Assembly: GCA_022508305.1 (NCBI GenBank)
Contig: JAFLVM010000001.1
Location: forward strand, 125,347 to 189,346
Length of the DNA: 64,000 nt
DNA from: Clostridiales bacterium
Lineage (GTDB): Bacteria > Bacillota > Clostridia > Christensenellales > CAG-314
Direction: 5' to 3'
The position numbers were made by a program, and so were the translations under genes. The number at the start of each line of letters is the position of its first letter. Positions within the stretch are counted from its first letter, which is position 1. The notes under the pieces were generated by a model. That model ran no database searches. It was not told the DNA's origin and saw only the letters and a list, made by a program, of their open reading frames with translations. Positions 1 through 64,000 of this stretch are shown in pieces.

Positions 1-1
1 G

Positions 2-274
2 GAAACTAACAGTGCCAAGCTGGCGATCGTAGGCTACTTTATTCCGCTCGTACCCGCGCTTGGCTTGCTGTTTTTGTCCATCGCATTGCAATGGGCAGAT
101 TGGCTTACTGCGGTGTTGTTTTTTGCGGGTTTGGTCATAGGTTTTGCCATTGTAGCGCTTATTGACAAATTTCTCAAACACAAATGGATGGAAACGCCGA
201 ATATTTTGGAAGTAGTAAACAAAACTGTAATTGTACAAACTAATAGTGAAAAAGGAGACAGTAACAATGAGTAA
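2..274 (+). CDS. C-terminal part of an integral membrane protein (5-prime end lies outside the window)
   Basis: The frame is open from position 2 (ETNSAKLAIVGYFIPLVPALGLLFLSIALQ...). It has hydrophobic helices and a TAA stop at 272-274. Family not recognised. Confidence 0.5.
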   Translation, partial: ETNSAKLAIVGYFIPLVPALGLLFLSIALQWADWLTAVLFFAGLVIGFAIVALIDKFLKHKWMETPNILEVVNKTVIVQTNSEKGDSNNE

Positions 275-578
275 TTTACCTGAAGTAGCAAGTAATTTCG
301 ACGAGTTTATTTCAAACGGTGTAGTCGTAGTTGATTTTTGGGCAACCTGGTGCGGACCGTGCAGAATGTTGGCGCCCATACTCGACGAGGTTGCAGCTAA
401 ACTCCCCGAAGTTAAGTTCGGCAAAGTTGACGTAGACAATGCGCGCGAGCTTGCAAAGAGATTTCAAATTATGTCAATTCCCAACGTTTGCATTTTCAAG
501 GACGGCGAGTTGGTTGACCGCGTAATCGGACTTTGCGACGAGGAAGAGCTGACCGAAACTATCAAGAAACACATATAA
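267..578 (+). CDS. trxA: thioredoxin
   Basis: WCGPC active-site motif. SD AAAGGAG lies upstream of ATG 267, so the track ORF start at 231 is probably too long. Confidence 0.93.
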   Translation: MSNLPEVASNFDEFISNGVVVVDFWATWCGPCRMLAPILDEVAAKLPEVKFGKVDVDNARELAKRFQIMSIPNVCIFKDGELVDRVIGLCDEEELTETIKKHI

Positions 579-639
579 TATAACATAATATAAAACCGTC
601 CACATAATTCCAACGCGAAAATGTGGACGTATTACTAAT

Positions 640-1464
640 ATGAGAAAATTTTGCAGAATTACAATTTCCATTGCGGTATGTTTACTGGCAATCTTGCTTT
701 GCCTGTCACTTTTTGGCTGTCAAACCAATATAGATGCAAACAGGCGACGTAATATCAATTCCATAAGTCACCGCGGCTACAGCGACGCTCCTGAAAATAC
801 GTTGGCAGCCTTCCGTTTGTCTAAGGAAATGGGATTTGACATGGTAGAATGTGATGTCCGCTTTACAAAGGACGGCAAACCCGTGCTTTTGCATGACGGA
901 ACGGTAAACAGGACGTCAGACGGAAAAGGCAAGATTTCCGAACTGTCCTTTGATGAAGTTCGACGGATGGATTTCGGCAGTTGGAAAGGTCAGCAGTACG
1001 CAGGCGAGCGAATACCCACTTTTGAGGAATTTATAAGCCTGTGTGTCGAGCTTGAGTTGTACCCCTACGTTGAAATAAAAGACATATCACTTCAGCAGGT
1101 ACAAACGTTGGTTGATATAGTAAACAAAACCGAGTTGTCCGTAACCTGGATAGGTCGCGATGTAAACTTGCTTGCATGTGTTGCTCAGCTGAGAAGTGGG
1201 CAAGACAGAGTTGGACTAATTGCCGAGATTGTCACCAAAGACATTTTGAAATTTCTCTCGGATTTAACCGAATACGTTGACGTTTTTGTTGACTGCAATT
1301 ACCTTACGCTAACGAATACGCAGTTAAACCTGTGTAAGCGTTATCGCATACCTCTCGAAGTGTGGACGGTCAACACAAAAGAGATAATTGAAAACATTGA
1401 CCCTTATATAACGGGTGTGACGAGTGACAGTATTATTGCTCAAGAAGTCTTCAACAGTTTGTAA
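640..1464 (+). CDS. glycerophosphodiester phosphodiesterase family lipoprotein
   Basis: HRGYSDAPENT and ECDVRFTKDGKPVLLHD are GDPD motifs. The N-terminal signal peptide has a lipobox (LFGC). Confidence 0.85.
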   Translation: MRKFCRITISIAVCLLAILLCLSLFGCQTNIDANRRRNINSISHRGYSDAPENTLAAFRLSKEMGFDMVECDVRFTKDGKPVLLHDGTVNRTSDGKGKISELSFDEVRRMDFGSWKGQQYAGERIPTFEEFISLCVELELYPYVEIKDISLQQVQTLVDIVNKTELSVTWIGRDVNLLACVAQLRSGQDRVGLIAEIVTKDILKFLSDLTEYVDVFVDCNYLTLTNTQLNLCKRYRIPLEVWTVNTKEIIENIDPYITGVTSDSIIAQEVFNSL

Positions 1465-1497
1465 TTCGAAAATAACAGTAAAAAACGTTTACCGTGC

Positions 1498-1526
1498 GGC
1501 GTATTTCAAAAGAATACGCCTTTTTA
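1498..1526 (+). terminator. intrinsic terminator
   Basis: GGCGTATT / AATACGCC stem followed by TTTTT. Confidence 0.75.
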
Positions 1527-1615
1527 AATTTCGCAATATTTATATTATATTTTCATTGACTTGCGCCTAAAATAGTAGTAAACTATTCATAGTAAATTGG
1601 TAGGAATTGAGAACA

Positions 1616-2020
1616 ATGAAAATGTCTTCAAAGGCAAGATACGGCTTGTACGTAGCGGTAGAACTTGCCAAAAACTATCACGATGACGCTGTTGTAAACG
1701 TGACGAGTCTGTCACAGGCAACGGGTGTCACGGAAAAATATCTGGAGCAAATAATTGCGCTTATGAAAAAGGCGGACATTGTTTGTTCGATGCGCGGAGC
1801 AAGCGGCGGTTACAAGCTTACCGACAGCCCCGACAATATCACCGTAGGCAGGGTGTTACGCGCGGTTGAGGACAATTTGGAAATTGTAGATTGCCTTCAC
1901 AGCGATTGCGCCAACAGCGGCAAGTGCGTTGCGCGTAATTTGTGGGGCAAACTTTACGATAATATCAACGGATACCTTGATACGATAACTTTGACGCAGT
2001 TAGCGGAGGACAAAATATGA
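1616..2020 (+). CDS. iscR: Rrf2-family transcriptional regulator (IscR/CymR-like)
   Basis: MKMSSKARYG start typical of Rrf2 proteins, with a C-terminal Cys cluster (CLHSDCANSGKC). It lies directly upstream of nifS-iscU. Confidence 0.85.
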   Translation: MKMSSKARYGLYVAVELAKNYHDDAVVNVTSLSQATGVTEKYLEQIIALMKKADIVCSMRGASGGYKLTDSPDNITVGRVLRAVEDNLEIVDCLHSDCANSGKCVARNLWGKLYDNINGYLDTITLTQLAEDKI

Positions 2021-3198
2021 GAGTATATGCTGACCATGCGGCAACGACTCCATGCGACAAACGGGTAGTGGATGCAATACTACCGTATTTTTGCGACGAT
2101 TTCGGAAACGCCGACAGCCAACACTGTTTTGGCAGAGATACAGCGAAAGCTGTTGCCGATGCTCGCGAAACTATTGCGAATATTATCGGTTGCAAGCCTA
2201 ATGAACTGTATTTTACAGGCAGCGGCACCGAGGCGGACAATTGGGCTTTGAAAGGTGTTGCGTTGCACAGAAAAGATAAAGGTAATCACGTAATCATTTC
2301 TGTAATAGAACATCACGCAGTGCTTACTGCCGCGGATTGGTTGGAAAACAACGGCTTTAGAGTAACGCGACTGCCTGTTGACAGCACGGGACTTGTAAGT
2401 GTTGCCGATCTTGAAAAGGCAATTGACGACCAAACGATTTTGGTGTCTATTATGTACGTCAACAACGAAGTGGGCACAATTCAGCCGATAAAGGAACTTG
2501 CGGAAGTGGCGCACAAACACGGCGCTTTGTTCCACAGTGACTGCGTACAGGCAATGCCGTACATGAAAATCGACGTGAAAGAACTTGGCGTAGACTTGCT
2601 CACGATGTCTGGACACAAGTTCTACGGACCCAAGGGCGTTGGCGCGCTGTACATTCGTAACGGTGTAAAGCTGGACAAACTCATTTGCGGCGGCGGACAG
2701 GAGCGTTCGCAGCGTGGCGGTACGACTAACACGCCCGCGGTAGTGGGTATGGCAAAGGCCCTCGAAATTGCTCAAGCGGAAATGGAGCAGAACAACACTC
2801 ACATCTCCAAATTACGCGACCGTTTCGTGGACAGAGTATTGGCAGAAATCCCATACGTTAGATTTAACGGAAACAGGGAGCATCGCGTGCCGAGCATCGC
2901 AAACTTCAGCTTTGAGTTTGTCGAAGGCGAGGGAATACTGATGCTCATGGACTTCAACGGAATTGCGGTGTCAAGCGGCTCTGCATGCAGCAGCGGAAGT
3001 CTTGACCCCTCTCACGTACTGCTTGCTATGGGCGTGCCAATTGAAGTTTCGCACGGCTCAATCAGATTTTCATTCGGCAAAGACAACACGGTGGAAGAAG
3101 TGGACTACACGGTAGACAAACTAAAAGATACGATAAGTAAACTTCGCGAAATGTCACCTTTATTCAACCTAAAAACAGGAGGAACGTACAATGTATAA
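2017..3198 (+). CDS. nifS: cysteine desulfurase (NifS/IscS type)
   Basis: PLP-lysine motif SGHKFYGPKG and catalytic SSGSACSS loop. ATGA overlap with the upstream gene. Confidence 0.93.
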   Translation: MRVYADHAATTPCDKRVVDAILPYFCDDFGNADSQHCFGRDTAKAVADARETIANIIGCKPNELYFTGSGTEADNWALKGVALHRKDKGNHVIISVIEHHAVLTAADWLENNGFRVTRLPVDSTGLVSVADLEKAIDDQTILVSIMYVNNEVGTIQPIKELAEVAHKHGALFHSDCVQAMPYMKIDVKELGVDLLTMSGHKFYGPKGVGALYIRNGVKLDKLICGGGQERSQRGGTTNTPAVVGMAKALEIAQAEMEQNNTHISKLRDRFVDRVLAEIPYVRFNGNREHRVPSIANFSFEFVEGEGILMLMDFNGIAVSSGSACSSGSLDPSHVLLAMGVPIEVSHGSIRFSFGKDNTVEEVDYTVDKLKDTISKLREMSPLFNLKTGGTYNV

Positions 3199-3595
3199 TC
3201 AAAAGGTTTTGGATGCGTTTGCTAATCCCAAGAACGTAGGCGAAATAGAAAACCCCGACGGCGAAGGCACCGTAGGTAACGCTACCTGCGGGGACATAAT
3301 GAAAATAACCTTGCGTATAGTTGACGACAAGATTGTGGACGCAAAGTTTCAGACGTTCGGTTGCGCAGCGGCCATTGCCACAAGTTCAACGGCAACTCAA
3401 ATGGTTATCGGCATGACTGTTGACGAAGCGTTGAAGTTAACAAATGCGCGAGTAGTAGAGGAACTTGAGGGACTGCCTCCGCAAAAGATACATTGCTCCG
3501 TACTTGCCGAAGAGGCGATAAAAAAAGCAATAGAGGACTACCGCGCAAAGCAGCAAAACAAGACGGTAGACAAATCTCACATTGAGTACGTATAA
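3191..3595 (+). CDS. iscU: Fe-S cluster assembly scaffold IscU/NifU
   Basis: Conserved Cys contexts GNATCGD, FGCAAAIA and IHCSVLAEEA. Confidence 0.93.
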   Translation: MYNQKVLDAFANPKNVGEIENPDGEGTVGNATCGDIMKITLRIVDDKIVDAKFQTFGCAAAIATSSTATQMVIGMTVDEALKLTNARVVEELEGLPPQKIHCSVLAEEAIKKAIEDYRAKQQNKTVDKSHIEYV

Positions 3596-3758
3596 TTGCA
3601 AAAAAACAATAAATTACTATCAATTTGATACATTTATAGAATACTATTACAGGCATAGTATCGCAATTATGCTATAAAAGTGCCATATTTTGCCGTCAAA
3701 TACATATTTTTCTTCACTTTGATAAAACTAAGGGTAAGTAACGTTAATGGAGGAAAAT

Positions 3759-3881
3759 ATGAAAAAACTTTTGATTGGTTTGGCTTTGGGAGCAGCTGTG
3801 GGAATGGTTGTAAGCGAAATTCCTCAAGTGCAGCAAGCGCTCAACAAAGGCAAGAAGAAAGTAAAGGACATGACCAAGTAA
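3759..3881 (+). CDS. 40-aa small membrane protein (not in the ORF track; below its length cutoff)
   Basis: Strong SD (AATGGAGGAAAATATG). Sequence MKKLLIGLALGAAVGMVVSEIPQVQQALNKGKKKVKDMTK has one TM helix and a basic tail. A terminator follows immediately. Confidence 0.6.
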   Translation: MKKLLIGLALGAAVGMVVSEIPQVQQALNKGKKKVKDMTK

Positions 3882-3897
3882 CGTTCTGCTTATCTTA

Positions 3898-3925
3898 AAG
3901 ACTGTCAATATCGGCAGTCTTTTTG
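3898..3925 (+). terminator. intrinsic terminator
   Basis: AAGACTGTC / GGCAGTCTT stem (one G-T wobble) followed by a T-run. Confidence 0.7.
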
Positions 3926-4077
3926 CTTGTATGCTTTCAGTGATAGGGCATTCTCGGTGCGTTTGTAACTTCACCTATGTTTTTGTAATCTTTAATTCAT
4001 TTTGGCAAAAAAATTTACTTTGAAAATAGGAAAAAACACTATTATTCCGTGGGATTTTATGTTATAATGCAAATACT

Positions 4078-4494
4078 ATGGGTAGAGTGATGGCTTTGGA
4101 CGTAGGCGACGTCCGTATAGGAATTGCCGTTTCCGACTTGATGGGCATTATTGCCAATCCTTTGGAAACGTACACGAGAAAAGGCAACTTGGAGGTTGAC
4201 GCGCAGTATATCGTAGACCTTGCCAAGAGCAAGGAGGTGTCGCTGTTTATTTCCGGTCTTCCCTTGGGACTTAAAGGACAGGAAAACGACCAGACGGCGA
4301 AAACGCGCGAGTTCGTCGACAAAATAAAGGAAATTTGCGACATCCCTGTTGAGTACCTTGACGAACGGTTTACAACTTTGTCTGCCGAACGGGTGCTTAT
4401 TGAAGGTAACGTCCGTCGCGAAAACAGGAAAAAAGTAATCGACAAGGTTGCTGCAACGATAATTTTGCAAAACTATTTAGACAGAAAAAGATAA
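4078..4494 (+). CDS. ruvX: Holliday-junction resolvase-like nuclease RuvX/YqgF
   Basis: MALDVGDVRIGIAVSD N-terminus and size typical of YqgF. Confidence 0.9.
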   Translation: MGRVMALDVGDVRIGIAVSDLMGIIANPLETYTRKGNLEVDAQYIVDLAKSKEVSLFISGLPLGLKGQENDQTAKTREFVDKIKEICDIPVEYLDERFTTLSAERVLIEGNVRRENRKKVIDKVAATIILQNYLDRKR

Positions 4495-4508
4495 AACGGA
4501 GGTTTATT

Positions 4509-4898
4509 ATGGAAGACAAGAAAAAGAACTGTGACTGCGGTTGTGAACACGATCATCACGAACACGACGCGGATTGTGACTGCGGCTGTGAAGTAGACGA
4601 AGACGTTGTTATGCTTGAGGACGAGGAAGGTCACGAAATACCTTTCTACCACATTGCAACGCTTGAGCGCGACGGCAAAGAATACGCATGCTTGCAGCAG
4701 GCAGACGACGAAGATCCGATAGTGGAAATTTTCGAGTTGCAAGAAGTAGAGGAAGGCGGAGAATTTTTCTACAACTTCCTGCCCATTGACGACGAGCTGT
4801 ACGAAGCGCTTTACAAGCAGCTTGAAGAGGAAGTTGCGACAATGGGAGAGGACGACTGCGACGATCCCGATTGCGACTGCCATCATCACCACGAATAA
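4509..4898 (+). CDS. DUF1292 (YrzB-like) protein with Cys/His-rich N- and C-terminal tails
   Basis: The core (EIPFYHIATLERDGKEYACLQ...ELQEVEEGGEFFYNFLPIDDELYEAL) matches the DUF1292 pattern and usual position after ruvX. Tails are CDCGCEHDHHEHDADCDCGCE and DCDDPDCDCHHHHE. Confidence 0.8.
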   Translation: MEDKKKNCDCGCEHDHHEHDADCDCGCEVDEDVVMLEDEEGHEIPFYHIATLERDGKEYACLQQADDEDPIVEIFELQEVEEGGEFFYNFLPIDDELYEALYKQLEEEVATMGEDDCDDPDCDCHHHHE

Positions 4899-4916
4899 TA
4901 GCAATTAAGTAAATCA

Positions 4917-4951
4917 GAGCCAGGGTTATTGTCGCCTTGGCTTTTGTTTTT
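4917..4951 (+). terminator. intrinsic terminator
   Basis: AGCCAGG...CCTTGGCT stem followed by TTTTGTTTTT. Confidence 0.6.
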
Positions 4952-5018
4952 GTACTCTTGTCTGTTTTGCTTTAATTTAGGTTAAAAAAGCATAATATTG
5001 TGCAAATTGACCTACAAT

Positions 5019-5082
5019 TCCGAGTAACTCGGACAAAATCCAAATATCTCGCCTTGCCAATTTTGTCCGAGTGGCGTAGAAT
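5019..5082 (+). promoter_or_regulatory. sigma-A-like promoter (TTGCCA-17-TAGAAT) interleaved with operator-like inverted repeats
   Basis: TCCGAG-TAA-CTCGGA palindrome at 5019-5033. Perfect 12-nt inverted repeat CTCGGACAAAAT (5028-5039) / ATTTTGTCCGAG (5060-5071), the latter filling the promoter spacer. Confidence 0.5.
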
Positions 5083-5105
5083 GATGGCAAATGGAGGCGC
5101 ATTTT

Positions 5106-6494
5106 ATGGCTAAACAAACTATTGGTGAATTTCTTGCAACCTTACGCAAAGCTAACGGTTACACGCAGCAAGAAGTTGCGGATAGATTGGGAATATCCAA
5201 TCGTACGCTTTCCGGTTGGGAGTGTGATAAGGTTCTGCCAGATATACTCCTTTTGCCTGTTTTGGCGGAACTTTACGGCGTAACTGTTGATGAAATCTTG
5301 GCGGGCGAGCGTAAGGAGAATAGTAAAGTAGCGATATCGGACAAGTCGGAAGTAAATATACTCAAAAGTAAATTGGCGCGTTTTAGTATGCAATGCTGGA
5401 TTTTGCTTGGAGTGATAATTGCTGGAATAGTGCTAACGGCTGTCTCTGCGTACATTGAGGTAACCAATGTGGCTTGGGTAGGTTTCCCTTGGTGGCGTTT
5501 GTTGCTGATTGTGGGCATTGTATTTGTCATTCTGTGCTTGGCAATTCTCATTGCTTTCTTTAAGAGTTCGGAACTGTCCGTTGACGATGCAATCGAGAAA
5601 TACAACGTGTATTGCCTTATTTTGAGTAGAAAATTTGGCGGTTGTCTCTTTGCATTAGCCGCAGTAAATACTGTTGCGGCAATTATTGTTACTGTTGTGT
5701 TGCTTGCTCGCGGTTTGCTACACGGTAGAGGTATTGTTACCTGCGCTGCATTTGGAGTTTTTGCAATAATCCTCTATTTAACAGGTTGGTTGATTTACAA
5801 ACACGCGCTCACAGTGTGGGGCGGAGATAACGCGCGAAACTCCATCAGAAGGGACAAACAATACTTTTGGGTTGTTGGCTTTTGGGGAACGATTCCCTTA
5901 GTGTTGTCAGTAATACTTGCAATAGTTTTCGGTTGCGTGCAATTTGAGAACAGGACGACAATATACGCAAACGGTAGTGTTGAACAATTTGTAACCTACA
6001 TGGAAACACTTGTAGACGACACAGGCGTTGAAAGACAATTTCCGTTGTCAAAACTTGCTAAAAACGCCAAAATTGGCGAAAAGGTTGATTTGGGCGACGG
6101 TTACACTGCGATTTATTACTTAACAACAGTTGAAATTCAATACGAGCAAACGGTATATCTGCCGAGTGATGACGGTGATGAGATGGGAGAGCATCAAGTA
6201 ACCGTATCGACGTACGCGCCGCTAATTTTAGTCAATGATGGGCAGGATTTGAGATTCTACAACCTTAGGTATTGGTACAACGGAGAAATACCGCAATATT
6301 ATTACGGGCGATACGTTATTTACGAAGGATACGTGTTCGAGCGAGCGGGCGACGGCTTAGCGTACGTTTATCTGATAACACATGACTATTCCGCAATCGG
6401 TTACGCGGTTGCAATTCCTGTGATTGTCGCAGACTTGATAGTTTGCGCATCGCTATGCGTCTGGAAACGATACAAATACAAGATTAGATTATAA
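5106..6494 (+). CDS. XRE-family HTH regulator fused to a multi-pass membrane domain and a C-terminal extracytoplasmic domain
   Basis: N-terminus TIGEFLATLRKANGYTQQEVADRLGISNRTLSGWE is an HTH_3 motif, followed by several hydrophobic helices. SD GGAGG lies before ATG 5106; the alternative start is 5091. Confidence 0.8.
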   Translation: MAKQTIGEFLATLRKANGYTQQEVADRLGISNRTLSGWECDKVLPDILLLPVLAELYGVTVDEILAGERKENSKVAISDKSEVNILKSKLARFSMQCWILLGVIIAGIVLTAVSAYIEVTNVAWVGFPWWRLLLIVGIVFVILCLAILIAFFKSSELSVDDAIEKYNVYCLILSRKFGGCLFALAAVNTVAAIIVTVVLLARGLLHGRGIVTCAAFGVFAIILYLTGWLIYKHALTVWGGDNARNSIRRDKQYFWVVGFWGTIPLVLSVILAIVFGCVQFENRTTIYANGSVEQFVTYMETLVDDTGVERQFPLSKLAKNAKIGEKVDLGDGYTAIYYLTTVEIQYEQTVYLPSDDGDEMGEHQVTVSTYAPLILVNDGQDLRFYNLRYWYNGEIPQYYYGRYVIYEGYVFERAGDGLAYVYLITHDYSAIGYAVAIPVIVADLIVCASLCVWKRYKYKIRL

Positions 6495-6499
6495 AAAAT

Positions 6500-6521
6500 A
6501 GGTGAGGAAACTCGCCTTTTA
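6500..6521 (+). terminator. intrinsic terminator
   Basis: AGGTGAG-GAAA-CTCGCCT hairpin followed by TTTT. Confidence 0.55.
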
Positions 6522-6642
6522 CATTTCTGTCGTTTATTTTGATTCAAACAGTTAATTTTCTGTCTGCATTTATCCAAATCTATGAAGTTTTTGCCGATTT
6601 TATATTATATATAAATTTTGTTAGAAACTGCGTGTTATTTGA

Positions 6643-6672
6643 TTGCCAAATTATAGCCCCTTGTGCTATAAT
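6643..6672 (+). promoter_or_regulatory. sigma-A promoter of rpsB-tsf
   Basis: TTGCCA, an 18-nt spacer, then extended -10 TGcTATAAT. It leaves a leader of about 115 nt containing a CCGAG...CTCGG hairpin. Confidence 0.55.
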
Positions 6673-6795
6673 CTACACGGTTTAATTCGCATTTGCGCAA
6701 GATTTGCACGTTGTGCCGAGTTTGCCGCTCGGTTGCGTGGGGAGTTGACGGCGCAAAGAGGTTAAAAACAATAACAAAAAGGAGAAAATAAGAAA

Positions 6796-7548
6796 ATGGC
6801 AGTTGTATCAATGAAACAGCTTTTGGAAAGCGGCGTTCATTTCGGACACCAAACCAGAAGATGGAACCCCAAAATGAAGAAGTATATCTACGCTGAGCGT
6901 AACGATATACACATCATCGACCTTCAACAAACGGTCGCTCAAGCAGAAGTTGCTTACACGTTCGTTCGCGACATCGCAGCAGCAGGCAAGCCTATTTTGT
7001 TCGTAGGCACCAAAAAGCAAGCTCAAGAAGCCATCAAGACGGAAGCAGAGCGTTGCGGTATGTATTACGTAAACAACCGTTGGCTCGGCGGCACGCTCAC
7101 CAACTACAAGACAATCAAGTCCCGTATTGAGCGCCTTCACCACATCAACCAAATGGAAAAACTTGGCGAACTTGACGTTTTGCCCAAGAAAGAAGTTGCT
7201 AAACTTTTGGAAGAACGCGACAAGCTTGAAGCTAACCTTGGCGGAATCAAGGATATGAAGGGTATGCCCGGTTGTATCTTTATCGTAGACCCCAAGAAGG
7301 AAGCAATCGCTGTAGCAGAAGCTCACGCATTGAACATTCCTATCGTTGCAATCGTAGACACAAACTGCGACCCCGACCAAGTGGACGTAGTTATTCCCGC
7401 TAACGACGACGCTATCGGCGCAATCAAAGTTATTGCATCAATCATTTCCGGCGCTGTAATCGAAGCTAAGGAAGGCGTTGTGATGACTGCTCCCGAGGAC
7501 GACGACAAGGCTGAAGAATCAACTGACGAGGAGACTAACAATGGCTAA
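6796..7548 (+). CDS. rpsB: 30S ribosomal protein S2
   Basis: [27 protein letters not shown] is a canonical S2 N-terminus. Confidence 0.98.
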
Positions 7549-8470
7549 TTTCACAAATCAAGACGTAATGAAACTCCGTGAGCAAACTGGCGTTGGCATG
7601 ATGGACTGCAAAAAGGCGCTTGTTGAAACTAACGGTAACTTTGAAGAAGCAATCAAGTACCTTCGCGAAAAGGGAATGGCATCCGCTGCTAAGAAGGCAA
7701 GCCGCGTTGCCGCAGAAGGTCTTGTAAAGTGCCTTGTATCTGCTGACAAGAAAACGGCAGTTGCAGTAGAAGTAAACTGCGAAACCGACTTCGTTGCAAG
7801 AAGCGAACAATTCGTTTCTCTTGTTGACAAAATTGCTGCTATTATTCTCGGTTCAAACGCAAAGACGGTAGAAGAAGTACTTGAAGTATCCTGCAAGGAA
7901 TGCGGCAAGACGGTTAACGTACTTATTGCAGAGGCTACTGCAGCTATCGGTGAAAAGATTTCTCTCCGCAGATTTACTAAATTTGCATTGAAGGGTAACG
8001 GACTTATTTCCAGTTACATTCACATGGGCGGCAAGATCGGCGTTTTGGCAGAGCTCAAGAGCGACGCTAAGCAAGAAGATCTGCAAGAACTTGCATTCAA
8101 CGTTTGCATGCAAATTGCAGCAAGCAAACCGCAAGTTGTTAACATTGCCGACGTTGACGCAAGCCAACTGGAAGCTGAAAAGGAAATCTTGACCGTTCAG
8201 GCAAGAAACGAAGGCAAGCCCGAAGCAATTATCGGCAAGATGGTAGAAGGCCGTATTCACAAGTACTACAAGGAAGTTTGCTTGCTCGAACAAGAGTACG
8301 TACGTGATTCCGCTTTGTCCGTAAAACAGGTTGTTGCCGACACCGCTAAAAAGCTTGGCGCTGACATCACCGTTACGAGATTCGTTCGTTACGAAATGGG
8401 CGAAGGAATTGAAAAGCGTGTTGACAACTTTGTTGACGAGATTGCAGAACAACTCAAGAACATTAAATAA
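7541..8470 (+). CDS. tsf: translation elongation factor Ts
   Basis: [22 protein letters not shown]-like N-terminus. rpsB-tsf synteny. Confidence 0.97.
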
Positions 8471-8484
8471 TTTATTTTGAAAAC

Positions 8485-8519
8485 AAAAGGGAACACCGAT
8501 TGGGTATGTTCCCTTTTTC
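8485..8519 (+). terminator. intrinsic terminator
   Basis: GGGAACA (8489-8495) / TGTTCCC (8507-8513) stem followed by TTTTT. Confidence 0.8.
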
Positions 8520-8544
8520 ACAAATTTAATTTTGCGAGGATAAT

Positions 8545-9243
8545 ATGGCGAAATACAAACGCATTTTGCTCAAAATCAGTGGCGAAGCGCTTTCCGACGG
8601 ACACATGAATATTAACGGTCAAAGCGCAGCAAACGTAGCCGCTCAAATCAAACGAATAGTTGACGCCGGCGTAGAGTTGGGCGTAGTCGTCGGCGGCGGA
8701 AACATCTGGCGCGGACGTACCATAGAAAGCATGGACAGAGCTACTGCCGACTACATAGGCATGCTTGCAACGGTCATGAACGGTCTTGCGCTCGGCGAGG
8801 CATTGACCGCCTGCGGTGTTGAAAGCAAGGTTGTGTCATCCTTTGCAATAGACAAGGTGTGCGAAACCTTCTTTTTGCCTAACGTCAATGAATACCTGAA
8901 ACAGGGCAAAGTCGTGATATTCGTGGGCGGAACCGGCTCACCGTATTTCTCGACCGACACAGCCGCATCTTTACGCGCCTGCGAAATTCATGCAGACGCT
9001 TTGATTTGCCTAAAAGCAGTGGATGGAATCTACGACAGCGACCCAACCGTCAACCCTAAGGCAGTCAAGTACGACACAATTAGCTACGACAAGGTTATTG
9101 CCGACAACTTGAAGGCGCTTGACCTCACGGCAATAGCAATGTGCAGAGAATTTGGCGTCAAGGTTGTCGCTATCGGTAAAAACGAAAAGGACGGCGTGTT
9201 GCGCGTTCTTAAAGGTGAAAAATTAGGCACCGTTATATCGTAG
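8545..9243 (+). CDS. pyrH: UMP kinase
   Basis: YKRILLKISGEAL and VVGGGNIWRG motifs. Confidence 0.96.
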   Translation: MAKYKRILLKISGEALSDGHMNINGQSAANVAAQIKRIVDAGVELGVVVGGGNIWRGRTIESMDRATADYIGMLATVMNGLALGEALTACGVESKVVSSFAIDKVCETFFLPNVNEYLKQGKVVIFVGGTGSPYFSTDTAASLRACEIHADALICLKAVDGIYDSDPTVNPKAVKYDTISYDKVIADNLKALDLTAIAMCREFGVKVVAIGKNEKDGVLRVLKGEKLGTVIS

Positions 9244-9322
9244 TGATAATAGCGAATTATTCTTGAATTTTACTTTGTTTTGTAGTAAAATAACTTTATA
9301 GTAAATTGTATTGGAGGGTGTT

Positions 9323-9898
9323 ATGAATTACGCTACACCGCAAATTGAAGAAATCTTTTTGAACTTTGAGTTGAACTGCGACAAGGCAATCGACTACATG
9401 AAGAACGAGTACAACCTTATGCGCGCAGGTCGTGCCAACCCCAAGTTGGTGGAGAACATTCGCGTTGACTACTACGGCGCGCCAACTCCCATCAACCAAA
9501 TGGGCAATATTTCTATTCCCGAACCGAGATGCCTGTTGATTACCCTTTGGGACAAATCGGCATTGAAGGACGTGGAAAAGGCAATTCTTGCGGCTAACAT
9601 TGGCGTAACTCCGCAAAACGACGGAACCGTGATCCGTTTGACCTTCCCCGTGCTTACTGAAGAACGCCGCAGAGACCTTGTAAAGCAGGTCAAGAAGCTT
9701 GCCGAGGACACCAAGGTGGTTTTGCGTAACGCAAGAAGAGACGCTATGGACGGCTTAAAGAAAGAGAAAAACGCCAAGACCGTTTCGGAAGACCTCATTG
9801 CTAACTACGAAGATGAAGTTGACAAGTCGCTCGCCAAACAAATCGAATTGGTTGACAAACTCGCTAAGGACAAAGAAACGGATGTAATGTCTGTGTAA
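9323..9898 (+). CDS. frr: ribosome recycling factor
   Basis: RAGRANPKLVENIRVDYYG motif. SD GGAGGG lies before ATG 9323 (track start is 9311). Confidence 0.96.
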   Translation: MNYATPQIEEIFLNFELNCDKAIDYMKNEYNLMRAGRANPKLVENIRVDYYGAPTPINQMGNISIPEPRCLLITLWDKSALKDVEKAILAANIGVTPQNDGTVIRLTFPVLTEERRRDLVKQVKKLAEDTKVVLRNARRDAMDGLKKEKNAKTVSEDLIANYEDEVDKSLAKQIELVDKLAKDKETDVMSV

Positions 9899-9905
9899 GC
9901 TACAA

Positions 9906-10103
9906 ATGAATTTCAATGACCTTATCGGACTTGAAGTTTGTGAAGCCCAAAGCGTTTTGCGTAAATCAGGTATAACAAACTTCAAGTTTGTTTATTATGT
10001 AGATAGGAAACAAGTAGACTTTGACAGGGAGTTGGTGACGGCAGTTCGCGAGCATGACGGAATGGTGGAGCTTGTGGTTTGCCGTTACAAATTGAAAATT
10101 TGA
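9906..10103 (+). CDS. 65-aa hypothetical protein (PASTA-like pattern by eye)
   Basis: It fits tightly between frr and uppS and its stop overlaps the uppS ATG (TGATG). There is no obvious SD. Confidence 0.4.
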   Translation: MNFNDLIGLEVCEAQSVLRKSGITNFKFVYYVDRKQVDFDRELVTAVREHDGMVELVVCRYKLKI

Positions 10104-10789
10104 TGAAAAACGTTCCTACACACGTAGCGATAATAATGGACGGCAACGGACGTTGGGCAAAGAGTAAAGGTCTCGCAAGGCTGCACGGTCACAAGCGCGG
10201 CTTGGACGTTGCCGAGCGAATAATTGACCGTTCGCTTGCCGTTGGCGTTAAGTACCTGTCGTTGTACGTCTTTTCTACGGAAAATTGGAAACGTCCCGAG
10301 TCGGAAGTAAACAACCTGTTTTCGTTGGCGGACAGATATCTTAGCCAATTTGAGAAGTTTTGTAAGGACAGAATTCGCGTTGTTGTGTCAGGCGAGCGAG
10401 AAGGATTGCCCTCAAAACTTGTGGAAAAAATTGACAAAATTCAACGCGAAACTTCTAATTTCAATGCAATTTGTGTAAATTTGTGCATAAACTACGGCGG
10501 ACAAAGGGAAATCGTCGAGGCTGTCAAGGCATTGAATAAAAAGGGCGAAGAAATCACCGTAGAGGGCATAAAAGACAATCTCTACAATAAGTTACCCGAG
10601 CCGGACGTGATAATTCGCACGGGCGGACAGAAGCGACTGTCCAACTACCTGCTTTTCCAAAGTGCTTACTCGGAACTGTTCTTTTCCGACACGCTTTGGC
10701 CTGATTTTACAACTGACGAGTACGATGGTATTTTGCAAGAATACGAGCACCGTACTCGCAATTTTGGAGGAATAGATGGCGCTAAATAA
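10103..10789 (+). CDS. uppS: undecaprenyl (isoprenyl) diphosphate synthase
   Basis: HVAIIMDGNGRWA and FSTENWKRP motifs. Confidence 0.96.
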   Translation: MKNVPTHVAIIMDGNGRWAKSKGLARLHGHKRGLDVAERIIDRSLAVGVKYLSLYVFSTENWKRPESEVNNLFSLADRYLSQFEKFCKDRIRVVVSGEREGLPSKLVEKIDKIQRETSNFNAICVNLCINYGGQREIVEAVKALNKKGEEITVEGIKDNLYNKLPEPDVIIRTGGQKRLSNYLLFQSAYSELFFSDTLWPDFTTDEYDGILQEYEHRTRNFGGIDGAK

Positions 10790-11783
10790 AAAATCTTTGC
10801 TTAACCGTGTGTTGGTGGGCATAGCGATTTTTATTGTAATGCTTGGAATGATATTGCTAAATATCTTTTTCACTAACTACGTAGGTGGAGAAGATACTTT
10901 TGTCAGCGGCAGAGCAATCAACTCGGTTATTATTTCCGTGCTGATTTTGCTGTCGGTTATTGAAATGCGCAGAGCTCTCGGCAAGGACAGGATTCCCGAC
11001 TGTTTCAGTTGGCTTTTGTGGCTTTACGCTATTGGAATTATGCCCGTTTACAGTCTGTTTGGCTTCATGGGTATATTGTTCTTCTCGTTGATTGTGTTTA
11101 TTGTTGCGGTGCTAACTGCAATGTTCCGCAACCGCGCAGACAGTCTCATATACATAGCTTTCATGCTCGTTTACCCCGGATTGTTCATGTCAACGTTGTT
11201 GTATCTCAACCGCGCCGAGGCAACGGGCAACTACACGCAATATCTCTACATAGAAAACGATATATGGGTGTATTTGAATGAGTTGTTAGGCACGAAACAC
11301 TCGGTAAGCTACCTGCTTCCTTTAAACGCCCTTGCTTTGGCGTTGGTTTTTTCCGTTTCTACTTTTACCGACACCTTCGCTTATTTTGTCGGCGGACTGT
11401 TCGGCAAACACAAGCTGTGTCCCGACATAAGCCCCAAAAAGACTGTCGAAGGAGCGATAGGCGGAGTTTTCGGCGGCTTAGTAGGTTCTGCGATAGTGTA
11501 TCTGATATTCGACTATTCGCAACTGTTTGGCTATGGAGAACAGTTTGGATTGTCATTTATGGGACTCAAATGGTACTACGTGATGCTAACGTACCTCTTG
11601 ATTGGTCTATTAGGCTCCGCAGCAACGCAAATAGGCGATTTGCTTGCAAGCATGGTCAAGCGCTACTGCGGAATAAAAGATTACAGCAGATTGCTGGGTG
11701 AACACGGCGGAATAATTGACAGGTTGGATGGCATTATGCTCAACTCCGTACTTGTTTCCTTTGTGTTTATGTTCATTTTGTAA
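10776..11783 (+). CDS. cdsA: phosphatidate cytidylyltransferase (long N-terminal membrane extension)
   Basis: C-terminal SPKKTVEGAIGGVFGG and GDLLASMVKR motifs. Synteny after uppS. Confidence 0.9.
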   Translation: MALNKKSLLNRVLVGIAIFIVMLGMILLNIFFTNYVGGEDTFVSGRAINSVIISVLILLSVIEMRRALGKDRIPDCFSWLLWLYAIGIMPVYSLFGFMGILFFSLIVFIVAVLTAMFRNRADSLIYIAFMLVYPGLFMSTLLYLNRAEATGNYTQYLYIENDIWVYLNELLGTKHSVSYLLPLNALALALVFSVSTFTDTFAYFVGGLFGKHKLCPDISPKKTVEGAIGGVFGGLVGSAIVYLIFDYSQLFGYGEQFGLSFMGLKWYYVMLTYLLIGLLGSAATQIGDLLASMVKRYCGIKDYSRLLGEHGGIIDRLDGIMLNSVLVSFVFMFIL

Positions 11784-12883
11784 TGAAAAAAGTTGCAATA
11801 CTTGGAAGTACTGGCTCAATCGGCACTCAAACCTTAGACGTTATACGTAGTAACAGCGACAAGTTGAAGGTATGTTCACTTGTCGCCTATTCCAATGAGG
11901 CAAAACTGAGTGAACAAGTTAAAGAATTTTCTCCTCAGTACTTCGCGTTGATTAGTCGCGACGGCGAGGACTGCCTTATTGACGCCGTAAAAGACTGTGA
12001 CATCGCGGTAGTTGCAACTCGCGGTATAACAGCGCTCGATAGCATACTGTACTGTCTTGACAACGGTATTGACGTTGCATTAGCCAACAAAGAGGCGCTT
12101 GTGTGCGCAGGTGAGTTGGTAATGTCAAGAGTTGGCAAAGCAAAGCTGTACCCGATAGACAGTGAGCATTGCGCTATCAGTCAATGCTTGATAGGTCGCG
12201 ACAAATCCACCTTGTCCAAAATTTTACTTACCGCAAGCGGCGGGCCGTTTTGGAACACGGACGCAAAGTTACTTCGTTCGGTTACAGCTGCTGACGCCTT
12301 GAAACACCCAAACTGGAGCATGGGCAACAAGATTACAGTTGACAGCGCGACGATGATGAACAAGTCGTTGGAAGTTATCGAAGCAAGCTTTTTGTTCGGC
12401 GTGCCTGTTGAGCAAATCCAAATAGTTGTACATAGACAAAGCGTTGTACATTCAATGGTGGAGTTCAAGGACGGCGGCGTAATTGCCCAACTTGCTACCC
12501 CCGACATGCGTTTGCCAATTCAAACCGCGCTGTTGGGCGAACAAGGCAAACACAGTGTAAAACCTGTTAGTTTCGAGCAAATACTTTCGCTTAGCTTTGA
12601 AAAATGTAATTTCGACAAGTTCCCTTGCGCGCGTTTGGGGTATGAGATATGGAAATATTCACCATTGTCAAGAACGGTGATGAACGGCGCAAACGACGCG
12701 TGCGTGGAAGGATTTTTGCAGGGTAAGTTGTCTTTTGACAATTTTTACAATATAATACTAAAAGTAGTAGACCGTTTTGCCGACGCTGTGTCTTGTGAGC
12801 AGCTAACCGTTCGCAATATCAAGCGTTTTGACAGTGAGGCAAAGGTTTACGCAAAAAAATTGATTGACGGAGAAATATGCTAA
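11783..12883 (+). CDS. dxr: 1-deoxy-D-xylulose 5-phosphate reductoisomerase
   Basis: ILGSTGSIGTQTLDV and NKSLEVIEA motifs. Confidence 0.96.
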   Translation: MKKVAILGSTGSIGTQTLDVIRSNSDKLKVCSLVAYSNEAKLSEQVKEFSPQYFALISRDGEDCLIDAVKDCDIAVVATRGITALDSILYCLDNGIDVALANKEALVCAGELVMSRVGKAKLYPIDSEHCAISQCLIGRDKSTLSKILLTASGGPFWNTDAKLLRSVTAADALKHPNWSMGNKITVDSATMMNKSLEVIEASFLFGVPVEQIQIVVHRQSVVHSMVEFKDGGVIAQLATPDMRLPIQTALLGEQGKHSVKPVSFEQILSLSFEKCNFDKFPCARLGYEIWKYSPLSRTVMNGANDACVEGFLQGKLSFDNFYNIILKVVDRFADAVSCEQLTVRNIKRFDSEAKVYAKKLIDGEIC

Positions 12884-14178
12884 ATCTGCTTTGCGATTTC
12901 GCATCGGTAATGAAAACAATAGGCTACGTTTTGTTGGCGTTTGTAGTACTCATGGTAATGGTACTCATCCACGAAACGGGTCACTACACCGCAGGAAAGC
13001 TGTTGGGATTTCAAATAAATGAATTTGCAATCGGAATGGGTCCCAAAATTCTTTCCAAAAAGAAGAAAAACGGCGAAGTTTTTTCGCTGCGTTTGCTGCC
13101 GCTCGGCGGTTTTTGCGCATTTGAGGGGGAAAACGACGAGGTGGAAAACCCCAAGGCATTCAACAGACAAAAGCCTTGGAAACGCCTTATCGTGTTATTT
13201 TCCGGCGCCTTTTTCAACTTTGTGTCGGCTATTCTAATTGCAATTATCGTATTTTCGGCATACGGCGAAACGGTAGTAGTTGTGAACAACGTGTACGAGT
13301 ACGCTCCCGAGGCAAACTACCAACAAATACAAAGCGGTGACGTAATTTACAAGGTTAACGGTAGGCGCGTCTACATATTGGACAGCCTGAGTCGCTACTT
13401 TACCGATGATGAAATGACTTTGACAGTGCTTCGTCCTGACTGTGTAGACGAGAACGGCAACACGGTGTACGTTGAGAAAACGTTGACTAACATAACGCAA
13501 GGCACCTTTACTACTTTTACTCTTACCAAAGTTGACGGTAATTTTGCAGATGCAAACAATCGCAAATTGAAGGTTGGCGATACGGTATACAAAATAAACG
13601 ATCGGTTGATTTGTCAAGCCGACGACTGGGATGAAGGGTTGAATGCGGTTGGCGACACCTTTACGCTGACTGTGACCGACGGCGAGCATTATTACACCTA
13701 CGAGATGGCAAAAAGCTATTTTAACAGCGATATCGTTGCCGAACCGCAGGCGTATACAGGCATCGCAATGTCCATTCACTACGACAAATTCAAGTTTGGA
13801 TTTGGTGAAGTGCTGATTCGAGTCGTACCTTACTGCTGTGAAGTGGGAATGCTCGTTTTGCGTACTTTAGGAGGATTGTTAACAGGCGCGGTAGGTATTG
13901 AAAGCGTTGGTGGACCAATTACCACCATAAGCATGACTACGCAAATCGTGTCTACGGGCTTTGCAAACGTCTTGATGCTGATAGTGCTTATTTCCGTCAA
14001 CCTTGCAGTGTTCAACCTGCTGCCCGTACCTGCGCTTGACGGCTGTCAAATGGTGTTCGTCATTATCGAATGGATTGCGGGCAAACCAATCAACAGAAAG
14101 GTTCAGTCCTACATCAACGGCATAGGACTTGTAGTATTGATAGTGTTAATGTTGTTGATAGATATACTAAAACTATGA
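12877..14178 (+). CDS. rseP: RIP (site-2) zinc metalloprotease RseP/RasP
   Basis: HETGHY and NLLPVPALDG motifs with a central PDZ-like region. Confidence 0.92.
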   Translation: MLNLLCDFASVMKTIGYVLLAFVVLMVMVLIHETGHYTAGKLLGFQINEFAIGMGPKILSKKKKNGEVFSLRLLPLGGFCAFEGENDEVENPKAFNRQKPWKRLIVLFSGAFFNFVSAILIAIIVFSAYGETVVVVNNVYEYAPEANYQQIQSGDVIYKVNGRRVYILDSLSRYFTDDEMTLTVLRPDCVDENGNTVYVEKTLTNITQGTFTTFTLTKVDGNFADANNRKLKVGDTVYKINDRLICQADDWDEGLNAVGDTFTLTVTDGEHYYTYEMAKSYFNSDIVAEPQAYTGIAMSIHYDKFKFGFGEVLIRVVPYCCEVGMLVLRTLGGLLTGAVGIESVGGPITTISMTTQIVSTGFANVLMLIVLISVNLAVFNLLPVPALDGCQMVFVIIEWIAGKPINRKVQSYINGIGLVVLIVLMLLIDILKL

Positions 14179-15224
14179 GAAATCCAACCAAAGAAGTTAA
14201 AATACGCAATATTAGTATTGGCGGTAGCAATCCCATTGCCATTCAGTCAATGACCAACATGTCTGTAACGAACGTTGAGGCTACTTTGCGACAAATTGAA
14301 CAGTGTGTTGAGGCGGGCTGCGATATTATGCGCGTTGCTGTGCCCAACGCGGACGCGGCAAAGGCCTTTGCAATCGTACGAAAGCAAACGGCGACGCCTC
14401 TTGTTGCAGACATACACTTTGATTACCGCTTGGCGATTGCCGCCATTAAATCGGGAGCGGACAAAGTTCGAATAAACCCCGGCAATATGTCAATAGAGCA
14501 GTTGGACAGTGTGATAGACTGCGCAAAACTACACCGCGTACCTATTCGAATCGGCGTGAACAGCGGTTCTGTCAACAAGGACGCTCTGAAGGCCGCAAAT
14601 GGCGACAAGGTGAAAGCGCTTGCTAACAGTCTTATGCAATACGTTCGCCACTTTGAAGAGCGTAATTTCACTGATTTGGTTTTGTCGGTTAAAAGCAGCG
14701 ACGTGCGCGAAACTGTGGAAACTAACAAGTTTGTCGCTCAACTTGGCTATCCTCTGCACCTTGGAGTTACGGAAGCAGGGTTGCTCAATCAAGGCTTGGT
14801 AAAAAACTCAATTGGTATTGGCAGCTTGCTGTTGGACGGTATTGGCGACACGATTCGAGTTTCGCTAACGTCCGACCCCGTTGACGAGGTGTACGCTGCC
14901 AAAGATATTCTAACTTCGCTTGGACTGAGAAGCGGTGTGACCTTCGTGTCCTGCCCAAAGTGCGGGCGGTGCAGTATTGACCTTGAAAACGTAGCCAATG
15001 AGATTTACGACTATGTAAAAAACATTAACAAAAGCCTGAAAGTTGCTGTTATGGGCTGCGAAGTCAACGGTCCGGGTGAGTGTAGTGACGCAGACCTGGG
15101 TATGGCGGGCGCAAACGGCAGTTTCGTCTTTTTCAAAAAGGGACAAAGGTACAAAACGGTAGAGGCGGCTTCGGCTGCAAGTGAATTTAAAAAAGAAATT
15201 GATTTACTGACAAATGATAATTGA
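14175..15224 (+). CDS. ispG: 4-hydroxy-3-methylbut-2-enyl diphosphate synthase
   Basis: IGGSNPIAIQSMTN and CPKCGRC motifs. ATG 14175 overlaps the rseP stop. The track start at 14070 would lie inside rseP. Confidence 0.94.
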   Translation: MRNPTKEVKIRNISIGGSNPIAIQSMTNMSVTNVEATLRQIEQCVEAGCDIMRVAVPNADAAKAFAIVRKQTATPLVADIHFDYRLAIAAIKSGADKVRINPGNMSIEQLDSVIDCAKLHRVPIRIGVNSGSVNKDALKAANGDKVKALANSLMQYVRHFEERNFTDLVLSVKSSDVRETVETNKFVAQLGYPLHLGVTEAGLLNQGLVKNSIGIGSLLLDGIGDTIRVSLTSDPVDEVYAAKDILTSLGLRSGVTFVSCPKCGRCSIDLENVANEIYDYVKNINKSLKVAVMGCEVNGPGECSDADLGMAGANGSFVFFKKGQRYKTVEAASAASEFKKEIDLLTNDN

Positions 15225-16854
15225 CAAGCTACACAAACAATTTCCAAATTTAGATGAGTTGCGTATGAGAGAAATTCGCGTTGACAGACAGCAGCGAAAG
15301 GTTTTTTGCACGCTCTCACATCCACGCGCTTTGGATTTTGACGCCAACTTGAAGAAGGAAATTGCAGACACCATTTCCGCCGAGTTGCCCCAAGGTTACG
15401 CTTGCTCAATCAAATACGCGCAAGACGACTTCACAGTGGTTAGCTTTCAAAAACTTCTCGTAGAACTAATCAAAAAACAGTATCCAATTTACGCAAATAT
15501 AAGCAGAAACAAAATTGAAGTAATTGTAACGGGCAGAAGTATAAACGTCGTTTTCGTCGTCAGCGAAGTCGTCAAAAAGAACATGGAAATTTCCGAGTTT
15601 TGCGAGAAACTAACAAGTTATTTCCAAGAATACACAAGTTACGACGTCAATTTTGCGTTGAAGTTGGACGAGCTGTCAACGGCTTCCGTCAACGTGTCCG
15701 AGCAGGAAAAATTAGTGCAGTTGGCAATTAACAGGGAACTGCTAAAGCCGTCGCGTCACTTCAGTATTACTAACGTAAAAAAGTACATCGGCAAGGAAAT
15801 AATCTCGATGCCTATGTACATATTGGATGCGAAGAAACCAATGGATTCCTGCGTGCTTTGCGGTACAATTTCCGCCAAAACCGTCCGCGCGGCAAAAAAT
15901 AATCCGCTGTTGCACGTTTGCTCGTTCACTTTGACCGACGGCACTGGCAATTCTATGCCTTGCATTTTGTTCGTACGGTTGCAAATTACCGACGTAGAAA
16001 CCATTATGAATGAGACTGGCAAGGGCGAAGCTGAGGCTAAAACTCTATCTCAAACTCGCGGTTTCGCAAACGACAAGAAGCTCAAACAGCTGACGTTGCT
16101 TGCTGACGGAACTTCGGTGGCGGTGCGCGGCAAGGTTGCCTACAACCAAAACGGCGAACGGCTTGAAATGGTGGTCTACGATTTGTGCAAGTGCAAAATT
16201 GACACTATTTCTCATTCAAGTGAAGCGTCGCGTAAGGTGGCGGACGAATATCTGCTTGTAAAACCCGAAGACTCTTCCGAGTACAGACAAATAAATTTTG
16301 TGGACAACTCGTCCAAAAAATCTTTGCTTACGGGTAAAAGCTACGTAGTTCTGCACGTTAACACGACCGGCTACAACGTCATCGAGGACAAAATTTACGC
16401 TATTTGCGCCGTTAAATTGGTGGACGGACACGTTACCGAGCGATTTTTTACCTACGTAAACCCCGAGTGTGACGTGGACAAAAAATCATTGGAACTGTGT
16501 GGACTGTCCCAAAGCAAATTCATTTTCCACCCGACGATTACGGAAATAATTTCCGATTTGTACAAATTCACCTACGGGTGTAGACTTGTGGGTAACAATC
16601 TACGTCAGATAGTGGACATGTTGAATTATTACGCAACGCCTGTTGGGTACAGGTTCACAAACGGAACGGACAATCAGGTGGAGCTTCTTGGCGCGTTGTT
16701 TGAAAACAGCATATTGAACGTGTCCGTAAATTTGGCAAAGCTGGACGACGTTGCAAAGAAATGCAAGGTGGAGTGCCCAAGTACCGTATTTTGCGCGGAT
16801 ACCGCTTTGACCGTAGCGCGTTGCATGAGCGTTCTATCGTATAATTCTAAGTAG
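15214..16854 (+). CDS. PolC N-terminal-like protein (NTD + OB-fold + degenerate DEDD exonuclease domain; no polymerase or PHP core)
   Basis: It occupies the polC position before rimP. An OB-like segment is VLCGTISAKTV...FTLTDGTGNSMPCILF. Exo motif I reads YVVLHVNTTG instead of YVVFDVETTG. Confidence 0.7.
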   Translation: MIIDKLHKQFPNLDELRMREIRVDRQQRKVFCTLSHPRALDFDANLKKEIADTISAELPQGYACSIKYAQDDFTVVSFQKLLVELIKKQYPIYANISRNKIEVIVTGRSINVVFVVSEVVKKNMEISEFCEKLTSYFQEYTSYDVNFALKLDELSTASVNVSEQEKLVQLAINRELLKPSRHFSITNVKKYIGKEIISMPMYILDAKKPMDSCVLCGTISAKTVRAAKNNPLLHVCSFTLTDGTGNSMPCILFVRLQITDVETIMNETGKGEAEAKTLSQTRGFANDKKLKQLTLLADGTSVAVRGKVAYNQNGERLEMVVYDLCKCKIDTISHSSEASRKVADEYLLVKPEDSSEYRQINFVDNSSKKSLLTGKSYVVLHVNTTGYNVIEDKIYAICAVKLVDGHVTERFFTYVNPECDVDKKSLELCGLSQSKFIFHPTITEIISDLYKFTYGCRLVGNNLRQIVDMLNYYATPVGYRFTNGTDNQVELLGALFENSILNVSVNLAKLDDVAKKCKVECPSTVFCADTALTVARCMSVLSYNSK

Positions 16855-16983
16855 AAGTAGCAACCGTCACAAAACCGTCCATTTGGTTTGCAAACAAAGT
16901 GATGTTTTTGCTTTTATTTGATACGATCACGTCATTAATTAATATAATTTCACGTTTGTTTAATATTATTTTGTATTTTATAG

Positions 16984-17012
16984 TTGTCAAACTATATTAT
17001 ATGTGGTATACT
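16984..17012 (+). promoter_or_regulatory. sigma-A promoter of the rimP-nusA-infB operon
   Basis: TTGTCA-17 nt-TATACT. Confidence 0.6.
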
Positions 17013-17101
17013 AAGTACGGTAAATTGAGTAAATTTGCCGCGCAAGAACGTCGAAACGGCGTTTGAGCGAGCTTCGCCAAAGTTAATTAAGACTTATTTG
17101 G

Positions 17102-17128
17102 TGACAGTGGGGTTTTTCTCCACTGTCA
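17102..17128 (+). promoter_or_regulatory. strong leader hairpin (possible attenuator) upstream of rimP
   Basis: TGACAGTGG / CCACTGTCA 9-bp stem, extendable to 11 bp, with a TTTTT loop. The 3-prime tract is poor in U. Confidence 0.5.
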
Positions 17129-17160
17129 ACTTCGTATAAAGAGGTTTTACAGGAGATTTT

Positions 17161-17619
17161 ATGGGAAAGGTATCCGATCAGGTATTTGCGCTCGTACAGC
17201 CTATTGCGGAAAGTTTTGGTCTTGAAGTGATAGAGGTACTTTACGAAAAAAAATACGACGGAATGAATTTGACCGTCGTAATAGACAAAGACGGTGGCGT
17301 AACGATTGACGACTGCGAAAAACTACACAAAGCAATAGACGCTCCGCTCGACGAACTCGACCCCATTGACACGGCGTACATTCTAAACGTATCCTCACCC
17401 GGAATAGACCGCCCTTTGAAAACCGAACGCGACTACAAGCGCAATTTCAACAGGAAAATTTCCGTTCGTCTGTACACGCCTCAAAATGGCAAAAAGGCGT
17501 ACGAAGGGCTACTTGTAGCGTACGACGAAGAAACACTAACCGTTGAACTCAAAAACGGTGACAAAATTACATTTAACAAAAAAGATACGGCAAAAATTGA
17601 GCCTGTAATCGAATTTTAG
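17161..17619 (+). CDS. rimP: ribosome maturation factor RimP
   Basis: ILNVSSPGIDRPLK motif. Synteny before nusA. Confidence 0.93.
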   Translation: MGKVSDQVFALVQPIAESFGLEVIEVLYEKKYDGMNLTVVIDKDGGVTIDDCEKLHKAIDAPLDELDPIDTAYILNVSSPGIDRPLKTERDYKRNFNRKISVRLYTPQNGKKAYEGLLVAYDEETLTVELKNGDKITFNKKDTAKIEPVIEF

Positions 17620-17631
17620 GAGGACACAATC

Positions 17632-18726
17632 ATGATCAGCAAAGAGTTTTTTCTCGCTCTGGACGAACTGGAAGAAGTAAAGGGTATAAGCAAGGAAAAG
17701 GTTATCGAATCACTTGAAACAGCCCTGACAATCGCCTGCAAAAAGAATTACGGCGAGGCTTCCAATATAGTGGTTAAAATTTTCCCCGAAAAAACCGCTA
17801 TTCGCGTTTACATCAGCAAGACGGTAGTGGAAAACGTTGAAACTCCGGAGAAGGAAATTTCTTTAGAGGAAGCGCGCCTTATCAAAAAATCGTATAAACT
17901 TGGCGACGAGGTGCTGACGGAAATTGATCCGCGCGGCTTTGGCAGAATTGCCGCTCAAAACGCAAGACAGGTCATCATGAACAGCTTGCATCAGGCGGAA
18001 AAGGACGTGACCTTCAGTCAATACATGGACAAGGAAAACGAGCTACTCATCGGCGTTGTGTCTCGCGTCAAGGACGACGGAACTATCTACGTTGAAATAG
18101 GCAAAAACCAAATGGAAGGCGTGCTTACAGTTCAGGAGCAAATCCCCGGTGAAAAATATCGCGCAGGCGACCGCATTAAGGTGCTTGTAAAGCGTGTCCG
18201 CGACGGCGTAGGCGGAACTCAGGTTATGCTTTCCCGCGCAAGCTTTTTGTTCATCAAGCGCCTATTCGAAAACGAAGTTCCCGAAATCCGTGCAGATATC
18301 GTTCAAATTAAGAGTATTGTTCGTGAAGCGGGCTTCCGTACCAAAATGGCAGTGTATTCTACCGACCCCGAAATTGATGCCGTTGGCGCGTGCGTAGGTA
18401 ACAAGGGCGTTCGCGTAAACGCAATTGTGTCGGAAATAGGCGGCGAAAAAATTGATATTATTCCTTGGAGCAGTGACATTTTGGACTACATTGCAAGAGC
18501 TTTGTCTCCCGCTAAGGTGCTTATCGTTCAGGCAGACGAGGAAAACAAAGAGGCTAAGGTTGTAGTTCCTGACGAAAAGCTGTCGCTTGCAATCGGCAAG
18601 GAAGGACAAAACGCTCGCCTTGCCGCAAAGCTCACAGGCTGGAAGATTGACGTTAAATCCTACACCGCAGCGATGCAAAGCGGTATGTTTGACGAAATGA
18701 ACGGATCTGACGAGGTTGACGAATAG
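17632..18726 (+). CDS. nusA: transcription termination/antitermination factor NusA
   Basis: N-terminal domain, S1 and two KH regions ([33 protein letters not shown]). Confidence 0.97.
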
Positions 18727-18983
18727 TGGCTACCAAGAAAATTCCCGAAAGAATGTGCGTTTGCTGCCGTCAGATGTTGCCCAAAAATCAGTTAATACGT
18801 ATCGTCAACACACCTGACGGAGTTGTGGTAGACTTGACGGGCAAACTGAACGGTCGTGGCGTGTATCTGTGCAAGACGAAGGCGTGCCTCAACAAAGCGC
18901 TCAAAAATAAAGGCTTTGTTAAGCAACACGGATTTTCGCTTGAGACGGTAGCGCATGAGTTGGAGAACTTAGTTGAAGAGTAA
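18726..18983 (+). CDS. ylxR: YlxR/DUF448 RNA-binding protein
   Basis: RMCVCCRQ...GRGVYLC motif. GTG start overlaps the nusA stop. Confidence 0.9.
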   Translation: MATKKIPERMCVCCRQMLPKNQLIRIVNTPDGVVVDLTGKLNGRGVYLCKTKACLNKALKNKGFVKQHGFSLETVAHELENLVEE

Positions 18984-19254
18984 AGTAGAAACTTACATAG
19001 GATTTGCGATAAAAAAAGGATCTGCGGTTTTGGGCTGTGACAGTATCAAAAGCTGCAAAAAGCATATGCAACTTTTGCTGTACACGGCTAACCTTTCCGA
19101 CAACTCTTTGTCGGTGCTCAGAGAGGTGTCCGCGCGAACAGGTTGCCAGCTTGCGCAAATCGATGAGTACGAAATCCTCAAAATGAGAAACTGTAAGGCG
19201 TTGGCTATTTGCGACAAATCGTTAGCCAATGCAATTTGTGAAAATTTGATGTAG
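18973..19254 (+). CDS. ylxQ: L7Ae-family RNA-binding protein YlxQ
   Basis: Position between ylxR and inf[14 protein letters not shown] pattern. TTG start. Confidence 0.8.
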
Positions 19255-19270
19255 ATTGCTGGGAGGAAAT

Positions 19271-21826
19271 ATGGCAAATACAACAACTAATACGCAAAAA
19301 ACTAAAAGCTTTGAAAACGTCAAGACTGTTAAAGTCAACGTTTTGGACGTTGCTCGCAGTTTGCAACAATCGCTTGCTGCGTTGAAACAACGCGCAAATG
19401 CGTTGTCGATACAAATACAGGAGCGCAAAGCGGAGTTTAGACAAATAGAAGTTGAGGCCACCGTAAACGAGATAGTTCAGGAAACGGTTGAGGTTACTCC
19501 AACTCCAATAGAGGAGCCTGTTGCGGTCGAAGTTGCAGAGGAGCCGATTGCTGAAGCGGAAAAGCCCGAGGAAGCGGAGCCTGTTGTTGAAGTTCCCCCG
19601 CAACCGGTAGAGGAAAAGCCTAAAACAAAAGTCGTTACCACTATCGAAAACGGCAGAGAGGTCAAAACCTACACCGACGACAAGGGAAACGTCAAGGTCA
19701 GGAAGTTCCTCGATTTGTCTGCTAACAAGCGTACGCCAAGTAGTCCCTCAACGGCAAAACGTGACGAGCGCGGTGGGGCAAGACAAAACGCTCCCGCAAA
19801 AGGCAAGGACGACCAATCTAAACGCGGCACTCAACCGCGTGCGGCAGGACAAACCGCTAAAAAGTTTGCCCCAGTCATGGACATTCCGCAGAGTGGACCG
19901 CAAAAGTCGCACGGCAACAAGAACAAGACTAAGGAACATCCCGACGAAAAGCGCACAAGCAGTCTGAAAAAGAGTCTGCTTACGCGTGATTATACTGCCG
20001 ACTACGACGAGGACAGAGTTGTTCGTCGCGCGCGCAGCAAGAAGTCGGACAGTCACGTAGTTGTCGCGCCTAAAATTACTCACGCTGTCGTTACAACCGA
20101 AGAGGTTGCTATCAAGGTGTTGAGTGAAAAGATAGGCGTTTCCGCATCTGAAATTATCAAGCAACTGTTCAAAGAAGGCATAATGAAGACAATCAACGAC
20201 ACCGTTGACTTCGATTACGCCGAATACGTTGCCGGCATGCACGGCGTAACACTTGAGCTTAAGGTGGAAAAGACGGCAGAGGAAATCATTTTCGACGCCG
20301 ACGCTGACGACGGACTTGAAAACAACACCAAGCGTCCGCCCATCGTTACCGTAATGGGTCACGTTGACCACGGTAAAACGTCACTGCTTGACGCAATTCG
20401 TAACACTAACGTTACGAGCGGCGAAGCGGGCGGAATCACACAGCATATCGGCGCCTACACGGTTACCGCAAATGGCGAAACTATTACGTTTATCGACACT
20501 CCCGGTCACGCAGCGTTCACAGCAATGCGCGCTCGCGGAGCGAAAATCACCGACGTAGCAATCATAGTAGTTGCGGCAGACGACGGCGTCATGCCTCAAA
20601 CTATCGAAGCAATCAACCACGCGAAGGCGGCAGGCGTATCTATCGTTGTTGCTATCAACAAGATGGACAAACCTCACATTGATCCCGACAGAGTAAAGCA
20701 ACAGCTCACCGAATACGAGCTTGTACCCGAAGAGTGGGGCGGCGACACGATTATGGTGCCCGTTTCTGCTAAAACAGGTATGGGATTGGACAAACTGCTT
20801 GAAAGCGTGTTGTTGATAACTGAAATAAAGGAACTCAAGGCTAACCCCGAAAAGCGCGCGACAGGTACTGTTATTGAAGCCAAACTTGACAAGGGCAGAG
20901 GTCCTGTGGCAACCGTACTTATTAGCAACGGTACTTTGAACGTTGGCGACAGCTTGATAGCAGGCTACGCAACAGGCAAAATTCGCGCAATGTTTGACGA
21001 CAAGGGCAAGAAAGTCAAGAGCGCAGGTCCGTCAATGCCTGTCGAGGTACTTGGATTTTCCGAGGTTCCTCAAGCGGGCGACTACATGTACGTTGCAGAC
21101 GAAAAGCTTGTCAAGAAGGCTGCCGAGGAACGCAAAACTAAGGTTAAGTTGGAAAACGCGCGTCAAGCTCCTGCCCTCAATCTTGGCGATTTGTTCGGAC
21201 GTATTTCCGAAGGACAGCTTAAAACTCTCAATATTATCGTCAAAACCGACGTACAGGGCAGCTTGGAAGCATTGAAGGCAAGCCTTGAAAAGATTTCAAA
21301 CGACGAAGTTAAGGTCAGCGCAATTCACGGCGGCGTAGGCGGTATCAATGAAACGGATATTATGCTTGCAAAGGCGTCGGAGGCAATCGTCATCGGCTTC
21401 AACGTTCGCGCAGATACCAACGCTAAGGCTTTAGCGGAAAAAGAAGGCGTAGACGTCAGACTGTACAGCGTAATTTACGACGCTGTGGACGACGTTACGG
21501 CTGCAATGAAAGGTATGCTTGCTCCCAAGTTCCGCGAGACTGTTCTCGGAAGCGCGGAAGTTCGCGAAGTTTTCAAGATTACGGGCGTTGGCGCAGTTGC
21601 CGGTTGCTACGTTACAAACGGAAAGGTTGCGCGTAACGGCAAGGTTCGTATTTACCGCAACGACGTTAGCATTTACGACGGCAACATTTTGGCTCTCAAA
21701 CGCTTCAAGGACGACGTAAAGGAAGTGGCATCCGGTTACGAATGCGGTATTTCCGTTGAGAACTACAACGATATCAAGGTTGGCGACGTATTTGAAATTT
21801 ATCAAATGGAAGAGATAGCGCAATGA
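19271..21826 (+). CDS. infB: translation initiation factor IF-2
   Basis: [17 protein letters not shown] and NKMD GTPase motifs. SD GGGAGG lies before ATG 19271. Confidence 0.97.
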
Positions 21827-22182
21827 ACACGAGAACTAACAAACTAAACGCCGAGTTTAAACGCTTGATTGTGGAAATATTGACTAAAAAGGTGAAGGAT
21901 CCGCGTATTACCGAAATGTTCACCGTCCTTGACGTAGACTGCGACAGAGAATTGAGTTCTGCGAAGGTGTACGTCAGCATTTACTCCACAAACACGGAAA
22001 AGGCAACGCAAACCTTCCTTGCAATACGTGAAAACGAATCTTTTGTACGTCGCGAAATTTCCAAGACGATGCACATACGTAAAGTGCCGGAATTTAACTT
22101 CATTTTGGACACGTCAATGGCGTACGGACAGAAGATAAACGAAATGCTTTATGAAATCAGCAAAAAAGACGGCGACAATTAG
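21823..22182 (+). CDS. rbfA: ribosome-binding factor A
   Basis: [10 protein letters not shown]...[15 protein letters not shown] pattern. Synteny after infB. Confidence 0.93.
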
Positions 22183-23113
22183 TCAGGTTGCCGAGATACT
22201 GCTTAGCAAAAAGCGTGTGGCATTGTTTGCTCACACTAACCCCGACGGCGACACAGTTGGATCCTGTGTTGCCCTTTGTCTTGCTTTGAAGAAGCTTGGC
22301 AAAGAAGTCAGTCTTTTTTGCGACATGGACTTAAGCGCAAGCTTGGCGCAATTTATTCAAGGTGAAATTTTTAGCCGTGTTTTTCAGGGTAGCTACGATT
22401 TGCTTGTAGCGGTGGATTGCGGCGACGCCAACCGTTTGGGCGAATTTTACTCAGTTTACAACAGATTTGACGAAACTTTGACTGTAGATCATCACGGCGG
22501 GGAATATTTTTCTAAATACAACTGTGTAACGCATTACGCAAGTACCTGTCAGATGATATATGAAATTCTGCGCGAATTACACGTAGAGCTTGACAACGCC
22601 ATTGCCACGAGTTTGTACGTGGGGCTATCAACGGATACTGGTAATTTTATGCACAACAACACCGACAGTGCAAGTTTCCTAATGGCTGCGGAACTTTGTA
22701 AATACGGTGTTGACACTGAAAAAATTGGGCGAGTGTTTTTTAAAGATACGTCCTTAGCCGAAACAAAACTCGTCGCTAGCGCCCTGTCAAGGTTGAGAAC
22801 GTACTACGACGACAAGTTGGTGCTCCTTTACGTAACCAAGAAGGATTTGGATGAGTTAGGACTGGAGCTTTCGGCAACGTCAGGACTTGTACAGTATGCA
22901 ATAAACGTCGAAACTGCAAAAGTTGGCGTATGCATTACGGAAAGTAAGCCTAACAACTACAAGGTTAGCATGCGCGGCAATGGTGTTTCTGTGAGAGATA
23001 TTTGTCAGGAATTTGGCGGCGGCGGACACGTTGCAGCGGCAGGTTGTATGATTTCGGGTTTTTTAGAGGACGTCATTGAAAAGATTGTCCGCGTGGTGGG
23101 TTACTCGTTATGA
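22151..23113 (+). CDS. nrnA: DHH-family phosphoesterase (NrnA-like oligoribonuclease/pAp phosphatase)
   Basis: HTNPDGDTVGS, DHH and GGGHVAAAG motifs. Confidence 0.88.
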   Translation: MKSAKKTATISQVAEILLSKKRVALFAHTNPDGDTVGSCVALCLALKKLGKEVSLFCDMDLSASLAQFIQGEIFSRVFQGSYDLLVAVDCGDANRLGEFYSVYNRFDETLTVDHHGGEYFSKYNCVTHYASTCQMIYEILRELHVELDNAIATSLYVGLSTDTGNFMHNNTDSASFLMAAELCKYGVDTEKIGRVFFKDTSLAETKLVASALSRLRTYYDDKLVLLYVTKKDLDELGLELSATSGLVQYAINVETAKVGVCITESKPNNYKVSMRGNGVSVRDICQEFGGGGHVAAAGCMISGFLEDVIEKIVRVVGYSL

Positions 23114-23967
23114 ACGGCTTTATCAACGTACTGAAACCTGTGGGAGCTACGGCAAGCGACGTAGTGGTGTGCTTGAAGCACGTATTACACGAGAAGAAAG
23201 TGGGGCATCTTGGTACGCTTGACCCCGGCGCAAGCGGTGTGCTGCCAATTGCCGTGGGGCTTGGAACAAGACTGTTCAATTTTCTTACCAACAAAGTAAA
23301 ATACTATCGCGCTTTCTTCACCTTCGGCAAGACAACGGACACCTTGGACTCCTACGGCGAGGTGACGGAGACCTGCGAGCATATTCCAACGTCTGAACAA
23401 GTTGAAACGGTATTGCAAAGTTTTGTAGGTGAATTACAACAAATTCCGCCTGCTTATTCGGCAATATCGGTGGGTGGAGTACGCGCCTACAAGCTTGCCC
23501 GCAGTGGCGAGACGGTAGAGCTTCGTTCGCGTAATGTGAGCGTTTATGACATTAAGCTCGTAAAACAACAAGACGCAAATACTTTTGTAATTGACATTTG
23601 GTGCAGCGGCGGAACCTACATTCGTTCGCTTGCAAGAGACGTTGCGGCTTCTTGCGGTACTGTCGGCTACATGAGTGGCTTGATCAGGCTCAAATCAGGT
23701 TGTTTTGACATACAAAGCGCCTATACGTTAGATGAAATTCGCGAGTTGAAGGAAAAATGCCTTTTGGACGTAATGTATCCGCTTGGCGACGTTGAGACGC
23801 TTGTGTTGGACGACAGATTTTTTTACGATTTAGAGTATGGCCGCAAAATTCGCGTTGAACAATTTAACGACTATCGGAAAATTTACTGCAAGGGCGTTTT
23901 CTTTGGCTTAGGAAAATGTCAAAACGGTATCCTCGAACTGGAATACTACCTAAAAAACGCCTTTTAG
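23110..23967 (+). CDS. truB: tRNA pseudouridine-55 synthase
   Basis: GHLGTLDPGASGVLP catalytic Asp motif. Confidence 0.95.
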   Translation: MNGFINVLKPVGATASDVVVCLKHVLHEKKVGHLGTLDPGASGVLPIAVGLGTRLFNFLTNKVKYYRAFFTFGKTTDTLDSYGEVTETCEHIPTSEQVETVLQSFVGELQQIPPAYSAISVGGVRAYKLARSGETVELRSRNVSVYDIKLVKQQDANTFVIDIWCSGGTYIRSLARDVAASCGTVGYMSGLIRLKSGCFDIQSAYTLDEIRELKEKCLLDVMYPLGDVETLVLDDRFFYDLEYGRKIRVEQFNDYRKIYCKGVFFGLGKCQNGILELEYYLKNAF

Positions 23968-23978
23968 TTGACAATAAT

Positions 23979-24866
23979 ATGCAAATAGTACAGTTTGGAC
24001 AAAAACTGAATACGCCTATCGTCATTTGTTTGGGTTACTTTGGCAGTATGCACCTTGGGCATCAAAAGCTGCTTGAAGTGGCAAAACGTCACGCCGATGA
24101 GCTTAACGCCAATGTTGCGCTGTTCACATTTAGCAACAACCACCTCAAGGTATTGGGAATGGACTGTTCAGTGGTGTACACGTTTGAAGAAAGGCTCAGT
24201 ATTTACGAGAATTTGGGCGTAGATTACGTAATTGCTGCGGAGTTTGACGACAGTTTTCGCAAACAAAGCGGCGCGCAGTTCGTTGAGTTGCTCAAAAAGT
24301 ACAATCTCAAGGGCGTAGTGTGCGGATTTGACTACACCTGCGGCAGAGACCGTATGAATGCAGCGCAATTAAGTGACAGCTTAAATGGTGTATGTAGTGT
24401 TTACGTGGTGGATGCAATTTGTCTGAACGGCGAAAAGATAAGTACTTCGCGCTTGCGTGAAATGCTGTTAAGTAACGATTTGGAAAAGGCAAACGCGCTT
24501 TTGTCCGAGCCGTATTTCCTTGTTGGTAAGGTTGTCAGCGGCAGACACGTTGGCAGTCAAATTGGATTTCCCACCGCAAACCTACAAATAAGCGGCGAAA
24601 AGGAACTGCCTTTGGGTGTGTACGGCGGACAAACGGTTGTAGACGGCAAACTCTACCGCGCAATAGTAAACGTAGGACAAAAACCGACCTTCGGACTCGA
24701 TTACGTCAACGTAGAGGCGCATCTACTTGATTTTGAAGGCGATTTGTACGGCAAACAGCTCAAGGTTGCATTGACAAAATATTTGCGTCCTATAAGTAAA
24801 TTCAACAGCGCGCAGGAACTCATCGAACAGTTAAAAAAAGACAGGGGAGTGGTTTTGAATGATTAG
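23979..24866 (+). CDS. ribF: bifunctional riboflavin kinase / FMN adenylyltransferase
   Basis: GYFGSMHLGHQKLL and GFPTANL motifs. The track start at 23916 would overlap truB by about 50 nt. Confidence 0.92.
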   Translation: MQIVQFGQKLNTPIVICLGYFGSMHLGHQKLLEVAKRHADELNANVALFTFSNNHLKVLGMDCSVVYTFEERLSIYENLGVDYVIAAEFDDSFRKQSGAQFVELLKKYNLKGVVCGFDYTCGRDRMNAAQLSDSLNGVCSVYVVDAICLNGEKISTSRLREMLLSNDLEKANALLSEPYFLVGKVVSGRHVGSQIGFPTANLQISGEKELPLGVYGGQTVVDGKLYRAIVNVGQKPTFGLDYVNVEAHLLDFEGDLYGKQLKVALTKYLRPISKFNSAQELIEQLKKDRGVVLND

Positions 24867-25704
24867 ATTTGGACCGAGCGGAAACTGTACTCGGTTTTAC
24901 GACGAGGGGCATACGTCGTCAACCGACGCGCCCAAGTGGCTGTCGGATCAAGGACTAAACGCGTACGAATACTCCTTTGGCAGAGGCATAAACATAAGTA
25001 ACGAAAAAGCCAACGCTATAGGCGAACTGGGAAAAGCCTTTGGCGTTGAAATCTCCGTTCACGCGCCGTACTACATCAATCTTGCCAATCCGTCGGACGA
25101 GATGGCGGAAAAATCTTACGGTTACGTATTGCGTAGCTGTCAAAAGGTACGCGAGTTTTACGGCAAACGCGTGGTTTTTCACCCTTCAACAGTGGGCAAA
25201 ATGACGAGGAAAGAGGCCGTAGAACTCACGCAAAAGCGTATGGAGGTTTTGGCGCGTCTAATCGTTGAAAACAAGATGGACGACTGTATTTTCTGTCCCG
25301 AAACAATGGGCAAAATCAATCAAATAGGCGACGTGGAGGAAGTGACGAAGTTTTGCAAAACGGCGGATTTCTTCATCCCAACAATAGATTTCGGACATAT
25401 AAACGCCCGCACCTACGGCAGTCTTAAGACGGCTGAGGACTACGAGCAAATAATAACTCATCTTATCAACAATTTGGGAATGGAGCGGGCAAGCAAGGTT
25501 CACGTTCACTTTTCCAAAATCGAGTACTCGAACGGCGGTGAAGTGAGGCATTTGACCTTTGCCGACACAGTTTTCGGACCTGAATTTGAACCTTTGGCAA
25601 AGATATTAAAAAAATACAAGCTTGAGCCGGTAGTCATTTGCGAATCGGCAGGCACGCAAACCGACGACGCGCTTGAAATGAAACGTATTTACGACAGCTT
25701 GTGA
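24859..25704 (+). CDS. xylose-isomerase-like TIM-barrel protein (endonuclease IV/AP-endonuclease-2 superfamily)
   Basis: FGPSG...ISVHAPYYINLA...VVFHPS...FGH pattern. Confidence 0.7.
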   Translation: MIRFGPSGNCTRFYDEGHTSSTDAPKWLSDQGLNAYEYSFGRGINISNEKANAIGELGKAFGVEISVHAPYYINLANPSDEMAEKSYGYVLRSCQKVREFYGKRVVFHPSTVGKMTRKEAVELTQKRMEVLARLIVENKMDDCIFCPETMGKINQIGDVEEVTKFCKTADFFIPTIDFGHINARTYGSLKTAEDYEQIITHLINNLGMERASKVHVHFSKIEYSNGGEVRHLTFADTVFGPEFEPLAKILKKYKLEPVVICESAGTQTDDALEMKRIYDSL

Positions 25705-25718
25705 TTTTGGAGGAATAC

Positions 25719-26786
25719 ATGAAAAACACCGACAAACTTTTTCAGTTGAAAGAAGTTGACGCGATAGTGGTAATTAGCGAGAAAAACCGCTTGTATTTTA
25801 CAGGTTTCGCCTCAACTTTTGGCTATCTCGTACTGCTACACGGTAACAAAAACGTGTTCATTACCGACCCGAGATACTACGAAATGGCGCAAAGTCTTGA
25901 AAAGGACGGCGTTGAGGTAGTGCAAATTGCCAACGGCGTAGGCGCTATTGACACACTTTTGGACATTTTTACTAAATACAATGTGAAAATCGTTGGCTAT
26001 GAAGATACCGAACTGACCGTCAGCGAATATCTGTCGCTCAAAGAAAACCTGCCCCAAATTGAGCTTGTCTCGGTTGGTAAAGATATTAACTTCGTGCGCA
26101 GCTTCAAGACGGCTGAGGAAATTGATTATATAAAAAAGGCGCAATCTATAACCGACGTTGCTTTTTCTAAAATACTCAAGGTAATCAAACCCGGCATTAC
26201 GGAAAAGGAAATTGCAGTTGAATTGGAGTACCTCATGGCGAAAAACGGCGCGGAAGGATTGGCGTTCGATACGATAATCGCGTCGGGTATCAATTCATCA
26301 AAGCCGCACGCGCACCCGAGTGACAAAGCGGTGGAACTGGGCGATGCCGTTACGATGGACTTTGGCGCAAGTTATCACGGTTACTGTTCGGACATGACGC
26401 GCACGGTTTTCGTTGGCGAACCGTCTGATGAAATGCGCAAAATCTACAACGTGGTGCTACTTGCGCAAAAAATGGGCATCAACAACGCCTACTGCGGAAT
26501 GGATGGCAAGGAGTTGGACTCATTATGCCGCGAGGTAATCAAGTCCAACGGCTACGAGCAGTATTTCACGCACGGCACGGGTCACAGTCTTGGTATCGAC
26601 ATACATGAAACTCCCTACGCAAATATGCGTAGTACCGACGTGCTCAAGGCAAATCAATTTATCACCTGTGAGCCGGGTATTTACATTCCGGGGCTTGGCG
26701 GCGTGAGAATAGAGGATTTGCTCTTGATTCAAGAAGATGGCGTCATAGATTTGACAACTTCAGACAAAAATATTATAATCTTATAG
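25719..26786 (+). CDS. M24-family Xaa-Pro aminopeptidase
   Basis: [13 protein letters not shown] and EPGIY...GGVRIED motifs. SD GGAGG lies before ATG 25719. Confidence 0.92.
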
Positions 26787-26811
26787 GATAAACACAGGGA
26801 GGCTACAAATT

Positions 26812-27372
26812 ATGATTTTAGCAGGCGATTTTAGAAAGGGCGTAACGTTCGTATATAACAACGGCATTTACGTAATCGTAGATTTCCAACACGTAAAACC
26901 GGGCAAGGGCGCTGCGTTTGTAAGAACAAAGATTAAGAACGTCGTAACAGGCGCTGTTCGTGAAGAAACCTTCAACCCGTCGGAAAAGTTTGAACTTGCG
27001 CGTATTGAAAACAAGGAAATGGAGTACCTTTACAGCGACGGTGATTTGTACTACTTCATGGACAACGAAACCTACGAACAAGTACCTCTGAACCACAGCC
27101 AAGTTGAGGACGCTTTGCAATTCCTGAAAGAGAACATGTCCGCTACAATCAAATTCTACAAGGGTGAGGCATTCTCCGTAGAACCTCCCAACTTCGTAGT
27201 TTTGCAGGTTGTAAGCTGTGAACCCGCTGTAGCAGGCAACACCGCAACAAACGCAACGAAACCTGCAACCGTAGAAACCGGTTACACGTTGATGGTTCCC
27301 ATGTTCGTAAACGAAGGCGATATGATTCGTATCGACACGCGTACGGGCGAATACATGGAAAGAGCTAAGTAG
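26812..27372 (+). CDS. efp: translation elongation factor P
   Basis: [16 protein letters not shown] motif. Confidence 0.97.
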
Positions 27373-27396
27373 TAATTGCGCTACAAATCAAACAAA

Positions 27397-27431
27397 CAGA
27401 ACTGTCGTAATCTTGCGGCAGTTCTTTTTTT
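27397..27431 (+). terminator. intrinsic terminator
   Basis: AGAACTG / CAGTTCT stem followed by a T8 run. Confidence 0.8.
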
Positions 27432-27608
27432 ATGTAATCACTTATTGTTTTTATTAAAATCACAGTTTGAATTTATTTTTCTGACAATTAAATTGCATCT
27501 TAGATAAAAAAATCCAAAATATAAATTATCTTTACTACGTGACGCATGATTTGGCTTTTTTCGTGATGAAACAAGTATATTTTCACGGCTTGTCCAATAT
27601 TATGTTGT

Positions 27609-28442
27609 ATGAAACTGATGGACTGTCTACCAAGCGAGCTGTCGTACGTTCTTGGAATGCAAAAGGACGTTCGTGAAATTCGTTTACGCAACGGTAGGGC
27701 GGTCAGAGTAAACGTTGGCGGCCAGTGGTACTTTGTCGGAAGCAAAGGACTTGTGCAGCAACAAAGTAATGCATTGATTCTCGGCGAAACGTGTGACAGC
27801 GTCGTAAAACGCGCGTGTAACAATTCCATCTACGCGTATGAAAAGATGCTTGCAAATGGATTCTTTACGTTAGAGGACGGAGTACGCGTTGGAGTGTGCG
27901 GTCAGGTCGCCGGAAGTAATGAGGCGGTGTTCCAAAAATACACCTCGCTGTGCTTTCGCGTGCCACATCACGTAAGCTGTGTAGACAATGCCACCTTTAC
28001 ACAGTGTACGAAAGGTAACGTAATTGTAATCGGACCTCCTTGTAGCGGTAAAACAACCTTTTTGCGTGATTTGTCCGTAAAACTGTCTCAGAATTACAAC
28101 GTGTTAGTGGTGGATGAAAGAGGGGAACTGTTTTACGACAGCGAATTACTTAATTCCTCTTGCTGCGACGTTTTGAAATGGACAAGCAAGGCATACGCAT
28201 TCGAGGTGGGTGTTCGCGCGATGTCGCCCGAGTGGATTGTGTGCGACGAGCTTTCAACGGACGATATACCTTCGGTAAAAGCATGCGTCAGTAGCGGTGT
28301 ACGTGTCGCCTGCAGCGCTCACGGTTTTTCGTTGGATGATTTCGCGCAAAAATTTGATTTGGTAAAGCATTTTGATACTGCAGTAATACTCAATCAACAC
28401 GGTTATTCCTACAATATTAAATTGCTAAACGCAAAAGTTTAA
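27609..28442 (+). CDS. spoIIIAA: stage III sporulation protein AA (ATPase)
   Basis: EIRLRNGRAV pattern and Walker A GPPCSGKTT. First gene of an eight-gene spoIIIA block. Confidence 0.9.
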   Translation: MKLMDCLPSELSYVLGMQKDVREIRLRNGRAVRVNVGGQWYFVGSKGLVQQQSNALILGETCDSVVKRACNNSIYAYEKMLANGFFTLEDGVRVGVCGQVAGSNEAVFQKYTSLCFRVPHHVSCVDNATFTQCTKGNVIVIGPPCSGKTTFLRDLSVKLSQNYNVLVVDERGELFYDSELLNSSCCDVLKWTSKAYAFEVGVRAMSPEWIVCDELSTDDIPSVKACVSSGVRVACSAHGFSLDDFAQKFDLVKHFDTAVILNQHGYSYNIKLLNAKV

Positions 28443-28528
28443 GCAAAGCATTTAAAGATTTGTAAAAAATCAAGTAAATACAAAAAAATGAGCTGACTAT
28501 TACGAAAAATGGCGAAATATAGAATACT

Positions 28529-28975
28529 ATGTTAGACATAATCATACTAATTGCCTGCGCATTGTGCGGTTACGCATGCGGAAAGTACCTTGAAAAGCGT
28601 ATAAAACGTAAAGGCGAGTTCTATTCAGACCTGAATAGGTACGTTGCTTTACTCAAAGTAAACGTAGAGGGGCGGCAAGTGGAATTGTCTACCTTTGACT
28701 CGGAATTTACGACAAATTGTTCGCCGACTTTTCGCGAGTACTTGCAAAACAGAAAATGGAAATGTAGCCTGACTGCCGCGCAAAAAAGTGAGGTGTCAAG
28801 CTTCTTCGACAATATGGACTGTGTCAGTTCACAGCAGTTACGCAAGCATATCGATTATTATGCGACGTTGTTTGAAACAAGCAAGCAGACTGTGGAAAAA
28901 GAAGTGACAAAGTCGTCAATTTACGTAAAGCTTGGCATTCTGCTCGGCGTGATGGTTGGAATAGTGCTTATGTGA
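28529..28975 (+). CDS. spoIIIAB: stage III sporulation protein AB
   Basis: Size, N- and C-terminal TM helices, and position. Confidence 0.85.
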   Translation: MLDIIILIACALCGYACGKYLEKRIKRKGEFYSDLNRYVALLKVNVEGRQVELSTFDSEFTTNCSPTFREYLQNRKWKCSLTAAQKSEVSSFFDNMDCVSSQQLRKHIDYYATLFETSKQTVEKEVTKSSIYVKLGILLGVMVGIVLM

Positions 28976-28986
28976 CGGTGACAAAA

Positions 28987-29181
28987 ATGGATTTGGCAGT
29001 AATTATTAAAATAGCTGCGGTGGGTATCATAACAGCCATTGCGGCAATGCTACTTAAACGCGCAGGCAAGGACGAAATTGCGACGGTGGTGTCCGTCGTA
29101 GGACTTGTAATTGCGCTTGTGATGATGTTGGACGTTATCGTGCAGCTGTACGACACGTTGCAATCGCTATTTGACTTGTAA
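28987..29181 (+). CDS. spoIIIAC: stage III sporulation protein AC
   Basis: KIAAVGIITAIAAMLLKRAGKDE pattern. Alternative GTG start at 28972. Confidence 0.88.
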   Translation: MDLAVIIKIAAVGIITAIAAMLLKRAGKDEIATVVSVVGLVIALVMMLDVIVQLYDTLQSLFDL

Positions 29182-29183
29182 CT

Positions 29184-29570
29184 ATGGATTTTTACAAAAT
29201 AGCGTTACTTGCAATTTTGTCTATAGCAGGCATTGCCGTTGTCCGACAGCTGAAGCAGGAATTTGCCATGCCGCTCACCATTGGCGTGTCCGTGCTTTTG
29301 CTACTCATGATTTGCGACGAGTTGTACAACGTAGTGTACACCTTTTACAACTTTGCGGACTCTGCAAACATCGACAGCGAGGCGATATCTTGCGTCATCA
29401 AGGTGGTGGGCATAGGTTACCTTGCGGAATTTTCCAACAACGTGTGTGTAGACGCCAATTGCAAAAGCATAGGCGACAAGGTGCTGCTTGCGTCCAAAGT
29501 GGCGATACTTTTCTGCGCGTTGCCCGTCGTGGAAAAGCTGTTTAGCGTGATAATGAGTCTGGTTCAATGA
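29184..29570 (+). CDS. spoIIIAD: stage III sporulation protein AD
   Basis: KVVGIGYLAEFSNNVCVDA pattern and position. Confidence 0.88.
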   Translation: MDFYKIALLAILSIAGIAVVRQLKQEFAMPLTIGVSVLLLLMICDELYNVVYTFYNFADSANIDSEAISCVIKVVGIGYLAEFSNNVCVDANCKSIGDKVLLASKVAILFCALPVVEKLFSVIMSLVQ

Positions 29571-30700
29571 AATTGCGTATTATTTGCGTGATAGTTCTGA
29601 TCACAATGCTATTTACGCCATGCTTTGCCTACGCCGACGTCATGAGTGACCTTGAGGACAACGTTGATGAGGGATTAGACAACATTGACTTTTCTCAAGT
29701 AGACGAGGTGTCCGGCGGCTTTTTCGGTAGCGTCGTAGAAAAGGTAAAAAGCATAATCAACGGCGAATTCGACAGCGCGGAAAGCTTTTGGCAGGTTGTC
29801 GGCTCCCTTTTTGGTGAAGGTATCAAAGACCTGCTGCCCGAACTGATTGCTATATTCGTAGTATTGGTTATACTCGGTCTAATCCGTAAGACGAGCGGTG
29901 GACTGATTTCCGAAAGCACCGACAACGTAGTGTCTTTTGTAGGCGTAACGGTAGTACTAATGTCCGTTTTGTCTATGATTGTTGACTGTTACAGGCAGGT
30001 TTACCAAATGCTTGCAAATGTCAGCGCGCTAACCGAGGTTTCAATGCCGATACTGTTGACGTTGCTAATCGCCAACGGCGGCAACATGGTCAGTAGCGTT
30101 TGTCAGCCGTCCATGGTTGTTTTCTCAAGCGGAGTAATAGAAATCATAAAGAGCGTGGTGCTGCCGTTGTCCATTTTCGCTCTTGTGTTTTCGGTGGTTA
30201 GCAACATTTCCTCTAACGTCAGGGTGAGCAAAGCGTCGTCCTTTTTGAACAACGTTTCCAACTGGGTGCTGGGGATTGTATTTATGCTGTTTTCGGCGTT
30301 TACCTCTGTACAGGGCATTTCCGCCGCATCCGTCGACGGAGTGTCGTACAGAGCTGCGAAGTTTGCAACCAAAAGCTACGTTCCCATTCTCGGCGGTTAC
30401 CTTGCCGACGGGTTTGACATCGTTGTTGCCAGTACGTCGCTTATCAAAAACGCATTCGGCGCGGTGACAATGCTGACGTTGCTTTTTACGATAATCAAGC
30501 CGCTTGTTGCAATACTGTGCGTCAATCTCGGTTTGCAGGCGGTAGCGGCGCTAAGCGAACCCATAGTAGACGACAAATACGTAAAAATACTGAGCGGCAT
30601 GAGCAAAACGCTCACCTTTCTTGCAGTGCTTATCATTGCAGTGGCGTTTATGTTTTGTATTCTGACGCTTATTGCAATTTGCTGCGCAAACGGAGTGTGA
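29567..30700 (+). CDS. spoIIIAE: stage III sporulation protein AE
   Basis: Signal peptide plus a polytopic membrane protein of typical size, in the expected position. Confidence 0.88.
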   Translation: MKLRIICVIVLITMLFTPCFAYADVMSDLEDNVDEGLDNIDFSQVDEVSGGFFGSVVEKVKSIINGEFDSAESFWQVVGSLFGEGIKDLLPELIAIFVVLVILGLIRKTSGGLISESTDNVVSFVGVTVVLMSVLSMIVDCYRQVYQMLANVSALTEVSMPILLTLLIANGGNMVSSVCQPSMVVFSSGVIEIIKSVVLPLSIFALVFSVVSNISSNVRVSKASSFLNNVSNWVLGIVFMLFSAFTSVQGISAASVDGVSYRAAKFATKSYVPILGGYLADGFDIVVASTSLIKNAFGAVTMLTLLFTIIKPLVAILCVNLGLQAVAALSEPIVDDKYVKILSGMSKTLTFLAVLIIAVAFMFCILTLIAICCANGV

Positions 30701-30701
30701 C

Positions 30702-31139
30702 ATGGGTAAATGGGTAGTAACGGTAGCAGGTATAGCCATACTGTCCGTATTGTGCGACGTAATCTTACCTGAAGGGCAAACGCGCAAGTACGTCAAAACA
30801 GTTTTCGGAGTGGTTGTGACGCTCATCATCGTTCAACCGGTAATACAGCTGTTTGGCGGCGGAATATCGGGAATTTTTACCTCGGCTGACAGTAATATGG
30901 AAGCGCAGCAGCAATACTTACAAAACGTTCACGACCGCAAAACCGAAAACGCCTTGAAATCCGTAAGAACGTTGCTCGAAGAGAACGACTTGACGGTAGA
31001 AAGCATCACGGTGTCCGACGCGGAACAAACCGTGAACGTTCAGATGAACGTTGTCTATTCCGCAAATGCAGAAAGAAAAGTCAAAACAGTGGTGTCCGCT
31101 TATTTCCCAAATTACAACATAATTACGGTGTGGAAGTGA
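30702..31139 (+). CDS. spoIIIAF: stage III sporulation protein AF
   Basis: MGKWVVTVAGIAILSVLCDVILPEG pattern and position. Confidence 0.85.
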   Translation: MGKWVVTVAGIAILSVLCDVILPEGQTRKYVKTVFGVVVTLIIVQPVIQLFGGGISGIFTSADSNMEAQQQYLQNVHDRKTENALKSVRTLLEENDLTVESITVSDAEQTVNVQMNVVYSANAERKVKTVVSAYFPNYNIITVWK

Positions 31140-31142
31140 ACT

Positions 31143-31634
31143 ATGAGCAAGATAAAAAGTTTATTCGCCAAAATCAAATCTATTAAGAATATCGAAATCT
31201 ACGTTGCGCTATTGTTGGCGGTTGTCGTTATCGTTGCAGTATTCATTGGCAACTCTTCAAAAAATTCTGAGCAAACATCAACGGACAATTCATATATCGC
31301 GCAAATGGAGCATAAGATTTGTAACGTAGTAGAAAACATTTCCGGCTGCGGAAAAGCGACCGTTGCAATTTCTTACAGCAGCAACGAGGAAAAAGTTTAC
31401 GCCTACGAAACACAAACAACTACATCTAACGGCGTGACAACGGTGACAAAAAGCATTGTGTCCGTCAAAGGCGAGCCGTTGGTGACGGAAACTCTCCCGC
31501 CCAAAATTTTGGGAGTAGTGGTTGTTGCGGAAGGCGCGAATGACCCGATAATCCGCTACAAAATCGTTGAAGTGGTTGTAACACTGCTAAACGTTGACGC
31601 AAACAACGTACAAGTGTTCACATATAAAAGTTAG
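31143..31634 (+). CDS. spoIIIAG: stage III sporulation protein AG
   Basis: N-terminal TM helix and C-terminal VVVVAEGANDP pattern. Confidence 0.85.
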   Translation: MSKIKSLFAKIKSIKNIEIYVALLLAVVVIVAVFIGNSSKNSEQTSTDNSYIAQMEHKICNVVENISGCGKATVAISYSSNEEKVYAYETQTTTSNGVTTVTKSIVSVKGEPLVTETLPPKILGVVVVAEGANDPIIRYKIVEVVVTLLNVDANNVQVFTYKS

Positions 31635-31645
31635 GAGGACTAAAC

Positions 31646-32122
31646 ATGTCAAAAGGAAAGAAAATTGCTCTTATCGTATCTATGGTAGCAGTATTGGTTG
31701 TCGCTGCGGTGTTGAACGTCACTTTGCTTGCAACCAACAACAAAGAGCCAGGCGGCGAAGTTTTGCAAACAAGCTTCTTTACTACGTCACGTCTTGACAG
31801 ACAAACTCAGCGTGACTACTTGATTAGCGAGCTAAATCAGATCATCGCAATGGAAGGCGAGGAGAACGCGCAAGCAAGACAAAATGCGCTTGCTAAAAAG
31901 CAAGAACTAATCAATACCATGGAAACGGAAATGCTCATTGAGACCATTTTGAAAGCTCGCGGCTTTGACGACGTACTCGTTACCATCAATTCCAACACGG
32001 AAAGCGCCAGCGTAATGGTAGACAAAGACGTTCTTGACGACCAAGACACTGCCATCATCTACACCGTTGTGGCGGCAGAATCCGGCATTGGTTGGCAATA
32101 TATAAAAATACTGTGCGTGTAA
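31646..32122 (+). CDS. spoIIIAH: stage III sporulation protein AH
   Basis: N-terminal TM helix, FF..SRLDR and ETILKARGFDDVLV patterns. Confidence 0.85.
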   Translation: MSKGKKIALIVSMVAVLVVAAVLNVTLLATNNKEPGGEVLQTSFFTTSRLDRQTQRDYLISELNQIIAMEGEENAQARQNALAKKQELINTMETEMLIETILKARGFDDVLVTINSNTESASVMVDKDVLDDQDTAIIYTVVAAESGIGWQYIKILCV

Positions 32123-32182
32123 TCATTGTATTTTTTACTAATATGTGATATAATTATACAAAAGACAAAATAGGAGCAATCT

Positions 32183-32512
32183 ATGAAAGTTATAAATAGA
32201 TTTGACGAGTCGGGCAGACTTGTGTACAGCAGTGAAATTATCCGCGACATTGTGGACTGCGCTTTGGTTGAGGTTGAGGGTGTTGTAAAGTATCCCGACG
32301 ACTCTAAGCAAGCCAAAGACTCCATCAAGGTGGAGTACGTTGAGGATGAGGTGTTTATTGACGTATACGTCAAGCTTGCCTACAACGTTGAAGTCAGCGA
32401 CGTGGCGAGCAGCATTCAAAGCACGGTAAAAAACACGATAGAAAACATGACCGAGTTCAAGGTCAAGGACGTCAACGTTCACGTAATTGACGTGGAGTTT
32501 GAAGAAAACTAA
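32183..32512 (+). CDS. Asp23/Gls24-family alkaline shock protein
   Basis: Size and pattern (IIRDIVDCALVEVEGV...VNVHVIDV). Position before nusB, as for B. subtilis yqhY. Confidence 0.85.
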   Translation: MKVINRFDESGRLVYSSEIIRDIVDCALVEVEGVVKYPDDSKQAKDSIKVEYVEDEVFIDVYVKLAYNVEVSDVASSIQSTVKNTIENMTEFKVKDVNVHVIDVEFEEN

Positions 32513-32575
32513 TAAACTATGCGAAATTAACCCTTTGTTCATCAAGGGGTTTTTCGCGTTTGTGTGGAGATAATT

Positions 32576-32965
32576 ATGAGAGGTTACGCAAGAGAAACTG
32601 CGTTTTGCAAAATATATACATATTTGATGAGCGGCGTATTTGACGGCGATTTTTCACAATTCGACCAAGACAAACTGACGGAAGAAGATTTGCAGTTTGC
32701 AACGAGTTTGGTGGAGGGCGTCATTGCCGACAAAGCGCAGTTGGACGCTGTAATTAGCGAGTTTTCCCGATCCTTCAAGCTGTCGCGCATTTACCGACTC
32801 GACCTTGCCGCATTGGAGCTTGCAATTTGGGAGATGAAGAACGTTGGCACACCCGAGCCGGTTGCAATAAACGAGGCTGTGTCGCTTGTAAAGAAGTATT
32901 CAACTGAAAAGAGTGTATCCTACGTCAACGGCATACTTGCAGCCTACGTCAGGAGTGACAAATGA
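32576..32965 (+). CDS. nusB: transcription antitermination factor NusB
   Basis: AINEAVSLVKKYSTEKSVSYVNGIL pattern. Confidence 0.93.
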   Translation: MRGYARETAFCKIYTYLMSGVFDGDFSQFDQDKLTEEDLQFATSLVEGVIADKAQLDAVISEFSRSFKLSRIYRLDLAALELAIWEMKNVGTPEPVAINEAVSLVKKYSTEKSVSYVNGILAAYVRSDK

Positions 32966-33780
32966 GCGCGCGACAACTACTTGGCAAGCCCTGCGCCGAG
33001 GCAATTTACGCAGAAGTTCGTAAACGTCTTGCAAATAAAACCGCTAAGCTTGTCGCCGTCGGTTTTGACGAGGAGCGGTGGAATCAATACTGCAATTCTC
33101 TTAGCAAAAGCGCGGCAAACGTCGGAATAATCTGCGAGCAAGTTATTCTCGACAGCAAAGTTACGCCAAGTGAATTTGCCGAGGCGGTAACAAAGGTTTG
33201 CAAAGACGGTTCGGTCGCGGGCGTGATGGTACAACAGCCTTTGCCCAAAGAATACGCCGACGTTATCCACTGCATAGACGTCAACAAGGACGTGGATTGT
33301 CTGAACCCACTGTCTGTTGCAAGACTGTATCAAGGCGCGGACGGATTTCGTCCTGCAACGCCTCAAGCAGTGTTGCGTTTGCTTGACTACTACGGCGTGG
33401 ATTTGCAAGGCAAGAACGTCGTCATTATCGGCAGAGGTAACACTGTAGGCAAGCCGCTAATGCTAATGGCGCTTCAACGTAACGCAACCGTGACGGTGTG
33501 TCACACTAAAACCCGTAATTTGCCACAAATATGCCGAAACGCTGACGTTGTTATTTCTGCTTGCGGTGTGTCAAACCTCGTAACAGGCGATTTCGTGACG
33601 GGTAACAGCATCGTAATTGACGTCGGTTTGAGCTTTTCCAACGGGAAAACCTGTGGCGATGTGGCAAGCGAGGTGTACGACAAGTGCCAAGCCCTTTCCC
33701 CCGTTCCGGGCGGAGTCGGACCTGTAACCCGCGCGGTGCTGTTTGAAAATTTGGTAAAGGCGCTCAACAAATATCAATGA
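32962..33780 (+). CDS. folD: bifunctional methylenetetrahydrofolate dehydrogenase/cyclohydrolase
   Basis: VMVQQPLP, VVIIGRGNTVGKP and PVPGGVGPVT motifs. Confidence 0.95.
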   Translation: MSARQLLGKPCAEAIYAEVRKRLANKTAKLVAVGFDEERWNQYCNSLSKSAANVGIICEQVILDSKVTPSEFAEAVTKVCKDGSVAGVMVQQPLPKEYADVIHCIDVNKDVDCLNPLSVARLYQGADGFRPATPQAVLRLLDYYGVDLQGKNVVIIGRGNTVGKPLMLMALQRNATVTVCHTKTRNLPQICRNADVVISACGVSNLVTGDFVTGNSIVIDVGLSFSNGKTCGDVASEVYDKCQALSPVPGGVGPVTRAVLFENLVKALNKYQ

Positions 33781-34949
33781 CAATTTCCGTTACACAACTG
33801 AACAACTACATTCACGGCATTTTCGACATGGACGCCGTACTTTCCGACCTGTCCGTATGCGGTGAGATAACCAACGTAAAGCGGGCGCGCGACGGTTGGT
33901 ATTTTTCGTTGAAGGATGAGGGCGGAGCAATCAACTGCTTTTGTTACGAAAACAACCTCGAGCCGACAACGGGAACTGTCGCAGTAGTGGAAGGCAGGTT
34001 GAATTACTTTGTCAAAACGGGCAGCGTGTCCTTTTTCGTACGCAGACTTACCGCAACCAACAACACGGGCATTGCCTACTTGAAGTTTGTCGAGTTGCGT
34101 GACAGACTGCAAAAGGAAGGGCTGTTTGACGAGGAACGCAAGAAGGCAGTTCCCCATTGCGCCGGAAAAATTGGCGTTGTGACGAGTGAAACAGGCGCGG
34201 TGATACACGACATAACCAACGTAACACTCCGTAGACAGCCTTTCTGTGACGTTATTCTCTACCCCGTCAAGGTTCAAGGCGTTGGCGCGGAAAATGAAAT
34301 TGCCGAGGGCATAAACTACTTCAACCACAGCGACGTAGACGTAGTAATAGTTGGGCGAGGCGGCGGATCAAACGAGGATTTGTCCGTATTCAATTCGGAA
34401 ACGGTTGTGAGAGCAGTGGCAGCTTGCGTAAAACCCATTGTTTCGGCTGTTGGACACGGAATTGACTTTACTTTGTGCGACTTTGCTGCGGACAGACGAG
34501 CTGTTACGCCAAGCGAGGCGGCGGAGTTTGTAACGATTGACGCCACTCGGGAAAAATTGCGCATCAACGCATATCTGGACAAAATTAACAGCATAGTAAG
34601 CTCCCAACTCAGTCAACGCAAGGAACGGGTTGTACACAACTGCAAAGAGCTGCATCACGGCATAGACAGGCGACTTCTTCGGGAGCAAAACAAAGTCGTA
34701 CTGTGTTTGCGAGACGTCGAAACAGCGGCAAAATCCAAAGCGGAGCGTGTTGCTGTAAGATACGACAAAGTTACCGACAGACTGTCATCCGTCAACCCAA
34801 TGAACATTCTCAAACGCGGTTACGGTTACGTTTCCACCGAAAAAGGCGTAGTGCAATCTGTTAAACAACTGAGCGTTGGCGACAGCGTGACAATTCAACT
34901 ACAGGACGGCAAAGCGAAAGCGACAGTCACTTGCAAGGAGGCAAAATGA
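33777..34949 (+). CDS. xseA: exodeoxyribonuclease VII large subunit
   Basis: SVTQLNNYI..., GVVTSETGAVIHD and IVGRGGGS motifs. Confidence 0.95.
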   Translation: MTISVTQLNNYIHGIFDMDAVLSDLSVCGEITNVKRARDGWYFSLKDEGGAINCFCYENNLEPTTGTVAVVEGRLNYFVKTGSVSFFVRRLTATNNTGIAYLKFVELRDRLQKEGLFDEERKKAVPHCAGKIGVVTSETGAVIHDITNVTLRRQPFCDVILYPVKVQGVGAENEIAEGINYFNHSDVDVVIVGRGGGSNEDLSVFNSETVVRAVAACVKPIVSAVGHGIDFTLCDFAADRRAVTPSEAAEFVTIDATREKLRINAYLDKINSIVSSQLSQRKERVVHNCKELHHGIDRRLLREQNKVVLCLRDVETAAKSKAERVAVRYDKVTDRLSSVNPMNILKRGYGYVSTEKGVVQSVKQLSVGDSVTIQLQDGKAKATVTCKEAK

Positions 34950-35143
34950 ACTTAGAAGAAAAAATTGCCAAATTAGACCAACTGGCAAATGAAATAGAAG
35001 ATAGTACGTCCCTCGAGAAATCGTTGGAAATTTTTGAGCAGAGTATACAACTGGCAAACGAATGTATGACAACGCTCAACGACTGCAAGGGAAAGCTTGT
35101 AGTTTTGCAGGAAAAGGTGAGGAAAATAACCGATGAAGACTGA
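34946..35143 (+). CDS. xseB: exodeoxyribonuclease VII small subunit
   Basis: Size, LEKSLEIFEQSIQLANEC pattern, and SD AAGGAGG. Confidence 0.92.
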   Translation: MNLEEKIAKLDQLANEIEDSTSLEKSLEIFEQSIQLANECMTTLNDCKGKLVVLQEKVRKITDED

Positions 35144-35942
35144 TATTACCGTATCTTATGTAGACGAAATTTTGAGACAGTACCTGCCTAAAACTCGCGA
35201 CAAAGTGTTGCAGGCAATGGAATACAGCCTCTTTTCCGGTGGAAAGCGTTTTAGACCAATGCTACTTTTGTCCACGGCTAAAGCGGTGGGCGGACGTATA
35301 AACGACGGCGCAAAGACACTTGCTGCCGCTTTGGAATTTGTCCACACCTATTCGCTTATTCACGACGATTTGCCCTGTATGGACAACGACGATTTCCGTC
35401 GCGGCAAGCGTTCGTGCCATATGCAATTCGGCGAGGCTTCTGCAGTACTTGCAGGCGACGCTTTACTTAACCTTGCCTTTGAAACTGCATTGACGGGTCC
35501 CATGTCCAACAAGCGCTATCAGGCGGCGTGCGCGTACCTGTTCAAGATGAGCGGCATTCTCGGCTTGGTGCACGGTCAATCTCTCGATTTGTTTACGGAA
35601 ACGAGAACGGTTGAGGACGCCACGGAGCTTGCCATCAACAAAACGGGCACTCTAATCAGAGCTGCGTTAGTTTGTGGGGCGTTATGCGGTGGCGCAACGG
35701 ACGAAGAGGCCCAAATATTCGACGACATCGCTTGTAAATTGGGCGTATGTTACCAAGTTATTGATGACATTCTCGATTCGGCAAAATGCGAAAAATCATT
35801 CCTTGACATTTACACCGAGCAGGATTTAATAGACCACGTAAAGGTCTTGAACGGCGAAGTGAACGCGCTTTGTGACAAGCTTCCGTACGACTTGACCTTT
35901 ATCAAACAATTTTGCGAACAGAACCTTGCGCGTAAAAAGTAG
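35133..35942 (+). CDS. ispA: farnesyl/geranyl diphosphate synthase (polyprenyl synthetase)
   Basis: LIHDDLPCMDNDDFRRG and QVIDDILD aspartate-rich motifs. Confidence 0.93.
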   Translation: MKTDITVSYVDEILRQYLPKTRDKVLQAMEYSLFSGGKRFRPMLLLSTAKAVGGRINDGAKTLAAALEFVHTYSLIHDDLPCMDNDDFRRGKRSCHMQFGEASAVLAGDALLNLAFETALTGPMSNKRYQAACAYLFKMSGILGLVHGQSLDLFTETRTVEDATELAINKTGTLIRAALVCGALCGGATDEEAQIFDDIACKLGVCYQVIDDILDSAKCEKSFLDIYTEQDLIDHVKVLNGEVNALCDKLPYDLTFIKQFCEQNLARKK

Positions 35943-35967
35943 CGGTAATAGCATATACTGAAAATAT

Positions 35968-35996
35968 TTGCAATAATAACGGTTTTGTGCTAATAT
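35968..35996 (+). promoter_or_regulatory. sigma-A promoter in front of the large ncRNA
   Basis: TTGCAA-17 nt-TAATAT. Confidence 0.55.
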
Positions 35997-36004
35997 AATA
36001 TATG

Positions 36005-36622
36005 AGCATTTTGCTCAACAACTAAATAAAAACTTGGTGGTGCAGTATTCTAGTCAGAAGCTGACGTATTGAAGACGGGACTAAAAGACCGTCAACGAGC
36101 ACATCGATGAAGCTTCTTGTGCTTGCTTCCGTTGCCCAAACGGGGGCAGGTGCTGGGAGTTAAGAATATTGGGTAAGGCGTAATGGCATATGCTATACTC
36201 CCAATATTCGTGGAGACTCTACAGGGTGGTTGCCTAACACATAAGCAATTACTCTCTGAGGTTAAACCTGCTATGCGGTGAATAAAAAGCTGTGTACAGT
36301 GTAGCTTGTTTTGAGTGGGGTTTTGGGAGTACTGAACGCGTTTGTACCGTTGGCCTATGGTTTAGACGCGATTGCTTTACGAAATGAATTCTGCAAAAGA
36401 AACTAAAATACGACGGTTTCTGCAAAGGAAATCTTCTAGGCTGCAAATCAGGCTTGTCAGAGATTATAGTACGGACTAAGTGGCGATTCAGTTAAACACG
36501 TGGTGACACTGTTTAGACGGAATTAAAAGGAAACTGCTTCTTCGGCGACGGGGAGTTTTTGTCTGGGAAATCCTACTGAACCTATGCCGTAAGGTTTATC
36601 TGACGAGTCACCACCTTTTTTT
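36005..36622 (+). ncRNA. ole: OLE (ornate, large, extremophilic) RNA candidate
   Basis: A 0.7-kb gap with no credible ORF sits between ispA and a small basic membrane protein followed by dxs, which is the published ispA-OLE-oapA-dxs context. GGTGGTG (36036) pairs with CACCACC (36609) followed by T7. There are many internal perfect stems, e.g. GAATATTGGG (36163) / CCCAATATTC (36199). Exact ends are uncertain. Confidence 0.78.
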
Positions 36623-36648
36623 ATTACGTACAAGTTAAACGGAGATAT

Positions 36649-37302
36649 ATGAAAAATACAGATTCTGTTCCGCGACAAAACGCGGATGAAACAACGGAAG
36701 CGACACAACTACAGGAAGTTCCAAGCGAGGAGCAAGCGGTAGAGGCGAAGAAAAAGAAGGAACGCCCCATAACCAAGAAAAAGAAAAAGCGTAACCTTTG
36801 GCCTTTGAAGGCACTCGCCATAACCTTAGTGCTTGCTGCGGCAGTCAACGCCGCGTCCACAGTTGTGTTGGAGGAATTTCCTCACCTTTGGTTGGCAGCA
36901 TTGCTTACGGTGATAATCCTACTTGTTGGCGTATTATTCGATATGGTAGGTACAGCAGCAACAGCTTGCGACGAAGGTCCGTTTTTGTCCATGGCGTCAC
37001 GCAAGGTTAAGGGCGCTAAACTTGCTGTAAAACTGTCAAAGAAAAGCGACGTTGTGTCTTCGGTATGTTGCGATATCGTTGGTGACATATGCGGAATCGT
37101 ATCCGGTGTGTGCGCAGCAACGATTGCCGTATACACGCTAAATCTTAACGGCAGTTTTTGGTGGACAGTTTTAATTTACGCGCTTATTTCTACGCTTACA
37201 ATCACGCTTAAGGCTATCGGCAAGGGCATTGCAGTAAAAAAAGCCAACAGCATTATTTACGGCGTTGCAAAGATGCTAAGTATTTTCCGCAAAGAAGGAT
37301 AA
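36649..37302 (+). CDS. oapA: OLE-associated membrane protein OapA-like
   Basis: It lies immediately downstream of the ncRNA and upstream of dxs. Lys-rich tail KKKKERPITKKKKKRN followed by about 4 TM helices. Confidence 0.72.
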   Translation: MKNTDSVPRQNADETTEATQLQEVPSEEQAVEAKKKKERPITKKKKKRNLWPLKALAITLVLAAAVNAASTVVLEEFPHLWLAALLTVIILLVGVLFDMVGTAATACDEGPFLSMASRKVKGAKLAVKLSKKSDVVSSVCCDIVGDICGIVSGVCAATIAVYTLNLNGSFWWTVLIYALISTLTITLKAIGKGIAVKKANSIIYGVAKMLSIFRKEG

Positions 37303-37303
37303 C

Positions 37304-39112
37304 GTGCTCGAACAAATAAAGACAATTCAAGACCTAAAAAAACTCACCGTGCGTGAGCTGCCCGAGTTGTGCGCAGAAATCCGCCAAATGCTCATTTCCA
37401 ATGTGTTAGAAAGCGGCGGACACTTGGCAAGCAATTTGGGCGTTGTCGAACTCACAGTTGCGCTGCATTACGTATTCGACGAGCGTGACAGAATAGTGTG
37501 GGACGTAGGTCATCAAAGTTACGTACACAAAATTCTTACCTCTCGGGGTGAGAATTTTTCTTCATTACGTAGCAAAGACGGCGTCTCTGGATTCCCCGAT
37601 TGCGAAGAGGACGGGCGCGACAGTTTCAACACAGGTCACGCAGGTACGGCAATTTCCGCTGCGTTAGGACTAGCAAAGGCGCGCGACACGTTACACGATG
37701 ACTACAAGGTGATTGCTGTAGTGGGCGACGGTTCAATGACCTGCGGACTAACCTACGAAGCGTTGAACAACGTCAAGGACACCAATATGCTAATCGTGCT
37801 GAACGACAACAATATGTCCATTGGCAAGAACGTCGGTTCGGCAACGCTCAACATGTCCAAATTGCGTGTGGGCAAATACGACCGCAACAAGGAACGCTTG
37901 AAAAGGTTTTTGCTGAAAATTCCTCTTTTGGGCAAGCCTACCTACAAGTTTTTGCGTTGGTGTAAGCGAAGAGCAAAGCTCGGTTATCCACGCAACAGCT
38001 ATTTCGACAATTTTGATTTGAAATACGTGGGCATAATTGACGGTAACGAAGTAAAGGATTTGGTGTACTACCTCACGAGAATCAAAAACAACGTTACTAA
38101 GCCTACCGTACTGCAAATCGTCACAAAGAAGGGCAAAGGATACGAGCCTGCCGAGGCAGACCCCGAAACGTACCATTCCGTCAACAGAAAGGGCGCAGAG
38201 GTTGGCGCTCTCGAAAGCTCCGTAGTTGTAGGCGACACGCTTTGTAAAATTGCAAGCGAGCGCGAGGACGTCGTTGCCATCTGCGCTGCAATGGCTAAGG
38301 CGACTGGACTTGCCGCTTTCCAAAACCAATTCCCCGACCGATTTTACGACGTGGGTATTGCCGAGGAGCACGCGGTAACCTTCGCCGCAGGACTTGCCAA
38401 GGGTGGCGCAAGACCGTTCGTAGCAATTTATTCCTCTTTCCTACAACGTAGCTACGATCAAATTTTGCACGACGTAGCATTGCAAAACTTGCCCGTAACA
38501 TTTTTGATTGACAGGGCGGGCTTTGTAGGCGAGGACGGCAAGACGCACCAAGGGCTTTTCGATTTGTCCTATTTGTCGCAAATTCCTAATCTAAAGATAT
38601 GGACACCCTCGACTTACAGCGAGCTGTCTCAAATGATACAAAGTAGCCTACACGAAAATTGCCCCGTAGCAATACGTTACCCCAAGCGCTTGAGCAGTGA
38701 CAAGCGAGATTTTGTCGGTAGGTGGAACGTGCTTTCACCGTGCGACAACCCACGCCTCACCTTGCTTGCGGTTGGCGCCAATCAAACGAATACCGCTTTA
38801 CGCATTGCAGAGGCAGTACCGTCAGTGGAAGTAGTAGAGGTTACGACGGTAAAACCGCTTGACGCAAATTATCTAAATAGTATCAAAACTAACACCCAAA
38901 TTGTAACTTTGGAGGAAAACGTACTTCAAGGCGGATTTGGGCAAAGCGTAGCGGAATACATTGCAAAAAATAATAGCGGTGTACCCGTAATCAATCTTGG
39001 AGTAAACGATACCTTTGTTAAACATGCAACCGTTGAAGAGCAACTAATTGCAAATGGACTGGACTTTGACAGCCTGCTCAAAACGGTAACGGAAATTCTT
39101 TCAAACTGTTGA
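37304..39112 (+). CDS. dxs: 1-deoxy-D-xylulose-5-phosphate synthase
   Basis: GGHLASNLGVVELT, GDGSMTCG and IAEEHAVTFAAGLA motifs. GTG start. Confidence 0.96.
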   Translation: MLEQIKTIQDLKKLTVRELPELCAEIRQMLISNVLESGGHLASNLGVVELTVALHYVFDERDRIVWDVGHQSYVHKILTSRGENFSSLRSKDGVSGFPDCEEDGRDSFNTGHAGTAISAALGLAKARDTLHDDYKVIAVVGDGSMTCGLTYEALNNVKDTNMLIVLNDNNMSIGKNVGSATLNMSKLRVGKYDRNKERLKRFLLKIPLLGKPTYKFLRWCKRRAKLGYPRNSYFDNFDLKYVGIIDGNEVKDLVYYLTRIKNNVTKPTVLQIVTKKGKGYEPAEADPETYHSVNRKGAEVGALESSVVVGDTLCKIASEREDVVAICAAMAKATGLAAFQNQFPDRFYDVGIAEEHAVTFAAGLAKGGARPFVAIYSSFLQRSYDQILHDVALQNLPVTFLIDRAGFVGEDGKTHQGLFDLSYLSQIPNLKIWTPSTYSELSQMIQSSLHENCPVAIRYPKRLSSDKRDFVGRWNVLSPCDNPRLTLLAVGANQTNTALRIAEAVPSVEVVEVTTVKPLDANYLNSIKTNTQIVTLEENVLQGGFGQSVAEYIAKNNSGVPVINLGVNDTFVKHATVEEQLIANGLDFDSLLKTVTEILSNC

Positions 39113-39115
39113 ATA

Positions 39116-39172
39116 TATGCATAAAATATTGTATAATTGTAGAAAACAGTCAATTTTATGCAAAATTTGATA
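39116..39172 (+). promoter_or_regulatory. two ARG-box-like sites upstream of argR
   Basis: TATGCATAAAATATTGTA (39116-39133) and TATGCAAAATTTGATA (39157-39172) share TATGCA-A/T-rich-TTG. Confidence 0.35.
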
Positions 39173-39208
39173 TACTATTTCAGACATAGTATTCTATAAA
39201 GGTGGAAA

Positions 39209-39658
39209 ATGTCAAGAACGTCACGACAATCGGAAATTTTGAGCATCATTTCCTCAAAAAATATTGAAACGCAGGACGAGCTGGTTGCGGAATTACGGCT
39301 GGCGGGCTTTAGTATCACGCAGGCAACAATTTCTCGCGACATCAAAGAACTGGGGCTTATCAAAACGCTGACGGCAGACAACAAATACAAATACGTCACG
39401 AAGCAAACGATAGACGCCAAGCTGTCCGGTAAGTTGATGACGGTTGTGCGAGAGGCGGTAATTTCCGTTGTGACGGCGGAAAATTTGGTGGTAATAAAGA
39501 CCATTTCCGACAGCGCATCCGCAGTGTCAAGTGCGCTCGAACAGCTAACTCTAAGTGAAGCAGTGGGTATATTTTCCGACAGAAGCGCAGTTTTGGTGGT
39601 GTGCTCCAACGCTCGCGATGCCGAAACGGTAAAACGCAAGATTAACGAACTACTGTAA
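39209..39658 (+). CDS. argR: arginine repressor
   Basis: QDELVAELRLAGFSITQATISRDIKELGL motif. Confidence 0.94.
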   Translation: MSRTSRQSEILSIISSKNIETQDELVAELRLAGFSITQATISRDIKELGLIKTLTADNKYKYVTKQTIDAKLSGKLMTVVREAVISVVTAENLVVIKTISDSASAVSSALEQLTLSEAVGIFSDRSAVLVVCSNARDAETVKRKINELL

Positions 39659-39678
39659 GATAATTTCTATTCAAACAC

Positions 39679-41388
39679 ATGATTAAAAATTTGGTTATCA
39701 ACAACATAGCGCTCATTGACCACTTGGAAATTGACTTTCAGGAAGGTTTGACTGTTTTGAGCGGCGAAACGGGCAGCGGCAAATCCATTATTGTAGATTC
39801 GCTTGCTTTTGTACTGGGCGACAGGGCGGACAAAACCCTTATCAAGTACGGAGAGGACGCTGCAGAAGTAACGGCACTGTTTGAGGTAGAAGAAAGCTCC
39901 CCAATCCTTGCAAAACTCAACGAATACGGCTACGGCGACGATGCGGAAATCCTTATTTCTCGCAAAATGACCGCTATCGGCAAAAATGAAATCCGTATAC
40001 AGGGCAAAACGGCAACTCTTGCAATACTCAAAGAGGTTTGCGCCGAACTTGTAGACATTTTCGGTCAAGGGCAGCATTTGGCGCTACTTAACGAGAAAAA
40101 TCAACTGTCCGTATTGGACGCTTTTTGCAATTTTCACGGAGTAGACGTTCAACTAAGATCGGAACTGAACCCCAAACTTTCCGCTGTAAACAAGGAGTTG
40201 AGAAGTTTCGGCGGAAGCGACGCCGAACGGGAACGCCTCATTGACATTCTTAAATATCAAATTGACGAAATAGTATCGGCAGACCTTTCCGAAGTAGAGG
40301 AAGAAGAGCTACTTGCCATGCACAAGCGTATGGTAAACGTCGAAAAACTTTCCGTTGCAATCGGACAAGCCGTACACAGTCTCAACGGTGAGCAGGGAGC
40401 TATATCACAGGTTGCGCAATCCGGCAACTTATTGCGTTCTATTTCTAATTTGGAAGATAGCGCAGACGAACTGTCCGAGCGTTTACAATCCACGCGTTTG
40501 GAAATAGAGGACGTAAGCGCGCAACTGGAAGACATACTAACGTCATTGGAATTCAGCCCTGCAGAAGTGGACAAAATGGAAGCGCGGTTGGAAAAAATCC
40601 GCCAACTTAAACGCAAATACGGCGGTAGCGTAGCGGACGTACTCAAATTTTTGCAAGAATCGCAAGCAAAGTACGACAGCTTGATAAACTCTGCCGCGCG
40701 TATTGAGGAACTGAACGAGCAAAAGCAAAAGGTACTCCGTGAGATGTACGCGCTTGCAGAGAAGAAATCCGCCGAACGAACATCAACTGCCGAAAAGCTG
40801 TCGAAACGTATAATGCGTGAGTTGGACGACCTTGGAATGCGCGGAACCAACTTCACGGTACATTTCAACGAGCAGCCCACGTTCGAGGAATATTGTTTGT
40901 CGCCCTCATCGGACGGATTTGACAAAGTGGAGTTTTTGATGTCGGCAAACGTAGGCGAACCGTTGAAACCGCTTGCCAAGGTCATATCGGGCGGCGAAAT
41001 GTCACGCTTTATGCTCGCCGTCAAAAACATTACTGCTCTTGCCGAAAAGATACCTACAATGATTTTCGACGAAATCGACACGGGTATTTCCGGCAATATG
41101 GCACAAATGGTGGCAAACAAGTTGGCAAACGTATCAGGTAACAAACAGGACGGCTATCAATGTATAGTTATCACTCACCTGCCGCAAATCGTTGCTATGG
41201 CGGACGTTAACCTGTTCATTAGCAAATTCGAGCGCGACGGCAAAACCTACACGTCAGTTGAAGTTTTGTCCGACTACGAGCAGCGCGCGAAAGAGGTTTG
41301 CCGCCTCATGGGTGGCGTAGGTGAACATGCAATCGTCAGCGCCAAGGAACTTCTTGATTTTTCTCGAAAATATAAAGACAGCTTATAA
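39679..41388 (+). CDS. recN: DNA repair protein RecN
   Basis: Walker A GETGSGKSI, coiled-coil middle, and C-terminal SGGEMSR / IFDEIDTGISG motifs. Confidence 0.96.
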   Translation: MIKNLVINNIALIDHLEIDFQEGLTVLSGETGSGKSIIVDSLAFVLGDRADKTLIKYGEDAAEVTALFEVEESSPILAKLNEYGYGDDAEILISRKMTAIGKNEIRIQGKTATLAILKEVCAELVDIFGQGQHLALLNEKNQLSVLDAFCNFHGVDVQLRSELNPKLSAVNKELRSFGGSDAERERLIDILKYQIDEIVSADLSEVEEEELLAMHKRMVNVEKLSVAIGQAVHSLNGEQGAISQVAQSGNLLRSISNLEDSADELSERLQSTRLEIEDVSAQLEDILTSLEFSPAEVDKMEARLEKIRQLKRKYGGSVADVLKFLQESQAKYDSLINSAARIEELNEQKQKVLREMYALAEKKSAERTSTAEKLSKRIMRELDDLGMRGTNFTVHFNEQPTFEEYCLSPSSDGFDKVEFLMSANVGEPLKPLAKVISGGEMSRFMLAVKNITALAEKIPTMIFDEIDTGISGNMAQMVANKLANVSGNKQDGYQCIVITHLPQIVAMADVNLFISKFERDGKTYTSVEVLSDYEQRAKEVCRLMGGVGEHAIVSAKELLDFSRKYKDSL

Positions 41389-41420
41389 ATATAAACATGT
41401 TAGTAAGTTAATAACTTCTT

Positions 41421-41460
41421 AAACACTTCGTCACATATTTGTGTCAAAGTGTTTTTTTTA
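41421..41460 (+). terminator. intrinsic terminator
   Basis: ACACTT...AAGTGT stem followed by a T8 run. Confidence 0.65.
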
Positions 41461-41487
41461 TCCGTACGATATTAGTTTTTCGTTACG

Positions 41488-41517
41488 TGAATAATACCAC
41501 CTCAAATTCACAAACTA
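41488..41517 (+). promoter_or_regulatory. forespore sigma-F/G-type promoter candidate for spoIVB
   Basis: TGAATA-17 nt-CAAACTA resembles the sigma-G consensus (GAATA...CAnnnTA). spoIVB is sigma-F/G dependent in B. subtilis. Confidence 0.45.
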
Positions 41518-41538
41518 TTTTTAGTTTTTGAGGTGATT

Positions 41539-42648
41539 ATGAAGAAAAATTTACCCATTTTCGTAGCTATATTATTGTTACTTGTTGCAGTGTTTACGGT
41601 GTTTTTTGTTGCGCGTAATGGCATGACCCAAACTGTCAGCACCAAGTACGTTGCGTCCAATCAGGACTTAGGCGGTTTCATTGGTGACGTCAGCGACTTG
41701 TTCGTGAATGGCAGTAGTTCAAAAATCAACGAGGAAGTGTATCTTGGCGGTTATCCTTTAGGTATCACCATTGACGGTGACGGCGTTACCGTAATTGGAC
41801 TAAACGAGTTTGTTGCAGCAGATGGCACGCTTTGTTGTCCTGCGCTAAATGCGGGTATAGAAATCAACGACGTAATAGTGGAGTTAAACGGCAGGAAAAT
41901 TTACGGTTCTGCCAAGCTTTCCGAAATTGCTGCAGGTTCAAACGGACAAGAGTTACCGCTTAAATATCTGCGACAGGGCGTTATGAAGGAAACGACGATT
42001 ACGCCCGTAAAAGATTTGACGTCAGGACAATACCGTCTTGGACTGTGGACGCGAGATTCTTCCAGCGGCATAGGTACGTTGACTTACGTTAGAAAAAACT
42101 TGAAATTCGGTAGCCTCGGACATCCTATTACCGACGCAAAGGGTTCAATCATCACATGCAAAAACGGCGGCGTGTTTGACTGTACCATTGACGGTATCGA
42201 AAAAGGACAAAAGGGCGCGGCTGGTGAACTCAAAGGCGGTTTTTGTTTTGACAGGCGTATAGGCAACATTTACGCCAACAACAAGTTCGGCGCGTTTGGC
42301 ACATTCAACACGCTTCCGCAATTTTGCGACAACGCGATAGAAGTGGCAGATATAAGCGAAATCAAGCCCGGTAAGGCGCAAATTTACTGCACGCTGGGCA
42401 GTGAAGGTCGCAAGTGCTACGACATAGAAATCGTCAAGGTGACCCCGCAAAGCTCACGCGATGACAAGGGCATGGTTATTCACGTAACAGACCCCGAGCT
42501 TTTAGAAAAAACCGGAGGCATAGTGCAGGGTATGAGCGGCAGCCCAATCGTTCAAAACGGCAAGCTTGTAGGAGCTGTAACCCACGTGTTCGTCAACGAC
42601 CCGACACGCGGCTACGGCATCTACGCCAAGTGGATGATGACTAATTAG
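41539..42648 (+). CDS. spoIVB: SpoIVB signalling serine peptidase (S55)
   Basis: N-terminal TM helix, PDZ-like region, and catalytic GMSGSPI. Position after recN. Confidence 0.93.
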   Translation: MKKNLPIFVAILLLLVAVFTVFFVARNGMTQTVSTKYVASNQDLGGFIGDVSDLFVNGSSSKINEEVYLGGYPLGITIDGDGVTVIGLNEFVAADGTLCCPALNAGIEINDVIVELNGRKIYGSAKLSEIAAGSNGQELPLKYLRQGVMKETTITPVKDLTSGQYRLGLWTRDSSSGIGTLTYVRKNLKFGSLGHPITDAKGSIITCKNGGVFDCTIDGIEKGQKGAAGELKGGFCFDRRIGNIYANNKFGAFGTFNTLPQFCDNAIEVADISEIKPGKAQIYCTLGSEGRKCYDIEIVKVTPQSSRDDKGMVIHVTDPELLEKTGGIVQGMSGSPIVQNGKLVGAVTHVFVNDPTRGYGIYAKWMMTN

Positions 42649-42650
42649 AT
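42610..42650 (+). repeat. left copy of the direct repeat (functional spoIVB 3-prime tail, GYGIYAKWMMTN*)
   Basis: 35/41 nt identical to 47038-47078 by hand alignment. Confidence 0.8.
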
Positions 42651-42792
42651 ATTACGAGACATTGTATTTTTGCTAACGTTTAATGACCTCCTTTTCTTTT
42701 ACGTTAGCGATGTAATGATTATCAAATAATAAAGTACAAACGTGAAAAATATAACAAATAACAATTATCAAATCCAAACGGTCAAATTGAGT

Positions 42793-42821
42793 GTCAGACT
42801 TGATCTGACCTTTTTGTTTTT
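42793..42821 (+). terminator. intrinsic terminator inside the island's left arm (serves spoIVB in its present context)
   Basis: GTCAGA-CTTGA-TCTGAC hairpin followed by CTTTTTGTTTTT. Confidence 0.6.
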
Positions 42822-43108
42822 ACATTATAGCAAACTTTATTTCCCAAAGCATCCGCTTTTCCGCCATAATGGTGCCGACTTGTACACTTAATTATTTAGT
42901 AAAATAAATCATATTTTGCCTATGTAAATAAATTTATTGCTCTCATCTGACTAACATTAACCTTATTTTTATGTTTAGATTTTATTATCAGATGTGGCAT
43001 ATAGTCTTAATACAAAATAGCTGTGTAATAATTAATTTTTTTTTGTTGCTTAACAAAGCGCAAATTTAAAAAGTATATATACTGGATTTCAATAATTCCA
43101 CGAAAGAG

Positions 43109-43140
43109 TTTATTAAAATAACTCGTTATTATTTGGAGGA
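43109..43140 (+). promoter_or_regulatory. left arm of a 32-nt perfect inverted repeat: palindrome AATAAC-TC-GTTATT plus SD GGAGGA
   Basis: TTTATTAAAATAACTCGTTATTATTTGGAGGA ends 3 nt before ATG 43144. It is the exact reverse complement of 46954-46985. Confidence 0.85.
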
Positions 43141-43143
43141 CTT

Positions 43144-43521
43144 ATGTGTATTGAGGTTGTTTCAAAGTACGTATCAACAATATATTACATTTTAATGTTT
43201 ACAATAAGTGCAACAACTTTAGCTATAGCCATTGTTAAACTTTTCCCTAAAATAAAATGTCGATATAACGTGGCAAATAATAATGGACAAGATGGAATAG
43301 ACATCTATTTTATTAACTTACGTAGCAGAACTGTTATAATAGATAAAATTAAATTTGTCCAAGAAGGTAATGTTATTAATATCAAACATGTGTCAAACTG
43401 CAAGATTATATCTCAACAAGACGCGAGATATTTTCAGCAAGTAAATTTCTCTGATAATTATATAAAAGTTATTGTAGAGGACATTGAGGGTAATAAATAT
43501 GTTGCAAAAAGAATCAAATGA
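43144..43521 (+). CDS. 125-aa single-pass membrane protein, unknown family
   Basis: SD GGAGGA. TM helix YILMFTISATTLAIAIVKLF followed by a beta-rich soluble part. Overlaps the next gene by 23 nt. Confidence 0.7.
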   Translation: MCIEVVSKYVSTIYYILMFTISATTLAIAIVKLFPKIKCRYNVANNNGQDGIDIYFINLRSRTVIIDKIKFVQEGNVINIKHVSNCKIISQQDARYFQQVNFSDNYIKVIVEDIEGNKYVAKRIK

Positions 43522-45952
43522 AAACATTACATCTATAGTAGACAGAGAATTACAAAAAGCAAAAATTAATGAACGAATTAGGGAATCGGTGACAACAGAT
43601 GCGATACTTATCGTAAATGAAAATGGCTCAGGTGCCAGCTATTTTGTTAAAACCGTATGCGGTAAAGAAAATATATTTTATATAAAAAGCGATTATACCG
43701 GAAAATTTGTACAAAGTTTATTTAAAGCAACTTTTGCTTGGGATAAAGTCGGCTTTTTTAACTTTGTAAAATTGAGAGAAATTGAAAACGAAAAATGCGA
43801 ATTAATTGATACTAATATCAATTTTACGGACAATGATCGTCTTTTGATAGAAAAATTTATCAATCTTTTCAACAATCAAACAACTTTAACCTATCGTTCG
43901 GCATTAGACAAAAGATATCATATGAACTTGGAAAGTATAGTTATAGATTATCTCAAACAATTGCCAACGAGATACATTGTATACAACCATTTCGAAACAG
44001 GATCGGAATGTGAAATGGTCAATTCTTTTATTCAACAAGTTGATAATAAAATACATATAATTGTTGCAAACTCTTGCGAATATTATCAAAATTTTGAAGC
44101 AGAGAAAATTGAAATTTATAACTTTAATAAAAACGAGAAAAACTATTTTAAAGAGTTACTCAAGAGATTGGTGCCAATTATAAGTGAAACTGTATTGTCC
44201 ACTCTTGCTGAAGAATTGTATGATATATATAAAGGTTCACCCGAGAATTTAGTGGAACTAATAAATAATTGTCGTGACGAAATACATAATTGTACAGAAG
44301 ATGAAGAAATAGCCGAGGCGATACGTGATAAATATAATTCGCGTAATAATATAATTGAAAAAATAATAAACAAACAAATACTTTCTGTTCTATATTTATC
44401 AAGGACTCCGTTAGAATATAAATTTGTTGCTAATCTAATATGTTCTCAATACGGCATCAGTCAAGTTAGATTTGAGGAACATTTGAGCGAACTTACGAGT
44501 TGCGGATATGTAGAGATTAATTTTAACGATCTTTTCATATCTAAGCAGTCTAATAATTATTTTACACTGAATGTTGTTAGTACCAGAGAAGAAAGTATAA
44601 AACTATGCTATCAAGTTTTGTCGCTGATCAACCGTTGTGATAACGTTGACAAACAAACAAACGCCGATGCTATAAAATTGATATCCAATATTCTGTTAGA
44701 CTTAAAACATTCTGGGATAGAGTTTGATGGCATTTATTACGAACAAGTAAAAAGATATGCAGACTTTTTGCGTAACTCACACGATTTATGCACTGCATCG
44801 GAGTACTATGCTTTATGCTCAGATAAAATAAACAATATTCCATATTGTGAAATTCTTGACATTGCAAAAATACTGTACAATTACGGTTATTACACAGAGT
44901 GTTACAAACTTTTAGTTGGAAATTCATTTGACATGTTATCAAATGAAATTCAATTTGAACGTTTTTTATTAATTGCAAACTGTGAGACCGTCGGAAATAA
45001 TAATATAGCCATTCAATATTATGAAAAAGCAATTAATTTACACACAAAAAAACAGTTGATTGCTATTGGTGGCAAATTCCTTGCGCAAGGCGAGTCCAAA
45101 ATTGCTAATCGTACAATTCTAAATCAAGAGTATGAAAAATGTGTTGCAAAATATGAAGATAAACCAGATACAATAGGATATGTTGCCTTGCTTAGAAATG
45201 CCTTGGACTTTCAAAACAACGAGACAGCAATACAAACTATGCAAAGGGGTCTTGAATTAGCAAAAACCCAATGTTTGCAAGAAGAAATTTACAAAATTCA
45301 ACAAAATCTTGCTTTAAATTATATTAAGGCTGGTCAATATGATTACGCAGAGAAATTGTTGCAAATGGTACTTGCATACTGCGAAAAAAAAGTACGAAAA
45401 GATACGTCATATCCACTGATTAATCTTGCCGTAGTTAATTTGTATAAATATTTTAATTGCCAAAATTACGAATATGCGTTAAATGCTATGGAATATGGAC
45501 GTAAAGCTATTTCTTATGCTTGTTCATATTACTCTCGCACACTATCCAATTTGCAATATTTAACTGCGCTATCGGTATTAAGCAGTTGTGAAAATAACCC
45601 ATACAATATATCTCATAATCGTATAGTATCATTGCGTGAAAAAATATATGAGGATATCATAAAAAACAACAATAGAAATGACTTCAGAGTCGTTGTGCGC
45701 ACCTATCTGTCGTTAATTGCAAGTGCCAATATTTGTGGCGATTTTGAGGCTGCTAAAATATACCTGCGTGAGCTATACTCAAGACAATATAACGAAATCG
45801 GTAGAGAGGCATGTAAAGTTAACCTTTTGATACGTCAATTACAAATGGACGATTTAGAACCCATGCTTGAGCCGACAATAGATAAAAGCTGTGAAAATTA
45901 CCACAAGGAAATAAGATTTGAGCCATGGATGATCAGCTTAACGCATTATTAG
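43499..45952 (+). CDS. STAND/NB-ARC-like NTPase (degenerate Walker motifs) + winged-helix-like segment + C-terminal TPR-like repeats
   Basis: SD GAGGG lies 8 nt before ATG 43499 (TTG 43484 is also possible). Motif order and spacing, numbered from the 43484 start: NENGSGAS (res 45-52), RYIVYNHFE (163-171), HIIVANS (191-197), GSP (250-252). This is followed by about 450 aa of helical Y/A/L/N-rich repeats. Confidence 0.75.
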   Translation: MLQKESNENITSIVDRELQKAKINERIRESVTTDAILIVNENGSGASYFVKTVCGKENIFYIKSDYTGKFVQSLFKATFAWDKVGFFNFVKLREIENEKCELIDTNINFTDNDRLLIEKFINLFNNQTTLTYRSALDKRYHMNLESIVIDYLKQLPTRYIVYNHFETGSECEMVNSFIQQVDNKIHIIVANSCEYYQNFEAEKIEIYNFNKNEKNYFKELLKRLVPIISETVLSTLAEELYDIYKGSPENLVELINNCRDEIHNCTEDEEIAEAIRDKYNSRNNIIEKIINKQILSVLYLSRTPLEYKFVANLICSQYGISQVRFEEHLSELTSCGYVEINFNDLFISKQSNNYFTLNVVSTREESIKLCYQVLSLINRCDNVDKQTNADAIKLISNILLDLKHSGIEFDGIYYEQVKRYADFLRNSHDLCTASEYYALCSDKINNIPYCEILDIAKILYNYGYYTECYKLLVGNSFDMLSNEIQFERFLLIANCETVGNNNIAIQYYEKAINLHTKKQLIAIGGKFLAQGESKIANRTILNQEYEKCVAKYEDKPDTIGYVALLRNALDFQNNETAIQTMQRGLELAKTQCLQEEIYKIQQNLALNYIKAGQYDYAEKLLQMVLAYCEKKVRKDTSYPLINLAVVNLYKYFNCQNYEYALNAMEYGRKAISYACSYYSRTLSNLQYLTALSVLSSCENNPYNISHNRIVSLREKIYEDIIKNNNRNDFRVVVRTYLSLIASANICGDFEAAKIYLRELYSRQYNEIGREACKVNLLIRQLQMDDLEPMLEPTIDKSCENYHKEIRFEPWMISLTHY

Positions 45953-46950
45953 ATTTTAAGACGTGCATTTACTGTCTTTAATAAGATGTCGATAAAATCC
46001 TTAAAGCTTATACCAATTAATTTACAAACTTCGCCCACATCGCTATTTTCACCGATAGCCGGCACGGTATTTGCTTCTAACAAATAAAACTTACCGTTGT
46101 TATAACGAAAATCAAGTCTAGCATAATCTCGAAGTCCCAAATGTTTAAAAACCATTTGGGATATTTGTTTTAATTCTTCAACTTGAGTTGAAGATATAAG
46201 ACATTCTGGGGCAACATACACTCTACGATGAAGCGCCTTAATTTCTGCATCGCAAATCTCTTTATCCAAGTAGAATTTACTATCAACACCAATGGCTAAT
46301 GGTTGATTGATCACAATATTTTCGTTGCCAACAAGAAAAACGGTAAATTCAAAACCAGAAATATATTCCTCAATCAAAATTGTTTTAAACGTTTGCGATA
46401 ACTTCTCAAGCTGCTTAAGCAAACTTTTCATATCATGACATAACGACTCCGCATCAATCCCTATGGACGAACCTTCATTATTGGGTTTTACAATGACAGG
46501 AAAGTTAAATTCACATATTTCATTTGGTAATTTGCCATTGCCAAAATACAATATACTACGTGGCACATTGGCATCAGTTAGCACGTGCGCCAATTTGTTT
46601 GTACAATATTTATCACTTACTAAAAGTGAAGCAAAAGCATCTGAGCCAGAAAATTTATCTGTTATTATTTCCAAAAGTATAGGAGTTTGTCCGCGCTTGT
46701 GTTGTTGTGTTAAACCATCATTAAAATTCAAGAAAACGCAATTATCGTATTTTTTGTTCTGGTTTACAGCTTCAATTAGTTTATCAACTCCACCATAATA
46801 CTCACAATCGTACCCCAATGAATTGATTACTTTAACAATTGCATCTATGTTTGCTTGCTTAAAATGGTCATTGTATAAAATGCCATTTCCTAAATAACTT
46901 TTGAATTTTTCTCTACAATCGCATACTACGTAGTACTTTGTTCTATTCAT
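45949..46950 (-). CDS. D-alanine--D-alanine-ligase-like ATP-grasp enzyme (atypical N-terminal domain)
   Basis: PVIVKPNNEGSSIGI, ILIEEYISGFEFTVFLVG and YARLDFRYNNGKFYLLEANTVPA motifs. The same SD and leader as gene 43144. Confidence 0.85.
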   Translation of the reverse strand: MNRTKYYVVCDCREKFKSYLGNGILYNDHFKQANIDAIVKVINSLGYDCEYYGGVDKLIEAVNQNKKYDNCVFLNFNDGLTQQHKRGQTPILLEIITDKFSGSDAFASLLVSDKYCTNKLAHVLTDANVPRSILYFGNGKLPNEICEFNFPVIVKPNNEGSSIGIDAESLCHDMKSLLKQLEKLSQTFKTILIEEYISGFEFTVFLVGNENIVINQPLAIGVDSKFYLDKEICDAEIKALHRRVYVAPECLISSTQVEELKQISQMVFKHLGLRDYARLDFRYNNGKFYLLEANTVPAIGENSDVGEVCKLIGISFKDFIDILLKTVNARLKI

Positions 46951-46953
46951 TTT

Positions 46954-46985
46954 TCCTCCAAATAATAACGAGTTATTTTAATAAA
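46954..46985 (-). promoter_or_regulatory. right arm of the 32-nt perfect inverted repeat (palindrome + SD) before the ATP-grasp gene
   Basis: Exact reverse complement of 43109-43140. A TATAAT (minus strand, plus coordinates 46992-46997) lies just upstream. Confidence 0.85.
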
Positions 46986-47037
46986 AAAATAATTATATTT
47001 GAGAATTTTTTTACAGATAAACACTTGTAAAGTTATC

Positions 47038-47078
47038 GGTTACGGCATCTACGCGAAATGGATGCTTACGAATTAGAT
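47038..47078 (+). repeat. right copy of the direct repeat: orphan spoIVB 3-prime tail fragment (GYGIYAKWMLTN*)
   Basis: It is in frame over 13 codons plus the stop. Five codons differ from the left copy and four of those changes are synonymous. No homology to spoIVB upstream of it. Confidence 0.8.
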
Positions 47079-47105
47079 TAGCATATAAATAAAGTATAAT
47101 TCTTA

Positions 47106-47144
47106 GCAGCAGCGCATACAACAATGTATGGGCTGCTTTCGTTT
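47106..47144 (+). terminator. hairpin + T-rich tract after the orphan spoIVB tail (possible ancestral spoIVB terminator)
   Basis: GCAGCAGCGCATACA-ACAA-TGTATGGGCTGC followed by TTTCGTTT. It overlaps the ATG of the next ORF. Confidence 0.4.
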
Positions 47145-47703
47145 GCTAACAAATTACTGCGAGGACGTTTGGGATAAGCTACGCAACAACAAGTGGAAGT
47201 CGATACTCACTGCGCTTGTGTGCGTTATTGGCATTGCCTTTGGCGCGGTGCTGTTCAACGTGTTCAAATACGGCTGGTGGTTTGACAACCGTGTAAGCTA
47301 CGCCGAAAAGCTTTTTCAAGGTGGTTTTGCCCTGTTTTTTTCCTTTCTTTTGTGGACTGCCGCGTTTTATTTCTGCGTACTGTTAAGCAACCTTGTACCC
47401 GTAACACGGTTTCTGAACTACGTTTTGCTATTCGTTGCGTGCTTTTACTGCGGCGCTAACACGGCGGCAGCAATATACTGTTGGACTGTGTGGGGAGTAC
47501 TGTTCGCAATCTTCGCCACGCTTTGGGAAGTGATAGGGTACTACTTGGCTTGCATTGCCACCTGTGCAGAACCCGCAAGCTGTCGTAAACTAAACGAGGC
47601 ATTTTGTGATTTTAAACCGACGCTCGTGGTGTTGATTGTCGCCTTTGTAATAAAGATTGTTGGATTTTTCGTCATTTTAAAAATAATAACTGCTATTATT
47701 TGA
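47128..47703 (+). CDS. polytopic membrane protein, possibly SpoIIM family
   Basis: About 5 TM helices. The N-terminal pattern ...KWKSILTALVCVIGIAFGAVLFNV resembles SpoIIM by eye. It neighbours deoB, as spoIIM does in B. subtilis. No SD. Confidence 0.6.
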   Translation: MGCFRLLTNYCEDVWDKLRNNKWKSILTALVCVIGIAFGAVLFNVFKYGWWFDNRVSYAEKLFQGGFALFFSFLLWTAAFYFCVLLSNLVPVTRFLNYVLLFVACFYCGANTAAAIYCWTVWGVLFAIFATLWEVIGYYLACIATCAEPASCRKLNEAFCDFKPTLVVLIVAFVIKIVGFFVILKIITAII

Positions 47704-47752
47704 TTGTAAAAAAAAAATATATTTGCTATAATTAAATCAATAGGAGCAGAAT

Positions 47753-48901
47753 ATGAGAGCATTTATTCTCGTTATTGACGGTTTTGGAATCGGCGCAATG
47801 CCCGATTGTAAGAAATTTAACGATTACGGCGCAAACACACTCAAAAACATTCGCGCTGCTTACGACCTCAACGTGCCGGTACTTGCCGACATGGGATTGT
47901 ACAACATTGACGGCACCTACAACGATGACCGTATGCCTATTGGCGCATTCGGACGTTTGGAAGAGTTGTCTAAAGGCAAGGACACGACGGTCGGACACTG
48001 GGAAATGGCAGGAGTTATTACCACAGAGCCTATGCCCACCTTCCCTCACGGTTTCCCGCAAAGCTTTGTCGCTCATCTGGAAAAGGAATTGGGCACGAAA
48101 ATCCTTTGTAATAAGCCGTACAGCGGAACAGAGGTCATCAAGGACTACGGTGAGGAGCACCTGAAAACAGGTTACCCAATAGTGTACACGTCGGCGGACA
48201 GCGTTTTGCAAATTGCCGTCCACATGGACAAGTATACTATTGATGAACTGTACGAAATGTGCGAAAAAGCGCGTAAGCTTTGCGTAGGTAAATACGCTGT
48301 AGGTAGAGTCATCGCCCGTCCGTTTACGGGCGCCTACCCCTTTACCCGTACGGCGGAACGCAAGGACTTTTCCATCAGTCCGCCCGCTAAAACCATCTTG
48401 GACGACGTAAAGAACGCAGGACTTCAAAGCGTTGCGGTAGGCAAAATCGAGTACATTTTCAACGGGCAGGGAATCACGCGCAGTTTACACACCGAAAGCA
48501 ACCTTGACGGGCTAAATAAAACGATAGAAATTGCCAAAGAGCGTTTTGACGGACTTGTTTTCGTCAATCTGGTAGACACCGACATGAAGTACGGTCATCG
48601 CCGCGACGTTTTCGGTTACGCTGCTGCGCTGGAAGAAATTGACGCCAAGGTGTCCGAGCTTATCAAAGTTTTACATCACGACGACGTTGTGTACATTACA
48701 GGCGACCACGGCTGCGACCCAACGCATAAGCAACACACCGACCACACAAGGGAATACACGCCGCTACTAATCTACGGAACCGACGTTGTACCGACAAACC
48801 TCGGCACCATGAAGGGCTTTGACGTAATTGCAGACACAATTCGCGAACAACTCGGCATCGGCGGCGGTCCAAAATCCGTTTGGGAAAAGGTCACAAGATA
48901 G
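47753..48901 (+). CDS. deoB: phosphopentomutase
   Basis: VIDGFGIGAMPD, GKDTTVGHWEM and TGDHGCDPT motifs. Confidence 0.95.
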   Translation: MRAFILVIDGFGIGAMPDCKKFNDYGANTLKNIRAAYDLNVPVLADMGLYNIDGTYNDDRMPIGAFGRLEELSKGKDTTVGHWEMAGVITTEPMPTFPHGFPQSFVAHLEKELGTKILCNKPYSGTEVIKDYGEEHLKTGYPIVYTSADSVLQIAVHMDKYTIDELYEMCEKARKLCVGKYAVGRVIARPFTGAYPFTRTAERKDFSISPPAKTILDDVKNAGLQSVAVGKIEYIFNGQGITRSLHTESNLDGLNKTIEIAKERFDGLVFVNLVDTDMKYGHRRDVFGYAAALEEIDAKVSELIKVLHHDDVVYITGDHGCDPTHKQHTDHTREYTPLLIYGTDVVPTNLGTMKGFDVIADTIREQLGIGGGPKSVWEKVTR

Positions 48902-48942
48902 AATTTAACATTTTTACAATTAAAAGTATTTAAAAAATCATT

Positions 48943-48975
48943 TCACTCGACTAAAATTCAGTCGAGTGATTTTGT
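48943..48975 (+). terminator. intrinsic terminator
   Basis: TCACTCGAC / GTCGAGTGA stem followed by TTTTGTT. Confidence 0.8.
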
Positions 48976-49200
48976 TATTATAAAGAAATAATAGCATATA
49001 TAAAACACAATTCAAATGAGTTCAAATATCCGTTAGACGATATAATATATGTTATGTCTGCTGTAGAATATCGAAACTAACGAGTTATTGTAACGCGTTG
49101 CCTAATTTGACACCTGTTTTTGTAATAATGAATATTTACAGCGCGCGATGTCAACACTTCAACCAAACTGCAATGACTTTATTGCTAAAAGGAGATAGGT

Positions 49201-49476
49201 ATGAAAAAAGGTGAATTTATCGAAAGTGTAACGGACAAAACGGGCGAAAGCAACAAAAAGACAGGGGAATTTTACGACGCGTTTTGGAAAAGCATAGAGG
49301 AACAACTTAAGAAAGGTCACGACGTTTGTCTGACGGGAATCGGTACCTTCAAACTGAAGAAGCGTTCCGCGCGTAAAGGCGTAAATCCCAAAACTCACAA
49401 GCGCATCACAATACCCGCAAAGAGCGTAATCGTGTTCAAGCCGTCCAAGAGTTTTACTGAAAGACTTAATGGGTAA
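49201..49476 (+). CDS. hup: HU-family DNA-binding protein
   Basis: GIGTFKLKKRSARKGVNPKT...IPAKSVIVFKPSK is the HU arm motif. Confidence 0.94.
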   Translation: MKKGEFIESVTDKTGESNKKTGEFYDAFWKSIEEQLKKGHDVCLTGIGTFKLKKRSARKGVNPKTHKRITIPAKSVIVFKPSKSFTERLNG

Positions 49477-49615
49477 CCAAATAAGCTTCTCTTATAAGGG
49501 GAGCTTTCTTTTATGCCGACTGATACGCTGTCTTATCTTTTCATTTACAACTGTGTTTTTTGCATAGATACAGTTCTATTGCAAATACTAATGGCAAATA
49601 AATAAGGAGAAATCT

Positions 49616-50758
49616 ATGAAAAAAGTACTTATTTTTGCTATTAGTATGATAATGCTGCTTGCAGTTATAGTGCCGGTAACCGCGTGCGCAGAAACGGCAA
49701 GTTTCAGTATTTCGGCAAAGGAAGCGGTGCTGATGTCTGAGGACGGTCAAGTACTGTTTGAGCATAACGCGACGGAAAAGCGTCCTATCGCCAGCATGAC
49801 TAAAATCATGACCCTGCTTTGCACCTATGACGCAATCGACAGTGGTAAAATCTCGCTTGAAGACGACGTGGTGGCAAGTCAACGCGCGGCGTCTATGGGT
49901 GGCTCGCAGGTGTTTTTGGACGCTAACTGCACCTACAAACTGGAAAATTTGATCAAGTCAATAGTCGTTTGTTCGGCAAACGACAGCTGTGTGGCAGTTG
50001 CCGAACACGTAAGCGGTAGTGTGGAAAGTTTCGTTTCTACAATGAACAACAAGGCGAAGGAATTAGGACTCGTTGCAACTCACTTTGAAAACTGCACAGG
50101 TCTGCCCGCTGTAAGCCAATTTTCCTGCGCAAAGGACGTAGGCGTGATGCTGTCAAAGCTTATCAAGCACCCGCATTACTTTACCTGCGCCAAAATTTGG
50201 ATGGAGGACTTTGTTCACCCCTCGGGACGTGTAACGGGAATGACTAACACGAACAAGCTTGTACGCTTTTACGACGGTTGTGACGGCGGCAAAACCGGTT
50301 ACACAAGCGAGGCTCAACACTGTCTTGCTGCAACTGCAAAGCGCGGTGACACACGTGTGATTGCAGTAGTCGTAGGCGCTCCCGACAGCAAAACACGCTT
50401 CAAGGAAGTTAGCGACATGTTCAACTACGCGTTTGCTAATTACGAAAGCAAGGTTTACCTTGACGGTAAGAGCAAGATAGATAACGTATACGTTAGCGGT
50501 GGCAAACAGGACAGCGTGGAAGTCGTAGCGGAGGGAAAACTTGTTAGTTTCGGCAAAAAAGGTAACGCAGACTGTCAAGTAGAGGTGGAGTTACCAGAAT
50601 CCGTCAAGGCACCTGTAAAACAAGGCGACGTAGTTGGTACCGCGACACTCAAGGATGGACAGGGAAACGTTGTCGCGCAAGTTAATCTTCTTGCTAAAAA
50701 TGACGTAAACGCTAAAACCTACTGGGATTATCTCAAAGATTTGGTAGCAAACGGATAA
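49616..50758 (+). CDS. D-alanyl-D-alanine carboxypeptidase (S11, DacB/DacF-like)
   Basis: Signal peptide, SMTKIMT (SxxK), SAND-like CSANDS, and KTGYT motifs. Confidence 0.92.
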   Translation: MKKVLIFAISMIMLLAVIVPVTACAETASFSISAKEAVLMSEDGQVLFEHNATEKRPIASMTKIMTLLCTYDAIDSGKISLEDDVVASQRAASMGGSQVFLDANCTYKLENLIKSIVVCSANDSCVAVAEHVSGSVESFVSTMNNKAKELGLVATHFENCTGLPAVSQFSCAKDVGVMLSKLIKHPHYFTCAKIWMEDFVHPSGRVTGMTNTNKLVRFYDGCDGGKTGYTSEAQHCLAATAKRGDTRVIAVVVGAPDSKTRFKEVSDMFNYAFANYESKVYLDGKSKIDNVYVSGGKQDSVEVVAEGKLVSFGKKGNADCQVEVELPESVKAPVKQGDVVGTATLKDGQGNVVAQVNLLAKNDVNAKTYWDYLKDLVANG

Positions 50759-50874
50759 TTTTTATAGGTAATTTTACATGAAAGCTCCTAATGCAATTGC
50801 AATAGGGGCTTTTCTTTTTTATAAAACGGCGTGCACGTAGCGCAGCAACCTCGACAGCGTGATATATTATTTAA

Positions 50875-50903
50875 TTGACTTTATTATATAATTTTGATAC
50901 AAT
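50875..50903 (+). promoter_or_regulatory. sigma-A promoter placing the TSS at or next to the ATG of the M50 protease gene
   Basis: TTGACT-17 nt-TACAAT. The -10 ends 6 nt before ATG 50910 and there is no SD. Confidence 0.5.
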
Positions 50904-50909
50904 ACTAAA

Positions 50910-51611
50910 ATGACAATATATGGCTTGTTTGTCAATGCTAATTCGGGTAGAGAGGGGCTGCTCAACGTTGCAGCGTTTATCGTTGCCTTGCTTGCAGCGC
51001 TCATTTTGCACGAAATAGCGCACGGACTCGTCGCTTTGTGGAACGGTGACAACACTGCAAAAATGTACGGCCGTCTTACACTCAATCCATTAAAACATTT
51101 CGACTGGGTTGGACTGTTGATGATGTTTCTCGTCGGATTCGGTTGGGCAAAACCCGTACCCGTCAATCCCAACAACTTCAAGAACAGACAAGTAGGCGCA
51201 ATTACCGTTTCCGTTGCGGGAGTACTGACAAACTTGGTTTTGGCATTCTTTTCGGCGCTGTGTTGGTGGCTTTTCAGGAAAATAACGGCAAATACCGAGG
51301 GTATGGCGTATTTTAGACATTTTCTGTTGGTGCTATCAGAGCTGATGGTAAGACTCAACGTTACTTTTGCTCTGTTCAACATTTTGCCGTTGTACCCGTT
51401 GGACGGCTACCGTCTTTTGAGTTGTTTTGTGGACGGAAACAAACGTGGAATGGTTTTCTTGCGTAGATACAGTCTGTACATTTTGCTTGGACTGATGGCG
51501 CTCAACTACATACCGTACGTTTCAAGCTTTTCGCCGCTCAATTTGTATTTGCGTAGTTTAGGCGGAATTATAGAACAAGGTTTTTACGCATTTTGGGGGA
51601 TGTTTTTCTAA
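50910..51611 (+). CDS. site-2 protease family (M50) membrane metalloprotease
   Basis: HEIAHG and NILPLYPLDG motifs. Confidence 0.88.
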   Translation: MTIYGLFVNANSGREGLLNVAAFIVALLAALILHEIAHGLVALWNGDNTAKMYGRLTLNPLKHFDWVGLLMMFLVGFGWAKPVPVNPNNFKNRQVGAITVSVAGVLTNLVLAFFSALCWWLFRKITANTEGMAYFRHFLLVLSELMVRLNVTFALFNILPLYPLDGYRLLSCFVDGNKRGMVFLRRYSLYILLGLMALNYIPYVSSFSPLNLYLRSLGGIIEQGFYAFWGMFF

Positions 51612-52417
51612 TGGCAGAGGAACTTCAACAACAATATATATTTGACGAAGAAAAATCCGTCTTGGAGCTGAAGCTGACTAATTTCAACGGTCCGTTGGAT
51701 TTGCTATTGGCTTTAGTTAAGGAAAACAAGATAGAAATCAAAGACATTTTCGTCTCACAGGTTACCGAACAGTTTTTGCAATACATGGACCAACTTGCAG
51801 ATTTGGACGTAGACCAAGCAAGCGAATACATGGCAATGTCGGCGACGCTGCTCGAAATTAAATCGCGCGCGCTGTTGCCCATTTTGCCCGAGCTTGACAA
51901 CGGTGAGGAATCCCCCGAAAAACTGCTAATCCGTCAGCTTGAGGAATACAAGTTGTTCAAGGAAATTGTCACCGAGCTTAAAGAACACGAAAACGTCAAC
52001 AGATTTTACCGCGAGCCGGACAAAAGCGTAGGCAAAGAAGTGACAGTGGTAAAGGAAAATTTGAGCGTGGAAGGCTTTATGCAGGCGTTTGGCAGATTTT
52101 TGATGCGTATGCAGGTCAAGAATGCCGCCGAAGTTTCCCGCGCCATTGTGAAAGAAAGCTTTTCCGTCTCGCAAAAAATATCTTACATACGCGAAATCTT
52201 GCTTGTTGAAAACAAGTTTAAGCTGAGCCAACTGTTTGAACCGGACGCAAGCAAAAATGAAATTGTCACGACCTTTTTGGCGGTGCTTGAGCTATTGAAG
52301 CTGCAAATTATCACCGCTTCTCAGGACGGATTGTTTGAAGATATAACAATAGAAAAACGCCCCGACAGCGACGACATCGAGGTGAGAGTGGAGGACGATT
52401 ATGAGTCTTTTGAGTAG
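51611..52417 (+). CDS. scpA: segregation and condensation protein A
   Basis: FNGPLDLLLALVKENKIEIKDI motif. ATG overlaps the upstream stop (TAATG). Confidence 0.93.
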   Translation: MAEELQQQYIFDEEKSVLELKLTNFNGPLDLLLALVKENKIEIKDIFVSQVTEQFLQYMDQLADLDVDQASEYMAMSATLLEIKSRALLPILPELDNGEESPEKLLIRQLEEYKLFKEIVTELKEHENVNRFYREPDKSVGKEVTVVKENLSVEGFMQAFGRFLMRMQVKNAAEVSRAIVKESFSVSQKISYIREILLVENKFKLSQLFEPDASKNEIVTTFLAVLELLKLQIITASQDGLFEDITIEKRPDSDDIEVRVEDDYESFE

Positions 52418-53030
52418 TCAAATCGAAGCCGTGCTTTTTGTATCAGGCAAGGCGATTGAGGAAAGTTTTATCAAAGAAAAACTAAATGCAACGGACAAGC
52501 AATTTACCGAAGCGCTATCCGAGCTGCTTGCAAAATTCAGCGGTGACAGCGGAATTCATCTTTTGCGTTTCAACAAAAAATTGCAATTTGCATCCAATCC
52601 CGAATGCGCCAAAGAGGTAGAGGCGGTACTCAATCCCATCAAGGAAAAAGAACTCACCAACGCCATGTTGGAAACCTTGGCAATCATTGCCTACAAGCAA
52701 CCAGTAACGCGCATAGAGATTGAGGAAATTCGTAGCGTTGACTGCACCTACTCGGTACAAAACCTAATGCGTTTGGGACTTGTCGAAGTGGTGGGTCGCA
52801 GAGAAACAATAGGTAAGCCTTTGCTGTTTGCAACAACCGACGACTTTTTGAAAAGATTTTCCATCAGCGACGTTACCGATTTGCCAGACTACGAAACATT
52901 GCTCGACAAATTGCAACAGATTACTACGTCAACGATAACCTCCGTAGAAGTAGTAGAAAAACCAATGTTCGACAAGGTCGAGGAAGTACCGGACTTTTTG
53001 GTAGGTGAAGACGTTAATAAAGTGGAGTAG
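52401..53030 (+). CDS. scpB: segregation and condensation protein B
   Basis: IEAVLFVSGKAI and ETLAIIAYKQPVTRIEIEEIR motifs. Confidence 0.93.
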   Translation: MSLLSSQIEAVLFVSGKAIEESFIKEKLNATDKQFTEALSELLAKFSGDSGIHLLRFNKKLQFASNPECAKEVEAVLNPIKEKELTNAMLETLAIIAYKQPVTRIEIEEIRSVDCTYSVQNLMRLGLVEVVGRRETIGKPLLFATTDDFLKRFSISDVTDLPDYETLLDKLQQITTSTITSVEVVEKPMFDKVEEVPDFLVGEDVNKVE

Positions 53031-53060
53031 CCTTAGTCGGTTTACAATTAATTAGTTAAA

Positions 53061-53091
53061 AAAGCGGAAGTACAATTCTTCCGCTTTTTTC
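53061..53091 (+). terminator. intrinsic terminator
   Basis: GCGGAAG / CTTCCGC stem followed by a T6 run. Confidence 0.85.
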
Positions 53092-53441
53092 ATACTTTAT
53101 TTCATTTCACCACCAAAATCACTTAATTATATCGAAAAATGTCATTTTATATAATACTATTACTGACATAATAATCAAATTTTGTCTAGAAATCCAACTT
53201 TTCCATTTTGAAACGTCCAATTTTAACCCCCGACGTCAATAAATGAAGTGAAAATTGTACGCTAACTTTTATCATTTCGTCTTACAAGAATAAAATAATT
53301 GTTTTTTGGTTACAATTTCGTTATGAAATACCCAAAGGAAAAGAAATACGGCAGTAATTCTGACGAAAGGGAAACCTGTTTGCCCAAACAATTTGATTTT
53401 GAAAACAAGGAGCAAACAACGGTTAAATAGGTGGGAGTAGT

Positions 53442-53891
53442 ATGGAAATTAGACAGGAAATCACCAAAGATAATTACAAATCGTACGTATTTGAAAAGAT
53501 GCCCAAGAGCTCGCATTGGAAGAATATGTTTTGGGCGTTTGTTGTCGGCGGGACTATTTGCGTAATCGGACAGGCGTTTATTGAATTATATTCTCTGTGG
53601 TTTAACGATCAGGACGCGTCCGTACTCGCTTCGGGAACGCTGGTTTTGATTGCGGCAATTATGACAGGATTTGGATTTTACGACAATATCGGAAGATTTG
53701 CCGGCGCAGGCTCAACAATTCCCATTACAGGCTTTTCCAACGCTGTAGTCGCACCCGCTTTGGAGTTTAGAGCAGAAGGGTACATTTACGGTGTCGGAGC
53801 TAAAATGTTTTGGATTGCAGGCCCCGTAATTGTAAACGGTGTGGCTATTTCCGTAATCGTTGCGTTGCTTACGCTTATTTTTGGAGGGTAA
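53442..53891 (+). CDS. spoVAC: stage V sporulation protein AC
   Basis: Pattern FWAFVVGGTICVIGQ...GAGSTIPITGFSN. Confidence 0.92.
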   Translation: MEIRQEITKDNYKSYVFEKMPKSSHWKNMFWAFVVGGTICVIGQAFIELYSLWFNDQDASVLASGTLVLIAAIMTGFGFYDNIGRFAGAGSTIPITGFSNAVVAPALEFRAEGYIYGVGAKMFWIAGPVIVNGVAISVIVALLTLIFGG

Positions 53892-53894
53892 AAT

Positions 53895-54896
53895 ATGAAC
53901 TACTACAAAAAGCGTACGCTAACGTTTGCTAATTCTCACATTCTTGAGGGCTACACAGTAGCAGGGCCCAAGGAAAACGACGGTCGTTACAAAGGCTTTT
54001 TTGACGTTGCGCTTGAAGACGACATGTTTGGGCAAAAAACGTTTGAACGCGCCGAACGCAAAATGTTCGAACATGCAATTGACGGGGCGATAGCAAAAGC
54101 TAATTTGACGTCAGGCGATATTGATGCGGTGATAGCGGGAGATTTGCTCAATCAGATTGTCTCTACGTCATTTGCTGCGCGCAAACAACACGTCGGATTT
54201 CTTGGCTTATACAACGCATGCGCAACCTTTGTTGAAAGCCTCATTGTCGGCTCAAGTATGCTGAACAATGGATTGGAAAACATTGTATGCGCTGCAGGCA
54301 GTCACTTTTCCACCGCAGAACGACAATACCGTTATCCATTGGAACTGGGTGTTTTGCGTTCCCCCGTCACACAATGGACGGCTACGGGAGTGGGGGCGAC
54401 GGTGTTGTCAAACAGTAGTGAACTTCCTGTTCCCAAGGTTACGCGGGCAACGATAGGTCGCGTAATCGACTTCGGCGTCATGGACACCAACAATATGGGC
54501 GCAGCAATGGCGCCGTCTGCATGCGACACGTTGGTTACTTTTTTCAAGGACACGCAAACGCAACCGTCAGATTTCGACGTCATATACACGGGAGACCTCG
54601 GCAAACTTGGCACGGACATTCTCATGGACTTGACAAGGCAAGAGGGGTACGACGTGTCCGCTCAGCTTCACGACTGTGGCGCATCACTCTACTGGGATGA
54701 ACAGCAAACCTATCAAGGCGGAAGTGGCGCGGCGTGCTCGGCGCTCGTGTTCAACAGCGTGTTGCTTGGACGACTTCGCCGTGGCGAGTACAAACGAATT
54801 TTGCTCGCGGGAACAGGCGCGCTTATGAGTCCTACAACGTCATTTCAAGGGGATAGTATCCCTGCAATTACTCATCTTGTGGAGGTAACAGCCTAA
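53895..54896 (+). CDS. spoVAD: stage V sporulation protein AD (thiolase-like fold)
   Basis: Size and pattern (ERKMFEHAI...GDLLNQ...GLYNACAT). Lies between spoVAC and spoVAE. Confidence 0.92.
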   Translation: MNYYKKRTLTFANSHILEGYTVAGPKENDGRYKGFFDVALEDDMFGQKTFERAERKMFEHAIDGAIAKANLTSGDIDAVIAGDLLNQIVSTSFAARKQHVGFLGLYNACATFVESLIVGSSMLNNGLENIVCAAGSHFSTAERQYRYPLELGVLRSPVTQWTATGVGATVLSNSSELPVPKVTRATIGRVIDFGVMDTNNMGAAMAPSACDTLVTFFKDTQTQPSDFDVIYTGDLGKLGTDILMDLTRQEGYDVSAQLHDCGASLYWDEQQTYQGGSGAACSALVFNSVLLGRLRRGEYKRILLAGTGALMSPTTSFQGDSIPAITHLVEVTA

Positions 54897-55267
54897 TGGA
54901 CACTTTTTTAATGTTTCTCAAAGCTTTTGCAGTTGGCGGTGGAATATGTTTGATCGGTCAAATAATCATCAATTACACTCACCTGACTAACGGCAAAATA
55001 CTGGTGCTTTTCTTGATTGCAGGAGCCGTTTTAGAAGGCTTTGGACTGTACAGCAAACTTATTGAGTTTGCAGGCGCAGGCGCAAGCGTTCCAATTTCGG
55101 GATTCGGCTGCGCGCTTGTCAAGGGCGCGGTTAAAGCGGCAAAGCAGGACGGCGTATACGGCGCATTAACGGGCGGACTTGCAGCATGCGCGACGGGTAT
55201 AAGCATAGCGATAGTGTCAGGCTATCTTGTGGCGGTGATTTTCCGTCCGCGCACCAAAAAGAAATAG
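54896..55267 (+). CDS. spoVAE: stage V sporulation protein AE (AEB type)
   Basis: FAVGGGICLIGQ...GAGASVPISGFG is paralogous to SpoVAC. Confidence 0.9.
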   Translation: MDTFLMFLKAFAVGGGICLIGQIIINYTHLTNGKILVLFLIAGAVLEGFGLYSKLIEFAGAGASVPISGFGCALVKGAVKAAKQDGVYGALTGGLAACATGISIAIVSGYLVAVIFRPRTKKK

Positions 55268-55313
55268 TAACAATTGGCGTTAATTGCGAATATAATGTGG
55301 CAAAGGAAAAGCA

Positions 55314-56000
55314 ATGTCCCGTTACGCAGTGGTGAATAGATGCGCCAAACAGCAGAAAAGGCGTAAATGGACGAGACGGATTGTGGCAATTTTGTTGCTT
55401 ATAATCCTCTTGTCTATTTTGCTTGCGCTGTGGATTTACTGGCGCGCTATGCGACCAACTGTGTTAGACATTGCTCAAACTCGCCTAAAAGCGGAAGCTA
55501 CGTTGGCAATCAACGAGGCGGTTCGAATTGCGCTTGCGGACTACACGAACTACTCCGACTTCATTTCCGTGGAAAAAAACAGCCAAAATGAGATAGTTAT
55601 GATTTCGGCAAATAGCGTACTGGTCAATGCTCTTGCCCGCAACACAGCCATTTTGTCTCAAAACAGGATTAGTCAACTCAAGGGTTTTGACGTAAGTATA
55701 CCGTTGGGATCCTTGTCCGGCGTACCTCTTTTGTCGGAAAAAGGACCGACGGTAGAAGTTACCGTATCGCCAATTGGTACCGTACGTTGCAGTTTTACCT
55801 CAACCTTCACGTCCGCAGGAATAAACCAAACCCTGTATCGCATTTACATTAACGTGGAAAGCACGGTGGACATCATTATTCCGACCTCTCATCTTGAGGT
55901 GGAAATGTCTACGCCCATTTTGATTTGCGAAAACTTAATCGTTGGCGAAGTTCCCGACACCTTTTTGCAAGGCAGTCTGCTGCTTGGAGCCTCGCAGTGA
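55314..56000 (+). CDS. yunB: sporulation protein YunB
   Basis: N-terminal TM helix and the pattern AINEAV...IPLGSLSGVPLLS...GPTVEV. Confidence 0.8.
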   Translation: MSRYAVVNRCAKQQKRRKWTRRIVAILLLIILLSILLALWIYWRAMRPTVLDIAQTRLKAEATLAINEAVRIALADYTNYSDFISVEKNSQNEIVMISANSVLVNALARNTAILSQNRISQLKGFDVSIPLGSLSGVPLLSEKGPTVEVTVSPIGTVRCSFTSTFTSAGINQTLYRIYINVESTVDIIIPTSHLEVEMSTPILICENLIVGEVPDTFLQGSLLLGASQ

Positions 56001-56174
56001 ACTAAAATAACTTCAACTCACTCATTGGCAAACTAATTTGAAGGCGTACGAAAATTTTGGACTTGTAAAATACATCTAAACCCAGTTTTTATATTATATC
56101 TATTACATACTATTTTAACGAAAATCGTTGTCATTTTCGTTTTTTTTTGTTACAATGTAAACAATCAAATAAAA

Positions 56175-56412
56175 ACGATGACGAAGATCAAGAGTTTACG
56201 ATAAACAAAGCCACAGCGAGTGAGGGACGGTGCAAGCCTCGCCTTTGCGTAAAAAGATATTCCCTTCCGAGTTCATCGGTGAAGTAGCAGTAGCCGTTTG
56301 CGGGTAGTTTCCGTTATCAAACAAAGAGTGAAAGGTCTTTCCTTTTGAAATTAGGTGGTACCGCGGTAATTTATCGCCCTAAGTTGTTTTGCGCAACTTG
56401 GGGCGTTTTTTT
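56175..56412 (+). promoter_or_regulatory. T-box riboswitch leader (Phe) of pheST
   Basis: T-box sequence GAAATTAGGTGGTACCGCG (56347-56365). Terminator CGCCCTAAGTTG / CAACTTGGGGCG followed by T7. A UUC codon followed by A (56271-56274) is the candidate specifier. Confidence 0.88.
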
Positions 56413-56423
56413 AGGAGAAAATT

Positions 56424-57440
56424 ATGGACAAAATAGCAGAAATCAAATCGGCTTTTGACAGCGAGATTAGTCTTTGCGAAACTTTGCAGGAATTACAAGA
56501 GTTAAAGGTCAAATATTTGGGCAAGTCGGGCGAATTGACCGTTTTGCTCAAGAGCATAAAGGACCTTCCGGCAGAAGAGCGTCCAACTTTTGGCGCAAAA
56601 GTCAACGTTTTGCGCGGCGAATTGGAAAGTGAATTTTCAAAACGTTCCGAGCAGCTCAAGCAAATGGAAATGCAACGTCGCTTGCAGGAAGAACGAGTAG
56701 ACATAAGTCTGACTTCGTCGCAGCCTCTTGGAGCGCTTCACCCCGTTACGCTAATTGAAAACCAAATAAGCGAACTGTTGGTTGCAATGGGCTTTGAAGT
56801 GCTGTCAGGACCGGAAATTGAGACGGATTACTACAACTTTCAAGCGCTAAACATTCCAAGCGACCATCCCGCGCGCGATATGCAGGACACGTTCTACGTT
56901 ACCGATAGCATTTTGCTTCGTACACACACGTCGCCTATGCAAGCGCGCCACATGGAAAAGAAAAAACCACCCATCAAGATGATTTGCGTTGGCAAGGTGT
57001 TCCGCTCGGACAGCGACGCTTCGCACTCACCCGTATTTCATCAAATTGAAGGGCTTGTAGTGGACAAAAATATCACTTTGTGCGATTTGAAGGGTACGTT
57101 AGAATACATTGCGTCTAACCTGTTTGGAAAGGACACCAAGGTGCGTTTCCGTCCGTCCTTCTTCCCCTTTACGGAGCCAAGTGTTGAGGTTGACCTTTCG
57201 TGCAGCAACTGTGGCGGCAAAGGATGTTCGCTATGCAAGGGCACGGGTTGGATTGAAGTGCTTGGCGCAGGTATGGTCAACCCGTTCGTGTTGGAAAACT
57301 GCGGTATTGACAGCAAAAAGTACAACGGTTACGCTTTCGGTATAGGCGTAGAGCGTATCGCTATGATAAAGTACGGCATACCAGACATACGTCTTTTCTA
57401 CGAAAACGACCAACGCTTTTTGAAACAATTCGGTAAATAG
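56424..57440 (+). CDS. pheS: phenylalanine--tRNA ligase alpha subunit
   Basis: HPARDMQDTFY, FRSDSD and GFGIGVERI class II motifs. Confidence 0.97.
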   Translation: MDKIAEIKSAFDSEISLCETLQELQELKVKYLGKSGELTVLLKSIKDLPAEERPTFGAKVNVLRGELESEFSKRSEQLKQMEMQRRLQEERVDISLTSSQPLGALHPVTLIENQISELLVAMGFEVLSGPEIETDYYNFQALNIPSDHPARDMQDTFYVTDSILLRTHTSPMQARHMEKKKPPIKMICVGKVFRSDSDASHSPVFHQIEGLVVDKNITLCDLKGTLEYIASNLFGKDTKVRFRPSFFPFTEPSVEVDLSCSNCGGKGCSLCKGTGWIEVLGAGMVNPFVLENCGIDSKKYNGYAFGIGVERIAMIKYGIPDIRLFYENDQRFLKQFGK

Positions 57441-57452
57441 GAGCAAAATTAT

Positions 57453-59837
57453 ATGAAAATACCTCTTTCTTGGATTAGAGATTACGTTGACGTAAATGTT
57501 GACGTGCAAACTCTCTGTAACAAAATGGTGGACGTCGGCTTAGAAATAGAAGAAGTTGTCTACCTTGGTGAAAATGTTACCAACGTCAAGGTTTGCCAAA
57601 TTGTTGACATACAGCAACACCCCAACGCAGAAAGATTGCTTTGCTGCAAGGTGGACGTTGGCGGCGAAATAATACCCATTGTAACTAACGACCATCACGT
57701 AAAGGTGGGAGACAAAGTTCCCGTAGCATTGCACAACGCTAATCTTGCAAACGGACTGCACATTACAAAGGGCAAGATGCGCGGCGAGGAGTCGTGGGGA
57801 ATGTTCTGCGGATCGGAAGAACTCGGCATCAACGGCGACATGTACCCAAACGCAGATTCAGACGGCGTACTCGTTTTGTTGGAAACAGCCGTTGTAGGCG
57901 CAGATATTCGCTCGGAAGTTGGAATTGACGACTACGTTTTGGACGTAGGTGTTACAGCTAACCGTCAAGATTGCAACAGTGTGCTCGGTCTTGCGCGTGA
58001 AGTTGCCGTTGCGCTTGGCAAAACATGCCGTGAGCCAGACCTGTCATACGCAGAGGGTGAAGTTGAAACGGCAAGTCTTGTTAGCGTAGACGTCCAAGCA
58101 ACGGATATTTGTAAGGGCTACTATATGCAAGGCGTCACCGACGTAAAGATAGAAAAATCACCTTTGTGGCTTACGCAACGCCTTGCAAAGGTAGGACTGC
58201 GCGGCATAAACAACTTGGTAGACATTACAAACTACGTACTGTACGAAATCGGACAGCCCATGCATGCGTTCGACTACGCAGACATCAACGACAAGCAAAT
58301 AGTAGTGCGTAGAGCGAATGACGGCGAGAAAATAATTCCGCTTGACGGCAAAGAGTACACGCTAAACAATGACGACTTGGTAATTGCAGACAAATCCCGC
58401 GCAGTTGGTCTTGCAGGTATTATGGGCGGAGCAAATTCCGGCATAAAAGAGGAAACAAGCTGTGTGTTGTTTGAGTCCGCAACCTTTGCGCGCAAGAACG
58501 TACGTCGCACAGGACGGCGCTTAGGTCTGCGTTCCGATTCTTCGGCGCGTTTTGAAAAGGGCATTGAAACCTACACCAACAACGTAGGTTTGTCCCGCGC
58601 GCTTCATCTTGTTGAGCAACTCGGCTGTGGCAAAGTTACGCGCGGACGTATTAGTATAGGCGAGGTGGCAGGCAACAGAACGATTACTTTCGACAAGAGA
58701 CGTATTAAAAGCCTACTGGGTATTTCTATACCTGATGAGCGTATCGTTTCTATTTTGAACTCACTGAATATTAACACTACGGTACAGCAAAAAAACATTG
58801 TCACCTGCGTTGTTCCACCGTATCGCGACGATATTACGCGCGACTGCGACATTGTAGAAGAACTCATACGCGTGTACGGCTACGACAATATCAAGGGTAC
58901 GCTGATGGAAAAATCCCGTATAACCTGCGGCGGAAAGACTACTGAAGACAAGCTCATTGACGGAGTAAAGAACGTTTTGAACGGACTAAGGTACAATGAA
59001 TGCATTTTCTATCCGTTCGCAGGAAAGGCGCTCTACGAAAAGGCAAGCACGCGACCTGTTGACGATAGCCTGTATATCAAGGTGAAAAATCCTATTGGCG
59101 AAGAGCTGTCGTTGATGAACAGGAGTCTTGCGCCCAACATGCTGCAATGCGTAGCGCTCAATTTGTCACGCAGCAACAAAAATCTTAGGTTGTTCGAGGT
59201 TGGCAAAGCTTATCTTGCCGACAATCTTCCCCTTGAGACGTTGCCGATTGAGCAAAAACGTTTGTCCGTTTGCGCAACAGAAGTTACCTTCGAAGAATTC
59301 CGAAACGACCTACTGCAGGTTTTGAGGAGCGTAGCTATTGGCAAAGTAAAACTTGTGCGCCCCGATTCGGACGTCTTGCATCCGGGAATTTCCGCTGACG
59401 TGTTTGTAGAAGGAGTGGACGTCGGTCACTTCGGCAAATTGCATCCGCAGGTCGCTGCAAACTTTGAAATTGAGGCGGATTGCTACTACGCAGAACTGTA
59501 CCTTGACAAACTCTTTGAGCTTGCGCGCGGCGAAATCAAATACCAACCCTTTGCCAAATTCCCATCAGTGAGTCGTGACTTTGCATTTTTGTGTGAAGAA
59601 GAAGTTGCGGCGCAGGATGTGTTGGATGAATTTCTGTCCTTGCCACTGGTTGAAAGCGCAGAGTTATTCGACGTATACCGTGACGACAAACTTGGAACAG
59701 GCAAAAAAAGCCTTGCAGTCAACGTAGTATTCAGAGACAGAAACAAGACGCTGCAAGATGCTGACATAGAAAAACAAGCAGGTAAAGCGTTACGCAATCT
59801 GAAAGAAAAGTACAACGTTTCATTGCGCGAGCAATAG
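57453..59837 (+). CDS. pheT: phenylalanine--tRNA ligase beta subunit
   Basis: MKIPLSWIRDYV N-terminus, B3/4, B5 and FDX-ACB regions, and size. Confidence 0.97.
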   Translation: MKIPLSWIRDYVDVNVDVQTLCNKMVDVGLEIEEVVYLGENVTNVKVCQIVDIQQHPNAERLLCCKVDVGGEIIPIVTNDHHVKVGDKVPVALHNANLANGLHITKGKMRGEESWGMFCGSEELGINGDMYPNADSDGVLVLLETAVVGADIRSEVGIDDYVLDVGVTANRQDCNSVLGLAREVAVALGKTCREPDLSYAEGEVETASLVSVDVQATDICKGYYMQGVTDVKIEKSPLWLTQRLAKVGLRGINNLVDITNYVLYEIGQPMHAFDYADINDKQIVVRRANDGEKIIPLDGKEYTLNNDDLVIADKSRAVGLAGIMGGANSGIKEETSCVLFESATFARKNVRRTGRRLGLRSDSSARFEKGIETYTNNVGLSRALHLVEQLGCGKVTRGRISIGEVAGNRTITFDKRRIKSLLGISIPDERIVSILNSLNINTTVQQKNIVTCVVPPYRDDITRDCDIVEELIRVYGYDNIKGTLMEKSRITCGGKTTEDKLIDGVKNVLNGLRYNECIFYPFAGKALYEKASTRPVDDSLYIKVKNPIGEELSLMNRSLAPNMLQCVALNLSRSNKNLRLFEVGKAYLADNLPLETLPIEQKRLSVCATEVTFEEFRNDLLQVLRSVAIGKVKLVRPDSDVLHPGISADVFVEGVDVGHFGKLHPQVAANFEIEADCYYAELYLDKLFELARGEIKYQPFAKFPSVSRDFAFLCEEEVAAQDVLDEFLSLPLVESAELFDVYRDDKLGTGKKSLAVNVVFRDRNKTLQDADIEKQAGKALRNLKEKYNVSLREQ

Positions 59838-59913
59838 GGTAAAATATAAAAAATTCCCACCCCATGTCGCAAAACTGACATTATTATAACATGCGATTTT
59901 ACTGTGTAAACTT

Positions 59914-62172
59914 ATGAGTGACAACAAGAGAAAAGCGGAAATACTTGCTCCTGCGGGTAGCGTAGAACAGTTGATTGCAGCCGTCAACAACGGCTGTGAT
60001 TCCGTGTATCTCGGCTTAGACAGTTTCAACGCTCGCATGAAAGCTCCCAACTTCAACACTGACAATATCAGTCAGTGGATTGACTACTGTCACAGCTTCG
60101 GAGTAAAGGTGTACGTTGCCATAAACACCTCACTGAAAAACACCGAATTTGCCGGCGCCGTGGAGTTATTGAAGGTCGTATACCTCGCCAACGCAGACGG
60201 TGTAATCGTCACTGACCTTGCGCTAATGCAAATTGCAGGACGTTTTCCAAAACCTTTTGATGTAGTTGCAAGCACGCAGCTAAACGTTCACGACGGTTTC
60301 GGGGCGAGATTTGCTAAGGAATGCGGCGCGACTACTGTGGTTTGCGCAAGAGAAAGCAGTCTTGAAGAAATACGCGACGTAGCGTCAACGGGAGTAAACG
60401 TGGAATGCTTTGTTCACGGCGCAACCTGCGTATGCCAATCGGGACAATGCTTGTTTTCGGCAATGGTGGGCGGCAACAGCGGAAACCGAGGACTGTGCGC
60501 GCAGCCGTGCAGAAAATTATATTCTGCAGACAGCGGCGCAAACTGGGGATATCTGCTGTCGGCGCGTGATCTTTGCGGATTAGACGTCGCAAAACAGTTG
60601 CAAGCAAGCGGAGTCAGTACCTACAAGATAGAGGGCAGAAACCGCCGTGCAGAATATGCAGGAGCAACCTCGAAAGTGTATCGAAGTCTGTTTGACAACA
60701 ACTTTGTTTACAGTCAACAGGACGTTGACGACCTTGCAGAAATGTACAACAGAGAAATGTCTGCGCTTAACTATTTACAGGGTGAAAATTCAAAAATCAT
60801 TACCCCATATGCGCAAAATCACGTTGGCGTACGCGTTGGCGCGGTTTGCAAAAACGGGTTCATCGCGGAAAAAGAGATAACCAAAGGCGACGGGCTAAAG
60901 GTATTCGATAACAAACGAGAAGTATGCGGCGGCGTGGCTGTAGGCAGTGGCTTGGGCTTTGTTCCTGCGGAATTTAGCGGTAAAATTCAAGAGGGAATGG
61001 AAGTTCGTCGTACAACGTCGGTGAAACTGTGCGAAGAAATCAACAAAAGCCAACGAAAGCTGCCTGTTTCCGTTCAATTTTTCGCCAAACCAAATGAAAA
61101 TCCCTGTATCATTGCCATTTGCAACGGTATTTCTGCGCAATATACGGCAGATTTTGTGATTCAAAAGGCGCAAAATAGGGCAACGTCAGAATCTGAAATT
61201 GCTGAACAGCTCAACAAAACGGGCAATTCTCACTATACTATCACAGACATAGCATCTAACGCCACGGACGTTTTCCTGTCGAAGTCGCAGTTGAACACGT
61301 TGCGTCGCGAAGTCTTGGCATTACTTGACATAGCAATTGTAGAGCATTACAACGGGCAATTTGCAAATAGACAACTTGCCGACCTGAACGGAATAATTAA
61401 AACAACTGTTCAAGCGGCAAACATAAATAACACGAAATCATATACAGTTGCCGTTATTTGCTACACGGTAGAGCATTTACAACAAGCAAAAGGCAAGTGT
61501 GAGTATTTGATATACAAGCCTGAAATTGTTGATGAAGCAAGCTTAGATGTCGCCAAGAGATTTGATGCATTTATTGATTTGCCCGCATTTTCCTGCAACA
61601 AGTACGTTTTTGACCTGCTTTCAAATACCAAAGTCGGGGTAGTGTGTCACAATCTCGGACACGTTGCCCTGGCTCGAGAACTTGATTTGCCCTACGTTGC
61701 AGGAACAGGTCTGAATATTTACAACGATTACATGGCAAGTCAATTTGCCGACGCTGTAACTTTCGTTTATTCTCAGGAATTGACACTAAACGAAATTAAG
61801 CATTTCAAAAATCAAAACGGACTAATATTTGTTGACGGTCAAATTACACTCATGAAGCTTGTTCACTGTCCGTACAAGGTTACTCGTAACTGCTCATGCG
61901 CAAACTGTATGGCGAAAGAACCGCTCTCGTACGTAGATGAAATGGGAAACAGGTTCAACATCACCCGACGCAAGGATAAACGGTGCACTTTCGAACTTAC
62001 AAACGGCAAAAAACTGTCCGTCGCTGCCAAATTGACATACGGAGGCAGATACTTGATTGATTTCGACAGCGCCGTGCTAAACCATTACAAAGCACTAAAT
62101 GACGGAGTGAACGACGGGTATACCGAAACGGCCCCGTACACGAAGGGCAGGCTATTCAATAAAGTAAATTAG
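59914..62172 (+). CDS. U32-family peptidase with a long C-terminal extension
   Basis: AEILAPAGS...GCDSVYLG and HGATCVCQSGQCLFS / ESGNRGLCAQPCR-like motifs. Confidence 0.85.
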   Translation: MSDNKRKAEILAPAGSVEQLIAAVNNGCDSVYLGLDSFNARMKAPNFNTDNISQWIDYCHSFGVKVYVAINTSLKNTEFAGAVELLKVVYLANADGVIVTDLALMQIAGRFPKPFDVVASTQLNVHDGFGARFAKECGATTVVCARESSLEEIRDVASTGVNVECFVHGATCVCQSGQCLFSAMVGGNSGNRGLCAQPCRKLYSADSGANWGYLLSARDLCGLDVAKQLQASGVSTYKIEGRNRRAEYAGATSKVYRSLFDNNFVYSQQDVDDLAEMYNREMSALNYLQGENSKIITPYAQNHVGVRVGAVCKNGFIAEKEITKGDGLKVFDNKREVCGGVAVGSGLGFVPAEFSGKIQEGMEVRRTTSVKLCEEINKSQRKLPVSVQFFAKPNENPCIIAICNGISAQYTADFVIQKAQNRATSESEIAEQLNKTGNSHYTITDIASNATDVFLSKSQLNTLRREVLALLDIAIVEHYNGQFANRQLADLNGIIKTTVQAANINNTKSYTVAVICYTVEHLQQAKGKCEYLIYKPEIVDEASLDVAKRFDAFIDLPAFSCNKYVFDLLSNTKVGVVCHNLGHVALARELDLPYVAGTGLNIYNDYMASQFADAVTFVYSQELTLNEIKHFKNQNGLIFVDGQITLMKLVHCPYKVTRNCSCANCMAKEPLSYVDEMGNRFNITRRKDKRCTFELTNGKKLSVAAKLTYGGRYLIDFDSAVLNHYKALNDGVNDGYTETAPYTKGRLFNKVN

Positions 62173-62190
62173 TAATTCGCAAATAAAACT

Positions 62191-64000
62191 ATGATAAATC
62201 AAAAAACATTAAGCAAACTCCAATATTACGATATTCTGAGCGAGGTTAGTAGTTTTTGTATAAGCAGTATGGCGCAACAAAAGCTACGCAGTCTCACGCC
62301 CGCAGACAGCTACGAGCAGGCGCAACAGCTCATTGAAGAAACAAAGCAGGCCTACAACCTGTTTCAGCACGAGACATCCTTCGATTTGTCGGTGGACGAC
62401 GTCACGGAAACGTGCGCGCAGGCTCGCGTTGGCTCATGTCTGTCTATGGGGCAGTTGCTGCAAATTATGCGCGTGTTGCGTACGTCACGACATCTTCAAA
62501 CAGCATTGTTTGTAGATTACGGTATAGACGTATCGCTTTTACAAGCAAAGGCGTACTTGCTATACAACGACAAACAGTTGGAAGAGGACATTGACTTTGC
62601 CATTTTGTCCGACGAGGAAATGAACGACAAGGCGTCGGACGAGTTGTACAGTATTCGCAAAAAAATCAAGGCAATCAACGCAGACATAAAGCAAAAGCTG
62701 CAAAGCTACACAAAAAACAGTGAAATGTCCAAGTATTTGCAAGATTCCATCGTTACCTTGCGCGGCGACAGGTACGTAATACCCGTCAAGCAAGAGTACA
62801 AGGGATACGTTAGCGGCATAGTGCATGACCAGTCATCAACGGGAGCGACACTTTTCATCGAACCGATGGCGATAGTTCAGCTCAACAATGCCCTTCGTGA
62901 AGCGACCCTCGAGGAAAAGGCAGAAATTCAGCGCATACTACAGGCGTTTACCGACAGAATATCGCCCGCAGCGAGCAAAATTGCCGTTGCCGTGGATACC
63001 GTCAGCGACATTGACGTCATTTTTAGCAAGGTCAAATACGCGTTGGACAACAAATGTACCTTGCCTTTACTTAACAACCGCGGCGTATTAGATATCAAAA
63101 AAGCGCGTCATCCGCTGTTGGACAAGCGCAGAGTGGTGCCAATATCGGTGCAGTTGGGCAACGACTACGACATAATCGTTATCACAGGCCCCAACACGGG
63201 CGGCAAGACGGTTACCCTCAAAACGATTGGACTAATGTGCGCCATGGCAATGAGCGGACTGTTTGTGCCATGTCAGGAAGAAAGCGTAGTGTCCTATTTC
63301 GACGACGTGCTGTGCGACATTGGCGACGAGCAAAGTATCGAACAAAATTTGTCTACCTTCTCGGGGCATATTACTAACCTAAGAGATATTCTCAATACGT
63401 GCGGTGTTGGCAATCTGGTATTGATTGACGAAGTGGGCGCAGGAACTGAACCCAACGAAGGCGCGGCATTGGCGCTTGCAATAACCGACTTTTTGCGCAA
63501 AAGCGGGGCTAAGGGAGTCATTACTACTCACTACGGCAGACTCAAAGAATATTCTTTGACGACGCCACGGGTGGAAAACGCCTCTATGGAATTCGATTTG
63601 CAAACACTTGCGCCTACTTATCGACTGATAATGGGTGTTCCGGGTAGTTCTAACGCCATTGCCATTGCATCAAAGCTTGGACTGCGACAGGACGTTATAG
63701 ATTTTGCCCGCGGGAACGTCTCTGATGAGAAACTGGCGTTTGAACGCGTTTTACAAAATGCAGACGAAATTCGCCGTGATTACGAAAACAAGCTCGAACA
63801 GTTGAGTGAGGAATACAAACTCCTACAAGCAGAAAAGGCGCGCGCAGAAAAACTGAACGGTAGCCTGCAAAATGAGAGGAACAAACTACTTGAAAGCTCT
63901 CGCGAAGAAGCAAAGAAAATAGTTTCGAAAGCCAAGGAACAGGCAAGCGAGCTTGTGTCTGAGATAAAAGAAATACTTTCTCGCGAGGTCATTTCCGACA
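62191..64000 (+). CDS. mutS2: endonuclease MutS2 (N-terminal about 600 aa; continues beyond the window)
   Basis: Hand translation from ATG 62191 stays open to the window end. Contains ITGPNTGGKTVTLKT Walker A and LIDEVGAGTEP. It is not in the ORF track because there is no stop. Confidence 0.93.
   Translation, partial: MINQKTLSKLQYYDILSEVSSFCISSMAQQKLRSLTPADSYEQAQQLIEETKQAYNLFQHETSFDLSVDDVTETCAQARVGSCLSMGQLLQIMRVLRTSRHLQTALFVDYGIDVSLLQAKAYLLYNDKQLEEDIDFAILSDEEMNDKASDELYSIRKKIKAINADIKQKLQSYTKNSEMSKYLQDSIVTLRGDRYVIPVKQEYKGYVSGIVHDQSSTGATLFIEPMAIVQLNNALREATLEEKAEIQRILQAFTDRISPAASKIAVAVDTVSDIDVIFSKVKYALDNKCTLPLLNNRGVLDIKKARHPLLDKRRVVPISVQLGNDYDIIVITGPNTGGKTVTLKTIGLMCAMAMSGLFVPCQEESVVSYFDDVLCDIGDEQSIEQNLSTFSGHITNLRDILNTCGVGNLVLIDEVGAGTEPNEGAALALAITDFLRKSGAKGVITTHYGRLKEYSLTTPRVENASMEFDLQTLAPTYRLIMGVPGSSNAIAIASKLGLRQDVIDFARGNVSDEKLAFERVLQNADEIRRDYENKLEQLSEEYKLLQAEKARAEKLNGSLQNERNKLLESSREEAKKIVSKAKEQASELVSEIKEILSREVISD

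Follow-up and report, generated by a model that had tools for sequence, protein, structure and literature searches.

OLE (ornate, large, extremophilic) RNAs have been described in Bacillota hosts that are typically anaerobic or extremophilic, where they are associated with clusters of isoprenoid, DNA-repair, translation and sporulation genes (PMC12265935). About 2,800 members are already catalogued in Bacillota, uncultured gut lineages among them, and Fernando and Breaker (2024) divide them into three types: full-length RNAs; variant 1, with short P7–P9 and often no OapB site; and variant 2, which has no P7 and P8 (PMC11332333). In the published model, a P1 stem lies at the 5′ end of the RNA, and the OLE RNA of B. 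halodurans has been demonstrated to possess its own proximal promoter (PMC3413148). For OapA, palindromic contact sites in or near P2 and P4a have been described, and the joining region J4a/5 is an OapA contact region (PMC12265935). J4a/5 is the kink-turn strand bound by OapC (PMC9723947, PMC12286853), and J6/7 supplies the second such strand in the cryo-EM model (PMC12286853). The OapB site is defined by a P13 hairpin with a GNRA tetraloop and a single-nucleotide bulge, next to P12.2 (Yang et al., PMC7936274). An A–A bridge in loop L4 has been described for the OLE homodimer, and the self-complementary loop L9.3 forms a kissing loop, dimer bridge B3 (PMC12286853).

ROOL, GOLLD and the raiA motif resemble the RNA described here in being large, highly structured non-coding RNAs, but their sequence, fold and gene context are unrelated to it. 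ROOL and GOLLD form homo-oligomers.

The window (the whole stretch of DNA analysed, 64 kb in length) almost certainly contains the gene for a full-length OLE RNA at positions 36003–36622 of the + strand and, at 36649–37302, oapA, the gene for its membrane-protein partner. We found no evidence contrary to membership of the OLE family, and the locus is an ordinary full-length member of an already known RNA class, detectable by a standard Rfam scan. Family membership, the fold, the conserved binding and dimerisation motifs and the ole–oapA–dxs arrangement are all directly observed. Like the full-length OLE RNAs of H. halodurans and C. acetobutylicum, the RNA is about 610 nt long, matches the covariance model from end to end and has the same helices and joining regions. 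The predicted OapB site, the J4a/5 and J6/7 strands, the L4 and palindromic L9.3 loops and a proximal promoter are likewise shared, and oapA lies immediately downstream, in a cluster of isoprenoid, DNA-repair and sporulation genes.

The locus differs from the studied OLE RNAs in having a leader of about 33 nt, with a clade-specific 5′ hairpin, before the first conserved helix, and in the absence of a small hairpin at Rfam model positions 424–435. Its host is also different, being an uncultured, probably animal-associated spore-former and not a cultured extremophile. Uncultured Bacillota hosts known from metagenomes, animal-gut ones included, are a feature that it shares with variant 1 (TANB77-type) and variant 2 (RF39-type). 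However, P7, P8 and P9 are at full length and the predicted OapB site is intact, and the RNA therefore belongs to neither variant.

Family assignment and gene neighbourhood

35133–35942, + strand: ispA-type farnesyl diphosphate synthase gene, the upstream neighbour (PF00348, NF045485)
36021–36630, + strand: OLE RNA (RF01071), full-length Rfam match; likely transcript about 36003–36622 (predicted)
36649–37302, + strand: oapA, encoding a basic membrane protein of 217 aa with a pI of 9.4; ribosome-binding site GGAG at 36640–36643
37304–39112, + strand: dxs (TIGR00204, 608 bits)

The initial annotation, made from the sequence alone, had proposed an OLE RNA between ispA and dxs together with its OapA partner. 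A scan of the complete window with the Rfam 15 models, cut at their gathering thresholds, returned two matches, one of which is the expected one: RF01071 aligns to 36021–36630 (+ strand) with 451.2 bits (E 3.2e-129; gathering score, 50 bits) and covers model positions 1–616 of 616. The matched sequence, 610 nt in length, is identical to the Rfam consensus at 213 of the 249 upper-case (highly conserved) positions. ROOL, GOLLD and the raiA motif have no Rfam match within the window.

The ispA stop (35942) and the ATG of the next gene (36649) are separated by a gap of 706 bp, which contains, as had been noted, no credible open reading frame; the only ones found in it are two mechanical minus-strand frames of 61–65 aa. 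Gene callers also left a stretch of about 700 nt empty on the related contigs ERZ27293309 and ERZ27293310, and the OLE call therefore fills an annotation gap. Both are ENA metagenome contigs: ERZ27293309, an independent assembly, carries an identical RNA (620/620) and the exact OapA protein, and ERZ27293310 carries a 94%-identical RNA in the same gene order.

Pfam and NCBIfam searches bear out the gene order that had been read from the sequence, nusB–folD–xseA–xseB–ispA–RNA–217-aa membrane protein–dxs–argR–recN, and the wider context includes spoIIIA genes and a gene of the Asp23 family upstream of nusB, with spoIVB after recN. The ole gene of this clostridial (Bacillota) host lies among isoprenoid, DNA-repair, translation and sporulation genes. 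Because dxs starts one base after the oapA stop, the two genes are assigned to the same operon. The exact OLE gene order is reportedly given by Puerta-Fernandez et al. (2006); our literature search for explicit ispA or dxs wording together with OLE returned unrelated papers only.

Genes for the other OLE-associated proteins, oapB (KOW/ybzG) and oapC (L7Ae/ybxF), were sought among ten small open reading frames of the 64-kb window, none of which matches (0/10). For the 93-aa frame at 18973–19254, in the ylxQ slot, searches of Pfam and NCBIfam and for PDB similarity found no match. Elsewhere in the window, a 384-aa frame at 14070–15224 overlaps its upstream gene and is probably ispG, judging by gene order.

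Helices and motifs of the RNA across relatives

Relatives were found with the 217-aa protein in one genome per GTDB species, which gave 16 loci at 39–75% protein identity. All 16 are in metagenome-assembled genomes (MAGs), drawn from rabbit-derived and other MAG sets and labelled mostly as Clostridia, Clostridiales or Oscillospiraceae, and the host is probably an animal-associated lineage of uncultured spore-forming Clostridia. An OLE match of 250–464 bits lies directly upstream of the protein gene in each of the 16 loci. The resulting 17 RNAs (the window and 16 relatives) were aligned with MAFFT, and the Rfam structure was transferred through the window row.

The covariation analysis that had been suggested as a check supports the Rfam fold: 87.8% of cells are in standard pairs, versus 41–47% for slid structures, in which the 3′ partners were moved by 1–3 columns. 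Compensatory changes, on both sides of the pair, are found in 63 of the 154 Rfam model pairs in the 17-sequence alignment, and the observed values were reached in none of 500 column shuffles. The single weak helix (45% paired) is in the indel-rich distal P9, where the MAFFT alignment is unreliable. In the window itself, 13 of the model's 154 pairs are non-standard, and most of these fall at positions where the clade as a whole departs from standard pairing. The dense secondary-structure potential described for the region is also evident from folding energy (36003–36622; minimum free energy (MFE) −206.9 kcal/mol, z = −4.98 versus shuffles), and the thermodynamic fold alone recovers the terminal helix, a 16-bp long-range helix and most other stems.

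36036–36042, + strand: GGUGGUG, the 5′ half of the terminal helix, whose partner is CACCACC at 36609–36615; probably the published P1
36043–36053, + strand: CAGU and CUAG (the latter at 36050–36053), pairing with 36440–36443 and 36436–36439
36055–36070, + strand: 5′ strand of the 16-bp long-range helix, pairing with 36407–36422; formed in the MFE fold

All three long-range pairings that we tested, the 16-bp helix, CAGU/CUAG and the terminal helix, are left unpaired in the Rfam structure line. In the 16-bp helix, compensatory changes affect 10 of the 16 pairs, and the share of paired cells is 90.8%, compared with 31–49% in slid controls; it is probably the published elongated P3/P3.1. The bases of a local hairpin proposed earlier, GTCAG-AAG-CTGAC (36053–36065), are those of the covarying 5′ strand of this helix. 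The hairpin is present as sequence and is not a conserved fold: we rejected it as a conserved element, as it has no compensatory pairs and 8 of 15 relatives cannot form one of its pairs. The CAGU/CUAG pairings are 100% paired yet invariant, and therefore carry no covariation information. Judged by sequence, the palindromes CUAG (36050–36053) and CAUCGAUG (36102–36109) would match the described OapA contact regions near P2 and P4a, CUAG being probably one of the two published regions.

The ends of the RNA had been predicted to pair. The sequences are as described (GGTGGTG at 36036–36042 and CACCACC at 36609–36615, followed by exactly seven T at 36616–36622), pairing holds in 99% of cells, five of the pairs never vary and the helix also appears in the MFE fold. 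Two pairs vary one-sidedly (U-A to U-G and G-C to G-U), and one relative is without a standard innermost pair. The pairing is consistent with the data but unproven, because it is absent from the Rfam structure line, and its conservation is too high to reveal covariation.

36074–36093, + strand: P4 hairpin, from the Rfam alignment (stem 36074–36079/36088–36093), with the loop ACUAAAAG (L4, published dimer bridge B1)
36102–36112, + strand: J4a/5, with the palindrome CAUCGAUG (36102–36109) and GAUGAAG (36106–36112); matches the highly conserved Rfam consensus GCACAUCGAUGAAG
36113–36159, + strand: P5/P5.1 helix, 20 pairs, 95.9% paired, 4 compensatory
36164–36209, + strand: P6, a 10-bp stem and an inner hairpin (36178–36193), 94–100% paired, 6 pairs compensatory
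36210–36217, + strand: J6/7, GUGGAGAC, nearly invariant in the clade
36217–36260 and 36268–36299, + strand: P7 (17 pairs, 9 compensatory) and P8 (13 pairs), both full length
36308–36403, + strand: P9 arm, with compensatory changes in its helices; terminal loop UUGGCC, with GGCC at 36352–36355 (L9.3)

Other elements singled out in the initial annotation fall within the P4–P9 domain. The GACGG...CCGTC hairpin is P4, and its loop motif, CUAAAAG, is conserved across the clade. The perfect 10-bp stem GAATATTGGG/CCCAATATTC is real and corresponds to OLE helix P6, but its position is 36164–36173/36200–36209, one base to the right of where it had been placed. Checked as sequence motifs alone, the kink-turn strands for OapC are present: GAUGAAG, UUAAG (J5/6, 36160–36164) and GUGGAGAC. 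Apart from a 3-nt deletion, P7, P8 and P9 are aligned along the full length of the model. A feature of P8 that is unlike studied OLE RNAs is the invariance of its paired stem columns across the clade, in 17 of 17 sequences and with two non-standard positions included; the loop and the innermost pair vary. At L9.3, GGCC is kept in 16 of the 17 sequences, and the remaining one (L014) has GCGC, likewise a palindrome.

36451–36609, + strand: 3′ domain (published domain 2), with outer helices 36451–36461/36599–36609 and 36470–36474/36587–36591, and P12.2 at 36487–36492/36575–36580
36494–36514, + strand: P13, AAACA-C-GUG[GUGA]CAC-UGUUU, with a GUGA loop and a single bulged C (C36499), on P12.2

The helices of the 3′ domain are 95–100% paired, with 25 compensatory pairs, and the domain includes P14 together with P14.1, the latter closed by a GCGA loop (36545–36548). 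The P13 loop is of the GNRA type in 16 of the 17 sequences (GUGA, GCGA, GCAA or GUAA). The predicted OapB site, among whose features is the GCGA loop of P14.1, is intact in the RNA of the window.

The membrane protein OapA

The small basic membrane protein encoded downstream of the RNA had been taken to be OapA. In agreement with this, it has four hydrophobic segments and a DxxxD motif, and in all 16 related loci its gene comes directly after OLE. The hydropathy segments span residues ~50–75, 72–108, 135–166 and 172–191, and the AlphaFold model has long helices at 51–76, 80–106, 123–163 and 170–197; a lysine-rich stretch is located at residues 34–48. The motif is DIVGD, at residues 142–146, and both D142 and D146 are invariant in 40 homologues. 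The published H. halodurans OapA also has four membrane helices, a DxxxD motif and a likeness to CNNM proteins, its top structural match being CorB (7M1U).

Pfam and NCBIfam searches with the 217-aa protein gave no family above threshold and no CBS or CorC domain, and a search of PDB sequences gave only chance matches to U2AF. Below threshold, the CNNM family PF01595 matches with 17.4 bits (E 0.0038), under its cutoff of 28.4 bits. The best six PDB matches obtained with Foldseek are all CNNM/CorB/CorC membrane domains (7M1T, 7M1U, 7CFG and 7CFF); they are weak (E 0.02–0.25, TM 0.30–0.46) and come from an AlphaFold model with a pLDDT of 67. NCBI names two of the homologues 'Mg2+ and Co2+ transporter CorB'. 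With no family above threshold and no PDB sequence match, the assignment to OapA is thus based on the membrane topology, the DxxxD motif, a weak resemblance to CNNM and the strict adjacency to OLE.

The protein may be comparable to MpfA, CorB and CorC in its weak CNNM sequence match and in its best structural matches, CorB and CorC, which have weak scores. However, it differs from these proteins in its size of only 217 aa, in having no CBS or CorC domains, in its four membrane helices instead of three, in its DxxxD motif and in being always paired with ole.

Transcription, the 3′ end and proposed function

35968–35996, + strand: ole promoter, with −35 TTGCAA (35968–35973), a 17-nt spacer, TG (35988–35989) and −10 TAATAT (35991–35996)
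36003–36017, + strand: 5′ leader hairpin UGAGCA-UUU-UGCUCA, from the MFE fold, immediately past the predicted start and not covered by the Rfam model
36616–36622, + strand: U7 tract, directly after the terminal helix, of putative function

A sigma-A promoter, TTGCAA-17-TAATAT, had been proposed upstream of the RNA. Its elements are present and conserved in position and sequence, but they agree with the consensus at 8 of 12 positions, and a consensus promoter scan made no call at this site. We retain the promoter despite the failed scan because it is phylogenetically conserved: the block TTGCA(A/T)-17-TGnTA(T/C/A)AAT occurs at the same position upstream of OLE in most of 14 aligned relatives, and a strict search for TGnTAnnnT confirmed it in 11 loci, the window counted. 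The leader hairpin, which may act as a 5′ stabiliser, is found at the same place, with differing stem sequences, in nine relatives and the window.

At the other end of the RNA, the U7 tract may be a partial terminator or a 3′-end determinant; a run of at least five T directly follows CACCACC in 12 of the 17 sequences. A canonical intrinsic terminator was considered and rejected: a terminator scan called none at 36609–36622, and the helix that precedes the tract is a long-range pairing of the RNA ends. With the oapA start 27 nt past U7 and dxs 1 nt past the oapA stop, oapA and dxs must thus be expressed by read-through, either from the ole promoter or from the nusB–ispA operon.

This arrangement invites an explanation in which the RNA has no role in trans and is a cis-acting leader or attenuator, its terminal helix and U7 forming a conditional terminator that sets the level of oapA–dxs mRNA. 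The 27 nt between U7 and the oapA start codon, which are too few for another promoter, the coupling of dxs to oapA, the T run directly after CACCACC in 12 of 17 sequences and the MFE fold, in which the U tract follows immediately on the terminal helix, are all in its favour. We nevertheless consider a purely cis-acting element very improbable. The OLE RNA of H. halodurans is stable, abundant and trans-acting, running as a single band and having a half-life of about 3 h (PMC3413148), and an attenuator would need far less than the roughly 600 nt of conserved and covarying structure, with its motifs for protein binding and dimerisation, seen here; moreover, the scan called no terminator, and four relatives without an adjacent T run still keep the RNA. 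A role as partial terminator could exist alongside a role in trans.

The possibility that the locus is a decaying, non-functional OLE relic in a host-associated genome is fainter still. It would be in keeping with the uncultured, animal-associated clostridial hosts, with the reduced OLE variants known from gut lineages (PMC11332333), with the 13 of 154 model pairs that are non-standard in the window and with the absence of one small Rfam-model hairpin clade-wide. However, the match is full length, with P7–P9 and the predicted OapB site intact, the oapA reading frame is intact with invariant motifs, the promoter is conserved, and the compensatory changes, across relatives with OapA proteins only 39–75% identical, show continuing selection on pairing. 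Practically nil is the probability of a pseudogenised coding remnant, a counter-reading raised at the outset, or of a chance structure-rich spacer, in favour of which nothing further than the absence of an annotated gene can be cited. Each of the six frames of the gap contains 11–15 stops, the variable alignment columns are distributed 99/94/92 over the three phases (p = 0.80), without three-base periodicity, and the majority of indels in the RNA alignment are not multiples of three. This absence of a coding signal and the covariance-model match (E 3e-129) refute a remnant or chance spacer.

Returning to the reading that we favour, a full-length OLE RNA with OapA as its partner, the following course of events can be proposed. 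Transcription would begin at the conserved extended −10 promoter, about 30 nt upstream of the first conserved helix, and the transcript would have the small 5′ hairpin at its start and then adopt the canonical OLE architecture, made up of the terminal helix joining its ends, the long P3-type helix, the P4–P9 domain and the P12–P15 domain. By analogy with the OLE family, from which dimerisation, membrane localisation, protein binding and physiology are all extrapolated, the RNA would then assemble into a particle. It would dimerise through the L4 and L9.3 loops, as expected from homology with the OLE RNAs of Halalkalibacterium halodurans and Clostridium acetobutylicum; OapA dimers, bound to the palindromes CUAG and CAUCGAUG, would keep the RNA at the cell membrane. 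OapB would be recruited by the GNRA hairpin of P13, and OapC, a protein of the L7Ae type, by the kink turn at J4a/5. Such a particle would help the cell to withstand stresses, among them alcohols, cold, an excess of Mg2+ and poor sources of carbon, acting probably with the CNNM-like OapA on divalent-ion handling.

It is also conceivable, because the GGUGGUG/CACCACC helix closes a 570-nt RNA directly before U7 and oapA starts 27 nt further on, that folding of the OLE RNA itself constitutes a leaky, folding-dependent terminator, which would set how much abundant OLE RNA is made relative to the scarce oapA–dxs mRNA. We regard such a terminator as unlikely. In that case, the clade-specific 5′ hairpin would add to the stability of the transcript, and the assembly state of the RNA would be linked to the expression of OapA, its partner, and of the enzyme that opens isoprenoid synthesis.

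The locus leaves existing knowledge of OLE RNA unchanged and, because its host is uncultured, makes the chemical role of the RNA no more testable. With it, the OLE family gains a well-sampled clade of spore-forming, uncultured Clostridia. Compensatory changes within this clade provide independent support for helices already published, the long P3-type helix among them, and for the palindromic dimer loop L9.3, and the proximal promoter known from H. halodurans is also conserved in this distant lineage.

Conservation of P8 and a missing small hairpin

In the alignment of the window OLE RNA with 16 related OLE RNAs found via OapA, the paired stem columns of helix P8 (window 36268-36299) are identical in 17/17 sequences, and variation is confined to the loop and the innermost pair. 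The stem, which is variable in the Rfam consensus, is invariant in the window's clade, and it includes two non-standard positions (36271-72 opposite 36295-96). By contrast, OapA identity falls to 39% among the same relatives. Sequence comparison suggests an additional constraint acting on P8 in this clade. The Rfam consensus also has a small 4-bp hairpin (model positions 424-435) after the P10-like hairpin and ahead of the 3' domain, whereas the window (36444-36450) does not; all close relatives lack it too, and read CUGCAAUUCAGGC or a near variant there.

The 5' leader and the J4a/5 strand

A further structural element, which is not part of the Rfam OLE model, lies upstream:

36003-36017, + strand: small 5' hairpin, downstream of the ole promoter and ahead of the first conserved OLE helix

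A hairpin occupies the equivalent position in nine related ole-oapA loci (L002-L006, L008, L009, L011 and L013). Because its stem sequence varies from relative to relative, the pairing is maintained through compensating changes. The conserved motif ACAACUAAAUAAAA follows on its 3' side. The hairpin may serve as a stabiliser of the RNA 5' end.

In J4a/5, the OapC kink-turn strand, the palindrome CAUCGAUG is highly conserved except in six relatives (L003 and L005-L009), where it reads CAACGAUG (columns equivalent to window 36104). The altered base corresponds to U84 of Bacillus halodurans OLE, in which the U84A mutation weakens OapC binding in vitro. Neither J5/6 nor J6/7 shows a clear compensating change.

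Neighbouring genes and a T-box leader

Three further features of the window were noted:

18973-19254, + strand: 93-aa ORF, between ylxR (18726-18983) and infB
32183-32512, + strand: Asp23-family gene (PF03780), between the spoIIIA operon and nusB
56169-56384, + strand: T-box leader (RF00230), score 100.4 bits (threshold 93)

The slot between ylxR and infB is usually occupied by ylxQ, an L7Ae-family gene. The 93-aa ORF found there resembles nothing in Pfam, NCBIfam or the PDB sequences at a detectable level; its product might be a kink-turn-binding protein that has diverged strongly and bears on OapC, or the ORF may not be a real gene. The Asp23-family gene is probably yqhY-like, and published work lists yqhY as one of the genes commonest near ole. 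Just downstream of the T-box leader are two ORFs of 338 aa (56424-57440) and 794 aa (57453-59837), whose sizes and order suggest putative pheS and pheT, respectively.

Labelling and annotation of ole loci

A Clostridia-type ole-oapA pair was also observed in two MAGs labelled 'Corallococcus sp.' (L011, JAMPAB010000010.1, 464 bits; L016, JAMPEJ010000005.1, 442 bits). Corallococcus is a myxobacterial genus, and these MAGs are probably mislabelled or mis-binned. They can be likened to the few non-Bacillota OLE matches discussed by Fernando and Breaker.

On two related ENA metagenome contigs, gene callers placed no gene in the ~700 nt between ispA and oapA (L017, 5301-6001; L018, 2294-3001). Since this stretch is blank on both, the OLE RNA has been missed there by protein-centred annotation, as the initial annotation had claimed it would be.

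What the first reader, a model, noticed from the sequence alone, without database searches (positions are those of the whole stretch)
42610..47078. 4.4-kb AT-rich insertion bracketed by a duplicated spoIVB 3-prime coding tail, with no integrase
The last 12 codons and stop of spoIVB (42610-42650, GYGIYAKWMMTN*) recur at 47038-47078 (GYGIYAKWMLTN*). By hand alignment 35/41 nt are identical. Five codons differ and four of those changes are synonymous, so the second copy looks like a once-translated tail rather than a chance match. The DNA between the copies is far more AT-rich than the flanks. Hand counts of G+C per 60-nt line are 15 at 43141 and 13 at 45001, against 31 at 42541. This is the footprint of an element that integrates into the 3-prime end of a gene and supplies a replacement tail (attL/attR). 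However, no integrase, recombinase or transposase ORF is present, and no ORF of 60 aa or more lies in the 460-bp left arm.
Basis: seen in the sequence. Interest (0 to 1): 0.8.

Follow-up and report, generated by a model that had tools for sequence, protein, structure and literature searches.

The report
Integrase-less island carrying invertible gene cassette
A 4.4-kb piece of foreign DNA sits in the tail of the sporulation gene spoIVB, has no recombinase gene of its own, and carries a three-gene block between perfect inverted repeats; in related gut bacteria the same kind of block is found in both orientations, which swaps which genes face a fixed promoter.

Summary
The last 12 codons and stop of spoIVB (42609-42650) recur at 47037-47078 with 36/42 nt identical. 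The DNA between them has GC 0.31 against 0.46 elsewhere, and GC3 of 0.22-0.28 against 0.51-0.57. No recombinase gene is present. In 21 of 32 related genomes spoIVB runs directly into the gene that here starts at 47128, and none carries the island genes or a second tail. A different island at the same site in another genome (L008) shares the first ~215 nt after the stop codon at 91% identity, while the adjacent spoIVB sequence is only 74% identical. That island holds a relic of a Xer-like tyrosine recombinase, and a third (L007) holds a pseudogene of it.

A perfect 32-nt inverted repeat (43109-43140 / 46954-46985) bounds a 3,877-nt cassette of two convergent units: a small membrane protein plus a STAND/TPR protein, and a Ddl-like ATP-grasp enzyme. 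Homologous cassettes elsewhere occur in both orientations between near-identical strains. Most lie beside an intact Xer-like recombinase, and in one family a single promoter points into the cassette. Whether this copy still flips is untested.

The parts
41539..42648 (+). spoIVB (369 aa from the ATG; intact, ends ...GYGIYAKWMMTN*)
   Evidence: Pfam Peptidase_S55 E 8e-76 plus a PDZ domain. The exact product is on record in ENA contig k141_1646503.
42609..42650 (+). attL-like copy of the direct repeat. This is the in-frame spoIVB tail, inferred to be element-supplied from near its left edge onward.
   Evidence: repeat D1. The L008 comparison has one mismatch in 42607-42655, against 20 in the preceding 106 nt. 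The ...WMMTN ending is unique among 33 tails.
42651..42866 (+). Conserved non-coding left arm of the island. It contains a hairpin at 42672-42708 (GCTAACGT...ACGTTAGC) and an intrinsic terminator for spoIVB at 42780-42821.
   Evidence: 91% identical to L008 over 42651-42830, and conserved blocks in L028. Terminator found. Fold z-score -2.0.
42867..43108 (.). Unassigned AT-rich spacer. It lies where related islands carry the recombinase gene or its relic.
   Evidence: No ORF, no recombinase relic, no robust similarity to flanks of other cassettes.
43109..43140 (+). Left inverted repeat: TTTATTAAAATAACTCGTTATTATTTGGAGGA. It holds the dyad AATAAC-TC-GTTATT and the Shine-Dalgarno sequence.
   Evidence: 32/32 complementary to 46954-46985. 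Only two copies in the window, 0 expected. The core resembles the inverted repeats of homologous cassettes.
43144..43521 (+). Small protein of 125 aa with an N-terminal transmembrane helix
   Evidence: 37-40% identical to the small gene of homologous cassettes. Hydropathy profile. Weak PADLOC PycTM hit, E 0.007.
43499..45952 (+). 817-aa STAND-type NTPase-like protein with a C-terminal TPR solenoid. Its Walker A motif lacks the lysine (GSGAS).
   Evidence: AF2 model pLDDT 86.5. Best PDB hit is 6mfv, a STAND-TPR protein, E 1e-9; also CED-4, NLR resistosomes and Avs5. A family member hits NB-ARC at E 5e-10. Only 14 relatives among 1.84 billion representatives. Walker A.
45949..46950 (-). 333-aa ATP-grasp enzyme of the D-Ala-D-Ala-ligase fold, convergent with the 817-aa gene (stop codons overlap)
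   Evidence: Pfam Dala_Dala_lig_C E 4e-31. NCBIfam Ddl models score 120 bits against cut-offs of 243-404.
46954..46985 (-). Right inverted repeat, identical to the left one
46986..47036 (.). 51-nt right flank between the cassette and the displaced tail. By eye it contains TTTATC-N18-TATAAT on the minus strand.
   Evidence: Read from the sequence. It does not pass the consensus promoter scan. Its similarity to the promoter flank of other cassettes is at chance level.
47037..47078 (+). attR-like copy of the direct repeat: a displaced, untranslated spoIVB tail (GYGIYAKWMLTN*)
   Evidence: Its peptide is the commonest tail among the relatives. It is followed after 51 nt by the conserved neighbour gene.
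47128..47703 (+). 191-aa membrane protein gene, the ancestral downstream neighbour of spoIVB (host DNA; marks the empty-site junction)
   Evidence: Homolog directly follows spoIVB in 21 relatives.

Best explanation
Window 42651-47036 is a horizontally acquired island, most likely inserted by site-specific recombination into the last 12 codons of spoIVB. The crossover lay near the left edge of the 42-nt repeat. The element supplies the tail that is now translated (42609-42648) and a terminator behind it. The host's original tail was pushed 4.4 kb downstream (47037-47078), just in front of its old neighbour gene. The island no longer encodes any recombinase. It is therefore a decayed, CIME-like remnant that keeps both att-like ends. 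Its cargo is one 3,877-nt cassette bounded by perfect 32-nt inverted repeats that contain the shared 5'-UTR and ribosome-binding site of two convergent units. One unit is a small membrane protein plus a STAND/TPR protein; the other is a Ddl-like ATP-grasp enzyme. In homologous cassettes a Xer-like tyrosine recombinase (inferred from adjacency, not assayed) recombines the two repeats and flips the block. In the one family where the flanks were examined, a single promoter outside the cassette then drives one unit or the other, as in the phage Mu G segment. What is shown: the repeat, the foreign composition, the empty sites, the shared arm, the recombinase relics in sister islands, and inversion of homologous cassettes. 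What is inferred: the recombination mechanism of insertion, the loss of the recombinase gene from this copy, and any present-day flipping here, which would need an enzyme encoded elsewhere in the genome. My estimate that it still flips is about 0.4. The biological role is a guess: a phase-variable defence or envelope switch.
For: Repeat and composition. Empty site in 21 of 32 relatives, with no island genes and no second tail anywhere else. The element boundary falls at the repeat: identity to L008 is 74% in the 300 nt of spoIVB before the repeat, 93% in the tail and 91% in the arm, and synonymous mismatches stop at 42606. Sister islands at the same site: L008 has a 48-aa relic of a Xer-like recombinase just past the shared arm. 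L007 has a multiply frameshifted pseudogene of it, followed 450 nt later by an IR-like site and a gene start at the contig end. L004 has a second cassette type between 20-nt repeats with the same core. L006 has an intact Phage_integrase gene 76 nt after the spoIVB stop, so the junction is a hotspot. Cassette family: all three genes are homologous to those of other cassettes, at 34-59% identity. Clean inversions occur between near-identical assemblies in three families: L036 vs L039 (3,905 nt at 100%, flanks at 99.9% reversed), L041 vs L040 and L037 vs L035; L044 vs L045; L047/L048 vs L049/L050. One contig (L054) has the same 77-nt flank at both ends, which I read as both orientations being present in one sample. 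A Xer-like recombinase lies ~90 nt from the cassette in the P0006 and P0009 families and ~560 nt away in P0022. The best sigma-70 match in L036 (TTGAAA-N17-TAAAAT with TG) lies between the recombinase gene and the repeat and points inward. The gene-specific bases after the repeat stay with their gene, so the crossover is inside the repeat. The P0056 family inverts with no recombinase gene within 8 kb, which shows that action in trans is possible. C. difficile RecV is a published precedent (PMC5386303, PMC9286219).
Against: No recombinase is available to test. The repeat is only 86% identical and its longest perfect run is 14 nt. No excision junction or circular form can be examined. The right ends of the sister islands (L008, L028, L004) are outside the fetched DNA, so no second attR is known. 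Around recombinase-plus-cassette modules elsewhere there is no duplicated gene tail, so the Xer-like enzyme looks like an invertase and the true integrase is unidentified. For this organism only one orientation is seen (window and L033). The Logan contig L043 merely breaks at the repeats, as any k=31 assembly graph would. No consensus promoter lies next to either repeat in the window. The Walker A lysine of the STAND-like protein is missing, and no known defence family matches.
Confidence: 0.7

Rival explanations
1. Same island, opposite geometry. The crossover was at the right end of the repeat (the shared AATTAGAT). The translated tail is then entirely host DNA and the downstream copy is a tail-like stretch brought in by the element.
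For: The first 28 nt of copy 1 are identical to the tails of L001 (empty site) and L008. Copy 2 departs from the very conserved host string GCCAAGTGGATG at two bases. An 8-nt identical block at the right end has the size of a tyrosine-recombinase overlap region (my own knowledge).
Against: Five of the six differences are at third codon positions, so both copies evolved as translated tails. An element copy that is never translated would not show that. The last 14 nt of copy 1 match L008 with one mismatch and L001 with four or more, and identity to L008 continues unbroken into the arm. Copy 2 encodes the commonest host tail, WMLTN.
Confidence: 0.15
2. The island is not dead. It is still mobile as a hitch-hiker, excised and integrated (or co-mobilised after tandem accretion) by an integrase encoded elsewhere in the genome or by an incoming element. 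This is the behaviour that defines CIMEs.
For: Both att-like repeats are retained. The site is used repeatedly by different elements, including one with an intact integrase (L006). The arm is 91% identical between two hosts whose spoIVB is 74% identical, so the arm-bearing element transferred horizontally more recently than the hosts diverged. CIME definition and accretion model: PMC5704250.
Against: The repeats are 14% diverged. No integrase of matching specificity is known. L006 shows no tail duplication. The arm motif is absent from IMG/VR and the JGI metagenome contigs, and the island matches nothing in the phage and plasmid collections.
Confidence: 0.2
3. The cassette in this window is a frozen relic. 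With its recombinase gene gone it is locked in the present orientation, and the inverted repeats are leftovers.
For: There is no recombinase in the island. The same gene has decayed in L007 and L008. Only one orientation is seen for this organism. No clear promoter is found on either flank. The Walker A lysine is lost.
Against: The repeats are still 32/32 identical and all three ORFs are intact. The P0056 family flips without a nearby recombinase. L004 also keeps a perfect repeat pair without a local recombinase.
Confidence: 0.45
4. The duplication was made by general (RecA) recombination. A circular DNA carrying a spoIVB tail from another species integrated by a single Campbell-type crossover, or by homology-facilitated illegitimate recombination, with no site-specific enzyme involved.
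For: It would also give a direct repeat of a diverged tail around foreign DNA. No integrase is present.
Against: The homology is only 42 nt at 86% identity, with a 14-nt longest perfect run. From general knowledge that is far below efficient RecA substrates. The repeat starts and ends sharply. The same junction is hit by several unrelated elements, one with an integrase and two with recombinase relics.
Confidence: 0.06
5. The repeat is a coincidence or a local tandem duplication, and the AT-rich DNA is native.
For: None beyond the shortness of the repeat.
Against: E = 1.9e-5. The differences follow a synonymous pattern. GC3 differs by 0.25-0.3 from the flanks. The island is absent from 32 relatives.
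Confidence: 0.02

Closest known systems
CIMEs (cis-mobilizable elements): decayed integrative elements that keep attL and attR. They were first described beside ICESt1/ICESt3 at the 3' end of fda in Streptococcus thermophilus (definition from PMC5704250; the fda example from my own knowledge).
   Same: The island lies in the 3' end of a protein-coding gene and is bounded by direct repeats that include the gene's tail, so the gene stays intact. It has no integrase or transfer genes. The site is used repeatedly.
   Different: The target gene (spoIVB) and the host clade (uncultured gut Clostridia) are new. The parental integrase-bearing element has not been seen. Mobilisation in cis is untested. 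The repeats are more diverged (86%) than typical att cores.
Phage Mu G segment and P1 C segment (Gin/Cin inversion systems; my own knowledge)
   Same: A ~3-4 kb invertible block lies between ~30-nt inverted repeats. It holds two convergent gene sets whose 5' ends abut the repeats. In the P0006 family a fixed promoter sits outside, so inversion selects which set is expressed.
   Different: The associated recombinase here is a Xer-like tyrosine enzyme, not a serine invertase. The repeats carry the 5'-UTR and ribosome-binding site rather than lying inside a shared coding N-terminus. The two sets are unrelated functions, not alternative tail fibres. In the window the recombinase gene is missing.
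RecV-dependent switches of Clostridioides difficile (cwpV, flgB, pdcB and others; PMC5386303, PMC9286219, PMC2784873)
   Same: A tyrosine recombinase in a Clostridium relative acts in trans on several inverted-repeat-flanked switches that have no recombinase gene beside them. The window, L004 and the P0056 family would need the same arrangement.
   Different: RecV switches are short (~150-300 bp) promoter or regulatory elements upstream of one operon. Here whole genes are inverted and two units alternate.
hsdS 'epigenetic invertons' with Xer-like invertases (PsrA/CreX; PMC7096588, PMC7672463) and other gene-altering programmed inversions (PMC9881135)
   Same: A Xer-family recombinase gene lies next to an invertible coding segment in mobile or defence contexts. 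Both orientations coexist in populations.
   Different: Those inversions reshuffle domains of one gene family. Here complete, unrelated genes swap places at a promoter. PMC9881135 does not mention ATP-grasp genes.
STAND NTPases with TPR sensors (PDB 6mfv; antiviral Avs proteins, for example 9jap)
   Same: The predicted fold is an N-terminal NB-ARC/AAA-like domain, then a winged-helix region, then a TPR solenoid. The protein is paired with a small membrane protein that could be an effector.
   Different: There is no match to any PADLOC model. The Walker A lysine is absent in the window protein. No effector domain is fused.
Intervening elements of sporulation genes (skin in sigK, SPbeta in spsM and others; my own knowledge)
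   Same: Foreign DNA is inserted in a sporulation gene of an endospore former.
   Different: Those elements split the gene and carry a recombinase that excises them in the mother cell. Here spoIVB remains complete and no recombinase is present.

Membership tests
CIME / decayed integrative island | Bounded by direct repeats (attL/attR) that include the 3' end of the target gene | tested here: met
   42609-42650 vs 47037-47078, 36/42 nt, E 1.9e-5.
CIME / decayed integrative island | No integrase, excisionase or transfer genes inside | tested here: met
   Pfam, NCBIfam, PADLOC and tblastn with recombinases find none.
CIME / decayed integrative island | Foreign origin, with an empty site in relatives | tested here: met
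   21 of 32 relatives have spoIVB directly followed by the 191-aa gene homolog. GC3 is 0.22-0.28 against 0.51-0.57.
CIME / decayed integrative island | Descent from an element that encoded its own integrase | tested here: inconclusive
   Sister islands carry a relic (L008) and a pseudogene (L007) of a Xer-like recombinase next to the tail. That enzyme family makes no tail duplications elsewhere, so it may be only the invertase.
CIME / decayed integrative island | Excision or co-mobilisation by an integrase supplied in trans or in cis | not testable with these tools
   Needs read data or an experiment.
Site-specific DNA inversion switch (G-segment type) | Segment bounded by a pair of inverted repeats that hold a recombinase core site | tested here: met
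   The repeats are 32/32 identical and hold the dyad AATAAC-TC-GTTATT. The core is shared with the repeats of six other cassette lineages.
Site-specific DNA inversion switch (G-segment type) | Both orientations occur | tested here: inconclusive
   Met for homologous cassettes in three families. For the window's own cassette only one orientation is on record.
Site-specific DNA inversion switch (G-segment type) | A dedicated recombinase | tested here: not met
   Absent from the island and from the 64-kb window at tblastn E < 0.01. Present beside homologous cassettes. The rest of the genome could not be searched.
Site-specific DNA inversion switch (G-segment type) | A fixed promoter outside the segment that reads into it | tested here: inconclusive
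   Clear in L036: TTGAAA-N17-TAAAAT with TG, 10/12 matches, next to the repeat. No consensus site lies next to either repeat in the window.
STAND NTPase (817-aa protein) | NB-ARC/AAA-type nucleotide-binding domain followed by helical domains and a repeat sensor | tested here: met
   AF2 model with pLDDT 86.5. Foldseek hits 6mfv at E 1e-9, and also CED-4, NLRs and Avs5. NB-ARC and ATPase_2 hits in family members. TPR hits.
STAND NTPase (817-aa protein) | Intact Walker A motif GxxxxGK[ST] | tested here: not met
   The window protein has GSGAS. The nearest relatives have GAGTS and GAGST. More distant members keep GKS or GKT.
D-alanine--D-alanine ligase (333-aa protein) | Scores above the curated Ddl family cut-offs, with both N- and C-terminal Ddl domains | tested here: not met
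   The C-terminal ATP-grasp domain hits at E 4e-31. The best NCBIfam Ddl score is 120 bits against cut-offs of 243-404. There is no PF01820 N-terminal hit. It is an ATP-grasp ligase of the Ddl fold with unknown substrates.
Known anti-phage defence system (PADLOC 2.0) | A significant match of a component to a defence-system model | tested here: not met
   Only weak hits: PycTM at E 0.007 and Csa3 at E 0.013. None for eight homologs of the large protein.
Prophage, plasmid, ICE or IME | Integrase plus replication, transfer or virion genes, or similarity to known elements | tested here: not met
   No such genes. No blastn match in 50,697 phage or 72,556 plasmid records. No relative in IMG/VR.

The most novel reading that the evidence does not exclude
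The three genes are an undescribed phase-variable module of gut Clostridia. A DNA flip by a Xer-like recombinase alternates the cell between two states. In one, a STAND/TPR sensor is made with a small membrane effector, giving an abortive-infection-like immunity. In the other, a Ddl-like ATP-grasp ligase is made that remodels a cell-envelope precursor. In this genome the module is an orphan switch, carried on an integrase-less island in spoIVB and still flipped in trans by a recombinase encoded elsewhere.
Probability: 0.25. Interest if true: 0.75.

Novelty: new variant of a known kind. Interest (0 to 1): 0.55.

Why it matters
The island itself is an ordinary kind of object: a decayed integrative element at a gene's 3' end. 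It does add spoIVB to the list of protein-gene targets, and the site is a recurrent hotspot for defence-like cargo in an uncultured Clostridia clade. The cargo is the more interesting part. It belongs to a rare family: the large protein has 14 relatives among 1.84 billion representatives. In this family whole-gene cassettes demonstrably invert between near-identical strains, and the inversion places either a STAND/TPR-plus-membrane-protein pair or a Ddl-like ligase behind one promoter. Whole-gene alternation by a Xer-like recombinase with this cargo was not found in the literature searched. It would extend the known range of phase variation in gut Firmicutes. It also gives a concrete, testable case of a switch that may depend on a recombinase acting in trans.

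Tried and rejected
1. I looked for a recombinase relic in the window's two non-coding arms with a permissive tblastn. Only noise came back. A short 'HNGADL' match lies on the wrong strand and is not conserved in L008.
2. By eye, the 51-nt right flank resembled the promoter flank of the P0006 family (GTTTATC...AAATATAA). Shuffle tests put this at chance (p about 0.43), so I dropped it. A 29-nt match between 42867-43108 and the promoter-less flank of that family has p of 0.005-0.01 before correction for multiple tests. I treat it as unproven.
3. The attL junction resembles the P0056 repeat at 14/20 positions. That gives p = 0.04 in one of ten comparisons, which is not significant.
4. I searched for duplicated gene tails around recombinase-plus-cassette modules in other genomes. 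None were found.
5. The arm motif, the window's inverted repeat and the large protein were searched in IMG/VR, and the arm motif in the JGI metagenome contigs. Nothing was found.
6. The island has no blastn match among phage or plasmid records.
7. No Rfam family or tRNA gene was found in the region.
8. A profile search with the cassette-associated recombinases was meant to detect a copy on the organism's 1.097-Mb contig. The 120 listed hits were all close relatives from other organisms, so this is uninformative.
9. The skin-type intervening-element reading is rejected: spoIVB is intact and no recombinase is present.
10. The IMEX (host XerCD at dif) reading was considered and not pursued. By eye the repeat is unlike the B. 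subtilis dif sequence as I recall it, and it lies inside a coding tail.

Full report
**1. The observation**

The window encodes recN (39679-41388) and then spoIVB (41539-42648; Peptidase_S55 E 8e-76). The last 12 codons, the stop and two further bases (42609-42650) recur at 47037-47078 with 36 of 42 bases identical. blastn-short gives E = 1.9e-5 against the downstream 21 kb. Five codons differ and four of the changes are synonymous. Five of the six changed bases are third positions. That is the pattern of two sequences that both evolved as translated tails.

GC falls from 0.45-0.50 to 0.26-0.35 between the copies. GC is 0.307 for 42651-47036 and 0.456 for the rest of the window. GC3 is 0.22-0.28 for the three island genes and 0.51-0.57 for five flanking genes. 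No recombinase or transposase domain is present, and there is no tRNA gene or Rfam family.

**2. Empty sites and hotspot**

The exact SpoIVB protein occurs on ENA contig k141_1646503 (L033). A scan of species-representative genomes gave 32 related spoIVB loci from uncultured gut Clostridia, with SpoIVB 42-83% identical.

- In 21 of them spoIVB is followed after 34-430 nt by the homolog of the 191-aa membrane protein gene that starts at 47128 in the window, and then by deoB and usually dacB. None has any of the three island genes.
- No other locus has a second tail copy.
- The downstream copy in the window encodes GYGIYAKWMLTN*, the commonest tail among the relatives. The translated copy ends in ...WMMTN*, which is seen nowhere else.
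- The downstream copy's stop lies 51 nt before the 191-aa gene. The corresponding gap in the empty site of L001 is 56 nt.
- Several relatives carry other DNA at this junction. L006 has a 3.8-kb insert that starts with an intact Phage_integrase gene 76 nt after the stop. L005 has a 1.27-kb AT-rich insert. L004, L007, L008 and L009 have long AT-rich islands.

The spoIVB 3' end is therefore a recurrent insertion site in this clade.

**3. Where the foreign DNA begins**

L008 has a different island of at least 10 kb with defence-like cargo right after its spoIVB stop. It shares the window's first ~215 nt after the stop. Identity between the window and L008 changes along the region:

| Segment | Identity to L008 |
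|---|---|
| 300 nt of spoIVB before the repeat | 74% |
| The repeat (tail) | 93% |
| 42651-42830 (arm) | 91% |

Mismatches at every second or third codon continue up to 42606. After that there is one mismatch in the next 50 nt and nine in 194 nt. The translated tail and the arm behind it therefore belong together as element DNA that is younger than the divergence of the two hosts. This is the classical geometry: the crossover lies near the left edge of the repeat, the element supplies the replacement tail, and the host tail is displaced.

The arm contains a conserved hairpin (42672-42708) and an intrinsic terminator (42780-42821). This gives spoIVB a new transcription end.

**4. What happened to the recombinase**

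- In L008, just past the shared arm, the minus strand holds a 48-aa relic. It is 67% identical to residues 238-285 of a Xer-like tyrosine recombinase.
- In L007, the same position holds a full-length but multiply frameshifted pseudogene of that recombinase.
- In the window, the 242 nt between the arm and the cassette contain no detectable relic.

The simplest reading is progressive decay of one gene in a family of related islands. [quoted passage not shown]

One caution applies. Around intact copies of this recombinase elsewhere I found no duplicated gene tails. It may therefore be only the cassette's invertase, and the enzyme that made the spoIVB duplication remains unidentified.

**5. The cargo is an invertible-type cassette**

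A perfect 32-nt inverted repeat (43109-43140 / 46954-46985) bounds 3,877 nt. It has exactly two copies in 64 kb, with none expected by chance. Each copy ends in GGAGGA three or four bases before a start codon. The two start codons belong to two convergent units:

- a 125-aa membrane protein plus an 817-aa protein, on the plus strand;
- a 333-aa ATP-grasp protein, on the minus strand.

Homologs of the ATP-grasp protein (35-59% identity) sit strikingly often on contigs of about 3.8-4.0 kb. Such contigs end inside the repeats (L034, L043, L055). That is what a k=31 assembly graph does at a repeat of 31 nt or more, so it shows only that the repeats are a conserved feature.

On longer contigs the same three-gene block recurs, with the large protein 34-38% and the small protein 37-40% identical. 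Most copies lie beside a 292-301-aa Xer-like recombinase (TIGR02224/TIGR02225 at about 230 bits, below the equivalog cut-offs). It is about 90 nt from the cassette in the P0006 and P0009 families and about 560 nt away in P0022.

**6. Evidence that such cassettes flip**

| Comparison | Result |
|---|---|
| L036 vs L039 | Flanks 99.9% identical in reverse; 3,905-nt cassette 100% identical in forward orientation; junctions overlap by the repeat |
| L041 vs L040; L037 vs L035 | Same pattern |
| L044 vs L045 | 5,250-nt cassette that also carries a GH77 gene; 41-nt repeats; 98.8-100% identity throughout |
| L047/L048 vs L049/L050 | 3,681-nt cassette; 20-nt repeats; no recombinase within 8 kb |

One SPAdes contig (L054) carries the same 77-nt outer flank at both ends. 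I read this as both orientations being present within one sample.

In the P0006 family the two flanks differ.

- The flank next to the recombinase gene holds the best sigma-70 match of the region: TTGAAA-N17-TAAAAT with an upstream TG, ending 5 nt before the repeat and pointing inward.
- The other flank carries, by eye, a terminator-like hairpin.

The gene-specific bases after the repeat (GGGGATTTATG for the ATP-grasp gene, GGGGAATTATG for the small gene) stay with their gene while the flanks swap. The crossover is therefore inside the repeat.

This is the logic of the phage Mu G segment, which I cite from my own knowledge. A fixed outside promoter faces an invertible block with two inward-facing gene sets, and inversion chooses between them.

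The repeat cores of all lineages share the pattern [AG][AT]TAA[CT]T - 2-4 nt - [AT]TATTAT. This includes a second cassette type in the spoIVB island of L004, where a 289-aa ORF faces a spermidine-synthase-like gene between 20-nt perfect repeats.

**7. What the genes are**

- **The 817-aa protein.** A word-indexed search of 5.8 billion proteins finds only the protein itself. Full HMMER against 1.84 billion representatives finds 14 relatives. An AlphaFold model built on 11 sequences has mean pLDDT 86.5. Its best PDB match is the STAND-TPR protein 6mfv (E 1e-9), followed by TPR scaffolds, CED-4, plant NLR resistosomes and Avs5. Family members hit NB-ARC, ATPase_2, AAA_16 and TPR models. The Walker A lysine is missing in the window protein and its closest relatives but present in more distant ones.
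- **The 125-aa protein.** It has one N-terminal transmembrane helix and a weak PADLOC PycTM hit at E 0.007.
- **The 333-aa protein.** It has the Ddl C-terminal ATP-grasp domain (E 4e-31) but scores far below every curated Ddl/Van model.
- **Defence models.** None matches the large or small proteins tested.

I infer a sensor plus membrane effector on one side and a ligase acting on an unknown, possibly envelope, substrate on the other. That is a hypothesis.

**8. State of the window's copy**

All three ORFs are intact and the repeats are identical. However, there is no local recombinase, no consensus promoter beside either repeat, and only one orientation on record for this organism (the window and L033).

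Action in trans is possible in principle. The P0056 family flips without a neighbouring recombinase gene, and C. difficile RecV acts on many distant switches (PMC5386303, PMC9286219). I could not search the rest of this genome. I put the chance that this copy still flips at about 0.4.

**9. Novelty and verdict**

The island is a new member of a known kind: a CIME-like remnant at a gene's 3' end, at a new target gene. The cargo is a new variant of a known kind: a G-segment-type inversion switch, associated with a Xer-like tyrosine recombinase, with an undescribed and rare STAND/TPR + membrane protein versus ATP-grasp content. Literature searches for inversion systems with ATP-grasp or STAND cargo found nothing specific.

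Interest is moderate, at 0.55.

Noticed in passing
L006:9559-13340: A 3.8-kb insert lies between spoIVB and the 191-aa gene homolog. It starts with an intact Phage_integrase + SAM_3 gene (9634-10539) 76 nt after the spoIVB stop and also encodes a 735-aa cysteine-rich surface protein. It has normal GC and no duplicated tail.
   Followed up: partly
L004:11038-21035: A spoIVB-adjacent island holds a HipA-like kinase with an XRE partner, a second IR-bounded cassette, an AAA ATPase with an RloB-like partner, and a KAP-like NTPase. The cassette (12884-14656) lies between 20-nt perfect repeats TACAATAACTCTTTATTATT, with a 289-aa ORF facing a spermidine-synthase-like gene. No recombinase gene was found in the 10 kb held.
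   Followed up: partly
L008:10979-20975: An AT-rich island of at least 10 kb follows spoIVB. By ORF inspection only, it holds a membrane protein plus a nucleotidyltransferase-like pair, a radical-SAM-like gene, and an AAA + RloB-like pair homologous to the one in L004. Its right end is out of reach.
   Followed up: partly
L009:11020-11045: spoIVB is cut about 20 codons early (...AVTHV*) by AT-rich DNA that encodes what looks, by eye, like an ImmA/IrrE-type protein. This is a case where the insertion does not restore the tail.
   Followed up: no
L044:6558-11807 and L045:6558-11807: In this lineage the invertible block also carries a GH77 4-alpha-glucanotransferase gene in front of the ATP-grasp gene. 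The 41-nt repeat includes the start codon. The called GH77 product is 467 or 486 aa depending on orientation.
   Followed up: partly
L047-L050:7934-11614: This cassette has only the ATP-grasp and STAND/TPR genes called. It lies between ABC/FtsX transporter genes and a giant RHS-repeat protein gene. It occurs in both orientations with no recombinase gene within 8 kb.
   Followed up: partly
L056:1-330: A homologous cassette lies 190 nt downstream of what reads, by eye, as a tRNA-Leu gene and its terminator (no tRNA scan was run on this locus). This is another classical integration site. No recombinase gene is on the 4.5-kb contig.
   Followed up: no
L054:1-77 and 3896-3972: A single SPAdes contig carries the same 77-nt promoter flank at both ends of the cassette. 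I read this as both orientations coexisting in one metagenome sample.
   Followed up: partly
window:43550-43580: The Walker A motif of the 817-aa STAND-like protein reads GSGAS, with no lysine. Its closest relatives also lack the lysine, while more distant family members keep GKS or GKT.
   Followed up: partly
L028:11117-21113: HAN102 carries the conserved arm 33 nt after its spoIVB stop. The arm is followed by normal-GC genes for very large secreted, cysteine-repeat and, by eye, subtilisin-like proteins. The 191-aa gene and deoB are not within 10 kb.
   Followed up: no
L029 and L031 (same MAG, Lapin-032 bin128): spoIVB is split over two short contigs, and the neighbouring genes lie in unusual orientation: the 191-aa gene, deoB and dacB are divergent upstream, and recN is inverted downstream. 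This may be a rearrangement or a mis-assembly at this hotspot.
   Followed up: no

Follow-up and report, generated by a model that had tools for sequence, protein, structure and literature searches.

The locus poses a simple question: why do two convergent transcription units begin with the same 32 nucleotides? In the window, by which we mean the whole 64-kb stretch of DNA that was analysed, one sequence stands in opposite orientations directly in front of both units:

43109..43140, plus strand: left inverted-repeat arm, putative inversion site (homologous arms are breakpoints in relatives) and complete 5′ leader of the unit encoding a 125-aa and an 817-aa protein
46954..46985, minus strand: right inverted-repeat arm, putative inversion site and complete 5′ leader of the ATP-grasp gene
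43135..43140, plus strand: Shine-Dalgarno sequence GGAGGA at the end of the left arm, 3 nt (CTT) before the ATG at 43144
46954..46959, minus strand: Shine-Dalgarno sequence GGAGGA at the end of the right arm, 3 nt (AAA) before the ATG at 46950

The arms are 32 nt each, 100% complementary and spaced 3813 nt apart, as both a direct reading and a repeat finder showed. The sequence-only reading of this DNA, which had reported an exact reverse complement ending 3 nt before each ATG and containing a 14-nt dyad (AATAACTCGTTATT, at 43117-43130 and 46964-46977, divided as AATAAC-TC-GTTATT), had all of these positions right. When the arm and the ATG are compared on the two sides, 35/38 positions are identical, and the left and right sequences beyond the arms are unrelated to each other, as had also been noted.

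Beyond the AT-rich composition of the DNA, nothing favors a chance match or an assembly artefact, and we consider either practically excluded: the 32-mer did not occur in 100 shuffles of the sequence, the same arms are present in an independent Logan assembly of another run, and the architecture recurs in dozens of lineages. The Logan contig (L001) stops after k-1 = 30 nt of the repeat; with k = 31, which we take to be the Logan setting, the 32-nt repeat alone accounts for this contig end. In favor of terminal inverted repeats of a transposon or a MITE-like element, the arms are perfect and enclose a discrete low-GC segment. However, no transposase lies between the arms, where the three ORFs encode an ATP-grasp enzyme, a STAND NTPase, and a small presumed membrane protein; the bases adjoining the arms differ (...ACGAAAGAG on the left, AAAAATAAT... 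on the right), with no target-site duplication; and the 32-mer, which occurs in the window only as the two arms even with three mismatches allowed, has no further copy there or in JGI metagenome contigs. An element of this kind is thus extremely improbable, and the same copy numbers speak against a common dispersed repeat (REP or MITE). The earlier alternative had been a 3.9-kb cassette with terminal inverted repeats; the cassette part of it comes close, but this is no transposon: the repeats delimit a discrete segment that flips in relatives and is also found in unrelated flanks.

The cassette holds three genes in two units:

43144..43521, plus strand: gene of the 125-aa protein, first of unit B, an ORF with 37% identity to the 146-aa gene of locus L003
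43499..45952, plus strand: gene of the 817-aa STAND-type NTPase with TPR repeats (unit B), 34% identical to the 803-aa protein of L003
45949..46950, minus strand: gene of the 333-aa D-Ala-D-Ala-ligase-like ATP-grasp enzyme (unit A), Pfam Dala_Dala_lig_C at 4.4e-31

The hydrophobic N-terminus of the 125-aa product suggests a small membrane protein, and profile searches gave it no family match. Relatives aligned with the 817-aa protein match the ATPase_2, KAP, NPHP3_N, AAA_16, NB-ARC, and TPR families; the Walker A lysine is lost in the window's copy. The ATP-grasp enzyme matches the NCBIfam Ddl and Van ligase models, far below their cut-offs. Its gene converges with that of the 817-aa protein, their 3′ ends (stop codons) overlapping by 4 nt, and no terminator lies in between. 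Searches of the cassette proteins with the PADLOC 2.0 defence models returned only matches at E = 0.007, none significant, and a PHROG search returned 0 matches.

Cassette homologues were present in about 90 fetched loci of gut Firmicutes, from human, animal, and isolate genomes (Lachnospiraceae, Oscillospiraceae, Ruminococcaceae, Erysipelotrichales, Bacilli). In the family cassette, the gene of a Ddl-like ATP-grasp enzyme converges with that of a STAND NTPase with TPRs, and some copies also encode a small membrane protein. Nearly all complete copies lie between perfect inverted repeats of their own, which are 16-115 nt long and span 3.5-5.3 kb. The nearest relatives of the window's cassette share only about 58% identity in the ATP-grasp protein, and the STAND genes of the family are very divergent (14-34% identity). 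Units A and B are strictly co-inherited, which would be odd if they were never co-expressed. Within the repeats, a short core is conserved, which in the window reads as follows:

43117..43133, plus strand: core AATAA-CTCGTTA-TTATT, in which a 7-nt spacer separates two half-sites of 5 nt, a motif found in every complete family repeat
46961..46977, minus strand: the same core AATAA-CTCGTTA-TTATT in the right arm

The pattern xATAA-N7-TTAT is present in all complete arms of the family, with GATAA and TTATC as half-sites in almost all; in the window, RATAA-N7-TTATY has three matches, two of which are the arm cores. The 7-nt spacers come in 39 variants among 43 arms and are always identical between both arms of one locus. 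An element GATAA-N7-TTATC with a lineage-specific, arm-matched spacer fits a crossover site for a tyrosine recombinase. Spacers of partner sites must match in such systems, and the perfect identity of the arms fits them for this reason, in keeping with the earlier proposal that it reflects strong selection or recent duplication. The palindrome itself was drawn differently in the sequence-only reading: the conserved dyad is AATAA-N7-TTATT, and it overlaps AATAAC-TC-GTTATT only because TTATT occurs twice.

These observations bear on the possibility that the dyads of the two leaders are bound by one regulator and the units thereby controlled together, which was the main conclusion previously drawn from the locus, with the large protein of unit B, given there as 820 aa, as a possible regulator. 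The dyad and the ribosome-binding context are indeed identical before both units, and the large STAND protein weakly matches a Csa3-like region (E = 0.007). However, the 6-2-6 dyad is not conserved, the conserved form being 5-7-5 with a free spacer that co-varies between arms; the distance from repeat to start codon varies across the family from 0 to about 840 nt; and perfect identity of the flanking and spacer bases in both copies is not needed for an operator. As the arms are moreover recombination breakpoints in relatives (see below), a shared operator is very unlikely. A riboregulator is unlikely as well, since RNA folding gave z about 0 and the leader does not fold.

A dedicated Xer-like tyrosine recombinase is encoded at most 1.5 kb from one arm in 30/39 well-flanked loci, on the ATP-grasp side in 17 and on the STAND side in 13, and is absent from 5/39. 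The linked recombinases share 45-87% mutual identity, carry the Pfam domains Phage_integrase and SAM_1, and obtain their best scores with the XerC and XerD models, without reaching the cut-offs. A serine-invertase segment of the Gin, Cin, or Hin type was considered and rejected on these same domains and Xer matches. Both orientations of the cassette were observed between identical flanks in eight sets of related loci, with breakpoints within the repeats; in these sets the cassettes align collinearly at 99-100% identity, and the two flanks align in reverse orientation at 93-100% (for example, L003 vs. L006, L007, and L009; L002 vs. L004; L026 vs. L123; L116 vs. L118 and L120; L130 and L132 vs. 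L133 and L142; L134 vs. L135; L105 vs. L104 and L107). No second orientation of the window's exact cassette was found, only two contigs carrying that cassette, and inversion in the window would be read by homology from these relatives rather than from its own lineage. With repeats, conserved core, and spacer co-variation seen directly, and inversion and recombinase linkage seen in relatives, we consider it likely that the 32-nt arms form a pair of inverted sites at which recombination flips the 3.9-kb cassette, a member of a family widespread in gut Firmicutes.

The proposed switch would operate as follows. A tyrosine recombinase would cross over at the 7-nt spacer between the AATAA and TTATT half-sites of both arms. 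In the window's subfamily, the arm begins at the cassette's outer edge, includes the Shine-Dalgarno sequence and reaches the start codon, leaving no room for a promoter inside the cassette, so that both convergent units must be transcribed from the flanks. A flip would then exchange which unit sits behind which flank, leaving the leader and ribosome-binding site of each unit unchanged. Where a promoter adjoins the cassette on one side and a terminator on the opposite side, as in at least three lineages, expression would be either-or rather than joint, and this logic is reinforced because the units converge without a terminator between them. Among relatives, strong promoters abut one arm as TTGAAA-17-TAAAAT (L003), TTGCAA-17-TATTAT (L002), TTGAAC-17-TATAAT (L020), TTGAAG or TTGATG-17-TAAACT (L010, L096), and TTGAAA-17-TATAAT (L116), with a TG-extended -10 in L003, L002, L020, L010, and L096 but not in L116, and a probable promoter on one flank of L134; in L003, L116, and L134, the opposite flank carries a terminator hairpin. 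Some subfamilies have 80-840 nt between the repeat and the gene downstream of it; there, the cassette itself could contain promoters, and either-or expression is not proven family-wide.

The flanks of the window's cassette contain comparable features:

46992..47020, minus strand: candidate outside promoter TTATCT-17-TATAAT, 6 nt from the right arm and pointing into the cassette, read from the sequence
42793..42809, plus strand: hairpin resembling a terminator, located in the left flank at 300 nt from the left arm
42609..42650, plus strand: left member of a pair of 42-nt direct repeats; spoIVB (Peptidase_S55) now has its 3′ end here, and the low-GC island one of its boundaries
47037..47078, plus strand: right member of this pair (86% identity), which lies 51 nt beyond the right arm; it is a 3′ end of spoIVB that has been displaced, and it forms the other island boundary

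The candidate promoter has a weak -35 and lies under the promoter-scan threshold, in an AT-rich window where scans return about the same number of sites as in shuffled sequence. Its position parallels that of the arm-abutting promoters of L003, L002, L020, L010/L096, and L116, an analogy that would support its role as a promoter. Since the only good -10 element adjoins the ATP-grasp side, the ATP-grasp unit is probably the one switched on in the present orientation. By the same analogy, the promoter-swap logic would extend to the window's genome.

No member of the recombinase family was found in the 64-kb window by tblastn or by a profile HMM search of all ORFs of at least 60 aa, and the switch there may be driven in trans or be frozen. 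If it were frozen, the arms would descend from inversion sites whose recombinase has been lost, with the cassette locked and the arms reduced to two identical leaders. The lack of a recombinase in the window is consistent with this, as are the 5/39 well-flanked loci that have none, the single orientation resolved by the MAG assembler, and the precedent of L031, which is collinear with L029 at 99.8% until similarity ends inside the recombinase gene. However, all 32 nt of the arms still match perfectly, and this holds also for the outer 26 nt, which have no obvious role in translation; the recombinase search covered 64 kb of a 1.1-Mb contig; RecV of C. difficile flips several distant switches; and invertible regions without a nearby recombinase are on record (PMC9881135). 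A frozen switch is a serious possibility, if somewhat short of probable, and the sites may still be flippable, which would need a recombinase encoded outside the window.

The repeats might instead serve mainly to swap the whole cassette between loci or genomes by double crossover, with inversion a by-product of no regulatory meaning. Cassettes at 99% identity do stand in unrelated flanks, with similarity ending exactly at the repeats (L021 vs. L024; L010 vs. L002); the module is found in prophage-like, tRNA-adjacent, and other contexts; and the high divergence of the STAND genes points the same way. Yet exchange leaves unexplained the promoter on one flank and the terminator on the other, the use of the arm as a whole leader up to the ATG in the window's subfamily, and the roughly equal frequency of the two orientations (17 vs. 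13). We regard exchange as rather unlikely to be the main role of the repeats; it is compatible with an inversion switch, not exclusive of it.

The regulatory reading of the locus is thus reversed: strict co-regulation had been expected from the shared leaders, but with the arms as inversion sites identical leaders most likely mean one unit or the other, not both. Tentatively, and with less than even confidence, a broader scenario can be drawn for gut Firmicutes, in which a dedicated Xer-like invertase would flip the whole 3.5-5 kb cassette, so that one outside promoter would serve either the STAND operon or the Ddl-like ligase, the two outcomes being alternative, perhaps mutually antagonistic, states of a single conflict or cell-envelope system; the inverted sites would also allow cassette exchange between genomes, and the window's copy would be driven in trans. 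No description of such an Xer-flipped STAND/ATP-grasp switch was found in the literature. The analysis defines a large and testable family of invertible cassettes (585 ATP-grasp homologues, about 90 loci examined) and a rule by which more switches can be sought, namely GATAA-N7-TTATC with matched spacers together with the dedicated recombinase lineage. It also explains an assembly pattern, the frequent appearance of such cassettes as orphan contigs of about 3.9 kb. The pairing of a STAND NTPase with a D-Ala-D-Ala-ligase-like enzyme is an unusual cargo, absent from the defence catalogues searched, and phase variation of this pair, if true, would be relevant to phage defence in the gut or to cell-wall variation there.

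Several known systems resemble parts of this arrangement. In the G segment of phage Mu (Gin) and the C segment of P1 (Cin), about 30-nt inverted repeats bound a segment of about 3-4 kb with two opposed gene sets, and a promoter fixed outside expresses only the set that faces it. The cassette shares the repeat-bounded segment of about 3-4 kb, the opposed gene sets, and the proposed outside promoter; however, Mu and P1 use serine invertases with an enhancer and Fis, whereas the enzyme linked here is an Xer-like tyrosine recombinase, and their repeats lie in coding sequence and swap homologous tail-fibre ends, whereas these form the 5′ leaders of unrelated units. The E. coli dif site, GGTGCGCATAA-TGTATA-TTATGTTAAAT, is a single chromosomal site for dimer resolution with a 6-nt spacer. 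It has the same inner core shape, ATAA-spacer-TTAT, and the linked recombinases are closest to the XerC/XerD models (below cut-offs), but the cassette has two inverted copies around accessory genes, its spacer is 7 nt long, and its family has a recombinase lineage of its own. In genetic engineering, inverted Cre or Flp sites are used for recombinase-mediated cassette exchange, which likewise combines flipping in place with exchange between molecules; the identical cassettes in unrelated flanks resemble its products, although that method is artificial and natural exchange is only inferred here. RecV of C. difficile can act on sites far from its own gene, the same situation that the window would need. 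The RecV-dependent switches flgB, cwpV, cmrRST, and pdcB (PMC7446863, PMC9286219) share with the proposed switch a Clostridia host, inversion between short repeats by a tyrosine recombinase, and ON/OFF heterogeneity; unlike in it, the inverted DNA is a regulatory segment of a few hundred bp in front of a single operon, not 3.9 kb with whole genes and two alternating units. The hsdS invertons of type I restriction-modification systems (PMC7672463, PMC7096588), common in host-associated Firmicutes, also combine a gene-carrying invertible region with a tyrosine recombinase next to it, but their repeats lie inside the hsdS coding sequence and yield chimeric alleles, whereas here whole units would be reconnected to a promoter.

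The two arms in the window were confirmed in every detail, positions included, by reading of the sequence, a repeat finder and ORF calls. The left arm (TTTATTAAAATAACTCGTTATTATTTGGAGGA, 43109-43140) has its exact reverse complement at 46954-46985, and GGAGGA terminates each arm, 3 bases ahead of an ATG. A search for further copies found only these two arms, and no third, in the 64-kb window with up to 3 mismatches allowed, and shuffled sequence held 0 copies. A 26-mer of the repeat was absent from JGI metagenome contigs, and no RNA structure was found in the shared leader (z about 0). The arms sit in a 4.4-kb island of 26-35% G+C, placed after spoIVB (Peptidase_S55) in surrounding DNA of about 45-50% G+C, with the following features:

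42609-42650 and 47037-47078: 42-nt direct repeat (86% identity) of the spoIVB 3′ end, bracketing the low-GC island
42793-42809: terminator-like hairpin in the left flank
43144-43521, + strand: gene, starting at ATG 43144 behind the left arm, for a 125-aa protein whose N-terminus is hydrophobic
43499-45952, + strand: gene for an 817-aa STAND-type NTPase with TPR repeats
45949-46950, - strand: D-Ala-D-Ala-ligase-like ATP-grasp gene (Pfam, 4.4e-31), convergent with the 817-aa gene; a 333-aa ORF starting at ATG 46950 behind the right arm
47020 to 46992, - strand: candidate promoter TTATCT-17-TATAAT, ending 6 nt from the right arm

Both 42-nt copies encode the spoIVB C-terminus (GYGIYAKWM[M/L]TN, then a stop) and look like the attL/attR of an integrative element inserted in the spoIVB 3′ end; no integrase was found in the 4.4-kb island. 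We take the 125-aa product to be a putative small membrane protein. The convergent 817-aa and ATP-grasp genes share 4 nt at their stop codons (45949-45952), and thus no terminator separates the window's two units. Convergent-end overlaps of 4-33 nt also occur in the homologous loci L003, L011, L012, L016, L019, L020, and L029.

The ATP-grasp protein has 585 homologues, many of them on contigs just 3.7-4.0 kb long, and loci were gathered via look-ups of the encoding contigs plus one genome scan and one metagenome scan. Among the fetched loci, the same cassette is present in gut Clostridia, Erysipelotrichales and Bacilli; in it, an ATP-grasp gene faces a convergent gene for about 800 aa that is often preceded by a small gene. 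Isolates with the cassette include L019 (Roseburia amylophila), L026 (Lachnospiraceae 62-26) and L029 (Faecalicatena faecalis). A word-based homologue search with the 817-aa protein returned only itself; tblastn against the fetched loci identified true homologues of 14-34% identity. Family matches mark the large protein as a P-loop NTPase of the STAND type with TPRs: in an alignment of the window copy and its relatives, 11 of the 17 members match ATPase_2, and the remaining members with family matches fall to KAP, NPHP3_N, AAA_16 or NB-ARC. The Walker A lysine is lost in the window's copy and its nearest relatives, L003 included. The window has GSGAS (residues about 40-55) where relatives have GxGK[ST], and IVYN (residues about 215-225) in place of the Walker B hhhD; judged by its residues, this subgroup may bind nucleotide without hydrolyzing it. 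The best-conserved part of the family is the extreme C-terminus, F-E/D-P-W-x-I/L-S/T-x-x-H (window 45920-45952; last 15 alignment columns). As this conserved free end adjoins the gene of an ATP-grasp ligase, it is suggested that it could be the ligase's substrate. No close relatives were found among viral contigs, curated phages or plasmids, and the cassette proteins matched no PADLOC or PHROG family.

An all-against-all comparison of the fetched loci for reversed flanks identified 23 pairs of loci that share a collinear cassette of 99-100% identity and have both flanks reversed, with the change-over inside the repeats. These pairs group into eight sets of loci:

L003 and L008 against L006, L007, and L009
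L002 against L004
L026 (an isolate) against L123
L116 against L117, L118, and L120
L130 and L132 against L133 and L142
L134 against L135
L105 against L104 and L107
L099 and L100 against L145

The arms are, with good confidence, the inversion sites of this cassette family. Only two contigs carry the exact window cassette, and one of these, the Logan contig L001, retains exactly 30 nt of the repeat at its ends. Logan assembly uses k = 31, so that 30 nt equals k-1 and the 32-nt repeat alone would explain the break; these ends were rejected as evidence of flipping. Many relatives assemble as 3.7-4.0-kb contigs ending at the repeats. For L092 (3864 nt, Logan), the 20-nt repeat is shorter than Logan's k-1 of 30, and its break therefore hints that both orientations, or several flanks, are present in the sample.

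Inverted repeats of 16-115 nt, perfect or nearly so and spanning 3.5-5.3 kb, occur in nearly every locus that has the whole cassette; what is conserved is the presence of a repeat pair, whereas its sequence differs between loci. Common to all complete arms is a core, GATAA-N7-TTATC, which has almost invariant half-sites (AATAA-CTCGTTA-TTATT at 43117-43133 in the window) and is similar to dif in its inner portion. Across 43 arms the 7-nt spacer occurs in 39 versions, but the two arms of any one locus always agree. Tyrosine recombinases require identical crossover spacers in partner sites, and the pattern thus agrees with a recombination site; an operator has no such requirement. The sequence-only reading had proposed that the arms share an operator co-regulating both units, centered on the dyad AATAAC-TC-GTTATT. 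The 14-nt dyad is found in both arms, and overlaps the family core merely because the window's arm has two occurrences of TTATT. Co-regulation found no support, as the relatives' repeats are inversion breakpoints with a recombinase-type core and lie at variable distances from the genes, from 0 to about 840 nt. Arms running through the Shine-Dalgarno to the ATG occur only in a subgroup comprising the window, L002-L010, L020, L094, and L095. Two additional motif matches in the window are probably due to chance: RATAA-N7-TTATY at 9245-9261, between pyrH and frr, has no partner and no similar context, and a near-copy of the dyad (1 mismatch) at 49076-49089, between deoB and hup, lacks the right half-site, a partner and a similar context.

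In relatives, a gene for a tyrosine recombinase of about 300 aa lies just outside one arm. The linked recombinases carry Phage_integrase and SAM_1 domains, with XerC and XerD as the best models, below their cut-offs, and form one lineage of 45-87% mutual identity. The count covered 39 loci (window included) in which the repeat pair has the core and each flank extends for 1.5 kb or more. In these, the recombinase lies within 1.5 kb of the arm on the ATP-grasp side in 17 and on the STAND side in 13; it is 2-3 kb away in 4, and in 5, including the window, none was found in the sequence examined. By tblastn and profile HMM, the 64-kb window encodes no member of this recombinase lineage; a weak tblastn match at 1165-1266 was discarded, as it lies inside a GDPD phosphodiesterase gene and the profile HMM found nothing. 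This absence, together with relative L031, where recombinase loss is seen, raises the possibility that the cassette no longer flips in this genome. However, there are documented invertible regions that have no recombinase close by (PMC9881135), and we regard a frozen switch as a tentative reading.

In this AT-rich DNA, promoter and terminator scans gave about as many matches as in shuffled sequence, and the flanks were therefore read by hand, with conservation of position as the guide. In relatives, a strong promoter on one flank abuts the arm and is directed inward:

L003: TTGAAA-17-TAAAAT, TG-extended -10
L002: TTGCAA-17-TATTAT, TG-extended -10
L020: TTGAAC-17-TATAAT, TG-extended -10
L010/L096: TTGAAG or TTGATG-17-TAAACT, TG-extended -10
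L116: TTGAAA-17-TATAAT, without TG-extended -10
L134: probable promoter, TGgTATAAT

The opposite flank has a hairpin terminator in L003, L116, and L134. Where the arm fills the whole space from cassette edge to ATG, as in the window's subgroup, there is no space for an internal promoter and transcription would have to enter from a flank. With a promoter on one flank and a terminator on the other, inversion would decide which of the two units sits behind the single promoter, with an identical leader and ribosome-binding site in both cases. As the convergent units have no terminator between them, read-through from the active unit is expected to produce antisense RNA across the silent one. The window's candidate promoter occupies the same position as those of relatives, with a weak -35 and a score below the scan threshold; no convincing promoter was found in the left flank. 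We infer that the window is oriented with the ATP-grasp gene on and the membrane-protein/STAND operon off. Expression of the units is moderately likely to be either-or rather than joint.

The sites may also mediate whole-cassette exchange between loci, a reading that competes with the switch only in part and could hold alongside it. In L021 and L024, as in L010 and L002, 99%-identical cassettes have unrelated flanks and identity stops exactly at the repeats, and the module of cassette plus recombinase is found in prophage-like, tRNA-adjacent and other contexts. The earlier alternative of repeats as cassette ends was close to the truth, in that they bound the cassette. L021 has a 98-nt inverted repeat (7812-7909 / 13061-13158) with two separate cores, GGATAATTCAAAGTTATCC and GGATAATCCACCGTTATCC; in L024 the repeat is limited to the inner 48 nt. 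Such nested sites could give rise to alternative products of inversion or exchange. Phage structural genes adjoin the module in L002 and L004, and its other side in L002 has genes for a serine recombinase and Rep; L116 has a second, unrelated tyrosine recombinase (10180-11364) about 640 nt past the cassette. Larger mobile elements may carry the module as cargo. About 220 nt separate the L096 cassette (59% ATP-grasp identity) from a putative tRNA gene with a CCA end (1-90, identified by eye), and no recombinase was found within its 300 nt of flank on either side.

Within the literature searched, coverage of which is incomplete, no paper tied this cassette to inversion. The Mu G and P1 C segments share the logic of an outside promoter and two opposed gene sets inside, but use serine invertases, a different chemistry from that of the tyrosine recombinase linked to this family. 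The RecV switches of C. difficile (PMC7446863) are similar in enzyme and hosts, but flip small regulatory segments where this family flips whole operons. The hsdS invertons likewise have an adjacent tyrosine recombinase, but recombine within coding sequence, unlike this cassette family.
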